Of a stretch of 64,000 bases of DNA, positions 1 through 64,000 are shown piece by piece. Under the pieces are notes generated by a model. That model did no database searches. It saw only the letters and a list, made by a program, of their open reading frames with translations, and was not told where the DNA came from. The stretch spans positions 40,300,001 through 40,364,000 of the forward strand of contig OX597820.1 in assembly GCA_951406725.2 (NCBI GenBank), written 5' to 3'. The translations under genes were made by a program, and so were the position numbers. The first letter of the stretch is position 1, and every line of letters begins with the position of its first letter. This DNA comes from Octopus vulgaris. Its lineage: Eukaryota.

Positions 1-350
1 GGTTCCGGGTTCAGTCCCATTTCGTGGCACCTTGGGCAAGTCTCTTCTACTATAGCCTCGGGCCGACCAAAGCCTTGTGAGTGGATTTGGTAGACGGAAA
101 CTGAAAGAAGCCCGTGGTATATATGTATATATATGTATGTGTATATGTTTGTGTGTCTGTGTTTGTCCCCCCAACATCGCTTGCCAACCGACACTGGTGT
201 GTTTACGTCCCCATAACTTAGCGGTTCGGCAAAAGAGACTGATAGAATAAGTACTAGGCTTACAAAGATTTGCTCGACTAAAAGGTGGTGCTCCAGCATG
301 GCTACAGTCAAATGACTGAAACAAGTAAAAGTGTAAAAGCGTAAAAAGAG
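1..350 (+). mobile_element. tRNA-derived SINE, family A (5' end cut by window edge), with CR1-like 3' tail
   Basis: B-box-like GGTTCAGTCCC near the start; the body recurs at 14843-15252, 39895-40250 and 52680-53000; ends GGTGGTGCTCCAGCATGGCTACAGTCAAATGACTGAAAC plus (GTAAAA)n-like tail. Confidence 0.85.
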
Positions 351-371
351 ATTTAAGTGTTTCATTGTGTG

Positions 372-436
<65 letters not shown>

Positions 437-1039
437 CGGGTGTATTGCTGTATGTAAGGTAACATCTTATTCAGCATTTAGTCTTGTATCAATCAGAACA
501 CCCGTCGACGTATTTTACTTAACAAGTAAGGGAATCCAAGCACATTAATTGTCAGCCTCAGGGCGGATCTACAACTGCTGACAACTCTTATTTCAGCGGC
601 TCAGGTACCTTTGGCTTTTTATATGTAACAGGTGTTATAGTAGTGTATGTATTCAACAATTCAGTCAGTCGTGCTATGCGTTACGGTCCGTTGCTATTAT
701 AGACAGCAGCATAGTTCCACAAAAAATTCGACATAATACAATTAAGAAAATACAACGCTGTAATCAATCTCAGTAATCACTACGAGTTTGATAACATAAC
801 TTTGTTATTATCGAAACAGTTTTCATTAAAAGCATCTGTTAACCGGAATGAAACGTCAAATGACCATGAACAAGATATAGATAAGTGTCTAAAGCAGAGT
901 CATTTGCATGTCATCACGTTTATTGGGTAACATATGCAATTATACACTTTCGCTTCCATAAACGGATTGACTGAATTTATAAATGAGAAATACATAAGAA
1001 TAAGCGCGCTTAAGAGGATTGCTAGAGAGACATACTGAC

Positions 1040-1470
<431 letters not shown>

Positions 1471-2008
1471 GAATTACACAAAAATGTCCGTTTCATCAAC
1501 ATAAGTTCTTGAACGCAGGATTCACTTCTTACGTATTAACAACAAATTGATCCTGCAATAATTTGATATCACGTTCAGACTAAGCCATTATTGGCTGAAC
1601 ATCTATTCAGTTTGTACTAGGAGATAAAGCAATCTTATTTATTTATGCTACATTTTACCCTTATTTGGATAATAGCGTTTATGTAAGGGTTAAATGCTAG
1701 ATGATATAAATAAGGATTAAACGATACTTTCTTTCATATCAAACTGTTTACCTAAAGCATAATATGATATATCGGACTCTAAACATTTCTGAATCATATA
1801 TGTATTTTGCACTTTTATGCTTTTCTTGTAAGAAATAAATAAAGAACTATATATTTATATATTTGAGCGTACGAATGTGTAAATATACACATTATGTGAT
1901 AATATATATATTGTTAAGAGTAAAAGAGTAAAAGAGTAAGAGTGTTACAGTATATTATACACACACACATATTACATATTAATATATATATACATATATA
2001 TAAATATA

Positions 2009-2068
<60 letters not shown>

Positions 2069-2778
2069 GGAGATATTCTTGTTGCTTATTTTGATTATAT
2101 ATATATATACATAGAGAGAGAATCTGTGTGTGTGTGTACTAGATAGATACATATATATGCCTTTGACTGCATGATGTGTCTGTATATATGTATGTATGAG
2201 TGAATGCATTTGTGTGTGTGTGTATGAGAAGTATGTTACTGCGTATCTGGAGCTGTCGACAAAACTATAGATATACGTTTGTTTTTGTTGTCATCATGTC
2301 CAAATTGATTACTATTTGACATTAAAGTGACTTTTAGTTGGCAAGGGATTTAAATCAATTTGTAAACTAAAACACTTACGTGTGCGATGAGCTTTATTTT
2401 AAGTGGATTTTTTTGTGACATATATTTAGAATGAGTACCGATATACATACCTAATATAACTATCATTCTCGCTTATAATTATTATTATATATTCAAAATA
2501 CTATTACTGTCATTATTCTTATTGTTCTTGTCATTGTTGTCGTTGTTGTTATTATAGTTTAGTACGCAAATAATATATAACACATGTAAAAAACAAACAC
2601 ACATAATAAATTTGGAAAAAAAGAAATAAAAAATATATTTATATACTTCTTCTTACACTCTTACAAACACGCATATATGTATTTCTACCTAAGCAGTTAT
2701 TATCGATATGTGTATACATGTGTGTACGTTAGTGAGTATGTATGTAGTTAAGTCTCTCAATCTCTCTCTCTCTCTCAA

Positions 2779-2826
<48 letters not shown>

Positions 2827-2903
2827 CATGTATATATATGTATATTCATATACATATAATATACATATGTATATATATATCTAAATGTGTGTATGTTTAT
2901 ATA

Positions 2904-2962
<59 letters not shown>

Positions 2963-3470
2963 ACATATATATACATACATATATACAGACATACACATAC
3001 ATATATGTAAGTATATGCTATGTGTGTGATTACTAGCTTTGAGTGGGTCGGTGGATATTGGGCCACATGTACTATGAGTGGAAAATGTAGAGATTTGTAT
3101 TCGATTCCATCGGTGCAATTTGGATTGATTATATTCGTAGAAAAATGACATTTTCGAAATTTAAATAGCTAAATGTGTTTAATGACTTTGAAATAATTAA
3201 AATGTGAGGGCAAGCGTAGCTGTATCGTTAAGAAGTTCATCTTGCGACCACGTAGTAATCTGTGCGTTCTATCATGCGACATCATGGATAAATATCTTCC
3301 ACATGTGCACCACGTCATATATGTACATGGACGCCTACACGTAGGTGACTTCTGTATACTGATACTAGGCAGAGACCTGAAGCTCGCACGCACACAAACA
3401 CACAGAGACGCATACACATGCACACACATTTACACTTACGCTCAAGCATGTACTCACATATATACATATA

Positions 3471-3700
3471 GGCGGTGAGCTAGCAGAAACGTTAGCGCGC
3501 CGGGCGAAATGCGTAGCCGTATTTCATCTGTCGTTACGTTTCGAGTTCAAATTCCGCCGAGGTCGACTTTGCCTTTCATCCTTTCGGGGTCGATAAATTA
3601 AGTGCCAGTTACGCACTGGGGTCGATGTAATCGACTTAATCCGTTTGTCGGTCCTTGTTTGTCCCCTCTGTGTTTAGCTCCTTGTGGGTAGTAAAGAAAT
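3471..3700 (+). mobile_element. tRNA-derived SINE, family M (Meta-domain-like core)
   Basis: Head GGCGGTGAGCTAGCAGAAACGTTAGC, B-box GAGTTCAAATTC, core GAGGTCGACTTTGCCTTTCATCCTTTCGGGGTCGATAAA; many copies in the window. Confidence 0.85.
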
Positions 3701-4059
3701 ATATATACATACAAACTCCAAAACATGTATGTATACATACATATATAACTCAAAGAAATACCAACTTTGATTTTCACATTTTGTTTAAAATCTAGGAACA
3801 ATAAGGTTCTAGATAAATTCCACTGCGGTAAATTTCACCACGGAAAATTCCACCAGCTAAACTTAACCATAGGTAAATTCCAACGCCGATATATTCCACC
3901 ATGTAAATTCCACGCATGGACAGACTTCCAATACAAGCTGCTCCCGCTAACAATCACCGTGGTCAGTTTCTCTAGACCGTGGGTTAATACTTATGTTGTT
4001 TAACATGTCTGTCTCTCAAGCCTTAAGATAGGAGACAGAAAAAGAGAGAGTCTGAAGGT

Positions 4060-4630
4060 GAGATAGAAAATAATCATTTCGACTTCGATCAGTTTTTTTG
4101 TCGAAGCTATTCCAATTTCCACTATTATTGTTTCTTTCCTTTCGTGGTCAAATATTGTAACATCGGGTTAATTATTTTCTATATGGTTTGGTGTTATTAC
4201 CGGGCTATTTACTAAAATCTTAACATTTTCACTTGTTGTTACCTTTTCTATTCGCACGTTTCTGATTCGCAAAGATTATCTTGGTTATCTCATCGCGTCT
4301 CTCTTTATATTTCGTGTGTGCTATTTCCCCACATTGTATTGCCATATGTTCGATATTTTCTTTGCTTTTTTTTTACAATATCTGCATACCTTTTTTCTTC
4401 CATAGTAGTTGTTTCTCTCTTGTAAATACTGTATAATATTTTTATCTATCACTGGGTATTCGCTTTGTTTTATAAATTTCATTGAGTCTCTTTCTGATAC
4501 ATCTTCCTCGTTCGGGTGTTTAAAATATTCACCGAGTATTTCTTTGTGTGATTGACCCTTAATTATTTTTTTCTCCCTCGTATTTTTTGTATTCATTGAC
4601 ATCATTGATATTTTTTTATGCATTGTTTCT
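4060..4630 (-). pseudogene. Decayed C-terminus of an RLE-type non-LTR retrotransposon (CCHC knuckle + PD-(D/E)xK nuclease)
   Basis: Minus-strand fragments across frameshifts read CRYCKK...NIEHMA and PDVTIFDHEK...TIIVEIGIAS. Confidence 0.55.
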
Positions 4631-4652
4631 TATTTCCATAATATCGTAACCC

Positions 4653-4654
<2 letters not shown>

Positions 4655-4706
<52 letters not shown>

Positions 4707-4716
4707 TAATATTAAA

Positions 4717-4748
<32 letters not shown>

Positions 4749-4763
4749 TAATAATAATAATAA

Positions 4764-4828
<65 letters not shown>

Positions 4829-4878
4829 ACAACAACAACAACAACAACAACAACAATAATAATAATAATAATAATGAT
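4655..4878. repeat. Compound (ATA)n/(AGT)n/(ACA)n microsatellite
   Basis: Directly visible. Confidence 0.95.
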
Positions 4879-5659
4879 GTAACGTATGGTGAAATTTACT
4901 ATGGTGGAATATACCGTAGTGGAATTTACCTACGGTGAAATTTACCTGATGGAATTTTCCGTTGTGCCATTTATCGCGGTAGAATTTACTGGTCACTTAA
5001 TAAGATGAAATGTTAGAATATTAAATGTCCATTCTGATTGAACTAGTACTTTCATGCATTAACTATGCAATCTTCAGATTCATGTAATAGTGGTGACAGT
5101 TATGTTTTACAATTTACAACTGGGTCGAAACTGTGTGCCTTAAGTACATTTGTATAGGCTTCAGAATGTTAGTTTTTGCATCTGTATTCTGACCAATCAG
5201 AATGTGATTTTACTAAATTACTTAAATTGATTGGTGTTTGGTTTAGACGTCACGATTTGTTGAACATATCAAGAGACCTATATTTTGACCCTGGCCAAAG
5301 CAGCAATTGTTAGGCTATTTTTAGAAATGTAAACAACATTTCCAGGGAGTTTTACATTTCCATTATCATCATCATTATTATCATCTCCTTTATTATCCTT
5401 GTCATTTTTGTTGTTGTTGTTCGTGGTGGTGGTGGTGGTGATGGTGGTGGTGGTGGTGACGGTGTTGATAGTGGTGGTGGTCGTAAGGGTAGCTGTTTTA
5501 ATAGAACTTTAAACCTCCAAATAAGATAATCTTTACTGACTTTTCTTGTGACGTAGCTAGGATTTTCCTGCAATCATCATAATGAGCACCTTTAGTATTG
5601 TTGTTGCTGTTAGTAGTAGTGGTCGTAGCAGTAGAAATAGTGCCTCTAAGTATTGGTAT

Positions 5660-7270
5660 TATTGTTTATTTAGCTTGGGATGGAATTTATTAATAAAGTT
5701 CTTTTCTCTGATTTTTCTTTCAATTTTATTTGGACTGTATCATTTGTAGAATGGAAATATTATAAATATTTCCCCACTGCAAGCTGCTAGATCGTTACTC
5801 ACAGGTATTTGACGGATATCTGGGTTTATAATTTGCTGTCGGTGCGCACGTGAACATTCTGATTGTGCATTTCCAGTCTGAGCTGCATATAGTTCTTCAC
5901 AGTTTGGGCATTTGATGCAGTAAATTAAATTTCTGCTTTTGCAGTTCATATTTGCATTTGTGAATATCTTTCCGGTTTTCGTGTTCATATATTAGCCGGT
6001 GTGTATGAATTGGCATGTGCCACACGGCTATCATTGCATTTAGATACAGAGAATGATTGGTCTTTTCTGCTAAGGTCAACCTCTGTTAATAATTCTTTCG
6101 TGTTTTGGAGCTGTCTTTTACTATGAACCATAACTCGATCTGTGATTATATCTTTTAATTCGTTACTTTGAGCAATGATTGGTAGGTTTACTTTGGCAAT
6201 GTTGAAGATATTCTGGTGACATTGGTTGTGTGTCACTATAAATGGTATGACTTGTTCCTGTTTTCCTCTTGGGTTGTTCTGATTTGTTGTATGGGTATTT
6301 TTATAGCCTGCTGTTAGTCATTTTCCATAAGTAGAGACGGGTATTTTTGTTTGAGCAAACATTCTCTTAGTTCTGTTAGGCGTTTGTTCCTGATATTTTC
6401 CTCTTGTACAATGGTACAAGTTCTTCTGGCTAAGCGGGACAGGATGTTGCGTTTTGTATGTAGCGCATAGCAAGATTTAAAATTCAGGTATTGATGTGTG
6501 TTTGTAGTATATATCTGTGGTGATGGTGGTGTCCTTTTTAATTACCGTTATATCTAGGAATGGTAATTTGGAACTACTCATCTGCTTTGTAAATTGGAGA
6601 GATGGGTGTAGCTTGTTCAGGAGGATATTGATCTCTTCCAGAATAATTAAAGATTCTGTCCAGATTATGAAACAATCCTCAAGGTATCTCTTCCATGCCT
6701 TTTCATTATAATTTCTAAATCCGGTGCTATAATTTTCCTCTACTTCTTGGTAAAGTTGTTATTCTAGATATCCCATTACAGAGTTCACATAAACGAGAGC
6801 AAACCTCGTTCTTTCACCGTGCCTATAATTTTGATGTTATTCTTTCCATTGAAGTGTTGGTTTCCAGAATAAGTCTGAATGTGTCTAATATAAATGGTAC
6901 TGTGAATCTGATGGAAATCAGTTCTCTATGTTTTTTTTTACTCAGTACCTAATTGCCTTTATTCCTAGATCATGTGGAGTACTGGTATAGAGGCTTACCA
7001 CATCAAAACTAAGTACAAGTGAATTTGTTTCAGTTGTTTTGGAACGATGGGACAGGAAGTCGATAACATCCCGGATGAAACTGGGTGTGTAGGTACATAG
7101 TGGTTTTAAAACAATGTCAATAAAACTTCTTAGACGGTGGGTAAGGTATGTTGGACCAGCTATCATAAGTCTAAGTTTTAAGTCTTTTGGATGCAGGAAT
7201 TTTATGTACTTACTTTTTTGTTCTTTTACTGCATGCTGAATATCTTTTGATTTATGTATTTTTGGTATGC
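5660..7270 (-). mobile_element. Penelope-like retroelement, decayed RT + GIY-YIG endonuclease
   Basis: RT motifs IAGPTYLTHRL..SFIRDVIDFL..SFDVVSLYT (6942-7166) and RYLEDCFIIW; GIY-YIG segment CKSRNLIYCIKCPNCEELYAAQTG..RAHRQQI (5740-5988); multiple stops and frameshifts. Confidence 0.88.
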
Positions 7271-7499
7271 CGAAGTTCCTGGGTTTTGGCTCGATGTTGA
7301 TTGATGTACATCAGCATTTCAACTTCAAAGTGTATACTTTCCATGCAGAGGTTTCTGGCCCCACCTCTCCTAAAGTTGCTTCTGCTCGTTCTTTTTTACA
7401 GTCTGCTAGTCCTTTTTACTTTATTTATTATTATTGTTGTTGTTGCTACTGCTGCTGCTGTTGTTGTTGTTGTCGTCGTCGTCATCACCGCCGTTGCTG

Positions 7500-8000
7500 T
7501 TGTCCGTATTTAGGAAAAAGGACAGTTCGAATAAAGATAGCAAGAATTCCACCGGAGGTGTATTTTTAGTGGATTTTAACGTGTATCGCTTTAAAAGGGA
7601 AAAAGGCCTCCTGGAAGCAGACTCGTGGTGAAAATTGATCTTGAATCAAACACAATCCACAAGATCCCAGCTCCCATTTACCTACAAGGAGCGGAAGTGC
7701 TACATATTAGAGTAGCGGTAGGAAACTACGTTGCTACCTGTGTAGGAAGACAGCACACTTTCTACCCCCAACATAAGACCGGTAACTATAGACTGCCCTA
7801 TTGTCAACACCAAATCTTCAAAACGCTCAACAATCAATCAGCAACAAAGGAGGTACCAAACCAGACAACATTGGCATCAATGAAAACAGGAACAGCAAAA
7901 TTAGCAAAAGGTCCAACAACACCGACACCTGCAACACCAACCCCAACAACACCTTTAACAGTGGAAAGATTGATGATAAATATTAATATTATTAATAATG
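7500..8000 (+). pseudogene. Tx1/L1-like ORF1 remnant (zinc knuckle followed by Thr/Pro-rich linker)
   Basis: RTVRIKIARIPPEV and a CYLCRKTAH-like knuckle near 7732-7760; lies upstream of a same-strand APE fragment; similar organisation at 32130-32540. Confidence 0.45.
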
Positions 8001-8482
8001 ATAAATCACACAGCAACCTTGGGTTCTGTAAACGGCTGTCTCACACTATCTCCCTCTCACCGCCACATTGAAACTAATATTCATACATAGATCCCAGAAA
8101 GGTGGATGCATTTGCATCACATTGTGAGAGGGAACCCCCAAAACCAAACATAAAAAAAACAAAAACAAATAAAACGTTCTAAAACATCACACGACACACC
8201 AATACACCCACAGGCGGACGCACAGTGCTCGCACGCACACATACACACACACACAAACTAGAACAGCATGCAAAATATGCAGTCACCCGGACAGCATCAC
8301 CAACAGCACCACCAAACCCTCTTGCACCATAATCTTCAACTGTCTACTGTTGTCACAACCAACTCCATAATTACAACAACCCACGATAAGAAAACACTCC
8401 CAACAGGAAGAACAATCATAGAAACATAAAACTTTGTGCTAATGAGGAAGGCCAACAATGAACTGATTGCCCTTAGAAAGGA

Positions 8483-8530
<48 letters not shown>

Positions 8531-8789
8531 TTGAGTGAGTGAGATTGAGTGAGTGAGACAGAGAGAGAGAGTGAGAGAAAGAGAGAGAGAATGATCTTCG
8601 GCGTTAGCACGGTTTAAGAGCCAGAAATACTGATTATGAAGCAAATATCCTTGGAAACATAAAACCATTAGGGAGAGCTTTTCTCACGACGTGGGAACAC
8701 CAATGTAAAAAACACGAATAGGCATTTAAAGGGGCTCCCAATAGAACCCCATCAAATTAGAGAGGTCGAACCACCTAACCTCTATTGGC

Positions 8790-9225
8790 TCCTGGTGAGT
8801 AAGTTGACGCCCTTTATTTCTTCTCCCAATTTAGAAGATTTTGTCATCTACGCGTTTGTTAGTGTGCTTGAATTGGGGATCAAGTGGCAGAGCTGTCTAG
8901 TAACATCCTGGATCTCGAGGTTCGGACGACCTTCCTGGATCCTGAAGGTATATTTGGTACCTCTGGATGTGAGCAATACTGAAGGTGATGCATTTAGACT
9001 AGTCACTGTGTACGCTCCGACTTGTGTGGGGAAGTCAGTTTTCTGCAAATATTTCGAAGTTTTCCTTGGGAGGTCTCGCACTTTAGTTCGAGTGGGTGAT
9101 TGAAACATCATCTTGGAAGCACGCCAGGATAGGGTGAGGCTAGTCGACAGGAGAGAAGATGGAAAAGCCTCACAAAACTGTCCAGGCCCTTCCAATTGGC
9201 TGACAGGTAACGACTGGAGTTCCTA
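8790..9225 (+). pseudogene. APE endonuclease remnant of a Tx1/L1-like LINE
   Basis: FRLVTVYAPT...FLGRSRTLVRVGD*N matches the VYAP and GD(W/F)N motifs of APE domains. Confidence 0.65.
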
Positions 9226-9260
9226 AATGTTTGTTTTCGCCCCATGAGGCCAATATAGTG

Positions 9261-9337
<77 letters not shown>

Positions 9338-9410
9338 CATTGTTGTTGTTGTTGTTGTTGTTCTTGTTGTTGCTGTTTTTGTTGTTGTTGTTATTATTAT
9401 CATCATCATT

Positions 9411-10195
9411 TGGCCCCACAACATCCCAGCTATAATTTGGAAGGATGATAGATTTCAACCACTTTTGCTCAATCTTTGCAACCACACACTTTTCACTTTT
9501 GTAGCTCCAAAGATTTGGCACCAAACTCAAATCATCACAATAACACAAAAAGGCGATTTATCCCTCGTAACCAACTACAGGGGTATATCTCTAATGTCAA
9601 TTGCTGCAAAATTGTACAACAAACTGATTCTAGACCGTCTCGTCTTTTTTGTTGAACCTTTGCTCCGAAAGAACCAAAATGGATTCAGACACGGGCGCTC
9701 AACGCTGAGCCAAATACTATGCCTACGCAGACTTATTGAAGAATCAAAAGCATTTAATCGCGATCTTGCAATCGTGCTTCTAGACTTTTCTAAAGCGTTC
9801 GACTTTGTAGATAGGTACAAGATGTTTGAAACCCTTAAGCTCTATGGGATACCAGACAAAATCCTTTCTGCCATCAATGTCTTCTACACAGATACGTCTT
9901 CAACCATCTTAACCCCTGACGGAGAAACATCATCTTTCTCAATCAAAGCCGAAATACTGCAGGGGGACACACTCGCCCCATTTCTCTTCATCATTATTGT
10001 TGACTATGAGCTACGTATGTCAGTTGATACCATTTCTGGCAAGGGCTTTGAAATAAAACTTAGAAGTTCCAGACACCCAGCTGAATACTTGACATACAAT
10101 GACTTTGCTGACGACATCGCTCTTATCAGTGATTCCCGCTCCAATGCCCAGTCTCTTTTACAATCTCTCGAACAAGCCTCAAATTGTGTAGGTCT
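9411..10195 (+). mobile_element. RTE-clade LINE reverse transcriptase fragment
   Basis: KGDLSLVTNYRGISLMSIAAKLYNK, QNGFRHGRST, DFSKAFD, LQGDTLAPFLF, DFADDIAL in ORF 9231-10301; the ORF N-terminus is microsatellite and its C-terminus is a tandem repeat. Confidence 0.9.
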
Positions 10196-10196
10196 T

Positions 10197-10545
10197 GAAA
10201 TTGTTCGGAAACTTTCTGAGAAGTTCCGAGGATTTCATGGAAAGTTCCGGGGTTTCCTAACTTCCTGGAAAATTATTAAGAAACTTCATGGGAAGTTCTG
10301 AGGATTTCCTGGAAAGTTCCGGGGATTTCCCAACGCCCGGAAAATTGTTCGGAAGCTTCATGGGGGTTTCCGACGATTTCGTGGAAAGTTCCGGGTATTT
10401 CTCAACCTTCTGGAAAATTGTTCAGAAACTTCCTGGAAAGTTCCGAGTATTTCCCAACTTCCGGCAAATTTCCGAGGATATGTTACTTCCTGGAAAGTTC
10501 CGAGGATGGTACTTCGTGGAAAAATTCCGAGGACTTGCTGTAAAG
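10197..10545. repeat. Degenerate tandem array, ~70-bp period built from ~10-bp GGAAAGTTCC-type subunits
   Basis: GAAAATTGTTCGGAAACTT...GGAAAGTTCCGGGGATTTCC recurs near 10197, 10268, 10340 and 10412. Confidence 0.85.
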
Positions 10546-10559
10546 TTGCGAGGCAAGTG

Positions 10560-11168
10560 AAATCAAAATCAAAATTGCTGACGTGGCAGATGACAGTACC
10601 GCCTCATTGGCACTCATTTCCAATGGAACAGTAAAAGCATATCCGAACGTGGGGTGTAGCCGGACCGCCTATGGCTACCCCTCATTCATTGGACAATGAA
10701 TTTTGCTTGCAAAGATCTATTGAGGCAAGTGTAAACAAATCAAAATCGCTGATGTGGCCGATGACATTACTGCCTGATTGGCACTCATGCCAGTGGAACG
10801 TTAAAAGCACATCTGAGCGTGATCATTGTCAGATCCACGGGTTTGCTCCCATGCCAGTGACACGTGAAAAGTGCCATTCGAGCATGTTCATTGCCAGCAT
10901 CACTTTATTGGCACATGTTCTAGTGGCACGTAAAAACACCTTTTGAGCGGGGTCATTGCCAGAACCACCTGACTGACTCTCGTACCGTTGGCAGGTAAAA
11001 GCACCCACTACACTCTCAGAGTGGTTGGCTTTAGGAGGGGCATCCAGCTGTAGAAACTTTACCAGATCAGATTGCACCTGGTGCAGCCTCTGTTTCACCA
11101 GTCCTCAGCCAAACAGTCCAACCCATGCCAGCATGGAAAACAGACATAAAACGATGATGATGATGATG
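10560..11168 (+). mobile_element. SINE-like repeat, family C, ending in (GAT)n
   Basis: Internal GGCACGTAAAAAGCAC-like repeats; 3' region GTGGTTGGCTTTAGGAGGGGCATCCAGCTGTAGAAAC...CCAGCATGGAAAA(GAT)n; second copy at 12455-12650 on minus. Confidence 0.75.
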
Positions 11169-11217
<49 letters not shown>

Positions 11218-11221
<4 letters not shown>

Positions 11222-11280
11222 GGCGGTGCCCCAGCATGGCCACAGCTCATAGGCTGGAACTGGAATCAATCAATCAATCA
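11218..11280 (+). mobile_element. Extremely 5'-truncated CR1 3' end inside (TA)n
   Basis: AAATGGCGGTGCCCCAGCATGGCCACAGCTCATAGGCTGGAACTGG(AATC)n is near-identical to the reverse complement of 33981-34049. Confidence 0.85.
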
Positions 11281-11304
11281 TATATATACACATATATATA
11301 TACA

Positions 11305-11640
11305 CGATAGGCTTCTTTCCGTTTCTTATTCCTTTACTGTCCACAAGGGGTTACACTCAGAGAGGACAAAAAAGGACATACAAACGTATTAAGTCAACTA
11401 TATCGACCTCGGTGAAATTTGAACTCAGAATGTAGCGGCAGAAGAAATACTGCTAAGCATTTCGCCCGGCGTGCTAACGATTCTGCCAGCTCCCCTGCTT
11501 CTTTCAATTTCTATTTATCAAATCCTCCCACAAGGCTTTAGTCAGCCTGAGGCTATAGTAGAAAACACTTGCCCAACGTGTCATGCAGTGGGACTGTGGT
11601 TGGGAAGCAGGCTTACTACATAGCCACGTTTGTGCCTATT
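11305..11640 (-). mobile_element. Nested SINE fragments (family M inside family A)
   Basis: Family A body interrupted at ~11335-11495 by family M sequence (GAAATTTGAACTCAG...GCTAACGATTCTGCCAGCTC). Confidence 0.65.
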
Positions 11641-11699
11641 CTTACTGCCCAGCTGGTGTTAGAACACCTACAATGCTAGATGGTCTATATATATAACAG

Positions 11700-12030
11700 C
11701 CACGTATATTTTCATTACTGGTCACTTCAACTACCCTGAAATTGAATGGGAAACTTTTCGTTGGTAATAACACTTTGGACCTGCTCTTTACCACCACTCC
11801 TAGAACTGTTATCAGTGTTGTGACAAAGGAACCTCTAAGTGAATCCAATCATGCTATGATCATTGCCAATATGTCTCTTGTAGGCAGAAACAAGAAGCAC
11901 CACCACCTTCAAACCACTCGCTTTGACTGGAACTGTTACCGTAAGGAGTTACGACACCTAAACTGGTTTGAATTTTACAATCCAGGTGATATCAATACTG
12001 TTTTTCAAAATATCTTCAGTGCAATCAATT
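11700..12030 (+). pseudogene. CR1 APE-domain fragment, old copy of the 60960-63410 family
   Basis: GNNTLDLLFTTTPRTVISVVTKEPLSESNHAMIIAN aligns with GDNTLDLLFTTTPEAVINCTTEEPLGDSDHAMIIAN in ORF 60985-61584. Confidence 0.85.
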
Positions 12031-12454
12031 TCCTTCATCATTATATATGTGTGTGTGTGTTGACTTTCTGTGCAACATTTTACGCCTGTTAGTCAATGTA
12101 ATGTCACACACTCACTACTTCTGTTCCCACTCAATGGTACCCTACACAGTATTCAATATTTGGTGCAAGACTGTCTCTCTTTCCTATCTATTTCTCTGTC
12201 TTTCTCCTCCCCCCCTCTATCTACCTCTCTACCTATCTGCTGCTTTTCTCTCTTTACTACCTTCCATTTCTTCCTCTGTCCATCTCTGTCAACTACCTAC
12301 CGTCTATCTTTATTCTCTTATTTCTCCGCACTCTCTCTTTCTTCCTACTTGCTCTTCCCTAACCTTCTCTACTCTCTTTCTTCACTTTTTTGGTACCAAA
12401 AACAATCCAATATTTTATCGCTCATTGTTTTTCTACTTCACCAGGGCATAGGTG

Positions 12455-12650
12455 AGACATCATCGTTTAATGTCCATTTTCCATGCTGGAATAGGTTGAA
12501 CGGTTCGACTGGGGCCTGGGAAGCCAGGAGGCTGCACCAAGCTCCAGTCTGATTTGGCAGTGTTTCTACAGCTGGATGCCCTTCCTAACGCCAACCACTC
12601 TGAAAGTGTAGTGGGTGCTGTTTTTACGTGCCACTGACACAAGGGCCAAT
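12455..12650 (-). mobile_element. SINE-like family C, 3' part
   Basis: Reverse-complement match to 10990-11165. Confidence 0.75.
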
Positions 12651-12959
12651 TTCTTGCCTAGTACTCATTTCAGATTCCCAGTTTATCTTTTCACTTTTCA
12701 TTCTTTTCTTTCCTTCTAACTTCCTTCCCTCTACCCCATCTCTCTATCCTTCCCCTGAGCCTTCTCATTGTACCTTTGGAACACAAGCACAACTATTTTC
12801 TTCTTTTTTTTGGTAGTTTTTGTCATGTTGTGTCCCACAGTTTGAAATACTTGCAATTTGTATTTTTACTGCTTATTTTAGCTCTGCTTCATACATTTCC
12901 AAAATTAAACATTTTAATATGCAAAATATACATCACATTATTATATATACTATGCATTA

Positions 12960-13461
12960 ATGCAAAAAATATTGTGTTTATTGGCTATCTTCAAAATGAT
13001 CACACCATCAATGGAAAATGTCAATACCAACTTCCTAAGGCAGTTATGAAAGGCTATCAAGGCCAAACACCCAGAAAAACTGATGAATGGGGTCTTGTTT
13101 CATTAGGACAATGCTTCAGCACACAAGTCTTTGGTTTCAATGGCTGCTGTGTGTGACTGGCTTTGAACTGGTTGATCATCCTCCCTATGTTAGTGATTTG
13201 GTTCCTTCTGGTTATCCTCTGTTTTCCAACATAGAAAAACACTCATCTGAGCACCAGTATCACTATGATGATAACATCTTATCTGTTGTTGATGACAATT
13301 TTGATCGACAGAAAAGCTTCTTCACCAGTGCGACTCAAGCACTGCAACTACTTATGGAAGTGTGTGGACAGTAAGAGGAACTATGTTAGAAAATGAACTT
13401 AATTTGGTCAAATTTCATTGAGTGTCTTGCTCAGATTATGAACATTTCAGCCGACCCTCAT
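12960..13461 (+). mobile_element. Mariner transposon remnant (C-terminal catalytic region + right TIR)
   Basis: FH*DNASAH and GFELVDHPPYVSDLVPSGYPLF (YSPDLAPSDY motif); ends ...TTTCAGCCGACCCTCATA. Confidence 0.85.
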
Positions 13462-13903
13462 AATAATAAAAATTATTATTATACCTGCATTTGTTTTAAT
13501 GTTATCATTAGAAAAATCCACATTTTTCATTTAAAAATTAGGACCTGGGTTTGCACCCCCTAAGCAAATTTTGCTGCTGGGCCACTGGCTATAATTCTCC
13601 TGTAGTCTTATTTTTATTCTGTTGTAGATTGCCTTTTGTTCATCTGACATGTGGCCATTAGTTTTATCGTCTTCTTTTAGATAATCTATATGTCTCTCAT
13701 CAAGTGGACTACCATTGTTCCTTTCCTGTGCTATGAGATTACTTTCATTAGTACAAACTGTATTTTCATCGTTATCTCTGCTGCTATTTTCTAATACCCG
13801 TCTTTTGATGGCTTCGAGCTCTGCTTCTGTGAACCAACGATTTTTTCTTATTTCAACATTTCAGGCCTTGTGCCTTTAGCGGAACGGATTCTTATAATTG
13901 GTA

Positions 13904-14115
13904 AGGCGATGGGCTGACAGAATCATTTGCACGCCGGATAAAATTCTCCGCAGTATTTCATCTGACGTTACGTTCTGAGTTCAAATTCTGCAGAGGTCGA
14001 CCTTGCCTTTTAACCTTTCGGGATCGATGAAATAAGCACCAGTTCTGTACTGGAGTCGATCTAATCGACTCTTCCCCTTTCCCAAATTTCAAACTTTGTC
14101 CTGATAGTAGAAAGG
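13904..14115 (+). mobile_element. SINE family M, diverged
   Basis: GAGTTCAAATTC...GAGGTCGACCTTGCCTTT core. Confidence 0.75.
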
Positions 14116-14842
14116 ATTATTATTAGTAGTAGTATTGTTTTTATCGTTGTTGTTGTATTCGCTATTCCTGCTGTTGTTGGTGCTGTTATATTTATAATTT
14201 CTGGTACTATATCCCAGTAAGCATGAATCCTATCAGTCCACGAAATGTTTTACTTTGCCTTTTTCTTGCTATTTTTTTTTTGTAGCTCTACAGAAGGGGA
14301 ACTTCAATTCCAGACAAATGCATTTTAACATATTTTCCCTTTTACACGCCATAGTATACTGCGTATCTTCTCAAATTTGCTCTTCTTTAATTATCTTGCT
14401 TGTATTTCACCTTAAGGCGTTCTTCAATCTTCACATTGTATCCATTCCTACTCTCACGCAGTTCACTATTTTGCTATATTATAATTTCCTGCTGTTTTTC
14501 GAGGTTGGATACCTATTGGTTCTGACCATATTAATAATCTACATTTGTTTTGGTGATTATTATCTAAAATTAGTTGTGGCTTTCTGACAGTCACGAGTTT
14601 TTGTACGTGATATACAGCATTCCAATACTGTTTATATCCCTAGGTTCCAGTTTGCGCTTTATATTTCCTCCTGTTGTATATCGCATTAAATGCTTTTCAG
14701 ACACTGTTTGCTGTGTCCATATTACTAACTAGTACGGCCATCAATTCAAGCTTACGTTGTTTTAACAGTATATTTCACATCGACAATTTTACATCTAGAC
14801 TGAAGTTAATTAGCGTTTTTTTTTTCTTGTTTTCTATTTCAT

Positions 14843-15117
14843 TTACTCTTTTACATGTTTCAGTCTTTTTGACTGCGGCCATGTCGGAGCACCGCCTTTA
14901 GTCGAGCAAATCGACCCCAGGACTTATTCATTGTAAGTCTAGTACTTATTCTATAAGCCTCTTTTGCCGAACCGCTAAGTTATGGGGACGTTAACACACC
15001 ATCATCGTTTTTCAAGCGATGTTGGGGGACACAAACTCAAAAATATACACACACACATACATACATACATACATACATACATACATACATACATACATAC
15101 ATACATACATACATACA

Positions 15118-15162
<45 letters not shown>

Positions 15163-15252
15163 GGGCTTTCAGTTTCTGTCTACCAAATCCACTCACAACG
15201 CTTTAGTCGGCCCGAGGCTATAGTGGATGACATTGCCCAAGTGGGACTGAAC
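14843..15252 (-). mobile_element. SINE family A
   Basis: Reverse-complement match to 1-350 with an expanded internal (TACA)n/(TA)n. Confidence 0.85.
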
Positions 15253-15689
15253 AATGTGACTGAAAATAGAAATGGGTAAAAGGTGTATATGCATATTTCA
15301 GGAGTTATTGACCATTCTTCAGTACTGCGTCCTATTCATTAACCATCCACGAACACATTGCTTAAATAGCCACTAACCTTAGCGGTGTAACACAATTCGA
15401 TATACCAATTTACATATTAAGCACATTCCTGGCAATTTGTACGTACATAATAATAGTAATATTAACAATAACAACCACCACAACAATAACAATAGTAATA
15501 ATAAAAGCAACAACAACAACAACAATAATAATAATAATGATAATAAAAGCATATTCATTTCTTTCTCTCTCTCTGTCTCTCGTTCATTTTACGCCCCCCT
15601 CTCTCTCTCTGTTCCTCAGTCCTTTTACGCTTCCCTCCCTCTCTCTCTCTTTCTCTTCCTCTATCGCGATCCTCAATACTCGTGAAGAT

Positions 15690-17365
15690 TCCTTGTTGAC
15701 ATCGTAGAGATCCTCAGCCGAAATGACAGTCACAGACCAATTTAAACAGTAAGCTAGTTTTCGTTAGATGCAGATTACGCCTCAGATATCGAGGTGGTTG
15801 GTATGGTCGGTACATCATTGAAGGAATATGAAAAGTTGATGGTGGGTGAAAGTGGGTGCGATTGTTACTCGGCACCTGGAGTAGCAAGTCCATACCGTTC
15901 AACAGCGTCGTTGGGCGCTGGACGGACGGGCCGGTAAAATCGCATGGGGTTTGGCTCGGACCAGACCTTCAGGTGGATAACAATTGCGACAAGGTGACGA
16001 GTAGGGTATCCACTCTCACCCTGTAATGGGCTACGAGGAAGCTGTCACTGAAAGGTCGGGAGGCGGTGACGAATAAGTATATCGCGTCTGTCATCTGCTA
16101 TTGCTTGACCGTTGTGCCTTGCCCCCGTTCGCGCCACGACAACTTGGAGCACCTCCTCTTCAAATTCTTGTGGAGAGGACAGGTTTCATTGGTGAGGCGA
16201 TCTATCTGCTGCCAATAACCTCTACGTGTAGAGTTGGGCATGCCGTAGCTAACGATGCGCAGATATGCTCTGAGTCTGCGGCATCTCCAAATATTCTACC
16301 TAAACGATGAAAGATGTGGTGGCCGTTTGTCACACGGGCCTTTCCCCAGCTCGTCATCTTGACTGAGCTGAAGTCCTGTGGCAAGAAGAAACCGAGGAAG
16401 GGTGACTGGCATCTGGAATGTTGCAGGCACTGCCCTCTACCTGTCGGGCAATACGATCAATGGAACATCCACTCGTGAATTCTATAGACGGTTAATGGAG
16501 GGAAATAGCGCTGACGCACTTGGAGAGACGCCAGGCGTAGACGAAGTCGAACTGACCAGTCTGTTCATGAGGACTTCCGAGCCGTGAACGATGGATAACT
16601 TCCAGAAATCCCTAGCTTGGCAGTGCTACCGGGGAGTACAGACAGTTCAAGATAAACTCTACAGGCACGGAAGTGTTGTCAGATGGACCTGTCCGGGATG
16701 CGCGCAGACCCACGAAACTATTCTGCACGCACTCGTCCAGTGTCCTTACATTACTGACTTGTGGAGTTATGTTGAACAGCTGTTACCACGTGAAGGAAGG
16801 ATCCGGCTATAGGTCGAGCCAATAGTGGAGATCGATCCGCCGCCTTCCATTGGTCCGCAAGGGCAGGTAATTTTCCTCTGTCTGATAGCAGTAGTGAAAG
16901 AGGTTATATTATGGACCAGGTTAAAAATACTGTAGACAGGCACTTTTCTCTTAGGCTAATCCCACATCAACTTTTTCAAATTTCACTTGGAAAGGAAGAT
17001 GAGGGTGAAGAGTGAAGTGCTCCCCCGCCCCAGTGAATTTGTCATAAGATGGGTGAAATTCGCGAAAATGGCACGTACGTGTGGGCCTACTCTAATAATG
17101 CGCTTGTAGGTTAGTGAATTTGAGAGGGAGAAGGGTACCCTTCTCGGATGCCCTCGTAATGTCGAGTGACCCTAGGATTGGTGAGGTTACTGAGCCAACT
17201 CCATGTGGTTATCCCACCTATCTATTGGTGAACTTCCATTGTTATATTCATTTTGTTTTATACTGTTGCTATTGTTTTAATTGTGTACTCGTTGTTTTGT
17301 GTAAAATCCCCATTATGTCTACTGTATTGTCATCTATATGTCGGCCCTGGTGGTCAATAAATGAA
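15690..17365 (+). mobile_element. Tx1/L1-like LINE, decayed 3' half with zf-RVT-type zinc domain and (ATT)n tail
   Basis: MDNFQKSLAWQCYRGV..V.DKLYRHG...TCPGCAQTHETILHALVQCP...LWSYV (16591-16812); GC-rich decayed coding tract; ends AATAAATGAA(ATT)n. Confidence 0.8.
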
Positions 17366-17421
<56 letters not shown>

Positions 17422-17500
17422 CATCATCCTTATTGTTATTAATAACAGTAGTATTAGTAGTATTAGTAGTAGTAGCAGCAACAATAGCAGCAGCAGCATC

Positions 17501-17561
<61 letters not shown>

Positions 17562-18294
17562 TCGTTGTCGTCATCATAATCATCATGATTGTGACTTAAA
17601 TTAAAAGTGACATATATTTTTCTCTATGCTGATAGCGCTTCTGGTTAGATTCTCCCAATTCTTATAAAATATATTTGAGCCATGAGCTCACTAACAATGG
17701 TTACACTTAAATATGATATTGCATTCCATATAGTCACTGAAGGCATAATAAACACATCTCAAGTAAAATTTTTCGTTGGTTCCCATCTCATTTGAAACTG
17801 ATGATTTCGTATTAGTTTTTATACGAATGCCTTCATATACCTAAGGAACTGCTTTACAAACAAATTCTTAATATCTATTTTACAGAGCCACTTGATACGA
17901 GAATTTATCTGGAATGCACATTTTGTAGATTCGGCGCTAACTAGATTCAGTATTTTCGCAAATATTGGATTGGACTTGCGTGAATAATTTTCTTTTCGTA
18001 TTGTACAATGAATTTGGTTAAAGTGCTTCAAAAGATATACGAAGTTTAGAACATGGAATGATGTGCGCAGCATTGTTATTTCCTGCGAGACGCAGCTGCA
18101 GCATCATTCTGTAATTTGCTGAAGTATATTAATATGACTTGTTCTATCATATATTTATATTAATGTTTCTATTTTGAATAAATATAACACATGCACTGCC
18201 GAGTTTTATGCGTTAATGTTTTCAGTGCAGTATATATATATATGTCTGTGTGTGTGTATGTGTGTGTGTGCGTGTGTGCGTATGTATATATATG

Positions 18295-18449
<155 letters not shown>

Positions 18450-18454
18450 GTATG

Positions 18455-18487
<33 letters not shown>

Positions 18488-18512
18488 ATGAATGTATGCG
18501 CACACACACATA

Positions 18513-18650
18513 CACGAAGGGTGCAAGAAGGTTCCTGTCTTTGGGTTACAGAAAATATAAAAGAATCAGTTGATTACAAACTCAGAAATCTGAGCCTCCA
18601 GCCAGGCCTTTCCCGATACCTTAAAGCCATTAATTTTTCAGCACCCCACG
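18513..18650. mobile_element. Mariner-type MITE / internally deleted element
   Basis: Left ACGAAGGGTGCAAGAAGGTTCCTGTCTTT and right AAAGCCATTAATTTTTCAGCACCCCACG form imperfect TIRs. Confidence 0.55.
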
Positions 18651-19185
18651 CCGTATAGAAATATAAATAAACATATGTGTGTGTGTGTGTGTGCTAGTGT
18701 ATATGTGTGTATGCGTGCGTGTGCTTGTGTGTGTGTGTGTGTATGAGCTACACAACAAAAGATTCTGTGCTGTAAATTGTTTATGAATATACTATAAGAT
18801 CGAAAGTCGGTACTGTTATGTTGTTATTATATTTATGTATTTTCTGTACAGAAAGCGTTCATTGAATAATTATATCTGGCAGTCTACTTCACTTATTATA
18901 TTCAGCTCTCGTTTCACCGTAAATACTATTCTGCATAACCTCTAGAATAATGATGCGCTGTTAAGTTATTAAGAAAAGATCTCTGACTTGATACATTACC
19001 ATGATCGCCTGGAGAAAGTGAACTATGCAAGCGATGAGCACGTAAATGAAATAGATAAACATGTCCTAAAGGAGTCTCACAAAAATGATTTTGCGAAGTT
19101 TAGTATTTCAAGGATACAAAACGAGGCAAAATAACTTAAATTCACCTAATAACCTACATAAATATAAATGCACATAGAAATACAT

Positions 19186-19410
19186 ATCAGGTCATCCCAT
19201 AAGTTCTGGCTGAATTTACCCTTTTTAAGATTGAATGAAATTTAATAGTATTTTAGAATGTCAAATAGAATTAAAAATATTTTTTATGCATTTGTGTACA
19301 TTTAAACTAATTAAATATTATTTTACAGAATGATGGATTTAAAATTTCTTTGATTAAATCCCTTCCTAACATGGAAGAATCCAAAGAGCATTTGAGGCAC
19401 GTAATGCTCA
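19186..19410 (+). mobile_element. Mariner 5' end (TIR + start of transposase)
   Basis: TATCAGGTCATCCCATAAGTTCTG TIR-like start; MEESKEHLRHVML resembles the mariner N-terminal HTH. Confidence 0.6.
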
Positions 19411-19909
19411 AAATACAGACCACAGCATCCAATTACCCTCAAACTAGCAGTTATAACGATAAATACAATAGGGCTTAGAGCTGAGCTGATATATCTGCTT
19501 ATAACGTAACTAACTGTAGTTTATTCCTGTGGAAGATTGTGAATATTTCAAGTCAACTTGGGAAATGGAAGGAAATAATCAAAGCAATACAGTTTCTTTC
19601 TTACTTTCTACAATTAAATTGCACATAGTATTATACCAAAACATTTTGCCTCTAATATTCTGAGAGACTTATTTCTGGCTTATATTGTAAATAATCGTAG
19701 TATCAAGTGTCAAGTAGCCTTGTATGTAGCGATGGGATGTACTTCAAAAAGCTGACGGCCTTCGCAAATCCTAAAGATATGTACATTCTAATCATAAAGA
19801 CATCAAACTTCATAATTCGAGATATCTATAGTACTTTGTTCCTGTAAATATTTCTCTTATTTCAGAGATATATTCATTTAAAAGTGTTCCAGAGGATAAC
19901 ATGTTATGA

Positions 19910-20770
19910 ACTAACGAAATTTAGCGTAAATATGTTCAGAACCCATGACTTTTCTAGGGATTCTTAGTCTAGGGAAATTGATGCAATTAGTATTCTGTTT
20001 AAACTGTTGCAGATGATGAAGAGATATGCGAAGGCCAATGTTCTGGAGAGGAAGGATGGGAGCATAGTGGTTCATGCAAGGAAAGTCGAGTAGACCAGGG
20101 GACGCTAAGTGATAGAAAAAGGAGACTAATGAGCGCCGAAGTGCAGAAGCCTTTATTGTAACGGTAGAAAAGATAGACAGGACATTTCGCTCATGGGTTA
20201 GAGGATTGGATTTTCCTGTTATTAATTGATTGCAAATCCATTTAGTTGATCTCATCTGGATGCGATCAAGGATGTCTGCATGCGTATAAGTAGCACTGTT
20301 TAATCGATGGGAACGATATTTTAATGTCGATTTCACTTCAACCTTGTAAAGTGTCAGCAGCTGTTGGAGGTTCAAAAATCTTTTTACTCTAAAAGAAACA
20401 CTAGTCTTTAGAATACGGTCTTAAGTATACGAAGGTTGTACTTTCACCTGGGGTAACCCTTAGTGATAGTATTTGGAGCGACTGTGTGAAAACTCTAAGT
20501 GCTGCACATGTGTAAGGTGCGAAGTGAAGGTGCAGATAATATTTCAGCCTTGACATCTGTATCTGTTTCAAGATTAATATCGATTATTTTACTACCAAGT
20601 TTAAAAAATACATTTGCCTTTTTTTTCTTTTTTTTTTCATATTTTCACATTTTGACATGCTGTGGAAGTAATCTCAAATTCCATACCAGCCGCCTTCAAA
20701 ACACACTAAATTATATCTTTGGAGACAACGTTTGGAATGGCTGAATAACTCGACCCTGAGGAACAAGTGA
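19910..20770 (-). pseudogene. Old CR1/L2-group LINE RT C-terminal remnant
   Basis: QQLLTLYKVEVKSTLKYRSH...ILDRIQMRSTKWI matches the LYK..VRP.LEY.S..W / LD.IQ.RA region. Confidence 0.6.
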
Positions 20771-21387
20771 GCGTAATCAGCAGTAGGCGTGCTTATCGCG
20801 GCACAAACCAGAAACAAATAACCTTGTTACTCCTTGCAAAGGACACGATGATGGCTCAGATGTTTGACCACGGATGCAGTTGAATGTAGGGATAGCTGTG
20901 CAAAAGGATTGCTTTATTTGAAGACCAATAGATGCGCCTACAATTGGACCTTGCTCTGAACTTGGTAAGCACATGTTTGATACTTGGTAATGAGTATGAC
21001 CTGCTCAACACTGCACTCACTCACAAAGCGATCTCTAAAATCACAAGATAACAAATATTAAATTCATTGAATATTATATCATGTTTAAAGCTACGTTGCA
21101 TAGCCATTTAGGGCTTTATTTTAAATGTTCCAATCGTATAGAAGCTGAGTTCTTATGCTAAAATGGATGAGTCTATTTATTATGTGTGCTCCGTTTGGCG
21201 TGCTTATCGAATATCTCCAATATTTTTATATCCCAATGTACAAGATGGACCTTGGTCTTTTTCTTGCTTCATTCGTCCTTTTGATAAGTATTATTTCTCC
21301 TAATGGGTTGCTTAGAGCCCGCCTCATGAAGTTAGCTTATAGAGAATTCCGGTTTAGTAACCGATGCCCTGATCATATACAAGATGT

Positions 21388-21775
21388 TAGTTAAGTTAAG
21401 TTAAGTTAATTTTTTGGATCGAAAAGCAAAAAGCAAGGCCATGTAAGGGGACATGGAGTTATGTACAGGGAGGGTGTTCATGCAAAGAGTTCAGGCCATT
21501 TCTGGTCAAGAGAAACTTTGAACCGAGCGGTCGTCGGCATCTTCACTATCTCATCCGGCAGCTTATTCCACGGATCCGCAACCCGGACGGAGAAAGCCCC
21601 TCTCCTTCGATTGAGATGAAATCGTCGCTGATAGAGTTTTTAGGAGTGACCCCGCAGCCGACGCTCTGGAGCAGGAGTGAAGAACAGCTCTTTCGAGAGG
21701 TTACACTTTCCGCTTATGATGTTGTGAGCAAGAATGAGATCACCACGGCGTCGTCGTTTTTCTAGAGAATAAAGG
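21388..21775 (-). mobile_element. 5'-truncated CR1 LINE (third family) with (AACTT)n tail
   Basis: YSLEKRRRRGDLI...RLRGHS*KLYQRRFHLNRRRGAFSVRVADPWNKLP; pentanucleotide tail at 21388-21408. Confidence 0.85.
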
Positions 21776-21809
21776 ATGTATCGAATTGCAAAGTAAAAGT
21801 AGCACTTAC

Positions 21810-21890
21810 TAATGACCTGACATGAAACAGCTACTTGATCTTCAGTCAGCCGTTCACAAGATACGGTAACTTTCTGGCAAAGTACGATAA
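21810..21890 (-). other. Candidate 81-nt spliced exon of an unidentified transcript
   Basis: Minus strand ...TATACATATTTAG| exon |GTAAGTG; length divisible by 3; one open frame (phase 1-1) IVLCQKVTVSCERLTEDQVAVSCQVI. Confidence 0.3.
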
Positions 21891-22478
21891 CTAAATATGT
21901 ATATAACAAAACTTATGATCATACATATGTTTTTCTGTATTATAATATTTAGTATTTCTGTCACTATTATACGGTCAGTTAGCACAAAAGAAGACTCAAA
22001 GAACTTGCCACAGAAATTTTGCAATAACGTTCAAAAATAAAGTCCATATACTGTTAATTCAGACAATTGTAATCTATGATACCTACGTAGTAAGTCTGAA
22101 AAATAAGTCTTCGAAAATAAAGCATAAAACAACAGTTGATTAACATTCCACAAATTCTATTAAGGGAGGGCTTAAAATATGCAAAACATTCCAGCAGTTT
22201 GACATTTGATTCTTCGTGTTTAATTGTTCTCCAAAATATCACCAGAGGAATGTTTTCCGTTTAATTAAATTCATAAAAATGAAATAAAATAAATAAAAAG
22301 GTAACGTATACAATTAAATGTAACTATTTACGCTTATATTGATAGATGTTTCTGTTCATACATCAAAAGCACGCATGCACACATCAATGTCTAAATCAAT
22401 ATGTGCATAAGTAGCTACATGCACACTGCTTGCAAATGCACACATAACTCGTACCATATGTATGTGCGTGCGTAGGCG

Positions 22479-22564
<86 letters not shown>

Positions 22565-22572
22565 TATATATT

Positions 22573-22619
<47 letters not shown>

Positions 22620-22744
22620 TTATATAGCTATATGTGAATGTGTGTGAATGTATAAGCATATATATATGATATATATATATGATATATATCATATATTTAT
22701 ATATATATATATATATATATATCTTTTATATATATTTATATATC

Positions 22745-22778
<34 letters not shown>

Positions 22779-22814
22779 TTATATATGCACAAACATACAT
22801 GTATGTTTGCATGA

Positions 22815-22897
<83 letters not shown>

Positions 22898-23479
22898 TAC
22901 ACACATAAATAGACGATGCATAAATGCTTAAGGAGATACATAAAAAACACATCGTTCACTCTTGATAGCGTTTACACGGAAATAGGTATGCCTATTTGTG
23001 GCTGCTTCTGTCGCCTAGGAAGAGTAACAGAAATAGATAGGTGTGAAATAGATAAACGTACAAATACAAGAGCATATGTGCGTCAGCTTCCTCTTTCTTC
23101 AGATATTGTTGTTTTCTATATTAATCCAAAGAAACCATTGATTTATAAGGCTATAAGTAACACCATGTGAAATATATAATTTCGTAATTAGACATGACAT
23201 CCTGAAATTGAGTATGTCTTTTTTTCTGAAGAGTGTGTTTGTGATGACGATTAATGTAGCTACTGTCCGTTAGACTCGAACCTGAGCCGTAATTTTTATT
23301 TGGGCGAAAGATGTGTAGTTTGTTTGGATTCGGTTTGTTTTTGCAATTTAGAAAAGTTTTCAGGATACATTTCAAGGATGCTTTACAGTACATTGTCAGT
23401 AATTCTCCTGGGGTCAGAGAGAGTTTCAGATCTTTCCACATTATACAATATCGCATACTTCAACCCACTATCGTTGACA

Positions 23480-23825
23480 GTGAAGGCACATGTCTCAGTG
23501 GTTAGAGTGCCTGGTCTGCAATTTTGATTCTATAATTTCAATTCCGGGACCCTAGCGTATGTTATCTTCTTGATGAAGACACTTTATTTCATGCTGTTCT
23601 AGTTCCTTTAGTTGCAGAAATGAGTTATGACGTCCCTGGAGCCGAGCTGTATCGGCCTTTCCCTTTCCCTTGATTACATTGGTGGTGAAGACAGAGGAGA
23701 CTGGTATGCAATGGTGATTGCTGGTCTTCCACAAGTGACTTTGCCGCTTCTTGCGCCTCGAAGGGTATTTTAAACTTTCTAGGTGCAATCCCATGGTCAT
23801 TTATGATCGAAGGATGTCTTTACCT
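23480..23825 (+). mobile_element. Old tRNA-derived SINE (family B-related head)
   Basis: GAAGGCACATGTCTCAGTGGTTAGAG A-box and TTCAATTCC B-box-like; body resembles 58957-59262. Confidence 0.55.
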
Positions 23826-25971
23826 TATCGCTGATTAAATTCTAGGTTACACCGCAGTCATACCAAGCCACTGGTCTGCCCTCTTTGTCCAAAATCATAT
23901 TGTAAAATCCTCTGAGGTTTCAGTAACGGAAGGTATACCCTACCTCTTTTGATGCCCCAACTAACCCACGCCAAATTAGAGTTCTACAGGGTGATGCCCA
24001 TATAGCCTTTATTCGGTTGCTACCTTAGATTTGATCGTACCGCGCCTGCTATTTTCGACTTCTGCACTAATTTGCCAGCTCCTGGATTCCAGCAAGCTTT
24101 CGCTCTTGAACTTCCTTCATCCGTTCTTCCTAGGATAAAACCTTCACTTTTAAATACTGACACAATTTGTTTAAACAATAGAGTATATATTAAATCTTTA
24201 TATACAAACTGTACACTGAACCGTTTCTGTTGGTTCTGTCATGAAACTATTTAGAATCTAATTTATTAGACGAGATAGTTCAGTATAATATACGGCTCTT
24301 AATTCCGTATTTACCTCATAAGTTTATACCCACTTTTATACCCATGTTTGTGACTTGTATGCTCTGAGAAAGGTTCGATTTAAAGCAAACACGTATAGAT
24401 CTACTCATATATCTGGTGTTTCTGTTCTGATTTACCCCTTTACTTGTATGTGACACGCAGCATACATTTCTCTGCTGTCCGTACATCGTATCGGATACAC
24501 TTTACCAATTTCCTTGAACTAAGATAGTAACTTGGGATTTGCGAAAAGAAATCTTTATATTGTTCACGAAGTATGAAACAAGGTGTTGAAACAAGCTAGG
24601 ACACTATGAAAAATTATGAAAATGATTTGGACAAGCAAAGGGTCAATAAAAATAAGAATTACTTTTCTAATAAATCTTATGACGTTAATTTCAGCAAAAT
24701 GAATTCATCAAGAATCAAAAAGTTTTAAAAAATTAACGAAATGAAAATTCGAAAGTTATCATTTTTTACTTTTCTCCATCGGAAAAATAATGAATCATTA
24801 AAATGAAATTAAAGACTTTGAACTTCATAATATAGAATGAAAATAATATTTAGAACAAGTGGAATATACTAATATTCCATATAAAAAAGAGTAAACTCAG
24901 CAAAAATAAGCAAGCAAGACATATTTTTGTGCATTAAAGAAGTTTAATATATTGTATAAAGCATAATGCATCCAAGAATTTGTTTTATTTTACAAAACAA
25001 ATATATATAGGCAAATAAAATAAATCAGAACCGAATGGATTTTGGGGACATAAGAACAAGCGTCTGTAAAAGTATTGTGTTATTATATTAGTATGCGAAT
25101 GATGGGAGAAAAATTCCGAATCTGATCAATATCTATGTTTTTCAGAACAAACACCAAAATGGCTGACTGCTCAAAATTTTGGTGGTCAGAAATATCAACA
25201 GATTATATCTAGCAACTGATATATCAGCATCGATTATTATGCATATATGCAAAATATTAAATATTCTCACGGATAAAAAATAGGAAAGTAAGAGTATAGA
25301 AATGTTTCGATAATTGCTACAATGCAAAAAATGCAGCAAACAAAATCCAACTTATTGTAAAACAAGGTCAATTCAATCAGCAGAGAGATGAGCGACAATA
25401 TATCAGATATTGTCATGAAAGGAAAGAAGACTAAATGAAAAAATGCCAGTTGGAATTTGATATATGTTCATGTAGATACTTTTCACATTCGGGAGGACAT
25501 CGATCAAAATTGTGAGAAATTATCAAAATTTTCAGAACTAGAAATTGAGGTCAACATATATAATATAATATAATATAATATAATAAAATATAATGCAATG
25601 TAATGTAATATAATGGCATGTATACACTGCAGACACACGCATCATACACACAAACACACACAGACGTTTGTGTGTGTGGGTGTATGTGCCTGTTTATATA
25701 TGTATATGTGTATGTGTGTATATATGTATTATGTATGTATGTGTATAAATATATTTGAACATAGTTATACATATCTTACGCAAATAACTCTTGACCGAGG
25801 AGTGTTCTCTGGTCTTTTTATTTCAAAACCTCCACAGGTCGCTAATGTCGGACCCTGCACAATTGTGAGTAGAACGGTCTCGCTGATGGGGGAGCATTTT
25901 GGACTTAGATAACAGTACTTCTGGTCTGAAGACTTTACTCTAAACCGAAAAGTTAGTACTCTCTCTATATA

Positions 25972-26625
25972 TAGTTGAAAATATCGTTATAGGTATAAAT
26001 ATACCATAAACAATTATAGAAAAATGGAGTAGAAAAAATGTTGAATCGAAATTAGATTTAAACACGCGTTTGAAAAGACAATACAAATATGTGAGAAAAA
26101 ATTATAACCATAGTAATTATAATTAAATTTATGCATTGTCATTTTCATAGGTGTGTGCAATTTTTGTAAGGACATCAAAACTGGTTTAATAAAATAAAGT
26201 AAATTAAAATAAGATAAAATAAGGGAGAATATGTCTGTCTTTTTCTCTTTCGTCTATCTTACTATTACTATTATTGCTATTTTCCCCCTTTTAGAATTTG
26301 CTTGTAAATATCCAAATTTTTCCCTATTACCCCATTTGTATTCTCCCTTATTGTATCTATCTTATTTTAATTTACTTTATTATATTAAACCTTTTTTTGG
26401 TGTCCTTACAAAAATTCGTCACACTGATAAAAATGGCAATGCATAAATTTAATTATAATTACAATGGTTATAATTTTTTCTTACATATTTGTATTGTCCT
26501 TTGAAAAGCGCGTATGTATTGAATCGTATTTTGTATTAAATCTAATTTTGTTCCAACATTTTTCTCCTCCATTTTTCTATAATTGTTTATGGTATATTTA
26601 TACCTATAACGATATTTTTCAACTA
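25972..26625. mobile_element. Foldback/MITE-like element: ~260-290-bp inverted arms, ~100-bp spacer
   Basis: TAGTTGAAAATATCGTTATAGGTATAAATATACCATAAACAATTATAGAAAAATGGAG... at 25972 matches the reverse complement ending at 26625; homology continues to ~26232 versus ~26338. Confidence 0.85.
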
Positions 26626-26758
26626 CTTTTTTCATATTCTTATTACTGGCTCTGGCTGTTTTTTTATGAATATGATGAATCTTTATTCGAAATCATTCTT
26701 TCTCTCCTTTTTGAACTCTCAACAAGTTTGAATTCTTCTCTTTTGAACTTATTCTTTC

Positions 26759-26799
<41 letters not shown>

Positions 26800-26803
<4 letters not shown>

Positions 26804-27125
26804 AAATATTAGGGAATAAATCCAAACTTACTGGAAAAAATCAGATTTAGGATTAAATCCAATTTTATAGTAAAATATTATATTATATTAAATTAGAGAT
26901 AAAACCACTATTAGGCAAATCAAACTGTAACCATAACTCGAACTATTACGAATTGGACAGTCATGAAACGATCGTAGTGTTTTACTCAATATCTTTTATT
27001 AAACTTTTAATACTTTTGATATATATTTAAAATAATATAAATTAATTAATTTTATGTATTGGCTTAAGTTTTTCATTGTTTGATTTGCCTAATAGTGGTT
27101 TTATCTCTAATTTAATATAATATAT
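26800..27125 (+). mobile_element. Penelope-type terminal-repeat fragment with inverted 44-bp segment, embedded in (TA)n
   Basis: TATTATATTAAATTAGAGATAAAACCACTATTAGGCAAATCAAA (26881-26924) is inverted at ~27079-27122; degenerate hammerhead-like GAAACGATCGTAGTGTT near 26965. Confidence 0.55.
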
Positions 27126-29091
27126 ATATATGCGGTATATATCTGCTCGATCTTTCATACATATCTTTCATTCAGCTCATCTCATCCTATAACCCATGCT
27201 CCTCAATGTCGAGTCCAAACTAGCTCTCGGACAGATTAACCGGTCCAGCGGTAAAGTGCTTCATGACACTATCTGACACTATGTTTGCCTCATTACGTTT
27301 GGAACTGAACGCTCTCTGACTTATCCAGGTGAACCTTTCTTCCTGCAGCTATTTCCCATTTCTTTAGAATCTGCTAGAGGACATTCTCTTCTATGGTGTC
27401 TAACTTTATTTGTTTGAGGCACTCCTTGACGTCGATACGGTTACCTGGCATCTGAGTTCGAACGGCATGTTCTTAAGAGGCAGCACATGCTGAAGTGGAG
27501 TAGAGACATCCGAGACAGTGAGTGGTGCGGAAAGGTAACTTGAAATAATTTTTCGAACTGAGAAACGATCAGTTGTCGATACTTAATGTCAAGATTCTAT
27601 ATAAGAAATTGTATAGAAACTAGCTACCTTAAGGGCAGAGGCCAAATGCTGTTTGTAGACACTATCAACTTCAAATATTCTAAATTGATGAAAATTGCAT
27701 TATGTATCGCATGAGAGGTAAGTTGTCGTGGATAAGATATTCAGAAGCTCGGAAGTTTTCGCATCCTCGGCTTCATTACAACGACATGTCCCAGATTTTC
27801 TACTAAAACTTTGACTAGAATTTTAAAAGCTACTCAGAAATCTGCTTGAAAGAGAGTAGAGAATACACATCCTGCTCCATGTAACGCTGAACTATGGATT
27901 TGTCGAAACATCGTGCCTCTGTTACCTAGGGCCAGCGGAGAAATTTCATTCCCTCGTATTTTAGCGCAAGCGTTTTAATCCTAGTGAGGCAGCCTCTATG
28001 GTTGAAGAATCGAGAGTCATGTTTCCGTCTGCACGTCAATTTCGATGTGATTACTAACCACCACAAACACCCAAAATTTGCTCACCATCTACATCTCTTA
28101 TGGCGATTTGATTACTATAACATTGAATGTAGATTCCGGCTTGTACCGTTGACCACGAACAAGCCACTTCAGATTCCTGTAATTATATTTAATCTAACGA
28201 TTGCCATGGTGCTTCTCTCTATTTGAGTACCGCATCGCAGTGTCTGCGGTAGCCATTGCTTCTCAAGGCCTGCGTAATGTCAACAAAAAGGTTTATAAAA
28301 ACACGAGAAAAAATAAACAGTTGCCAAAATATTCTGGCTGTTCCAGCTTCTTTATACATTTCCAATTTAGTTTTGTTCTTTAATGCAACGTTTGTTTCGA
28401 GTGTCAAATGCTCTTCCATCCAAATTTCTCTACTCCCTCGTTTCATAGAAAGCTCCTTTCATTCTCTAAATAGTTTATTTATTATTGTTTTAACTTTTCT
28501 ATCTTATAGAAAAAATTTAATATAATTTTAGTCACATTTATGTATTATTTGTTGTCATTGTTATTTCTACACTTATTTTGTGGCTTTGTGCGTAAGCATA
28601 TTTGCCTGTGTGAATGTGGGCGAATGTGAATGTATGCGAATGTAAATGTATGCGTATCATATATGGCTTTATATACGCAAATACATGAATGAATATACAT
28701 ATACATGTATGTAACTATGCAAGATGTATGTATGCACATATGTGAATATATTTATGTATATATGTATGCATATATTTTATCTCATTCTCTCTCTATATGT
28801 ATATATATATATACATATATATATACACACGCATGCTTCCACATATACACATACACCTATATACATACATATATATATGTGTATATATATAAATATATGC
28901 ACATATAAATATATATATATATATGCATATATATCAATGTATATATATATATATGTGTATATATAGATATGAATATATACCAATGAATATATATGTGTGT
29001 GTATATATCAATTTATATATATGTGTGTGTGTATGTGTGTGTGTGTGTATCAATATATATATATGTGTGTATACATATATATAATATATAA

Positions 29092-29137
<46 letters not shown>

Positions 29138-29819
29138 ATATAAACAGGCACGCATAAATTTGTTTTTATTTTTTACGAAGCCAAACTCACTCATGACTTT
29201 TAATTTTCTTTACATGTCATTCTGTCAGTTCCAAATCCTTGACTACCATTCCTATTTTCTCTTCATTATCTTTTATTTATGATATTTATTTAGTTTATTT
29301 GATTTATATGAGTGTATGTGTATGTATGTGTAAATTCGGCGTTGCGACACAGATATCAGTATGCAATTAAATCTTCGCCTATGCATACATTCATGTGTAT
29401 GTGTCTATACGATGTTCTGTATATGAGCGAGCTGGATGCGTATCAACCTCTGTAATGTATTTGTTTCTTGAAGTGTTTGCTCTTAGCCGCTTCTTTTCTC
29501 ACCTCTCCACCTTCTCTTGCAGCAATTCACTGTCGCTCTCTTGATTAGTAAGCTTAACCAAATAACGTGCTCATAAGTTATTTCCCTTGTCTTTGAATCG
29601 ATGAAGAACACTCTCTTTCATTCCTACCCTCTCTCTCTCTCGATCATTCGTTCATTATCTTTTTACTATCTTTCAGGCTCTCACTCTTTCACCTTTTCGC
29701 TCACTAATTCCCATTCTCTCTCTCCTTCTCCTCCCCCTCTCTCTCTCCCCATCTATCTATCTATCGATCTTCATGTTTTATAAAAAACTTTTTCTTCTCT
29801 GTCTTTATTGCTCTCCGTC

Positions 29820-30039
29820 TATATGATCCCCTCCATCATCACCTCCATCATCATCCCCACTATCATCAGCAACACCACCGCTATCCTCCTCCTCCTCCTC
29901 CTCCTCGTCTTCATCATCATCATTATCATCATCATCATCATCATCATGAACTTCATCAACGCCAACGACTTCATTATCCCCATTATGAACTTCTCTTGTC
30001 ACTAGTACTATTATTCCATCTTCTACTCCTCCTTGAATG

Positions 30040-30107
<68 letters not shown>

Positions 30108-30260
30108 TTTCATCTACTTCAGATTCTCGCCAACTTTTCCTCTGCATATATACGAAATTGTATTTTCGATTTCTGTTTTATTCCCATATCCTTCCCTTCG
30201 TTATCAGGAACAACGACAGTTATATCCCCCCCTGCCGGCACCACCTCCTCCTCCTCCTCC

Positions 30261-30297
<37 letters not shown>

Positions 30298-30350
30298 CCT
30301 CCTCATCATCATCATCATACCACCGCCACTACCGACACTACCATCATCAT
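29820..30350. repeat. Compound (CAT)n/(CCT)n/(TAC)n trinucleotide repeats
   Basis: Directly visible; source of spurious poly-D/E/H/T ORFs. Confidence 0.9.
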
Positions 30351-30595
30351 CCATATCAGGATTTTTTTCTCCTTTTTTCACCATAACAATCATAATAATT
30401 ATAATCATTATTGCCAGTCACGTCATATGTATGCATGGCTGTATGGTTAAGACGCTCGTTTTGTCTCCATGTGGTTTGAGGTTCCGATCCAAAGCACAAC
30501 TTCAACAAGCGCCGTCTGCTATAACCTCGGACCCACAAATGCCTTGTGAATTATTCTTGTGTCCAAAGACTCTGTTGCATGTCAGTTGTGTATAT

Positions 30596-30664
<69 letters not shown>

Positions 30665-30897
30665 ACAAGATATATTTTCTTCACGTATCCTTAATTTAGG
30701 TGTTCGGCCGAAGACGTGGAAGCTTTACTACCATAATGTAGTGATTATTCTCCCCTTTAATATATTTCGTTTTTTAAATACAAATGGGGAACAATGAAAG
30801 TTAGTTACAGAGTCCCAAGGAGCCATTCGCTGACTTATTACATTCCTTATGAAAATATTGGCAAGGATGTTATTGTAGCTCCGGGTGGACACATATG

Positions 30898-31600
30898 TAC
30901 GAGATGGTACCCAAAACTAACCGGAAATGTTCTATGTGAAACAGACCCGCTGTAGCTCGGGCTTCCGTCGCTAGAAGCCACTAGATGCAACCTTCAGGCA
31001 TCAGTTTGCCGACCGACGTCGTCAACTACTGTGGTACTCCCTCGTGGCGCGTTTTTGTTTTGCAGTGCTTCTCCCGCTGATCGTTGATTTTTGCAATTAC
31101 TGAAACAAGGGAACAACATGTTTCTGCGAAATTCTATTTTCTGCTGGGGAAAGCAGCGGCAGCCGAAACAATTGTCATGCTTCAAACAGTTTACAAGGAT
31201 GCTGCCATGAGCAAAACAAAGATGTACGTGTGATTTTTACGTTTTAGGAATGGAAACTTATCGTTTGAAGATTAACTTCGTTCAGGGCAACCGTCGACCT
31301 CCCGAACGAATGAAGAGATCATGAAAATTCATGAACTCATCTTGGTGAACCGTCACTGATCAATTGAAGAACTTGTTGATATGATCGGTCGGTCCTGGAC
31401 CTCCTGCGAACGAATTTTGACCGAGGAATTGCAAATGAAAAGAGTTGCAGCACAATTTGTGCTTCGCTTCCTTGTGAAGATCAAAAGCAGTTCCAAATGA
31501 ATGCGTGTCGTGAACTAAAAGAACAGCTAGGAGTTGATCTGGACCTCCTTTCGAAGGTCATCGCTGGTGACGAAAGCTGGTGGTATGGAGGTGTTAAAAG
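30898..31600 (+). mobile_element. Mariner remnant: left TIR + N-terminal transposase up to the first catalytic Asp
   Basis: TACGAGATGGTACCCAAAACTAACCGGA TIR-like start; fragments FLLGKAAAETIVM, RSGQPSTS, ILTEELQMKRVAAQFV, KVIAGDESWWYG (TGDE.W motif). Confidence 0.88.
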
Positions 31601-31647
<47 letters not shown>

Positions 31648-31816
31648 GAGAGATACAAACGTGTGTATGTGTGTGTGTTTGTTTGGTTGGAGTTGATCTG
31701 GACCTCCTTTCGAAGGTCATCGCTGGTGACGAGAGCTGGAGGTACGGAGGCGTTAAAATGCACACACACACACACACAGAAAGAGAGAGATACAAACGTG
31801 TGTGTGTTTGTTTGTT

Positions 31817-31847
<31 letters not shown>

Positions 31848-32129
31848 TCATTATGTATGAATTTACAAACTTCAAGGGAACGTGAAGTAATTCTTTTTGG
31901 GAAAGGAGAAACTCGATGCAGATAAAATTGGAAATAATAGTAAATAAAGAATTGGTTAAAAAACCGTTTAGATAGAAAAAGTAGAAGGCTGGTAAAGATA
32001 AAATTTCTAAAATAGATACAGATGCGGATGATGTATCTATTTCTGTGAAGTCGGGGTGCAAGTCTATTAATGTATTTGAATTTAGAGAAGACGGAGAGAG
32101 AGAGAGGGGGAGGGGAGATTCGCTGGGCG

Positions 32130-32540
32130 TGTGTCTGAGTGTTGTGTGTGTCCTTTATTATTATTATTCCTACTGTTGACAGTGGGGATATTGGTAGTGA
32201 AGCATCTGCTACTGATATTTCTGGTGTTGTTGTTTCCGATATTGCTGTTACAACCGTTTTTGCTGATTTTGCTTGTGTTGGCATTCTTCGAGTGGTTGCT
32301 GAATTTACTGTTCCTGTTACTGACGATGATGTTGTGGCCAGGGATGGTGCGCGCTATTGTTATTCATTGTTGCTGGTTTAGTTCATGAGGTTTTTGAAGA
32401 TCTGTTGTTGGCAGTAAGGAGGTTCTATGGTTTTCTGTCTTGTATTTAAGGTAGAAAGCTCTCAAGTTCCCGTTTCTACAAACAGGTGGCACTTTGGTTT
32501 TCTACTACCAAACATTACAAGTAGCTCTTCCCATTCTGGT
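32130..32540 (-). pseudogene. Tx1/L1-like ORF1 remnant
   Basis: RELLVMFGSRKPKCHL..TG knuckle-like segment followed by a Thr/Ala-rich linker, as at 7500-8000. Confidence 0.35.
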
Positions 32541-32715
32541 AGGCAAATGACATTTCAGGGGAAGGGTGAAGTCGATTACATCGACCCTAGTGCTTAACAA
32601 GCATATATTTTATCCATTGCGAAAGGATGAAAGGCAAAGTCAACCTCGGCGGACTTTGAACTCAAACCGTAAGGGTTTACTAAATCCACGAGGATTCTGC
32701 CAGCTCGTCGCCTTC
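32540..32715 (-). mobile_element. SINE family M, diverged
   Basis: GAAAGGATGAAAGGCAAAGTCAACCTCGGCGG is the reverse complement of the core. Confidence 0.75.
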
Positions 32716-32799
32716 ATAATTTTAATAAGACAAGTGACAAGAAGACAGGGAACCACAAGAAGACTGGCATCTTGTGGTTCATGTTTGGTTTGATATAAA

Positions 32800-33738
32800 A
32801 TATACAGTGGAGCCACTATTGAAAGTCACGAAGAAACGCCGAAAAGTTTGTTACTATATACAAATATAAACAAGAAATGAACAAAAGAAGCAGAAATAAA
32901 CAAAAGTAAAAGAAGAATGGAAGCATGTACAGTCAGTTTGCAAGAGATGTGAACGCCAAGGCAAATACAGAGGACCGGTGGCTAAGGATGAGGAGGAGTT
33001 ACCTGAAGATAGAGACAGAAGCACTTATAAGTGCAGCTCAGGAACAAATGTTAAGGACCATCTATATGAAGTGCAGAATAGACAATACTACCGATAGCGA
33101 CAAATGCGAAATGTGAGGTGAGAGGGGTTAAACAATATGCACATCGTTAGCGAATACCCGAAATTTGCTCAACGGGTATAGTAAAGACGCCATGACAATA
33201 TGGTAGGAATTACCTATTTGGAGATCTGTGGAAATCACGTCTTACTAAGTGCAAAGACGTGGCATGGGCAAATGCCAGAAGGAGTCACCAAAAATGTGAA
33301 TTGCAAAATCCTGTGGAATGCAAAGATCCGGTGCGATCACCCGATCAGATATCGGAGACTGGACGTTGTTGCTGTGAATAAAAGGAAAAAAATATGTATG
33401 ATAATCGATATAGCATGCCCTGGTGGCAGCATGATCAATGTGAAAGAAGAAAGAAAATTTTCAACTATGAAGTTTTGAAGTTGGAAATACGAAGGTTGTG
33501 GAGAGTTGACAGGATGCCAACAATAATTGGCGAACTTGAAAGTATCAGCACTCAACTACCAGCATGGCTCAAAAAGATTGATGCAAGTATGAAGGTAGAA
33601 CACCTACAAAAATCAGCATTGCTTGGAACTGCAAGAATTCTTTGCAGGGTTCTTGAAGCTTGACCTAGTCTGCTGGCAGTGGTCATTTGTCACTTCCATC
33701 ATATCCAACAAAATAAGGTGTGAGTTTTCATATAGAAA
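32800..33738 (+). mobile_element. R4/Dong-like RLE non-LTR retrotransposon, decayed 3' part, ending at (TAA)n
   Basis: LKIETEALISAAQEQMLRT, CCHC remnant, RRHDN, KILWN...RRLDVVAVNK...CMIIDIACPG, LQKSALLGTARILCRVL*; followed by (TAA)n. Confidence 0.85.
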
Positions 33739-33743
33739 TAATG

Positions 33744-33815
<72 letters not shown>

Positions 33816-33902
33816 TCATATGTGTGTGCAGTGTAATAAATGTCTATCTATCTATATGTGTGTATCTATATGTATATATATATATGTGTGTGTGTACATA
33901 TA

Positions 33903-33982
<80 letters not shown>

Positions 33983-34071
33983 TGATTGATTGATTGATTG
34001 ATTCCAGTTCCAGCCTGTGAGCTGTGGCCATGCTGGGGCACCGCCATTTGGTGTTGCTACTTGGTTTTACT

Positions 34072-37000
34072 TCATGGGGGCTTTCTAGCAACTGCTATTT
34101 GGTGCATGAGAGAGTTCGATGCAGCTGCCCTCATCTGCCCCTCCTGCCGTGAAGTTGGTTCATCTGGGACACCAGACAGGAAGAGATCCAGCTTCATTTT
34201 AAAGACATCTGTATCCACCCCATGCAGGTCTCTCAGGTTCTTCGGGAGGATATTGAAGAGCTGTGGGCCTCGGAAGCCCAGGCTATCACAGAATCTTGTC
34301 CTACATCTTGATGGCAGGTTTGGAGTCCTAGGCACCACGCAGTGGCGCCCAGTTCTGGCATTTGTGTAACTCTCGATGCCAAAGTTCAGGACACTTCCCT
34401 CCAGGATCTTCCAGATGTATATTATGGCATATCTTTCCCGCCTACGCTCCAGGGAGTATAATTTTAATCTCTTGAGTCTTTCCCAGTAGCTTACATTCTG
34501 CATAGAGGCTATCTTCTTTGTGTAGCTTCGTTGGATCGCCTCAAGTTCTGTGATCAACTTGACACTGGATGGTGACCATAGCTGAGAGCAATAGTCAAAG
34601 TGGCTTAGGACAAGTGTCTTCCAGAGGACCATCATGGTTTCTTGTTCTCTTGTTCTAAAGGTTCTAAGAATCCAGCCAGCCAGCCGTCAACATTTCACTG
34701 TCAGTTTAGCAACATGTACATGAAAGGTCGCGTCATCACTCATGTGAATACCCAGGTCACGCACTGATTGTGCCTCTGGGATTGCAATCCCTCCGGGTCC
34801 AGTGTATTCATTGGGTATTGCATTCAGTTTTGCATGCTGATAGTATAAAGCTTGAAACTTTCCAGCATTGAACTGCATGCTATTCTTTTCAGCCCACTTG
34901 TATATTTCGTCCAGCTCACATTGCAGGTTTTTAGTGTCCTCAGGGTTCTGTATTGCCTGTGAAACTTTTGTATCATCTGCATAACTTGTGATCGTGGATC
35001 TCTGCGTGGCTGAGGGCATGTCTGAGAGGGCCATTATGAACAGTAGTGGTCCCAAAACAGTGCCCTGTGGAACACCACTCATTATTTGCGTGTTAATGGA
35101 AGTGGCCCCATTGGCTACTACCACCTGACTTCTATTCTTCAGAAAGTCGTGAAGCCATTCTCCTAGTTTTCCAACTATGCCAAGATCACGCAACCTGTGA
35201 CATATCATTCCGTGATCGACTTTATCGAAGGCCTTTGCGAAGTCGAGATATATGACTTCCACATTTGAGTGGTTGAGCAGTTGTTTCAGCACCCAGTCAT
35301 AGTGCTGCAGGAGCTGAGTTAAGCAGCTTCTTCCTGGTCGGAAACCATGTTGGGTGTCAGGCAGCAAGTCATTTTCTTCAAGGAAGGTGATTAGTTTCCT
35401 TCTGACTATTCGTTCCATGACCTTGCTGATGTGTGAGGTCAGAGAGATAGGTCTGTAGTTCTTTGCCTCCGCTCTGCTACCTCCTTTATGAATAGGGCAT
35501 ATTTTACCTTCCTTCAGTCCCCTTGGAAGTTTGCCAGCTGCAAGGAAGCTCTGAAAGAGGGACTGCAGTGGTCTTGCTAAGACTCTCTTACATACTTTTA
35601 GGAGGATTGCCGGGAATCCATCGGGGCCAGTAGCTGAGTCTATTTTCATTTCATCTATAGCCTTTATTACATCGTCTTCCTTTATCTCGATGTAACTTAT
35701 CGTCGCCGCCTCTGATTCTATATCTGCAGTGGTAAAGAAGTCAGTTGGATTGCTGATTTGGAAATGCCCAAGGGGTGGAGTGAAAACACTCTTGAATTGT
35801 TCATTCAGTATTTCACTTACCCTCATTGGTTTTCCTGTGAGTGTGCCATCCTTTTCAAGGAGTGGCCCTATCCTACAGTGCACTGTAGCCGTTTCTTTGG
35901 CATACCTGTAGAAAGCTCTGGGGTTAGTTTTTATGTTGTCTATAGCCCAGGCTTCTTTGTCTGCTCTTTCCTTCTCATGGGAAAGTTGCAGACAATTTTC
36001 AATTTCCAACAGTTTTATTTTCAGGCGGGACTTTTCACTACTTTCAATTTGTTTGTTTAGGCGATTTGAAATTTTTGTACGCCGTCTCATTAAAATTTTC
36101 CTCTCTCTGGGGATTTTGTTCTTGTGTACAGTGGCCTTTCTCTCTGGGACACATTTGTAGCATATGGCTTGCATTACAGACATGAATTGTTGAAGTATCA
36201 TGTCGATGTCCGGCGAGGAGAGACATTCAGGCCAGTTTTGTTTGAGGATCTCTTTCTCAATTTGTTTCCAGTTTGCCTTATTGAAGTTCAAGCTGGAAAG
36301 ATTCTGAGGGTTTCTTGTAGGCTGCATGTCCGTGCTCTCTTTTGGCCCGTACATGGTCAGCTCTACCATGTTGTGATCCGAGAGTAGTGTCGGTGTCACT
36401 TTCACATTATGGATGAGATCCATATTATTTGTGAAGCAGAGATCCAGTGTGTTACCTGCTCTGGTTGGTTGCAGTATTACTTGCTCCATGTACAGGGTGT
36501 TGGTGAGGTTCAGGAGGGACCTCGCCTGTCCACGTTCACATCTTGTCATTCCTGGGAGAGAAAGGCCCTCGGGCCATCTGACATTCGGTAAATTGAAGTC
36601 TCCCATGAGAAGTACACTTATGTGTTGTTCTAATGTGGTTAGAACTTCTTCTATTTTTAAAAGGCAGTCCTCGAACTTGCCCATATGACTTGGGGCATCT
36701 GGAGGGCGATATGTAGCACACACAACTACATCAAGTTGCCTTATGTGTACAATTAGTGTGTCACACACCGAGTTTGAGTATGACAAAAGGACCTGGGGTG
36801 TGAGGTCCCCACGGATGTACATAGCAACTCCTCCATGACTCCTTTCTTTCCTGTCGGTCCGTAGTACAACATACTGTGGTATGTGTAATTCCGCATCTGC
36901 TATGTCCGGTTTCAGATGCGTTTCTGTGAGTGCTATGCATAAGGCTTGATTGCATGCGACAAAGTCTCTCAGGAACGGGACTTTTGTCCTGTTACTGTGT

Positions 37001-37176
37001 GTTAGTAAACCTCTGATGTTCAGTAGGAGCATCGAGGTGAGGTGTATGCTGTTGCCGGCGTTGTCCACCCTGGGTCCATCTGCTGTGGCGGTCTTGTGAA
37101 CTGTGGGCAGTTCCATCTGCGAGCCTGAGCCTGATGGAGCCAGGTTAGCTGCTGTACAATCTTTTGTGCCATGCAC
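34072..37176 (-). pseudogene. CR1 ORF2 (APE endonuclease + reverse transcriptase) interrupted by one in-frame TGA
   Basis: LNIRGL, LTETHL, YRPP, GDFNLP, SDH; NYRPISLTS, YLDFAKAFD, GVPQGTVLGP, YADD. ORFs 34687-37176 and 34072-34635 are in the same frame and read VKC*RLAGWIL across the stop. Confidence 0.93.
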
Positions 37177-37434
37177 AAAAAAGATTCCTGCTCAGCAGCT
37201 GCCCTTTCAACAACACGTTGGTGGTTTGTGGTACGCACCACATCTGCGTACCTCCGTTTTGGGGCAGGTGATGCCTGGTCCATCCCATTTCCTTTCGGTG
37301 GTTGGTTTCTGTGGCAGGGTCCCGGATGTGCAAAGCGGCAGCCTGCACCTTCCTCTCCATGCCGGCAGGCACCTTTCAGGTAGAACCTACATACCCGTGT
37401 GCGCTGCTTGTTTCCATCCTTTTTGGCATATGGA

Positions 37435-37436
<2 letters not shown>
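37020..37436 (-). CDS. CR1 ORF1 C-terminal part with a CCCH zinc finger (5'-truncated), overlapping the ORF2 start
   Basis: The frame of ORF 37020-37283 extends upstream as VCRFYLKGACRHGEEGAGCRFAHP (C-x7-C-x8-C-x3-H). Confidence 0.7.
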
Positions 37437-37474
<38 letters not shown>

Positions 37475-37770
37475 AACATGTTACTATGAATGCATGTATG
37501 CATTACTAAAGAGGCATTTGTAAATATGTACGTAAGAATACATATACGCGCATGCGCCGGAATTGTGTTCATTCTGGGGAGCATAATCTTTATATGTACT
37601 GATTGCACTATTGCCTTAGTAGTGCACAAATCTCTTCTATTCGCTGCTAGCAAATGAAACACGATTACTTTCGATCAATCCGTCCCAATCCATCGATGAA
37701 TCTGGATGACCATAATCAGGATTGAAGAAAAATTCAGGTCTATTTGTATAATCCTGTTTCTGAGGATATG

Positions 37771-37804
<34 letters not shown>

Positions 37805-37886
37805 TGTATGTATGTATGTATGTATGTATGTATGTATGTATGTGAGTGTGTGTATGTAAGTGTATATATATCAATCTATCTATCTG

Positions 37887-37928
<42 letters not shown>

Positions 37929-37949
37929 GAGAGAGAGAAAGAGAAATAA

Positions 37950-38019
<70 letters not shown>

Positions 38020-38060
38020 GGATGGATAGATAGATAGATAAATCTATAGATGGATAGATA
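37950..38060. repeat. (GATA)n microsatellite
   Basis: Directly visible. Confidence 0.95.
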
Positions 38061-38154
38061 GACAGCTTGATATACAGATAGATGTTCACACAGTTAAATG
38101 CTATATATGTGTGCGTAATTGTGTATGTACGAATATATAATATACGTGTATGTA

Positions 38155-38213
<59 letters not shown>

Positions 38214-39279
38214 CTTTTTTTTTTCATCATTCTCTCCATTCAAGCACCATTTAGGTTTTGTACTTTTGCACATCGTAGTACCAATTGAGCACAGGAGTCG
38301 ATGTAATCCACTTAACTATTCCTGTGTACGTATATGAAAGCTGCAGCCCTCTGCCAAGCCATATCTAGTATGCTCATCACACTACAGAGATCTGTATCTC
38401 AAATTTAGATCCTATATAACGGACTGTGTTTTGTTGAGGAGAATAAGAGAGCGTCCTGAGATCCTTGTTCTACAGTGGACTGGGGATGGACAATCCTTGC
38501 ACACACATATGCACACACACGTGTGCGTGTGTATATATACATACACCTATACATATGTGTGTGCGCGCGCGTGTGTGTGAGAGAGAGAGTATCTACATGC
38601 TTTACATTTCAGCTTACTCTCTGATCGTAGTCTGTATGAGGCGTGACCTGATCTCTGTGCTTGAAGATGTAACCAAACCATAAAATTTCCTTATTTCGGG
38701 CATAAATGAAATTAAATATGATTCCATATCCATGGAATGTTTTAGTTTCTTTCAATATTATCGTTTAACCATGCGTTACCTGAAATGAGTTTGTCCTACC
38801 AATATAAATGTCACTTGGAAGATAATTAAGCTATTGTCTTGGTGTATTACATCATTAACTACAATAACTATTCTGAAGGTTCTTTTCGGAGACATTAGGT
38901 TCAGATTTAATTACTATATCTCTAATTAAAGTGATCTCAAAGGAACTGTCTGTGATCACTCTCCCTACTAGAAATAGCAGTAAAATTGCTATCAAATTTC
39001 AGACTAACTCCTTGCAATATGAATGTGTTAGTATACTGTAAGAATGAGTAGATTGATTAGTATATTTGTTTAAAATAATAAAATTGAATGGGATTTATCA
39101 TTTAATGATTAAATTATTTAATTGTTCAGTTTATTGTTTTGGTTTCCATTTCTCATTTATACATACATACATATATACTGAGAACTGAATTCTTTTTGCA
39201 CATACACATCCATTAGCCTTTTGGTTTTATCATTTGAACATTTTTTTGCTTTTTTAATACATGCATATATACATACATG

Positions 39280-39349
<70 letters not shown>

Positions 39350-39390
39350 GAAAGAATGGAGTTGAACGACGAATTAACAAAATTCCTTTA

Positions 39391-39473
39391 TTTTCGACAT
39401 ATGTATCGAATGCTGCATATTCCTAATTGCGAAGGAATAAGGAGTATATTATGCCGCTTTCTCATCAGGAAAA
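39391..39473 (-). ncRNA. Type I hammerhead ribozyme motif (Penelope-type), one core substitution
   Basis: Minus strand TTTTC-CTGATGA-[long stem II]-GATAC-ATATGTC-GAAAA; stem I TTTTC/GAAAA, palindromic stem III ACATATGT, GUC cleavage triplet; GATAC replaces GAAAC. Confidence 0.7.
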
Positions 39474-39591
39474 GCAAGGAACTTATGTCAATATCAAGAT
39501 GCACAAAAAACTTTTAGATGACTGCTCACACGGAACCCACACTACTCAAATAAATATATATACATATACATACACACACACACACACACAC

Positions 39592-39669
<78 letters not shown>

Positions 39670-39894
39670 ATGTATATGTATATATATTTATTATACATAA
39701 AATATTTGAAGAAAAGAAGGGAAAAGATACCGCTTGCTAAAAATTAAAGCGAAAGCTTAACATAACCACCAATTCTACGATAACTTCACAAGTAAAAAGT
39801 TCATTATAGGCATGTGTACATGTTTTTGTTATGTTTTAATTGCTTGCTTTCGGAGGCTATCATTTTGATATGATGAATATTTATTACTCTTTAC

Positions 39895-40052
39895 TCTGTA
39901 CTCTCTTTTACTCCTTTCTTTGTTTCAGTCATTTAACTTCGGCCATGCTGAAGAACCGCTAGGTTACGGGGGGCTTAAACACTCCACCGTCGGTTGTCAA
40001 GCGATGTTGGGGGGACTAATACAGACACACAAACACACACACACACACACAT

Positions 40053-40085
<33 letters not shown>

Positions 40086-40250
40086 CACATATACGACGGG
40101 CTTCTTTCAGTTTCCGTCTACCAGATCCACTCACAAGACTTTGGTCGGCCCGAGGCTATAGTAGAAGACAATTGTCTAAGGTCCCACTGCGTGGGACTGA
40201 ACCCGGAACCATGTAGTTCGCAAGCAAGCAACTTACCACACGGCCACTGT
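39895..40250 (-). mobile_element. SINE family A
   Basis: Reverse-complement match to 1-350. Confidence 0.85.
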
Positions 40251-40324
40251 GGTAAGTGGCCGTGTGGTAAGTTGCTTGCTTACGAACTACGTGGTTCCGG
40301 GTTCAGTCCCACTGCGTGGCACCT

Positions 40325-41460
40325 TAGACGTCTGGTAGTGGTGGTCACTGGAGCCACCTTCAAGGAAACACAAATAATGAGTGGCGTTCCACAGGACAGT
40401 GTTCTGGGGCCGCTGCTATTCATACTGGCTCTCTCTGACATGCTCTCAGCTGGTCAAGTAGCCACCCTTGCTAACTATGCAGACGATACCAAAGTATGTC
40501 GGAGAATACAGGAGACGTTGTACATATACAACGTGAGTTGAATTCAATTTACAGGTGGGCTGAGGAAAATAACATGCAGTTTAATACTGGAAAATAACAA
40601 GCACTTTGATACTGGAAAATTCCTACCAACAAAGGAAGTTCAATGAAAAGCAGATAGGATACATTGGTCCAGGAGGGATTCCAATACCCGAACCAAAATC
40701 AATGCTTGACCTGGGCATCGATTTGAATAGTGATGCATCTTTCCAGGTACACATTACGGAGTTGACAATAAAATACAGGCGCTTGACCGGATGGATCCTT
40801 CAAACTTTCAAAACAAGAGAAAAGGAAACTATGATGGTCCTCTGGAAGACTTTAGTCCTCAGCCCTCTGGATTACTGCTCCCATCTGTGGTCACTAAACA
40901 CTATAAAATTAAGAACGGAACTCGAGGTGATCCAACGAAGTTACACGAAGATCGAGACAATGTGACATATCAGCTACTGGGAGACACTGAAAGAGATTTA
41001 AGACTCTACTCTCTGGAATGAAGGCGGGAAAGATAGGTAGTAATATACATCTGGAAATTTCACGAAAAACATTTGCCTATTTTTGGCATTGTCAGTTACA
41101 TAAAAAGCAGGATGAGGCGCCACTGCATAGTACCAAAAATCGCAACATTGTTATTAGGATACAGAAATAGATGCTGCAACAGCTTGGGCTTCAAAGGCAC
41201 GCAGCTCTTCAATATCCTCCTACGAAGCCTGAGAGAATTATATGACGTGAATGTAAGCTTTTTCAGAACAAAGTGGATTTCCTTCTGTCAAGAGTTTCGG
41301 ATGAACCTACCAAAGAAACACAGATGAGGGCAACAACGTCAAACTCCCTCATCCACCAAATATCACACATCATAGGAGGTTTAGTGAAAGTGTAGCAAAG
41401 TAAATGGTGGTGCTCCAGGATGGCCGCAGTCATTGAACTGAAACTTAACGAAACAAAACA
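40325..41460 (+). mobile_element. Older 5'-truncated copy related to the 33981-37437 CR1 family
   Basis: TQIMSGVPQDSVLGPLLFILALSDM..NYADDTKV and TMMVLWKTLVLSPLDYCSHLWS; ends GGTGGTGCTCCAGGATGGCCGCAGTC; many stops. Confidence 0.9.
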
Positions 41461-44060
41461 AAAATTTACAAAAATACCTACTGACCAAATTGTTTTTTTA
41501 AATGTACAGAATTTGTTCCTCGTCTTGTAAGACATTATGATGTATACAAACGCGTAATTTCTAAAACTAAGATGTAAAATCATTGTTTAACCTGAAATCA
41601 ACACTTTTAGTATCATGATAGATGTGTACCTATCACCCTCGCGGTAGATTCTGTATTATAAGTTATCGTAATATACATAATGCAGAAAGCATGTCTACTG
41701 CTACGCATAGTATGCCAGATAAAAGCATAGCAGCAAATAGCACGAAGTTCTGAATACCAATAGCGTTAGATTTTAAAACAAAATTACTGAAAAATTCATC
41801 AATAGCAAATGTCCTTAACACACCTTACTAGCATAACTAGCATTAAGCAAGAAGTAAAAATAATTTTGATGGAAGTTGTTGCATCGGTATCATGCAAAAC
41901 CAAAGTGTAAATAGTTTCATTCTAAGGCAATGTTTGAAAGAATTTATAGAAAATGAGGCCGAATTTGACATGTTAGTGCTCAAAATAATTTTCGATGTCA
42001 AGCTTAGCATAAAAAAGACTCTCATATAAATAAATTACGACGAGTCTGATTCGAAAAGATAACGAAAGTAAAAAATAAAAAATAAAAAAGCCATAAATCA
42101 ACAATGACTTCAGCTATGTAAATTATTCCTTGCAGGTAAATGATTCAGCCAGAAACTCATGGTCTTAGCTAGTTTTCTAATTAAAGATTCCTGAGCAGGG
42201 ATATTTAAATGGTGAATGACTTGTAAGTTTTTGTCTATTATGATATATACACGGGTAGAATATGTACATTAGATACATCCTGTAAATAGTAATTTACCAC
42301 ATTAGTACATTTTAGTATGTTTAGTACTAACTATCACATTGTGGTTAACATGATAAATTTAATTAATCAAGAAAGCAATACCCATGTCGAGGAGAGATAT
42401 GCACCAGTAAGCAATGCTTAGTAACCAAGTAAAAGTATGGGAGAAAGCTAAAAAAAAAGCGATGAAATTTTCTTGTTTACGGCCAAACACAGCAAACATT
42501 ACACTAAACATTACAAACATAATATTAATACCATTGTATGAATAATCGTCTAACAGTACATGCTTGGATATTCCCCAGCTGAAGAACCTTAAAATTCTTA
42601 GAAACAATATCAGCTTTAAAAAACAACACTGTGTTGTAATGGTGAAAAACAGCCTGATTCTAAATTATGCAAATAAAAGCTAGGACCATTCTGATACACC
42701 AGCGATGCTTCGTCTATGTTACAATGCAAAATGTCTTGGTTACTTTGCATTGCAAATTACTTTAATCCTCCAAATAATAGTTCGTTTTATGTCATGACAT
42801 TTGGAAAATACTGGTGGAAAAATAAAAGAAACGCAGCAACAGTTTTTGAAATCATGGTGCCAGCAGCCACCAATTCCTCTTCGGTCATATTCTTTCAAAA
42901 GTAACAATGGAGAACAGAGAGGGAGACGGAATGGCATAGAGAATAAAAAGATGAAAAGCCGAAGAGAGAAGAGTGACATGAAAAGAAAACATTGTTTAGA
43001 AAAAGAGGTGGATTAAAACAAAATTCTACAACTTTAGCGATACGGGGAGATTACTATACGTTGTGTGCTGAAGAATCAGCTGGGAAATCGATGCTATTTT
43101 AGACAACACAAAAGAAAGAATTTTCGATTCCCGCTTACAGTTTCAGAGTATTCATTTACAAAATATGGTTTTTCTCTAACCTCATAGCATCCAGTATTTG
43201 TTAGATACTGAGAACGAGAAAATATTGATTGATGTTTGTAGTGACATTTAAATATATTTCTTGGAAATTTTACAGCATTTTACCATTTATAATGACATGT
43301 TTGGTGTAGCAGTTATTATGCTTTGGGTTACCAACCTTATTGCTGTATGTGTATAAATATATTAAATAAAAACTAGAAGTCAATTGATATTATATATTTC
43401 ACAATACGTTGTTTTTCTTTGTTCCACAAATATGTATTTCCTTCTTATTTTCTTTACAGTTTAAAACATTTTTTAATCTTGCAAACTAATGTGATATTTT
43501 CTACGAAGTTTCTCTAAGTCTAGTCATTCTTCTATATGTGCTTTGAGATGGCGCGTCTTTATTATTGGCAACTTCGTTGTCCAGTATAATCGACAAGTGT
43601 ATTGTACATTACTTTCTATTTGTTGTACTTATGGGTGTATTTTTATTATTTGTGTTTTAATGGTTGCATTTTTAATAACCTCATTTTTCGTGTTGGCTTT
43701 TTCGCTCTCATGATTGCTTCCATTTGTTTTTAATACTACTATTTGTTTTTTCTACTATTATCGATTTCCACATTTCTTTTTCGCAAACACACTCGAACAT
43801 ACACATACACATGCACATATATACACGGACACGTCTACACATATAATCATACTGACAGAGAGTCACAAACACACGCGTGCACACACACACACACACACAC
43901 CCACACACACTCACATATATATATATAAACACATCGCTCTCCATATCTATTTCTTTTTATACTAGCTGCTTTCTTATTTAAAACTATCATTTCATGCAAG
44001 CGCTTAGTACTAATGGCAAATGATATCTAGTTAGTTACTGCCATCCTATATATGCATACA

Positions 44061-44112
<52 letters not shown>

Positions 44113-44115
<3 letters not shown>

Positions 44116-44308
44116 CGTTTTTGGATTTGGTTTGCAAGATTCTTTATGAGTTCGTGTGTTGAAGCATATTCTGTTGTGTCTGGGGAGAGTCATTCTATTT
44201 TAGTGCCTTATTATTTAACACACTCACCGGTAAAATTTCCACTTATTTCTTATTTTTATTTTCTAAAGTTTTCCTTGCGTCTTGCAACCTTTTCAATAGT
44301 CTTGACTC
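44113..44308 (-). mobile_element. Short (TA)n-flanked repeat, possible Penelope-type terminal fragment
   Basis: Flanked by TA runs; minus strand CTATTGAAAAGGTTGCAAGACGCAAGGAAAACTTTAG resembles a variant hammerhead core. Confidence 0.35.
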
Positions 44309-45246
44309 TATATATGCATATATATTTTGTGCCAAAATTTTAAGTCACGTAGAAGAAAAAAAGAAAAATATACGAAAATTTACACATTTTAAAGTTGTGT
44401 ACATTTGTGTATATGCGTGGGTGTATGTGCGTGATTGCACATGCACACACAAACATATTCAAAAAGAGGGGGTGAGAGAAAGTAAGGGAGAAAGAGAAAG
44501 GGTGAGAGAAAGTAAGGGAGAAAGAGAGGGGGAGAGAAAGATAGATGAACAGAGACAGAGAGAGAGAGAGAAGGAGAGAAAGGTGGAGAGAGGAGGAGAG
44601 AAAGGTGGAGAGAGTGAGAGAGAGAGATACATACAGATATACATAAAAAGCATGCAACGTGGAGAAATAAAGCTTCCGACAACGTTGTGCTTCTAAATAG
44701 TTCTGAGGTAATTTCTCTATGATAATGACATTCCCAACATGACCTCTATGGGTATTTCCCTACTGATGTGACCTCTGAATATGTGGTATTTTGCACTTTC
44801 TCTTTTCTTATATTTACGCACCTAGTTCTAATTACCCAATTCTCTCCCTGTTCCTTATTTCTCTCTCTCCTTTCTTTCTTTCGTTCTTTCTTTCTTTCTA
44901 TAATTTCTTAAGGCTTTTGTCCTAATGGTAACGGATCACAATTTTGGTTTATCATATTTTTATTGCTGACATTGTTTAGCCTAATTTAATTTGTCTTTCG
45001 TTTGCGTGGATCATGCCTTGTATTTACACCTGTCGTTCGTCGCCGGTAAGTGCAAATATTATGAATTCACAACTTTAGGAAATGCTAATGAAAAAAAAAA
45101 AAAACTGATCTATTGTTTTATTCCCTTTTTTACATCTAGTTTGTTTTATTTTCTTATTATTCTGGCGGCGTGAATAAATATTTGCACAGCGCTAACACTG
45201 CACCGTAGACAGCAGCAGCATAAGTAGTAGCAGTAGTAGTAGTAGT

Positions 45247-45317
<71 letters not shown>

Positions 45318-45539
45318 CAGCTGCAGCAGTAGTAGTAGCTGCAGTAGTAGTAGTAAGTGGTGGTGGTGATGGTAGTGGTGGTGATGATAGTAGTAGTAGT
45401 AGTTATATAAATGGCAGAAGTAATACCACCGGCATCATAACAGACAGCAGTAGCCTCAACATGATCGGGGCACTGACACCAATCCTGCTCTGGTTAACTT
45501 CGCCGTCCACCGTTCGTTGTACTTAAAGTTCTAGTAAAC

Positions 45540-45592
<53 letters not shown>

Positions 45593-45594
<2 letters not shown>

Positions 45595-45882
45595 AGGCGC
45601 AATGGCTCTGTGGTTAAGACAGCGGACTCGCGGTCGGAGGATCGCGGTTTCGATTACCAGACCGGGCGTTGTCTATGTTTATTGAACGAAAACATCTTAA
45701 GCTCTACGAAGCACCGGCAGGGTGTGCTGGCGATCGCTGTTGTACTCTTGCGCCCCAACTTTCTCTCACTCTTTCTTGAGTAACGCTGCGATGGACTGGT
45801 GTCCCGTCCAGCTGGGGGGAACACATACGCCACAGAAACCGGGAGACAGGACCCATGAACCTGGCTAGGCTTGAAAAGGGTG

Positions 45883-45885
<3 letters not shown>
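45593..45885 (+). mobile_element. tRNA-derived SINE family B, tail type 1
   Basis: GGAGGCGCAATGGCTCTGTGGTTAAG (A-box) and GGTTTCGATTACC (B-box); tail CTGCGATGGACTGGTGTCCCGTCCAG. Confidence 0.85.
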
Positions 45886-45946
<61 letters not shown>

Positions 45947-46211
45947 CTTGTAACGCAGACTTAATGCGTACGAAATATACTGCAAATATACCAAAACTAA
46001 TATCAATAACTGTAAAAAGCCTTCACCATTCCCCTTTAAATAACCGGCAAACAAAAAGAAAAAAAAAGGAAACTAGGTACATACATATTCAAAAACACAG
46101 ATGCACAAACCCATACTTACCATTACACATATTGTGTGTGTATATATATGCATATTTATATATATATGTACATATATATGTATGTATATATATATATATA
46201 TACGCATATAC

Positions 46212-46271
<60 letters not shown>

Positions 46272-46983
46272 TACATATATATATATGTGTGTACATATAT
46301 GTATGTATACGACTACACACAAGCACATACAAACGTACATGCACATACACACACACACGTACACACACACATATATATTTATACATATCATGTATTCATG
46401 ATTATATATTTCTAGGTGCAAAATCCCTTGAATGAAGAAAGAATAAAAGCAGCATGAATAACTTTGATCACAGAGCCGTTGAATGAGTTCTACCTGGAGC
46501 TAGAAAACAACACCAACAAAGTCAGCAAGGACGCCAGCAACAGTACATTTTATAATCAGCAGAGGATTCCCTGCGTGCTTTCTCAAGCTGCTAGACTTCA
46601 TATAGAATCTCCTTGGAATCACAACATACCGGAACGATGATACATTGGCTAATGTTTATCTAGACACACTATGTAGTCACAATAAGCGATGGAAATGCCC
46701 TTAGATCAAAAGGTTATGCGATTAGCTTTTACCTGGAGCTAAATAAATATAATATCTTAAATTATGTATTTTCGCTTGTTTCTTTTTTCATTTTTATTTT
46801 ACATTTAAGACAGCTAGAGAGTGTTTTGAAGGCGATCTTTCTTATATTTCTACCAGGCTCACTGGCTTCTGTTATTGTCATCTCGCCATTAACAACACTG
46901 CCTATAACACCAAGAACAGGCATACCACAAGTAACTCCAAGTGTACTCTGTAGTTGTCTCCGTTATGTTCACTATGATATTGA

Positions 46984-47378
46984 TTTCTACTCTAGGCACA
47001 AAGACCGAAATTTTGGGGGAGGTGCCAGTCGATACGATCGCCCCCTAGTATGCAATTGGTACTTAATTTATCGACCCCGAAATGAAGACATGCAAAGTCG
47101 ACCTTTGCGGAATTTGAACTCAGAACGTCAAGACAGACGAAATACCTATTTCTTTACTACCCACAAGGAGATAAACACAGAGAGGACAAACAAGGACAGA
47201 CAAACGGATTAAATCGATTATATCGACCCAGTGCGTAATTGGTACTTATTTAATCGACCCCGAAAGGATGAAAGGCAATGTCGACCTCGTAGGCATTTGA
47301 ACTCAGAACGTAGCTGCAGACGAAATACTGCTAAGCATTTCGCCCGGCGTGCTAACGTTTCTGCCAGCCCGCCGCCTT
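46984..47378 (-). mobile_element. SINE family M dimer
   Basis: Two tandem B-box + core units (~47040-47140 and ~47220-47378). Confidence 0.85.
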
Positions 47379-47379
47379 A

Positions 47380-47520
47380 TGCTTAGTATAATATTAGTGA
47401 TCCAACAGCGTTAGTTATGTTCACAATAATATTAGAGATCCAACAGAGTTAGTTGTGTTCGCTATAATGTTAGCAATCGAACATAGTTATATTCTCTATA
47501 ATCTTAACGATCCAACATAA
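47380..47520. repeat. ~37-bp minisatellite (TTAGTTATGTTCACTATAATATTAGTGATCCAACAG-like), interrupted by a SINE
   Basis: About four degenerate units, plus a partial unit at ~46962-46983 on the other side of the SINE. Confidence 0.7.
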
Positions 47521-48002
47521 TCATTCAATCGACTAATAATTACAATGTCATCTTCATCATATAAGTATATATAGACGGGAGCAGATAATAATTATATCAC
47601 AGAAATCGAATTTGTATCAGTGTATATGAAATGAAGAAGTGACACACATATTTGAGGCAACGTTTGTCATATATTGAATATAGATATACTATGGCGGATA
47701 TGTAAGACATTCACAAGAGAAAGTGAAGTGAATATATGAAGTGAGCTCAAACCTTAAGAATTTATCTACGAATAAGAGGTCTGGTTCAATTGATAGTACT
47801 ACGTTTCAATGAAACCACCAACACGTCTTACAACGGAATGACATTGTCAATACCGGCACTATTCTTGCAACAAACACCATCAACAGTTTCAACACCATTA
47901 ATACCGCAATTACCAGCAACCTCATCGGTGCTACCGCTGCTGCTGTTGCTGTTGAGCGAACGGTCTTCGTCCCAGACCTCGCAAGATGGGAGAAGTCTGA
48001 AA

Positions 48003-48318
48003 ATGGTCCTTTGCTATTCGTAAGACCCACAGAAGAGAAAGCGGGTCAACCCCCAACACCGAGAGCTGCGACGGATGGATGAATGCGCATCCAAGCTCAG
48101 CGGTTGCGTAGGAAGTCGGGGACAAGAAACAGGAAGAAAGAGAGAGAGAAAGTTGGGGCGAAAGCGTACAACAGAGGTCGCTACCACCCCGTGCAAGAGC
48201 CTCGTAGAGCTTTAGGTGTTTTCGCTCAATAAACACACATAACGCCCGATCTGGGAATCGAAACCGCGATCCTCCGACCGCGAGTCCGCTGCCCTAACCA
48301 CTGGGCCATTGCGCCTCC
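48003..48318 (-). mobile_element. SINE family B, tail type 2
   Basis: Head matches 45593 and 60350; the tail is unrelated. Confidence 0.85.
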
Positions 48319-48369
48319 TTACTGCTGATTACTCCGTACTCATTACTGCTGATTATTGCTACTTAACTA

Positions 48370-48800
48370 TAAAGCGGTGGACTAGGAGAATCGTTAGCAT
48401 GCTGGAAGAATGCATAGCGGCGTTATGTCCGGGTTTATGTTCTGAGCGCAAATTCCAACGAGGTAGAGTTTGCCTTTCATCATTTCGTGGGCGATAAAGT
48501 AAGTACCAGAAATATAATGAGGTCGATGTAATCGACTTCCCCTGCCCTCAAAAGCTGCTGGCTCTGTACCAAAATTTGAAACCCTTTTTATATATAAGAC
48601 GACGAGCAGGCAGAATCATTAGCACGTTGGATAAAATGTTAGCGTCATTTTGCCCATCTTTATGTCCTGAGTTCAAATTCCGTCGGGATTGACTTTATTT
48701 TCGTCCTTTCGTTGATCGATAATGTAAGTAGTAGTTGAACTCTAGGGATGATCTTACCCTTACCCCTACAAATGTATGCCTGGTGCCAAAATTTGAAACC
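48370..48800 (+). mobile_element. Two tandem old family M SINE monomers
   Basis: Two degenerate AGAATCGTTAGCA...GCCTTTCATC...CCAAAATTTGAAACC units. Confidence 0.65.
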
Positions 48801-50349
48801 ATTATTACTTAGCAGCTGGGTTCATTTTATCCACCAAAATAGTACCCAAATTTCGTTAGAATTACACAGAATGAGCTTTAAAACAGAGGGAAATATTGTA
48901 TAAAGATATGTAAAAGTAGCAACGGTGATTGAAGGGTGATGCTGGGTATGGATTTAATATTTTTTCCATTGAGTTTATTCGGTCATCGCTGACTTGGGGG
49001 CTAAATAATAACACCATAAGCGACAACGCGGCCACCATAACTTTACACACCTCACCAATATCACCTTCACTATACGCGGACATACTCACACACTCGCATA
49101 AGCATATATACAACAATAATAATAAGGCTAACCTCGCGAGCACTTTCATTGTAAAACCATCGCTTCGACACGTGTGGCATAACACGCTATGTTAACTTCA
49201 ACAGATCTTTCTCAGACATACACTTACCCACAATATACGATACTACAACAACCACTTGTCAAACAGTTCCATTTTATTTTTGTCAGGGCACCCTAACAAT
49301 TATCATCACAATTATAATCATATGTCCATAAAGAAAGCAACAATATATTCATAAAGCAACATCACTTGTACACTTAGTTATGAAAACTCTCATGCTATGC
49401 GTTTAATAAAATAAAACAGTTGCTTTCTACACAAACCTAAACACTACAGAAAATACATTCAATAAATAATTATAGACACATCTACAAAACATATCTCATA
49501 AAATAAAGTATAAAATACAACTCCTAATTACACTCCGGAAATGCCATTCCCATAAACAAAATGTCGCAGAGAACGTGAAACATAATACAAAATAAGTACA
49601 CAAACTTCAGCATCAAAGAAATAACTAGAAAAAAATTGTCACAAAAATATCTTGGCACGAATATAACTAAAATAAATAACTAAAATACTGAAACACTATA
49701 TACAATAATTAGCAACAACACATCACCTACAATGGCCATGCCACAACCATGTCAGCATAAGAAACTCAAATATTATACTCACACATAAACAACAAACCAA
49801 TGTCTTTATCAAATATTTCCAAAAAAAATTTCCACGCTATAACCGCACATAGAAAATATATATACTAACCAAAAAATATGTACCCTTCACAAAGATCATG
49901 ATTTTGATCCCTTCCATCCCGCAACCACCAAAAAAGTAATAAAGAAATGTAAAAGCTCAGAAAAATCATTTCCGACCAAAATCACAACATAAAAATAGGC
50001 ATAGAATCAGATGGAATCACTGTACTTACATCTTCAAAAAATCTAAAACGATTAATGTTTACTACCATTAACTGACACATCGTCTTCTCCAGATCACAAC
50101 ACATAATGAGACCATTACATTCAACCATTACACTTCCCATAAATTGTACACCGAAAATATATGATAGATTTAACAATAACGCATGTAATTTTATCTATCA
50201 TTGACACCAACAAATCTTTAGGACGTACTAAATCCACCATCTCCCTCCACGCAACACTGGGTAGCATGAAATGCAAACAGTTATTGCCTTAATGTTCATA
50301 AATATGTCGAATTCACAAAAATGGGAAAAAAAGCTCTTAAACAAAATAA

Positions 50350-50937
50350 ATAGATTTCAAATTTAGGCACATGGTCAGCAGAATCGGGAAAGGGGTTAAG
50401 TTTATTACATCGACCACAGTGGCACTTATTTTGTCAACCTCAAAAGATGAAAGGTAAAGCCGACTCCGGCTGAATTTGAACTCAGAAACGTGAAGACGGA
50501 CAAAATGACGCTAAGCATTTTGCCCGACGTGCTAACGATTCTTTTCTATACTAGGCACAAGGCCCGAAATTTTGGAGGAGGGGAACAGTCGAGCAGATCG
50601 ACGCCAATACGCAACTGGTACTTAATTTATCGACCCCGGAAGGATAACATGCAAAGTCGACCTCGGCGGTGTTTGAATTCAGTACGTAAAGACAGACGAA
50701 ATACCTATTTCTTTACTATCCATAAGGAGCTAAACACAGAGAGGACAAACAAGGAGAGACAAACTGATCAAGTTGATTATATCGACTCCAGTGCGTAACT
50801 GCTACTTATTTAATCGACCCCCGAAAAGATGAAAGGCAAAGTCGACCTCGGCGGAATTTGAACTCAGAACGTAGCGGCAGCCGAAATACTGCAAAGCATT
50901 ACGCCCGGCGTGCTAACGATTCTGCCAGCTCGCCACC
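50350..50937 (-). mobile_element. Family M SINE dimer joined to an older family M copy
   Basis: Three core units at ~50440, ~50640 and ~50830. Confidence 0.8.
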
Positions 50938-50953
50938 TGACATATTGACGCTA

Positions 50954-51236
50954 TCTACTATAATAATACACTTGTGTTTTTCTCCGTCACAACATATGAG
51001 TCTACGATTAAAAAAAAAATTACCATCAATTTTTCCCATTTTTAATGCATTTTTGGCATATATAAGGGAAGTAACTCTCTAAAAATTTATTATTAAATCT
51101 CAGAACGTAAAAAGCTACAGTAACACCCCCCTTTGTGGTTAGCCATATTGAGATGGCTATTATACTTTACATCTTTAAAAATGCTTATATAGTTATTTCC
51201 CTTACAAACCCGAGCAACGCCGGGCGATACTGCTAG
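50954..51236 (+). mobile_element. Non-autonomous Helitron
   Basis: 5' A|TCTACTATAAT; 3' GC-rich hairpin CCCGAGCAACGCCGGG about 8 nt upstream of CTAG|T. Confidence 0.78.
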
Positions 51237-52679
51237 TCTACTATAATTGCAGAGGAAGAGCAACTACTGCATTCTAATGAGGCCATAATGTTTCCGTCCG
51301 CTGTAGACAACAAGAGAATTATCAGAGGTAGAAAATACACTCGGTAGTGGAGTAAAAACTGTGAAGATTGTCACGAGATTCAACAATGCATGTCGGAGGG
51401 TTAATATCAGGAAACTGGATCGTTCGATCAAACATTATTGTTCGTCAGACTATCTACGCTCTACAGGATTGCACGATAAGAGTTGAACTGGGACTACACA
51501 GTTACAATAACGTATCATACGCAAACACATTCACATATCCACACATACACACGCGCACATTCATGCACTCATGAACGCACATGAGCGTATCAACACAAAC
51601 ACTGCGACACCATCACACGCTCTCATAAGACGAGCACGCATATCTACAGACTCTACACACACCACACACATCTGCACACAAACAGTCGTCTCATGTTTAA
51701 ACATTCGATAATTTTATTGCAACGCATTGGATCGATTCCAAATCGGAGTCAGTAGGACAAAAAACGAACAAACAAAAAAACTCACACTATCAATCAACTT
51801 CTTCACATACCCCTCTTCCTTTTCTCCCCTCCCTTACTCTGAAACCAATATACTCTCAAACCCCCTGCTCCATCAGCGATATCTGCCTTAACCCAAGCAC
51901 AAATTATTTTCGCTCACAACCCGAAATATCGGCCCTAGTTACAAATCCCGTGACTACGTTAGTGTCCAATTCATTGTACCACCTCTGACAGTATTCCCAA
52001 GTCTTCTATTGAATTAACTTCCTTCATTGTTTCTCTTTCTTTCCTACTTTTTTCGCCATTTTTTTTTATTTATTTATCATTTACTTTCTTTAAATTTCTC
52101 ATTTTTTTTTACAATGTTACTTTTTTTACTCTTTGTTCCTTTATTCATCCTTTACTCTTTCTTCGCTCCTCTATCTTTAGTTTTCTCATTCTAAATTGTT
52201 TCGTTGGTCTTAGCACATTTTTTTCCTCCTTCTTAATTGTTTTTTATTCCCATTCATTCAGCCTTTCCTCTTCTCTTCTGTTTTAATATTTTCATAATTT
52301 CTGCTTTATTACTTTTTTAATAAACCTTTTGAGTTGGTTGAATCATTAGAGCGTCAGTATAATTTTTTTATATTCAGAGTTCAAATCTCACTGAGATCAA
52401 CTTTGACTTGACTTTCAACTTTCGGGGTCGGTAAAATAAATTAACAGTCAAGTGCTAGGGTTTCATGTATCGAATAAAGACAGCAAAAAGAATACTGGCA
52501 TTGCTCTGAAACTAAAAACAATTGTTTATAAGAGTGGGGTATTGATAGCATCACCTGAGCATCGTAAACACTAACTTGCGTTATTTATTTCAGCTTTCTC
52601 AAGTCCAAACCGATGTCATCTACAAGTAGCCTCCATGCAACTTTGCTAATCTTGTGTCTAAATTAGAAATGAAATGCTT

Positions 52680-53000
52680 TTATCTTTTGTTGCGGTTACT
52701 TGACTGCAGCCATGGATGGATTTTAGTCGAACAAACCAACCCCAGGATTTATTTTTTAAAGCCTAGTGCTTATTCTGTCGGGCTCATTTGCCGAAACGAT
52801 AACTTACATAGACGTAAACACATAGATACCTGCAGTAGGTGTGTGTGTGTGGGGGGGGCAAACACATACACAAAGACACACACACACACACACATATATA
52901 TATAATATATAAATATATATTGGATTGGCTTCTTTCAGTTTCCTTCTACCAAGTCCATTGGAAAGATTTGGTTCGCCCGAGGATATAGTAGAAGACATTC
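52680..53000 (-). mobile_element. SINE family A, diverged
   Basis: TTGACTGCAGCCATGG...TAGTCGAACAAACC...GGCTTCTTTCAGTTTCC matches family A. Confidence 0.7.
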
Positions 53001-53984
53001 GTAAGGAACTTGATTTGAAAAGCAACATTCTTTTCTTTCTTTTACATTTTCGGTGTCATTGCATCAGTGAAACATACGTATATCCATACATATACTCACT
53101 CGCACGAAAACACAGTCATACTCGCGCACATATATAGACACAAACACACACACACACATAACTTGCGGTTGTCATTTTAGACTAATGCACAAAGCACAAA
53201 ATTGCAGGGCAGTAGAATTGAAATCGGAACCATGTGATTGCGAAACGAATTTCTTAACTGCAGTTCACTTTCTAATTTTCATTCTCTCTATTTTTTTATT
53301 TTTACTTCTTTTTATATTTTTTAATATTTTAATTACATCGGTTTTTTATTTCTGTCTTTATTTCTTATTTGTTTTTTTCTTAATTTGTTCTTGTGGTCTT
53401 TTTAATGTATTTAATTTTTATTTCTTGATTTTTAATTGGATTTATTAATTCCCCCTTCTTTCATTCCGCGTTACTGCATGCATTTCTTTATTTTACAATT
53501 TTCGCTATTTCTGGGTTTTTTTTCCTTCTTTATCATTTCAAAAATTCATTCCATCACTTTTATTTTCATTCCTGTTATTTGCCGAATCTTTCTTCATTAC
53601 CGTTTTTGTTTACTTCAATTTTGTTCTTTTTCGCCCGTTCTTTCCTCATTGAATCTTTTTTTTTATCCATCTCAATAATTTCTGTTCTTTTCTGGTTTGG
53701 TATAACAGATAAAGCGTTCGATAGTATATTGTTGCGTTAACTTAACTTACGTCCTATTTTCAAAATTTGCCAACGTCTCGTTTCATTTGCTCTATCGTCA
53801 GATTAAGAAAGTACTATCAAATACTTATTTATAATTTAGTCAAAGTCGGCAAATTTTAGAGGCGTAATGCTTTCATCGATTCCATCGACCCAAGTACTTG
53901 ACCCACAGTTATTTTCATATATTATTTTATCGACTCTGAAGTGTTGAGTGATGACGTTGACATCGATGGTATTTAAAGGCAAAG

Positions 53985-54140
53985 TCCGCCGAGGTCGACT
54001 TTGCCTTTCATCCTTTCGGGGTCGATTAAATAAGTACCAGTTACGCACTGAGGTCGATATAATCAACTTAATCCGTTTGTCTGTCCTTGTTTGTCCCCTC
54101 TGTGTTTGGCTCCTTGTGGCTAGTAAAGAAATAGGTATTT
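53985..54140 (+). mobile_element. Young family M SINE fragment inside an oppositely oriented old copy
   Basis: Near-consensus core through TAGTAAAGAAATAGG; flanks are minus-strand family M remnants (53835-53985 and 54140-54190). Confidence 0.7.
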
Positions 54141-55709
54141 AAACTCAGATGTTAAAATGTCGAAACAAATCCGCTGAATATTGTATCCGATGATAAATAT
54201 ATCCGTTGTTTAACTATTTCAATCGATCTAATTGAGTTCAACCTCCCTCAAATTTGAATATTATTTTCAATTTTTCTTATTGTTGTTCTACATATTTGCT
54301 CATTCTGAGCCTGTTCAGGTACATATCTTATTTGCTATGAGAAGAAATTGCTAACCTGCTAAACTGTCGTTTGTCCTACCTCCATTTTCTAGGAAAGTGA
54401 CGCCGAGTTTATTCTTCCACAAAGTTTCTGTTGAAGATTGAACAATACCAAGCAATTTCTGAAAAAGCTAGCTTCAGTTTTTTTTACACTAAGTAATCAG
54501 CTACGTAAAAATGGAAGTAAACATTGGTTTTGGCGAATTTGAACACGGAATGCAGGGAGCCAGAAAACGACTGCGAAACATAATTTTCAATGTCCGGTGA
54601 GACGCATATGTGCCATTGATAGCACTCAAAGTTTCTTATTGATGCCAATAATATTTCTCTATTCCTATTAAATGTATTTTTTTCACTTCTGTTAAACGTA
54701 TTCCTTAATTTCTGTCAACTGTATTTCTATATTCCAATAAAATGTATTCCTTTATTCTTGGGGAAAATATTTCTTTATTCCTATCAAATGTATTCCTTTA
54801 CTCTTGTCAAATATATTCCTTTATTCCTTATTTTCTTTCACCACTCTTCAATTTTGTTGTTTCCTTTGTGTATTTATTTGTCATTCGTTTTGTTTTGTTT
54901 TTCTTTTTCATTCTCTTTTTAATTTTCCAGTCTATTTATTCATAGCTTTTCCTGCGGTTCAGTTTTTCTTCATTATTCTAATACTTCATATTTTTTCTGT
55001 ATTCCTTTGTTTCGTATTCTGTGGCTTCATTCATTTTTTGTATCTTTCCTTTCATTCATTTTTTCCATGTATATAGCACCTGACTTCACACCTTAGTTTC
55101 CGATGTCCTCACTAAAACGCCATCATACGTTAAATCTCATTCACAGCGAAGGCAATCAAAAATATCATGCTAATAAAGAGGAACCAGATGGAAGCAAATT
55201 GTCAGAGGGAATTCCTGCTGAATATAGAATTTACTTGTTCGTCTAGAAAGACTTCGGTTTTAATCATAACCCTCTTCAGACTGGACATTTATTTCACTTT
55301 TGATCTGCTTCAGTTGAAGAAACTGCTTAGTGGGTTTTGGACTTATTGCTTTGCTTATCTTACATATAACGTTATATTTTTTGTTTTCAAATCCGCCCCG
55401 AATCAGTTTTGATATTCGATCTTCTGAAGGTGATAACTCTTGTTCTATTGGACTCAACACAACCGAATGTTCCTTTCTGTCTGAAGAAGTGGATGAGGTT
55501 GATAACCCATGGATGTATAGCAATCGATCTAATCAGTATTGATGTTAAGATAAAGGAACAGTAATAATGATGTGAATTGATCAACTGATCATACAGGACG
55601 TATTTCACATGCTGGTTGGTTTTTCGGTTTTAAACACCGCTTTGGGGACTTTTTCTTCTTATTAGTCGGATAATGTCAGCTGAATAGAAATTTTCCGCTC
55701 GCAATATTA

Positions 55710-55779
<70 letters not shown>

Positions 55780-56979
55780 TGTGAGAGAGAGTGAGAGAGA
55801 GAGTGAGAGACCCTTTTCAATGTGGAATGTCAGCATTACCGGTAATACAATCGTAAGTGTACTAAACTGTGATGGTCAGGCTAAGATACATTTGATTGTG
55901 TGTATAATGGATCATCGTTCACCTGGTTGTTGCACCTACAACAACAATATCAGAAGCAGCAAGAGAGGAAAATAAAAGAACAGCTAATATCCTCCTACGA
56001 TTTCAGTCTTATGCGGATCTTATTATAAGTGAAAGTTTGTTGGAAGTGACAGAGAGGCAAAGAAATTGTCAATTTTAAGATCGTTTATAAACTTATCAAA
56101 TGCCTTGGTGACAACTAAAGAATTGTAGGAAGCAAAATTAATTTAATTATTTCGTTAATAAAGCAAAGGCGACTAACTAGCAGCATTGTTAGAATTCTGA
56201 CAAAATGCTTTGTGAATTTTCTTCCGGTTTATTTGCGCTCAAGGCTCGAATTCTACAAGATCGACTTTCCCTTTCATTCTTCTGCGTCAATAAAATAAGT
56301 ACAATCCAAAAGTAGGGTCGATGTAATCAACTAACCTACTGTCCCCTGAATACCTTGCTTTATACTAAGATTTCAAACCATTTTGTCGTTGATAAAACTG
56401 AAGAGGTGTACCGAAAACTTTTCCTTAAATTTTCATAGAAATTGCTTTTTGTCAGTTTAAGATTCATTAATCTGATATTGTATAAGAAAAAGAAATATTA
56501 GATAATTTGCTTCTGTAATTGCTCCTCCAGAATCGAAAATGATTTGGATAAGGGTGGAATTTCATTTCAACGTAAGATACTGGAATTTAAAAAAATATCA
56601 GGGACCTTATCCACCACAGAATGCCTCCCATTAGCACTATAACGGCTAAGAAATATAGTGGAGTAGATTCCATTAACAACATTCTTCTTTTACAAATAGT
56701 TAGTTTGTACTCTAAGAGCAAAAATCGTAATCTATTTTATCGAATTGATTACTCTGTCTAAGTGAACATATGGAAAACAAAGGTTTTCTATGCTGCCAAA
56801 AAAATGAAAATAAACATTTAAGAATTGAGAGTAAAAATATTGTCCTCTTGATGTGTCGAAAAAAATTTGTAAACTTGGAACCATACCAGAATTAGCTGAA
56901 TAAACGAAAAGATAAATTAATTTTTCAACTTTTCTGTATGGGCATGCGTGCGCGCGCACACACACACGATTGCATACAT

Positions 56980-57023
<44 letters not shown>

Positions 57024-57189
57024 TCGTTTCATCTGTTTATACTTCAGTCATTACATCAATTTAGTGTACTTCCTGGAGAGATTATATTTTTATGTTTTAT
57101 ACTTATCTTCAATTCTCCCGCCTAATATTAGCGTAATTGACATGAAAATTAAGCGTGTGTATGTGAGTCTGGCTCTCTCCTCATCTCTC

Positions 57190-57192
<3 letters not shown>

Positions 57193-57229
<37 letters not shown>

Positions 57230-57267
57230 TATATGTATATATATGTATATATATACATATATATATG

Positions 57268-57299
<32 letters not shown>

Positions 57300-57427
57300 T
57301 ATATATGTATATATACATATACATATATATATGTATATATACATATACATACATATATATATATATGCATATATATATACATATATATATGTATATATAT
57401 ATATATATGCAAATATATATATGTATG

Positions 57428-57481
<54 letters not shown>

Positions 57482-57502
57482 ATATACATACACATATATA
57501 TA
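57193..57502. repeat. Imperfect (TA)n tract, ~300 bp
   Basis: Directly visible. Confidence 0.95.
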
Positions 57503-57942
57503 TTCATAAATCATGCTGTCGCCAGTATATATGACATTACTTATTGATTGCTTTGTTTGTTCTTTCCTTTATGTATCTATAGCTTGTATCTTTATATAAC
57601 GTATTTAACTTGCATTCTAGCACACAGAATTTTCTTTTCTTTTGTTCTTATTAGTGAAACGACTTTCCTATTTCTGTATTTAAATCTGATACAGGTTCTA
57701 TATGTTTGGTTTTATATTTAGATTAATTGTTTTAGCTGTCAATTGTTTGATTATATGATATATCTACCTAAAACTATTTAGACGTCCTCATCTCTCTGAC
57801 ATTTAATTGGTACATAACAGTACTATTACATACACACAGAGACACATGCATACGCATATACACGAATTTATCTTTCTCTATTCAAATATATATATATATT
57901 CATATATGTATATCTCTATATATATATTCCCTCAAATATTAA

Positions 57943-57996
<54 letters not shown>

Positions 57997-58139
57997 CCAC
58001 ACTTTTTCCAAGTGTCCTGAGGAAGTGGTCTTCACCCCGAAATATAGAAATACAAGGTAAAACTGCAACTTTGTTCCATTTTCATTTTGTAGTTTAATTT
58101 GTATCTTCTCGCATTTTTCGGTTCTTAGACCACAACCTT

Positions 58140-58178
<39 letters not shown>

Positions 58179-58956
58179 GTATTATGTAAGTATTTATCTT
58201 GGGGGACCTCATTCGCGTGATAATGACCATAGTCAATATATGATGATAGGGTAAGAATATTAATAACACTGTGTTATAAATTGAGATCCATACACAGTAA
58301 GGATGTTAGAAGGGAGCTTCGTACGAAAAGCAATATTTCCCAGGGAAGAACACTTAAACAAAACTCGGACAAACAAGATTACGTCGGATCAGCGATTACT
58401 TTAGTATGAAACTGTCCAGTGTCACCTTGATTTATGATGATTCATTGATAAACACACACACACATACATACATACATGCATACATACATACCTACATACA
58501 TACATACATACATACATACATACATACATTACAAGATTCGATTCTCTGGAGAGGCTTGCTGGTCACTTTCTTCCACCTTTTCAGCGTTTTTACACAATTT
58601 TAAAAGCTAATGTCACAGTCTATCTGTATTCGACAATTTTTTTTATATTCAGCATAATACCAACTCAGTCGGCGCTTCTAAGTTTGTTTACTAAAAATCC
58701 CACACTGCTTAGTGGTAATGTGTGTGTGTGTGTGTATGTGTGTTCCTTATTTGTTAAAGTTCTGGGGCTCGATTTTTAAAACTGTCTCCATCATTTTTAA
58801 GCCTTTTCAAGTAACTTAGCGTGTGTTCGGTTTTTGTCGATGAGTATATTGTGGATATGATAATCCTTGGTGTTTACTTTTGTTTACTTTTTTGTTTGTT
58901 TGTTTTATATACGCTAAGTCTACATGCCTTATATTCTACGAGTAGGAAACTTTAGG

Positions 58957-59262
58957 GAAGGTGCGTGGTATAGTGATTAGGATATTCAGCTCATGATTGT
59001 GAGTGTGTTTTCTGGTCACACTATGTGTTCCGGAGCAAGACACATATTTCACATTGCCACTCAGGTGGCGAAAATAAGTTGCGCATGCAATTCAAAAGGC
59101 AAACCATATCACATTCTGTGTTACGCTCAATCATCCCAAGAACTACGTTGAGGATACACGTGGCTCTAGGGTGGTCAGTTATTTGCACTTAATTTCACGA
59201 GCAGGCTGTTCTTTTGGTCGAATCAACCGGAACACCCATTGACGTAAACGACGAAGTTCCAA
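58957..59262 (+). mobile_element. Old SINE family B, tail type 3
   Basis: Tail ...CCCAAGAACTACGTTGAGGATACACGTG...AATTTCACGAGCAGGCTGTTC matches 60600-60730. Confidence 0.7.
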
Positions 59263-59404
59263 TCTTTATAAAATCTATATGAAGTTTATCATTCGTTTTT
59301 GGTTTGGCATTTTAAAATCTTTGCCCTTTTATTTGCATTACACATCTTAAAGTTTTCGATAATTATGTAAGATAGTTTCCGTGTGCTAATACTGTATTTT
59401 CTTA

Positions 59405-60058
59405 AGGCGGCGAGCTGGCAAAAATGCTAGAGCGGCGGTGAGCTGGCAGAATCGTTAGCACGCCGGGCGAAATGCTTAGCAGTATTTTGTCCGCCGTTGC
59501 GTTCTGAGTTCAAAATCTGCCGAGGTCGACTTTGCCTTTTATCCTTTTGGGGTCGATGAAATAAGTACCAGTTACGCACTGGGGTCGATCTAATCGACTT
59601 AATCCGTTTGTCTGTCCTTGTTTGTCCTCTCTGTGTTTAGCCTCTTGTGGGTAGTAAAGAAATAAGTATTTCGTCTGGCTTTACGTTCTGAGTTCAAATT
59701 CTGCCGAGGTCTACTTTACTTTTCATACTTTCGGGGTCGATAAATTAAGTAACATTTACGTACTGAGGTCAATCTAATCGACTGGCCCACTTCTCCAAAA
59801 TGTCGGGCCTTGTACCTAGAGTAAAAAAGAATACTGCATTTTCTTAAGGAGGCGAGCTGGCAGAATCGTTAAACACACTGGACAAAATGCTTAATGTTAT
59901 TCCGTCTGTCTTTACATTCTGATTTCAAACGCCACCGAGGTCGACTTTGCATTTCATCCATTCTGGGTCGAAAAAATAGGCACCAACTGCGTACTGGAAA
60001 ACGTAATCGACTTACCCCCACCCTTTAAATTACTGGTCTTGTACCAAAATTTGAAACT
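59405..60058 (+). mobile_element. Family M SINE dimer plus older monomer
   Basis: Three cores (~59520, ~59705, ~59938); flank duplication at 59388 and 59830. Confidence 0.85.
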
Positions 60059-60349
60059 ACTATTGTATCTTCTCAAATTACTTAATCTGTTGGGATCCAG
60101 AGATATGTTCATATAAAGTTTATTTTTCTCTCCAGATATTAACTATTATTAACTATACTTTTACATGTTGTTGTCTCGGTTTCGTGTTGAAAGTAGATGT
60201 AAATTAGTATTGTTGCATAGGACGTATTACTTTTGTATTCACTTATGAAATTTGTATTTCTTTGCGACGTTTGTAGAGTAAATTTGACCAAATTATTTAG
60301 ATAGTAGTAACTGATTTTACCGTTCATTGATTCACATATTTCTGGTGAA

Positions 60350-60735
60350 GTGGAGGCGCAATGGCCCAGTGGTTAGGGCAGCGGACTCGCGGTCGTAGGA
60401 TCGCGGTTTCGATTCCCAGACCGGGCGTTGTGAGTGTTTATTGAGCTAAAACACCTAAAGCTCCACGAGGCTCCGGCAGGGCATGGTGGTGATCCCTGCT
60501 GTACTCTTTCACCACAACTTTCTCTCACTCTTTCTTCCTGTTTCTGTTGTACCTGTATTTCAAAGGGCCGGCCTTGTCACTCTCTCTGTGTCACGCTGAC
60601 TATCCCCGAGAACTACGTTAAGGGTACACGTGTCTGTGGAGTGCTCAGCCACTTACACATTAATTTCACGGGCAGGCTGTTCCGTTGGTCGGATCAACCG
60701 GAACCCTCATCGTCGTAACCGACGGAGTGCTTCCC
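60350..60735 (+). mobile_element. Young SINE family B, tail type 3, with 11-bp target-site duplication
   Basis: Intact A/B boxes (TGGCCCAGTGG, GGTTTCGATTCC); TSD ATTTCTGGTGA at 60338-60348 and 60736-60746. Confidence 0.9.
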
Positions 60736-60959
60736 ATTTCTGGTGATGTGTGATTGCATACTTTGCATTTCTCACATACACAATATGCGAGTTCAAATTC
60801 AAACTAATCGTTTATGTTTTAATCAAGTACCCAAAATTTTAAATAATGTTCTTTTTTTTCAGTTTTAATTTGTCTGACTGAGATTTTACTCGTTCCTGCT
60901 TAGTGTGCTTCCTTGTGGTGGCTACTAAGCTGTTATTGTTATTGTGGTGGCTACTAAGC

Positions 60960-63408
60960 TGCTGCCAGGAAAACAGCCACTTATGTGTTTATTGCAGGCG
61001 ATTTCAATCATCCTGAGATCGATTGGGAGACCTTCCATTGGCCACAGAGTGCAAACGATTTTGTTGAGCTTGTGCTGGACTCAAACTGGTCACAAGTAGT
61101 CACCTCTCCAACAAGAGGCGACAACACCTTGGACCTGCTCTTCACCACAACTCCTGAAGCAGTTATCAATTGCACTACGGAGGAACCTCTAGGTGACTCT
61201 GATCATGCTATGATCATCGCCAATCTGGCTCTTGCGGGCAACAAAAACCTGAACCATCTCCAATCTGCTTCCTTCGATTGGAAGAGAGCAGATTGGAACC
61301 TGTACCACACTGAACTACAGCACCCAAACTGGCGTGAATTCTACAACTCTGGAGATGTGAATACTATACTCCAGAGTATCCTGGACTCAATATGGGCAGC
61401 ATGTGCAGCATCAGTGCCACGTAAACAAAAAAGAAGAACCGCCCCAAAAGGGCAATTTGGGAAACTTCAGCGGTCCGACTTGCCAGGAGGGAACGTCGGA
61501 CTGCTGAACGGGAATACAGGTTGCATAAATCAGACACCAACAGGAAGAAGCGGAATAAATCCTCCAACCATCTCAAGCAGGTGACAAAAAAGGCAGTGCT
61601 TGAATTTGAACAGTGCATAGCAGCCAATCCTGACAGCAAGGTTTTCTGGAAATATGTGCACTCAAAGCAGAGACCTCACTCTCCAGTGGGCCCTCTTCGC
61701 AACCCTCACACAAACCAGATCACTGACGACCCCAAGGAATGCGCAGAACTCATTGCCGAGTGCTATGCAAACATATTCACTGTTGAAAGTCAAAATGTAC
61801 CATCTTCACCATCACTAACAGCAAACTCCATAACAACTATGGAATTTACACCTGCAATGCTGCGACGTCACCTTCAAAATAAGCGCAACTATGCCTCCCC
61901 TGGTCTCGATGGAGTTACATACCTGCTTCTCAAACGTGGCAGGCACTTCCTTTTACACCAGCTTTCTATTTTCTTCCAGTACTGTCTCAACAATGGTGCT
62001 ACTCCGGAGCAGTGGAAAACTGCCAGTGTCATTCCTCTGTTCAAAAAGGGCGACCGCACATCACCTGTCAACTATCGCCCAGTCAGTCTCACTAGCTGTA
62101 TTGCAAAACTGATGGAATCGTGTGTCAGAGAAACACTCTGGAACTTCTGGAGCTCTCACAGTCTCATCCGACCCTCACAATATGGATTTGTCCCTAACTC
62201 CAGCTGCAGTGACCAGCTTGTCGAGTTCCTTGAGGACATTACTCAGATTACTGACAGTGGCTCATGGGTGGATGTTGTCTACCTTGACTTTGCTAAGGCT
62301 TTCAACTCTGTGCCACACAAAAGGCTTATGGTGAAACTCTCTGCAATGGGTGTGGGGGATGACCTTTTTAACTGGTTGAAATCCTTCATCCTCAGCCGAA
62401 AGGAGGTAGTCACAGTTCTAGGACAGCACTCTACACCATATGAGATGTCATCGGGTGTACCACAGGGATCTGTCCTTGGTCCCCTCTTGTTTGTGGCATA
62501 CATTAACGACATAGATGCCAATTTAAAGAATGCCACAGTATTGAAATATGCAGACGACATCAAGCTGTACCTTGAAATCAAGAGGACAGATCCTGATGTC
62601 TACAACTCTTTCCTGCAATCAGACCTAGACACAATGCAGCAATGGATCACAGACTGGCAACTGAAACTGGCTGTGGACAAGCGTACCACCATGCATTTTG
62701 GGAGAAAAAACCCTGCGTTCACATACTCCCTCCACAACACTGATATCAAGAAATCCTCTTGTGAGCGTGACCTAGGCATCACTGTCAGCAGTGATTTGCG
62801 TTGGTCAAAGCATATCTCTAAGATTGTCAGGAAGGCCGAGGGTGTCTTGGCATCACTCAGCAGGTCTTTTGTTAGCCGCTCTCCAGCCATCTATTTAAAA
62901 CTGTATACAGCTATGGTACGACCACACTTGGAATTCGCATCATCAGTTTGGAACCCCTATCTTGCACAGAACATTGACCTCCTGGAATCTGTCCAGAGAC
63001 GTGCAACCAAACGCATACCCTCCATCAGACACCTACCATATTCTGAGCGCCTTGTTTCCCTGGGCATGGATTCACTGAAGCTCCGGCGTTTGGCGACGGA
63101 CTTGGTAAACACCCACAAAGTTATCAACCACCTCACCAACAACAACACTGAACACCTTTTTGATCTCCATGTGTCTAACACACGTGGACATGCCTACAAA
63201 GTCAGAAAACAATACAGCTCCCATGACTTTCGGAAACATTTTTTCACGCTCAGAGTTGCTGAAGCATGGAATAAACTGCCTGCGTCAGTTGTTGACTGCC
63301 ATGACACTGCATCTTTTAAGGCCCTCATGCTTTCCGAAATCCGCCGAAACTACACCTGATTATATATACACTTTAGATGAGTTGTAGTGCACCTGAGCAC
63401 TGTACACA

Positions 63409-63410
<2 letters not shown>
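60960..63410 (+). mobile_element. Young 5'-truncated CR1 LINE (second family) with (ATT)n tail
   Basis: APE C-half (AGDFNHP, TRGDNTLDL, GDSDH) followed by RT; (ATT)n at 63409-63488. Confidence 0.95.
60985..63359 (+). pseudogene. CR1 ORF2 (partial APE + complete RT) with one frameshift near 61425
   Basis: ORFs 60985-61584 and 61521-63359; NYRPVSLTS, YLDFAKAF, GVPQGSVLGP, KYADD, ERDLG, TRGHAYK, WNKLP. Confidence 0.92.
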
Positions 63411-63489
<79 letters not shown>

Positions 63490-64000
63490 TACACTACATT
63501 ATATTAAGCCAAAAAAGAAAAAAAAAATTTTCATAACGGACCAATTCATTATTTACACAAATATCCTCCAACAATTTCGCTATTTGTTTTTCATTTTCTT
63601 CATTGTTATTTTATCGATGTTAAATATTTCGGAGCAATAACAAAATAATATATCCTGTATTTCATCCCTAGTTCTGCTCTCTCGTTTCTTGTGCTAACTT
63701 GTCGCCCACAATGCTATTATTAAAGTTGTTGTTATTATTATAATGTAAACATTATTATCGGGAGTGGACAGGATGACTGAGTTTGTATATCGCTGGGCAA
63801 AATACTTCGTACTATTGAACAATATACTTTTATCATCCTAGGTTTTGTATAAAGTAAATACTAATGTTACAGGTATTCTACAAGCACAACCCTTTACTTT
63901 GATGATATGTTCCTTCGTTAGAGTACCAAGGTATTTCGTTGATCCCCATTATTCTTTAATTTTATCCTTTATTGTGGTGTCTGAAATGATTTGATCACTT

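What the first reader, a model, noticed from the sequence alone, without database searches (positions are those of the whole stretch)
39350..39555. ~200-bp (TA)n-embedded unit carrying a hammerhead ribozyme with an unusually long stem II
Seen: on the minus strand, stem I (TTTTC/GAAAA), CUGAUGA, a roughly 55-nt stem II region with a nested hairpin (ATTCCT/AGGAAT), GAUAC, the palindromic stem III ACAUAUGU and a GUC site. The unit has no ORF and sits between TA runs. Known: Penelope-like elements and retrozymes carry type I hammerheads with short palindromic stem III that can work as dimers. Inferred: a non-autonomous retrozyme or PLE terminal-repeat family. This copy may be inactivated by the GAAAC>GATAC change.
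Basis: partly seen in the sequence, partly recalled or inferred. Interest (0 to 1): 0.7.

Follow-up and report, generated by a model that had tools for sequence, protein, structure and literature searches.

The report
Long-armed hammerhead, octopus Hydra retrotransposon stub
This 200-base piece is a likely dead stub of a very abundant protein-coding Penelope-like jumping gene, not a stand-alone ribozyme element; its predicted self-cutting RNA has an arm at least twice as long as in described relatives, and the two-ended build of such stubs suggests that both cut DNA strands likely start copying the element's RNA.

Summary
The motif is real: type I hammerhead at 39473-39391 (minus) with a 54-nt stem II region. 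It is the end repeat (pLTR) of an autonomous Hydra-type Penelope-like element with a ~900-aa RT plus C-terminal GIY-YIG frame, likely in an octopus; not a retrozyme (0 of 81 insertions tandem). 6,351 genome matches carry the long arm, 54 a shorter one. The outer stem II covaries at 7 of 12 pairs; stem III stays self-complementary in 25 of 26. GATAC is a rare later mutation (3 copies against 584 GAAAC), so this copy is likely inactive. Of 51 two-armed insertions, 50 join one arm ending at RNA site S1 to one ending at S2; this copy is a 190-nt S1 arm plus a 10-nt S2 arm, starting near a TATA/initiator-like start. Twin priming fits best. New for the clade: long arm, ~140-nt tail, no CxCX5C linker. 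The scan already noted long-armed octopus Hydra hammerheads and twin priming on other DNA. No cleavage or expression shown.

The parts
39350..39539 (-). S1 arm: 190-nt piece of the pLTR of a Hydra-type Penelope-like element, from about +11 of the putative transcript to the first TA-rich 3' end site (S1, +201)
   Evidence: 98% identical to the best genome copies; position mapped on natural copy L115
39391..39473 (-). type I hammerhead motif (stem I, CUGAUGA, long stem II, GA[T]A, palindromic stem III, GUC site at 39396)
   Evidence: sequence; covariation
39408..39461 (-). 54-nt stem II region: 12-bp outer stem with two mismatches, internal loop, inner hairpin
   Evidence: 53-55 nt in 26 of 26 subfamily representatives; 7 of 12 outer pairs change on both sides
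39405..39405 (-). A14U core change, private to this copy; predicted to inactivate
   Evidence: 3 GATAC against 584 GAAAC; the other GATAC copy examined (L104) belongs to another subfamily and its partner arm has GAAAC
39397..39404 (-). self-complementary stem III octamer, predicted dimer interface
   Evidence: three interchangeable forms (central UA 10, UG 10, CG 5) in 25 of 26 rows; the 26th is a 2-nt deletion copy, misaligned
39387..39392 (-). poly(A)-signal-like hexamer just after the cleavage site
   Evidence: AAUAAA 19, AGUAAA 6, UAUAAA 1 of 26 representatives; A-rich context, function untested
39541..39550 (+). S2 arm: 10-nt inverted piece (ACTACTCAAA) matching the element's second 3' end site (S2, +345), joined head-to-head to the S1 arm
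   Evidence: same terminus in most of 24 S2 ends listed; only occurrence of the 10-mer in the window; L058 has a like tiny arm; its last 2 bases overlap the flanking palindrome
39282..39349 (.). (TA)n target run at the S1 end
   Evidence: sequence
39549..39692 (.). microsatellite palindrome (CA)n-(TA)n-(TG)n flanking the S2 end
   Evidence: 42-nt outer arms are exact reverse complements; source of the spurious miRNA hits

Best explanation
The unit is a short insertion of an abundant protein-coding Penelope-like retrotransposon of the Hydra type, likely made when the two cut strands of a (TA)n target each primed reverse transcription at a different site of the element's RNA, and its hammerhead is predicted to be dead through one core mutation. 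Shown: the unit is the end repeat of an element with an RT + C-terminal GIY-YIG frame; copies end at two fixed sites, S1 (about 45-60 nt after the cleavage site) and S2 (about 140 nt further); two-armed insertions are head-to-head and pair S1 with S2; 5' ends pile up at an initiator-like motif 28 nt after a TATA box. Inferred: transcription starts there; the RNA runs start - hammerhead - S1 - S2 - ORF - second repeat; the element's enzyme nicks both strands of (TA)n and primes at S1 and S2, helped by TA-rich microhomology; the two cDNAs stop at random or run off the RNA 5' end and are joined head-to-head. Here the S1 cDNA ran almost to the start (190 nt) and the S2 cDNA was about 10 nt. Copies span the cleavage site intact, so the template was uncut (or circular); the hammerhead likely cuts slowly, as a dimer through its palindromic stem III or with protein help. 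The long arm is kept as a structure and likely serves as a folding or protein-binding handle; that role is a guess.
For: Autonomous parent: collinear upstream sequence with EN frame in L004/L009/L019/L020/L023; open frames of 590-907 aa in 17 of 20 long loci; L038 has 5' repeat, ORF and 3' repeat with hammerheads 3,682 nt apart, the two repeats 100% identical over 213 nt, plus an inverted copy. Hydra motifs DKT, xKDHK, YRDD, CxxC-E-N-CxH, no CCHH. Arm rule: 81 insertions taken in chromosome order from 100 listed of 584 matches; 46 of 47 close pairs and 4 of 4 long-arm pairs are S1+S2 (P about 5e-14 against 50:50; L088/L089 are one duplicated insertion); 8 of 8 pairs in older subfamilies likewise. 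In 28 of 50 pairs each arm holds sequence the other lacks, and in 14 of 46 the S2 arm lies wholly 3' of S1, which simple fold-back cannot give. 29 of 108 arm 5' ends lie at -2..+14; stop rate 0.036 per nt against 0.0046 downstream and 0.0040 upstream; TATA at -28, TGACGTCA at -41. In vitro, an anole PLE cuts and extends both strands and starts at two internal RNA sites; its hammerhead needs protein and is dispensable for insertion (PMC11167929).
Against: No biochemical or RNA evidence: start site, cleavage and dimer are untested. 22 of 50 pairs are also compatible with fold-back; one S1+S1 pair in the sample (L107) and probably one among long loci (L053); 33 of 81 insertions were scored single-armed with no tiny arm found (4 later paired, the rest unexplained or with arms too short to see). 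BLAST ends blur 5' positions by several bases, and TATA is not obvious in the oldest subfamilies. The predicted active monomer fold lies 1.3-9.1 kcal/mol above the minimum in all 26 representatives. The 10-nt S2 arm has only about 8 bases independent of the flank. The family lacks the CxCX5C linker that helps define Hydra. No tree was built.
Confidence: 0.8

Rival explanations
1. Same element, but inverted arms arise by self-priming (fold-back) of one cDNA or of an antisense template, and short copies are plain random 5' truncations.
For: Proposed for Penelope inverted repeats with junction palindromes (PMC3846280, passages); small fold-back hairpins are seen at some junctions (L132, L016); 10 of 50 pairs start within 20 nt of each other and 12 have S1 inside S2.
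Against: 28 of 50 pairs have mutually exclusive sequence, 14 of 46 do not overlap at all; strict S1+S2 pairing; eight-fold stop peak at one position.
Confidence: 0.12
2. Rolling-circle model: the hammerhead cuts the transcript to unit length, the RNA circularises, and more-than-unit copying makes the repeats; short units are early stops on the circle.
For: Proposed in PMC4209133; copies span the cleavage site intact, as a circle would give; L038 repeats are identical; the ribozyme is conserved in all subfamilies.
Against: A circle has no 5' end, yet 29 of 60 arms that reach +14 stop at the putative start; no pile-up at the cleavage site was looked for (the sample required an intact site); PMC11167929 found uncut RNA to be the main template for another PLE.
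Confidence: 0.05
3. Independent non-autonomous retrozyme of about 200 nt.
For: Most copies are short and ORF-less; retrozymes are argued to derive from PLE pLTRs (bioRxiv 10.64898/2026.07.22.740005, first fifth read).
Against: 0 of 81 tandem head-to-tail; variable 5' ends that run into the ORF; young short copies 96-98% identical to ORF-linked ones.
Confidence: 0.03

Closest known systems
Hydra clade of C-terminal EN+ Penelope-like elements, incl. Hydra-1_Obim of Octopus bimaculoides (Craig et al. 2021, PMC8557442)
   Same: RT + C-terminal GIY-YIG, DKT, xKDHK, no CCHH, CxxC and CxH round E and N, (TA)n targets, type I hammerhead near the 3' end with short palindromic stem III.
   Different: A different, far larger family: Hydra-1_Obim hammerhead has 21 matches here, proteins only 27% (RT) and 29-35% (EN) identical. 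Stem II region 53-55 nt against about 12-26 nt in the 26 Hydra rows of File S2 (my count). No CxCX5C linker in 19 of 19 frames, an Asn-rich 140-200-aa stretch instead; RWL for RWK; unit about 3.7 kb against under 3 kb.
EN+ PLE insertion layout: inverted pLTR, one-sided 30-40-bp tail, TATA + Inr in pLTR, Asn-rich inserts (PMC3846280, PMC8557442); two RT start sites in Poseidon_Ac (PMC11167929)
   Same: Head-to-head inverted repeat, tail on one end, promoter motifs, solo repeats, N-rich linker.
   Different: Tail is about 140-160 nt; the one-tail rule is nearly absolute (50 of 51) and includes non-overlapping arms; both start sites are TA-rich, whereas Poseidon_Ac starts at sites not homologous to the target.
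Metazoan PLE minimal hammerheads and non-LTR retrozymes (PMC4209133; bioRxiv 10.64898/2026.07.22.740005)
   Same: Type I topology, short stem I, palindromic stem III, predicted dimer action, thousands of dispersed copies.
   Different: Helix II far beyond the 6-8 bp called large there; no tandem arrays. A stem II region of about 54 nt has a precedent in spike-moss PLE-X1_sMoe (File S2), so the length is not unique among PLEs.

Membership tests
Type I hammerhead ribozyme | Core CUGANGA / GAAA / UH | tested here: met
   Family: 6,351 matches. This copy departs at A14.
Type I hammerhead ribozyme | Three helices supported by covariation | tested here: met
   90.3% cells paired, 48 two-sided changes against 23.4 in shuffles, slid controls 37-51%; the two-sided changes are all in stem II; stems I and III are conserved or vary on one side; number of covarying pairs alone does not exceed shuffles (169/500).
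Type I hammerhead ribozyme | Match to an Rfam hammerhead model | tested here: not met
   No hammerhead hit at E up to 10; the long insert is the likely reason.
Type I hammerhead ribozyme | Self-cleavage | not testable with these tools
   Needs in vitro transcription.
Hydra-clade PLE | Single ORF, RT then C-terminal GIY-YIG; DKT motif | tested here: met
   904-907-aa frames in L038, L039; DKT at 126, GIY-YIG at 786; xKDHK and flanking blocks match Hydra rows, not canonical rows, of Fig. S7 by eye.
Hydra-clade PLE | No CCHH; CxxC and CxH around the E and N residues | tested here: met
   CxxC at 864, CxH at 892.
Hydra-clade PLE | CxCX5C linker before the EN | tested here: not met
   Absent in 19 of 19 frames of this family; present in 110 of 120 homologues and in the Hydra-1_Obim-like copy L162. 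Filed therefore as a variant that works like Hydra.
Hydra-clade PLE | RWK motif; length under 3 kb | tested here: inconclusive
   RW kept as RWL; unit 3,682 nt in L038; the paper says 'generally' under 3 kb.
Hydra-clade PLE | (TA)n insertion and hammerhead in pLTR | tested here: met
Hydra-clade PLE | Placement in the RT phylogeny | not tested
   No labelled reference proteins were on hand.
Non-LTR retrozyme | Head-to-tail tandem units, no link to an ORF | tested here: not met
   0 of 81 tandem within 800 nt; ORF-linked.

The most novel reading that the evidence does not exclude
An octopus lineage of Hydra elements has swapped the zinc-finger linker thought to steer (TA)n targeting for RNA-encoded control: two TA-rich priming sites choose the target by microhomology, one per cut strand, and the 54-nt hammerhead arm is the handle by which the element's own RT-endonuclease dimer loads and switches the ribozyme, so that cleavage waits until both strands have been primed.
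Probability: 0.15. Interest if true: 0.75.

Novelty: new variant of a known kind. Interest (0 to 1): 0.42.

Why it matters
The copy itself is an ordinary, likely dead stub. The family matters in three ways. Thousands of predicted ribozymes with a conserved long arm escape Rfam here, so hammerhead counts in cephalopods are likely too low. The near-absolute S1+S2 pairing, with non-overlapping arms, gives genome-scale support for double target priming as the source of the head-to-head, one-tailed layout of Penelope-like elements, whose mechanism is still open, and names exact sites to test. The family targets (TA)n without the cysteine linker that was proposed to do so, a natural test of that idea.

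Tried and rejected
Rfam: no hammerhead hit; miRNA hits come from the microsatellite palindrome. Pfam: no RT or GIY-YIG family hit for two frames at E 0.1. Own covariance model returned only top-scoring close copies, no distant families. RNA: no RNA holder listed on record; contigs of four runs guessed to be RNA cover the stretch but cannot show start, end, strand or level. Naiad membership considered and dropped (EN is C-terminal). Pairing of the arm's inner strand with the poly(A)-like hexamer: median z -0.5 against shuffles, rejected. Inner-hairpin register unresolved. A founder subfamily with GATAC: rejected on the one other copy examined of two. Target-site duplication not readable in (TA)n. 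Literature searches found no paper on long-armed octopus Hydra hammerheads; the library lacks most subscription journals, and Repbase/Dfam could not be searched.

Full report
Observation. It is the only such core my scan found in the window, and the unit has no second copy there. Rfam gave no hammerhead hit.

Family. The own genome (2.8 Gb) gave 1,446 first-look candidates, 40 scored, the full-length matches 96-98% identical. An exact 30-mer across the cleavage site occurs 584 times. A degenerate pattern with a long spacer matches 6,351 places, control 0; with a shorter spacer 54, nearly all of which read as internal deletions of the long form. GATAC occurs 3 times and GACAC once. The one other GATAC copy I examined (L104) is of another subfamily and its partner arm reads GAAAC, so the change came after insertion. 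A14 is part of the invariant core (PMC3088659, passages and section 8) and A14G abolishes cleavage (PMC4889925, passages); loss of activity for A14U is inferred.

Parent element. Longer copies run upstream through a 3' UTR into a GIY-YIG frame. A thumb-region query gave 7,861 first-look candidates, 150 scored. I fetched 20 of these, chosen for long open frames; 17 have frames of 590-907 aa. L038 shows an inverted copy, a 5' repeat, a 907-aa frame and a 3' repeat, hammerheads 3,682 nt apart. Motifs DKT, xKDHK, YRDD, CxxC, CxH and the lack of CCHH fit the Hydra clade (PMC8557442: abstract, passages, section 11, supplement parts 2 and 57 of 59 and term searches). The published Hydra-1_Obim hammerhead is present as a separate family of 21 matches, which points to an octopus host; its proteins are 27-35% identical to ours. 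Of 307 homologues, the 120 listed nearly all carry DKT/S (120), KDHK (118) and a CxCX4-7C linker (110); none of 19 frames of this family has that linker. I therefore call it a Hydra-like variant; no tree was built.

Ribozyme structure. In 26 representatives of the subfamilies seen (hand-picked for diversity) the region between the core halves is 53-55 nt, against about 12-26 nt in the 26 Hydra rows of File S2 by my count; PLE-X1_sMoe in the same table has about 54 nt. The outer 12 pairs are 89% paired with two-sided changes at 7 pairs; 48 cells change on both sides against 23.4 in shuffles, though the count of pairs alone does not beat the shuffles, and kin share changes. The inner hairpin has two registers that 14 sequences do not separate. 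Stem III is an octamer whose centre moves between UA, UG and CG, all self-pairing in a dimer while unpaired in a monomer; this fits the dimer model for PLE hammerheads (PMC4209133, first half read). The active monomer fold is 1.3-9.1 kcal/mol above the minimum, often because the 5' strands of stems I and II pair with each other; for this copy 5.4.

Insertion anatomy. From the first 100 listed of the 584 matches I took 81 insertions on contigs C1 and C2 in order (two insertions already held were left out). Copies end at S1 (+201 to +216) or S2 (+345) counted from the A of a TCATT motif. 46 of 47 close head-to-head pairs and 4 of 4 long-arm pairs are S1+S2; one is S1+S1; L088 and L089 are one duplicated insertion. 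Older subfamilies: 8 of 8 pairs; among long loci L053 looks S1+S1. In 28 of 50 pairs each arm has sequence the other lacks, 10 start together, 12 are nested. 29 of 108 arm starts lie at -2..+14, an eight-fold higher stop rate than on either side, with TATA at -28 and TGACGTCA at -41. No head-to-tail tandem in 81. The window copy is an S1 arm from +11 and, abutting it on the other strand, ACTACTCAAA (39541-39550), the S2 terminus; L058 is built alike.

Mechanism. Shown: parent element, two end sites, pairing rule, start peak, structure conservation, private core change. Inferred: promoter and start in the repeat; nicking of both target strands; priming at S1 and S2 with TA microhomology (both sites are TA-rich inside the uninterrupted UTR); joining of two cDNAs; uncut template; slow dimeric or protein-assisted cleavage. 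PMC11167929 (first half read) shows both-strand extension, two start sites equal to the tail, and a protein-assisted, dispensable hammerhead for a Poseidon element. PMC3846280 (passages) describes the inverted repeat, optional tail, TATA/Inr and Asn-rich inserts, and favours self-priming.

Novelty. Element class, hammerhead, inverted layout and tail are in print. Not found in my searches: this family, its long arm, its ~140-nt tail and linker loss; supplements of the bioRxiv retrozyme preprint (first fifth read) were not seen. Unreviewed notes of this scan report long-armed octopus Hydra hammerheads and twin priming on other DNA; none matched this sequence. They are leads, not support. RNA data were inconclusive. 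Verdict: new variant of a known kind, interest 0.42.

Noticed in passing
window 34072-37191 (-): Long LINE-type frames (834 aa endonuclease + RT, then 204 aa after one stop), a near-intact non-LTR element by motif reading; not scanned against families.
   Followed up: no
window 60958-63359 (+) and 9204-10301 (+): Further non-LTR RT frames (208 + 644 aa; 365 aa).
   Followed up: no
window 39549-39692: Near-perfect (CA)n-(TA)n-(TG)n palindrome with 42-nt exact outer arms next to the insertion; gives false miRNA hits in Rfam.
   Followed up: partly
window 39387-39392 (-) and family: Poly(A)-signal-like hexamer 4-9 nt after the cleavage site in 26 of 26 representatives; S1 and S2 lie beyond it, so it would have to be read through for copies to form.
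   Followed up: partly
L160, L164: The Hydra-1_Obim-like family also seems to have two 3' end sites about 60 nt apart.
   Followed up: no
L084:1-1241 and L131:1368-1484: Two-armed insertions whose second arm appears to come from inside the ORF/3' UTR rather than S1, or was rearranged.
   Followed up: no
L088 / L089 (C1:157.58 and 157.64 Mb): Inverted segmental duplication, 96% identical over more than 3.3 kb, carrying the same insertion.
   Followed up: partly
L040, L041 (minus), L037:6513: Other hammerhead-like cores with 13-40-nt stem II regions near long copies, likely other PLE families.
   Followed up: no
PMC8557442 File S1: Naiad_Ovul and others are marked 'HHR_half_core' with the second core half 35-50 nt away; these may be long-armed hammerheads missed by the descriptor.
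   Followed up: no
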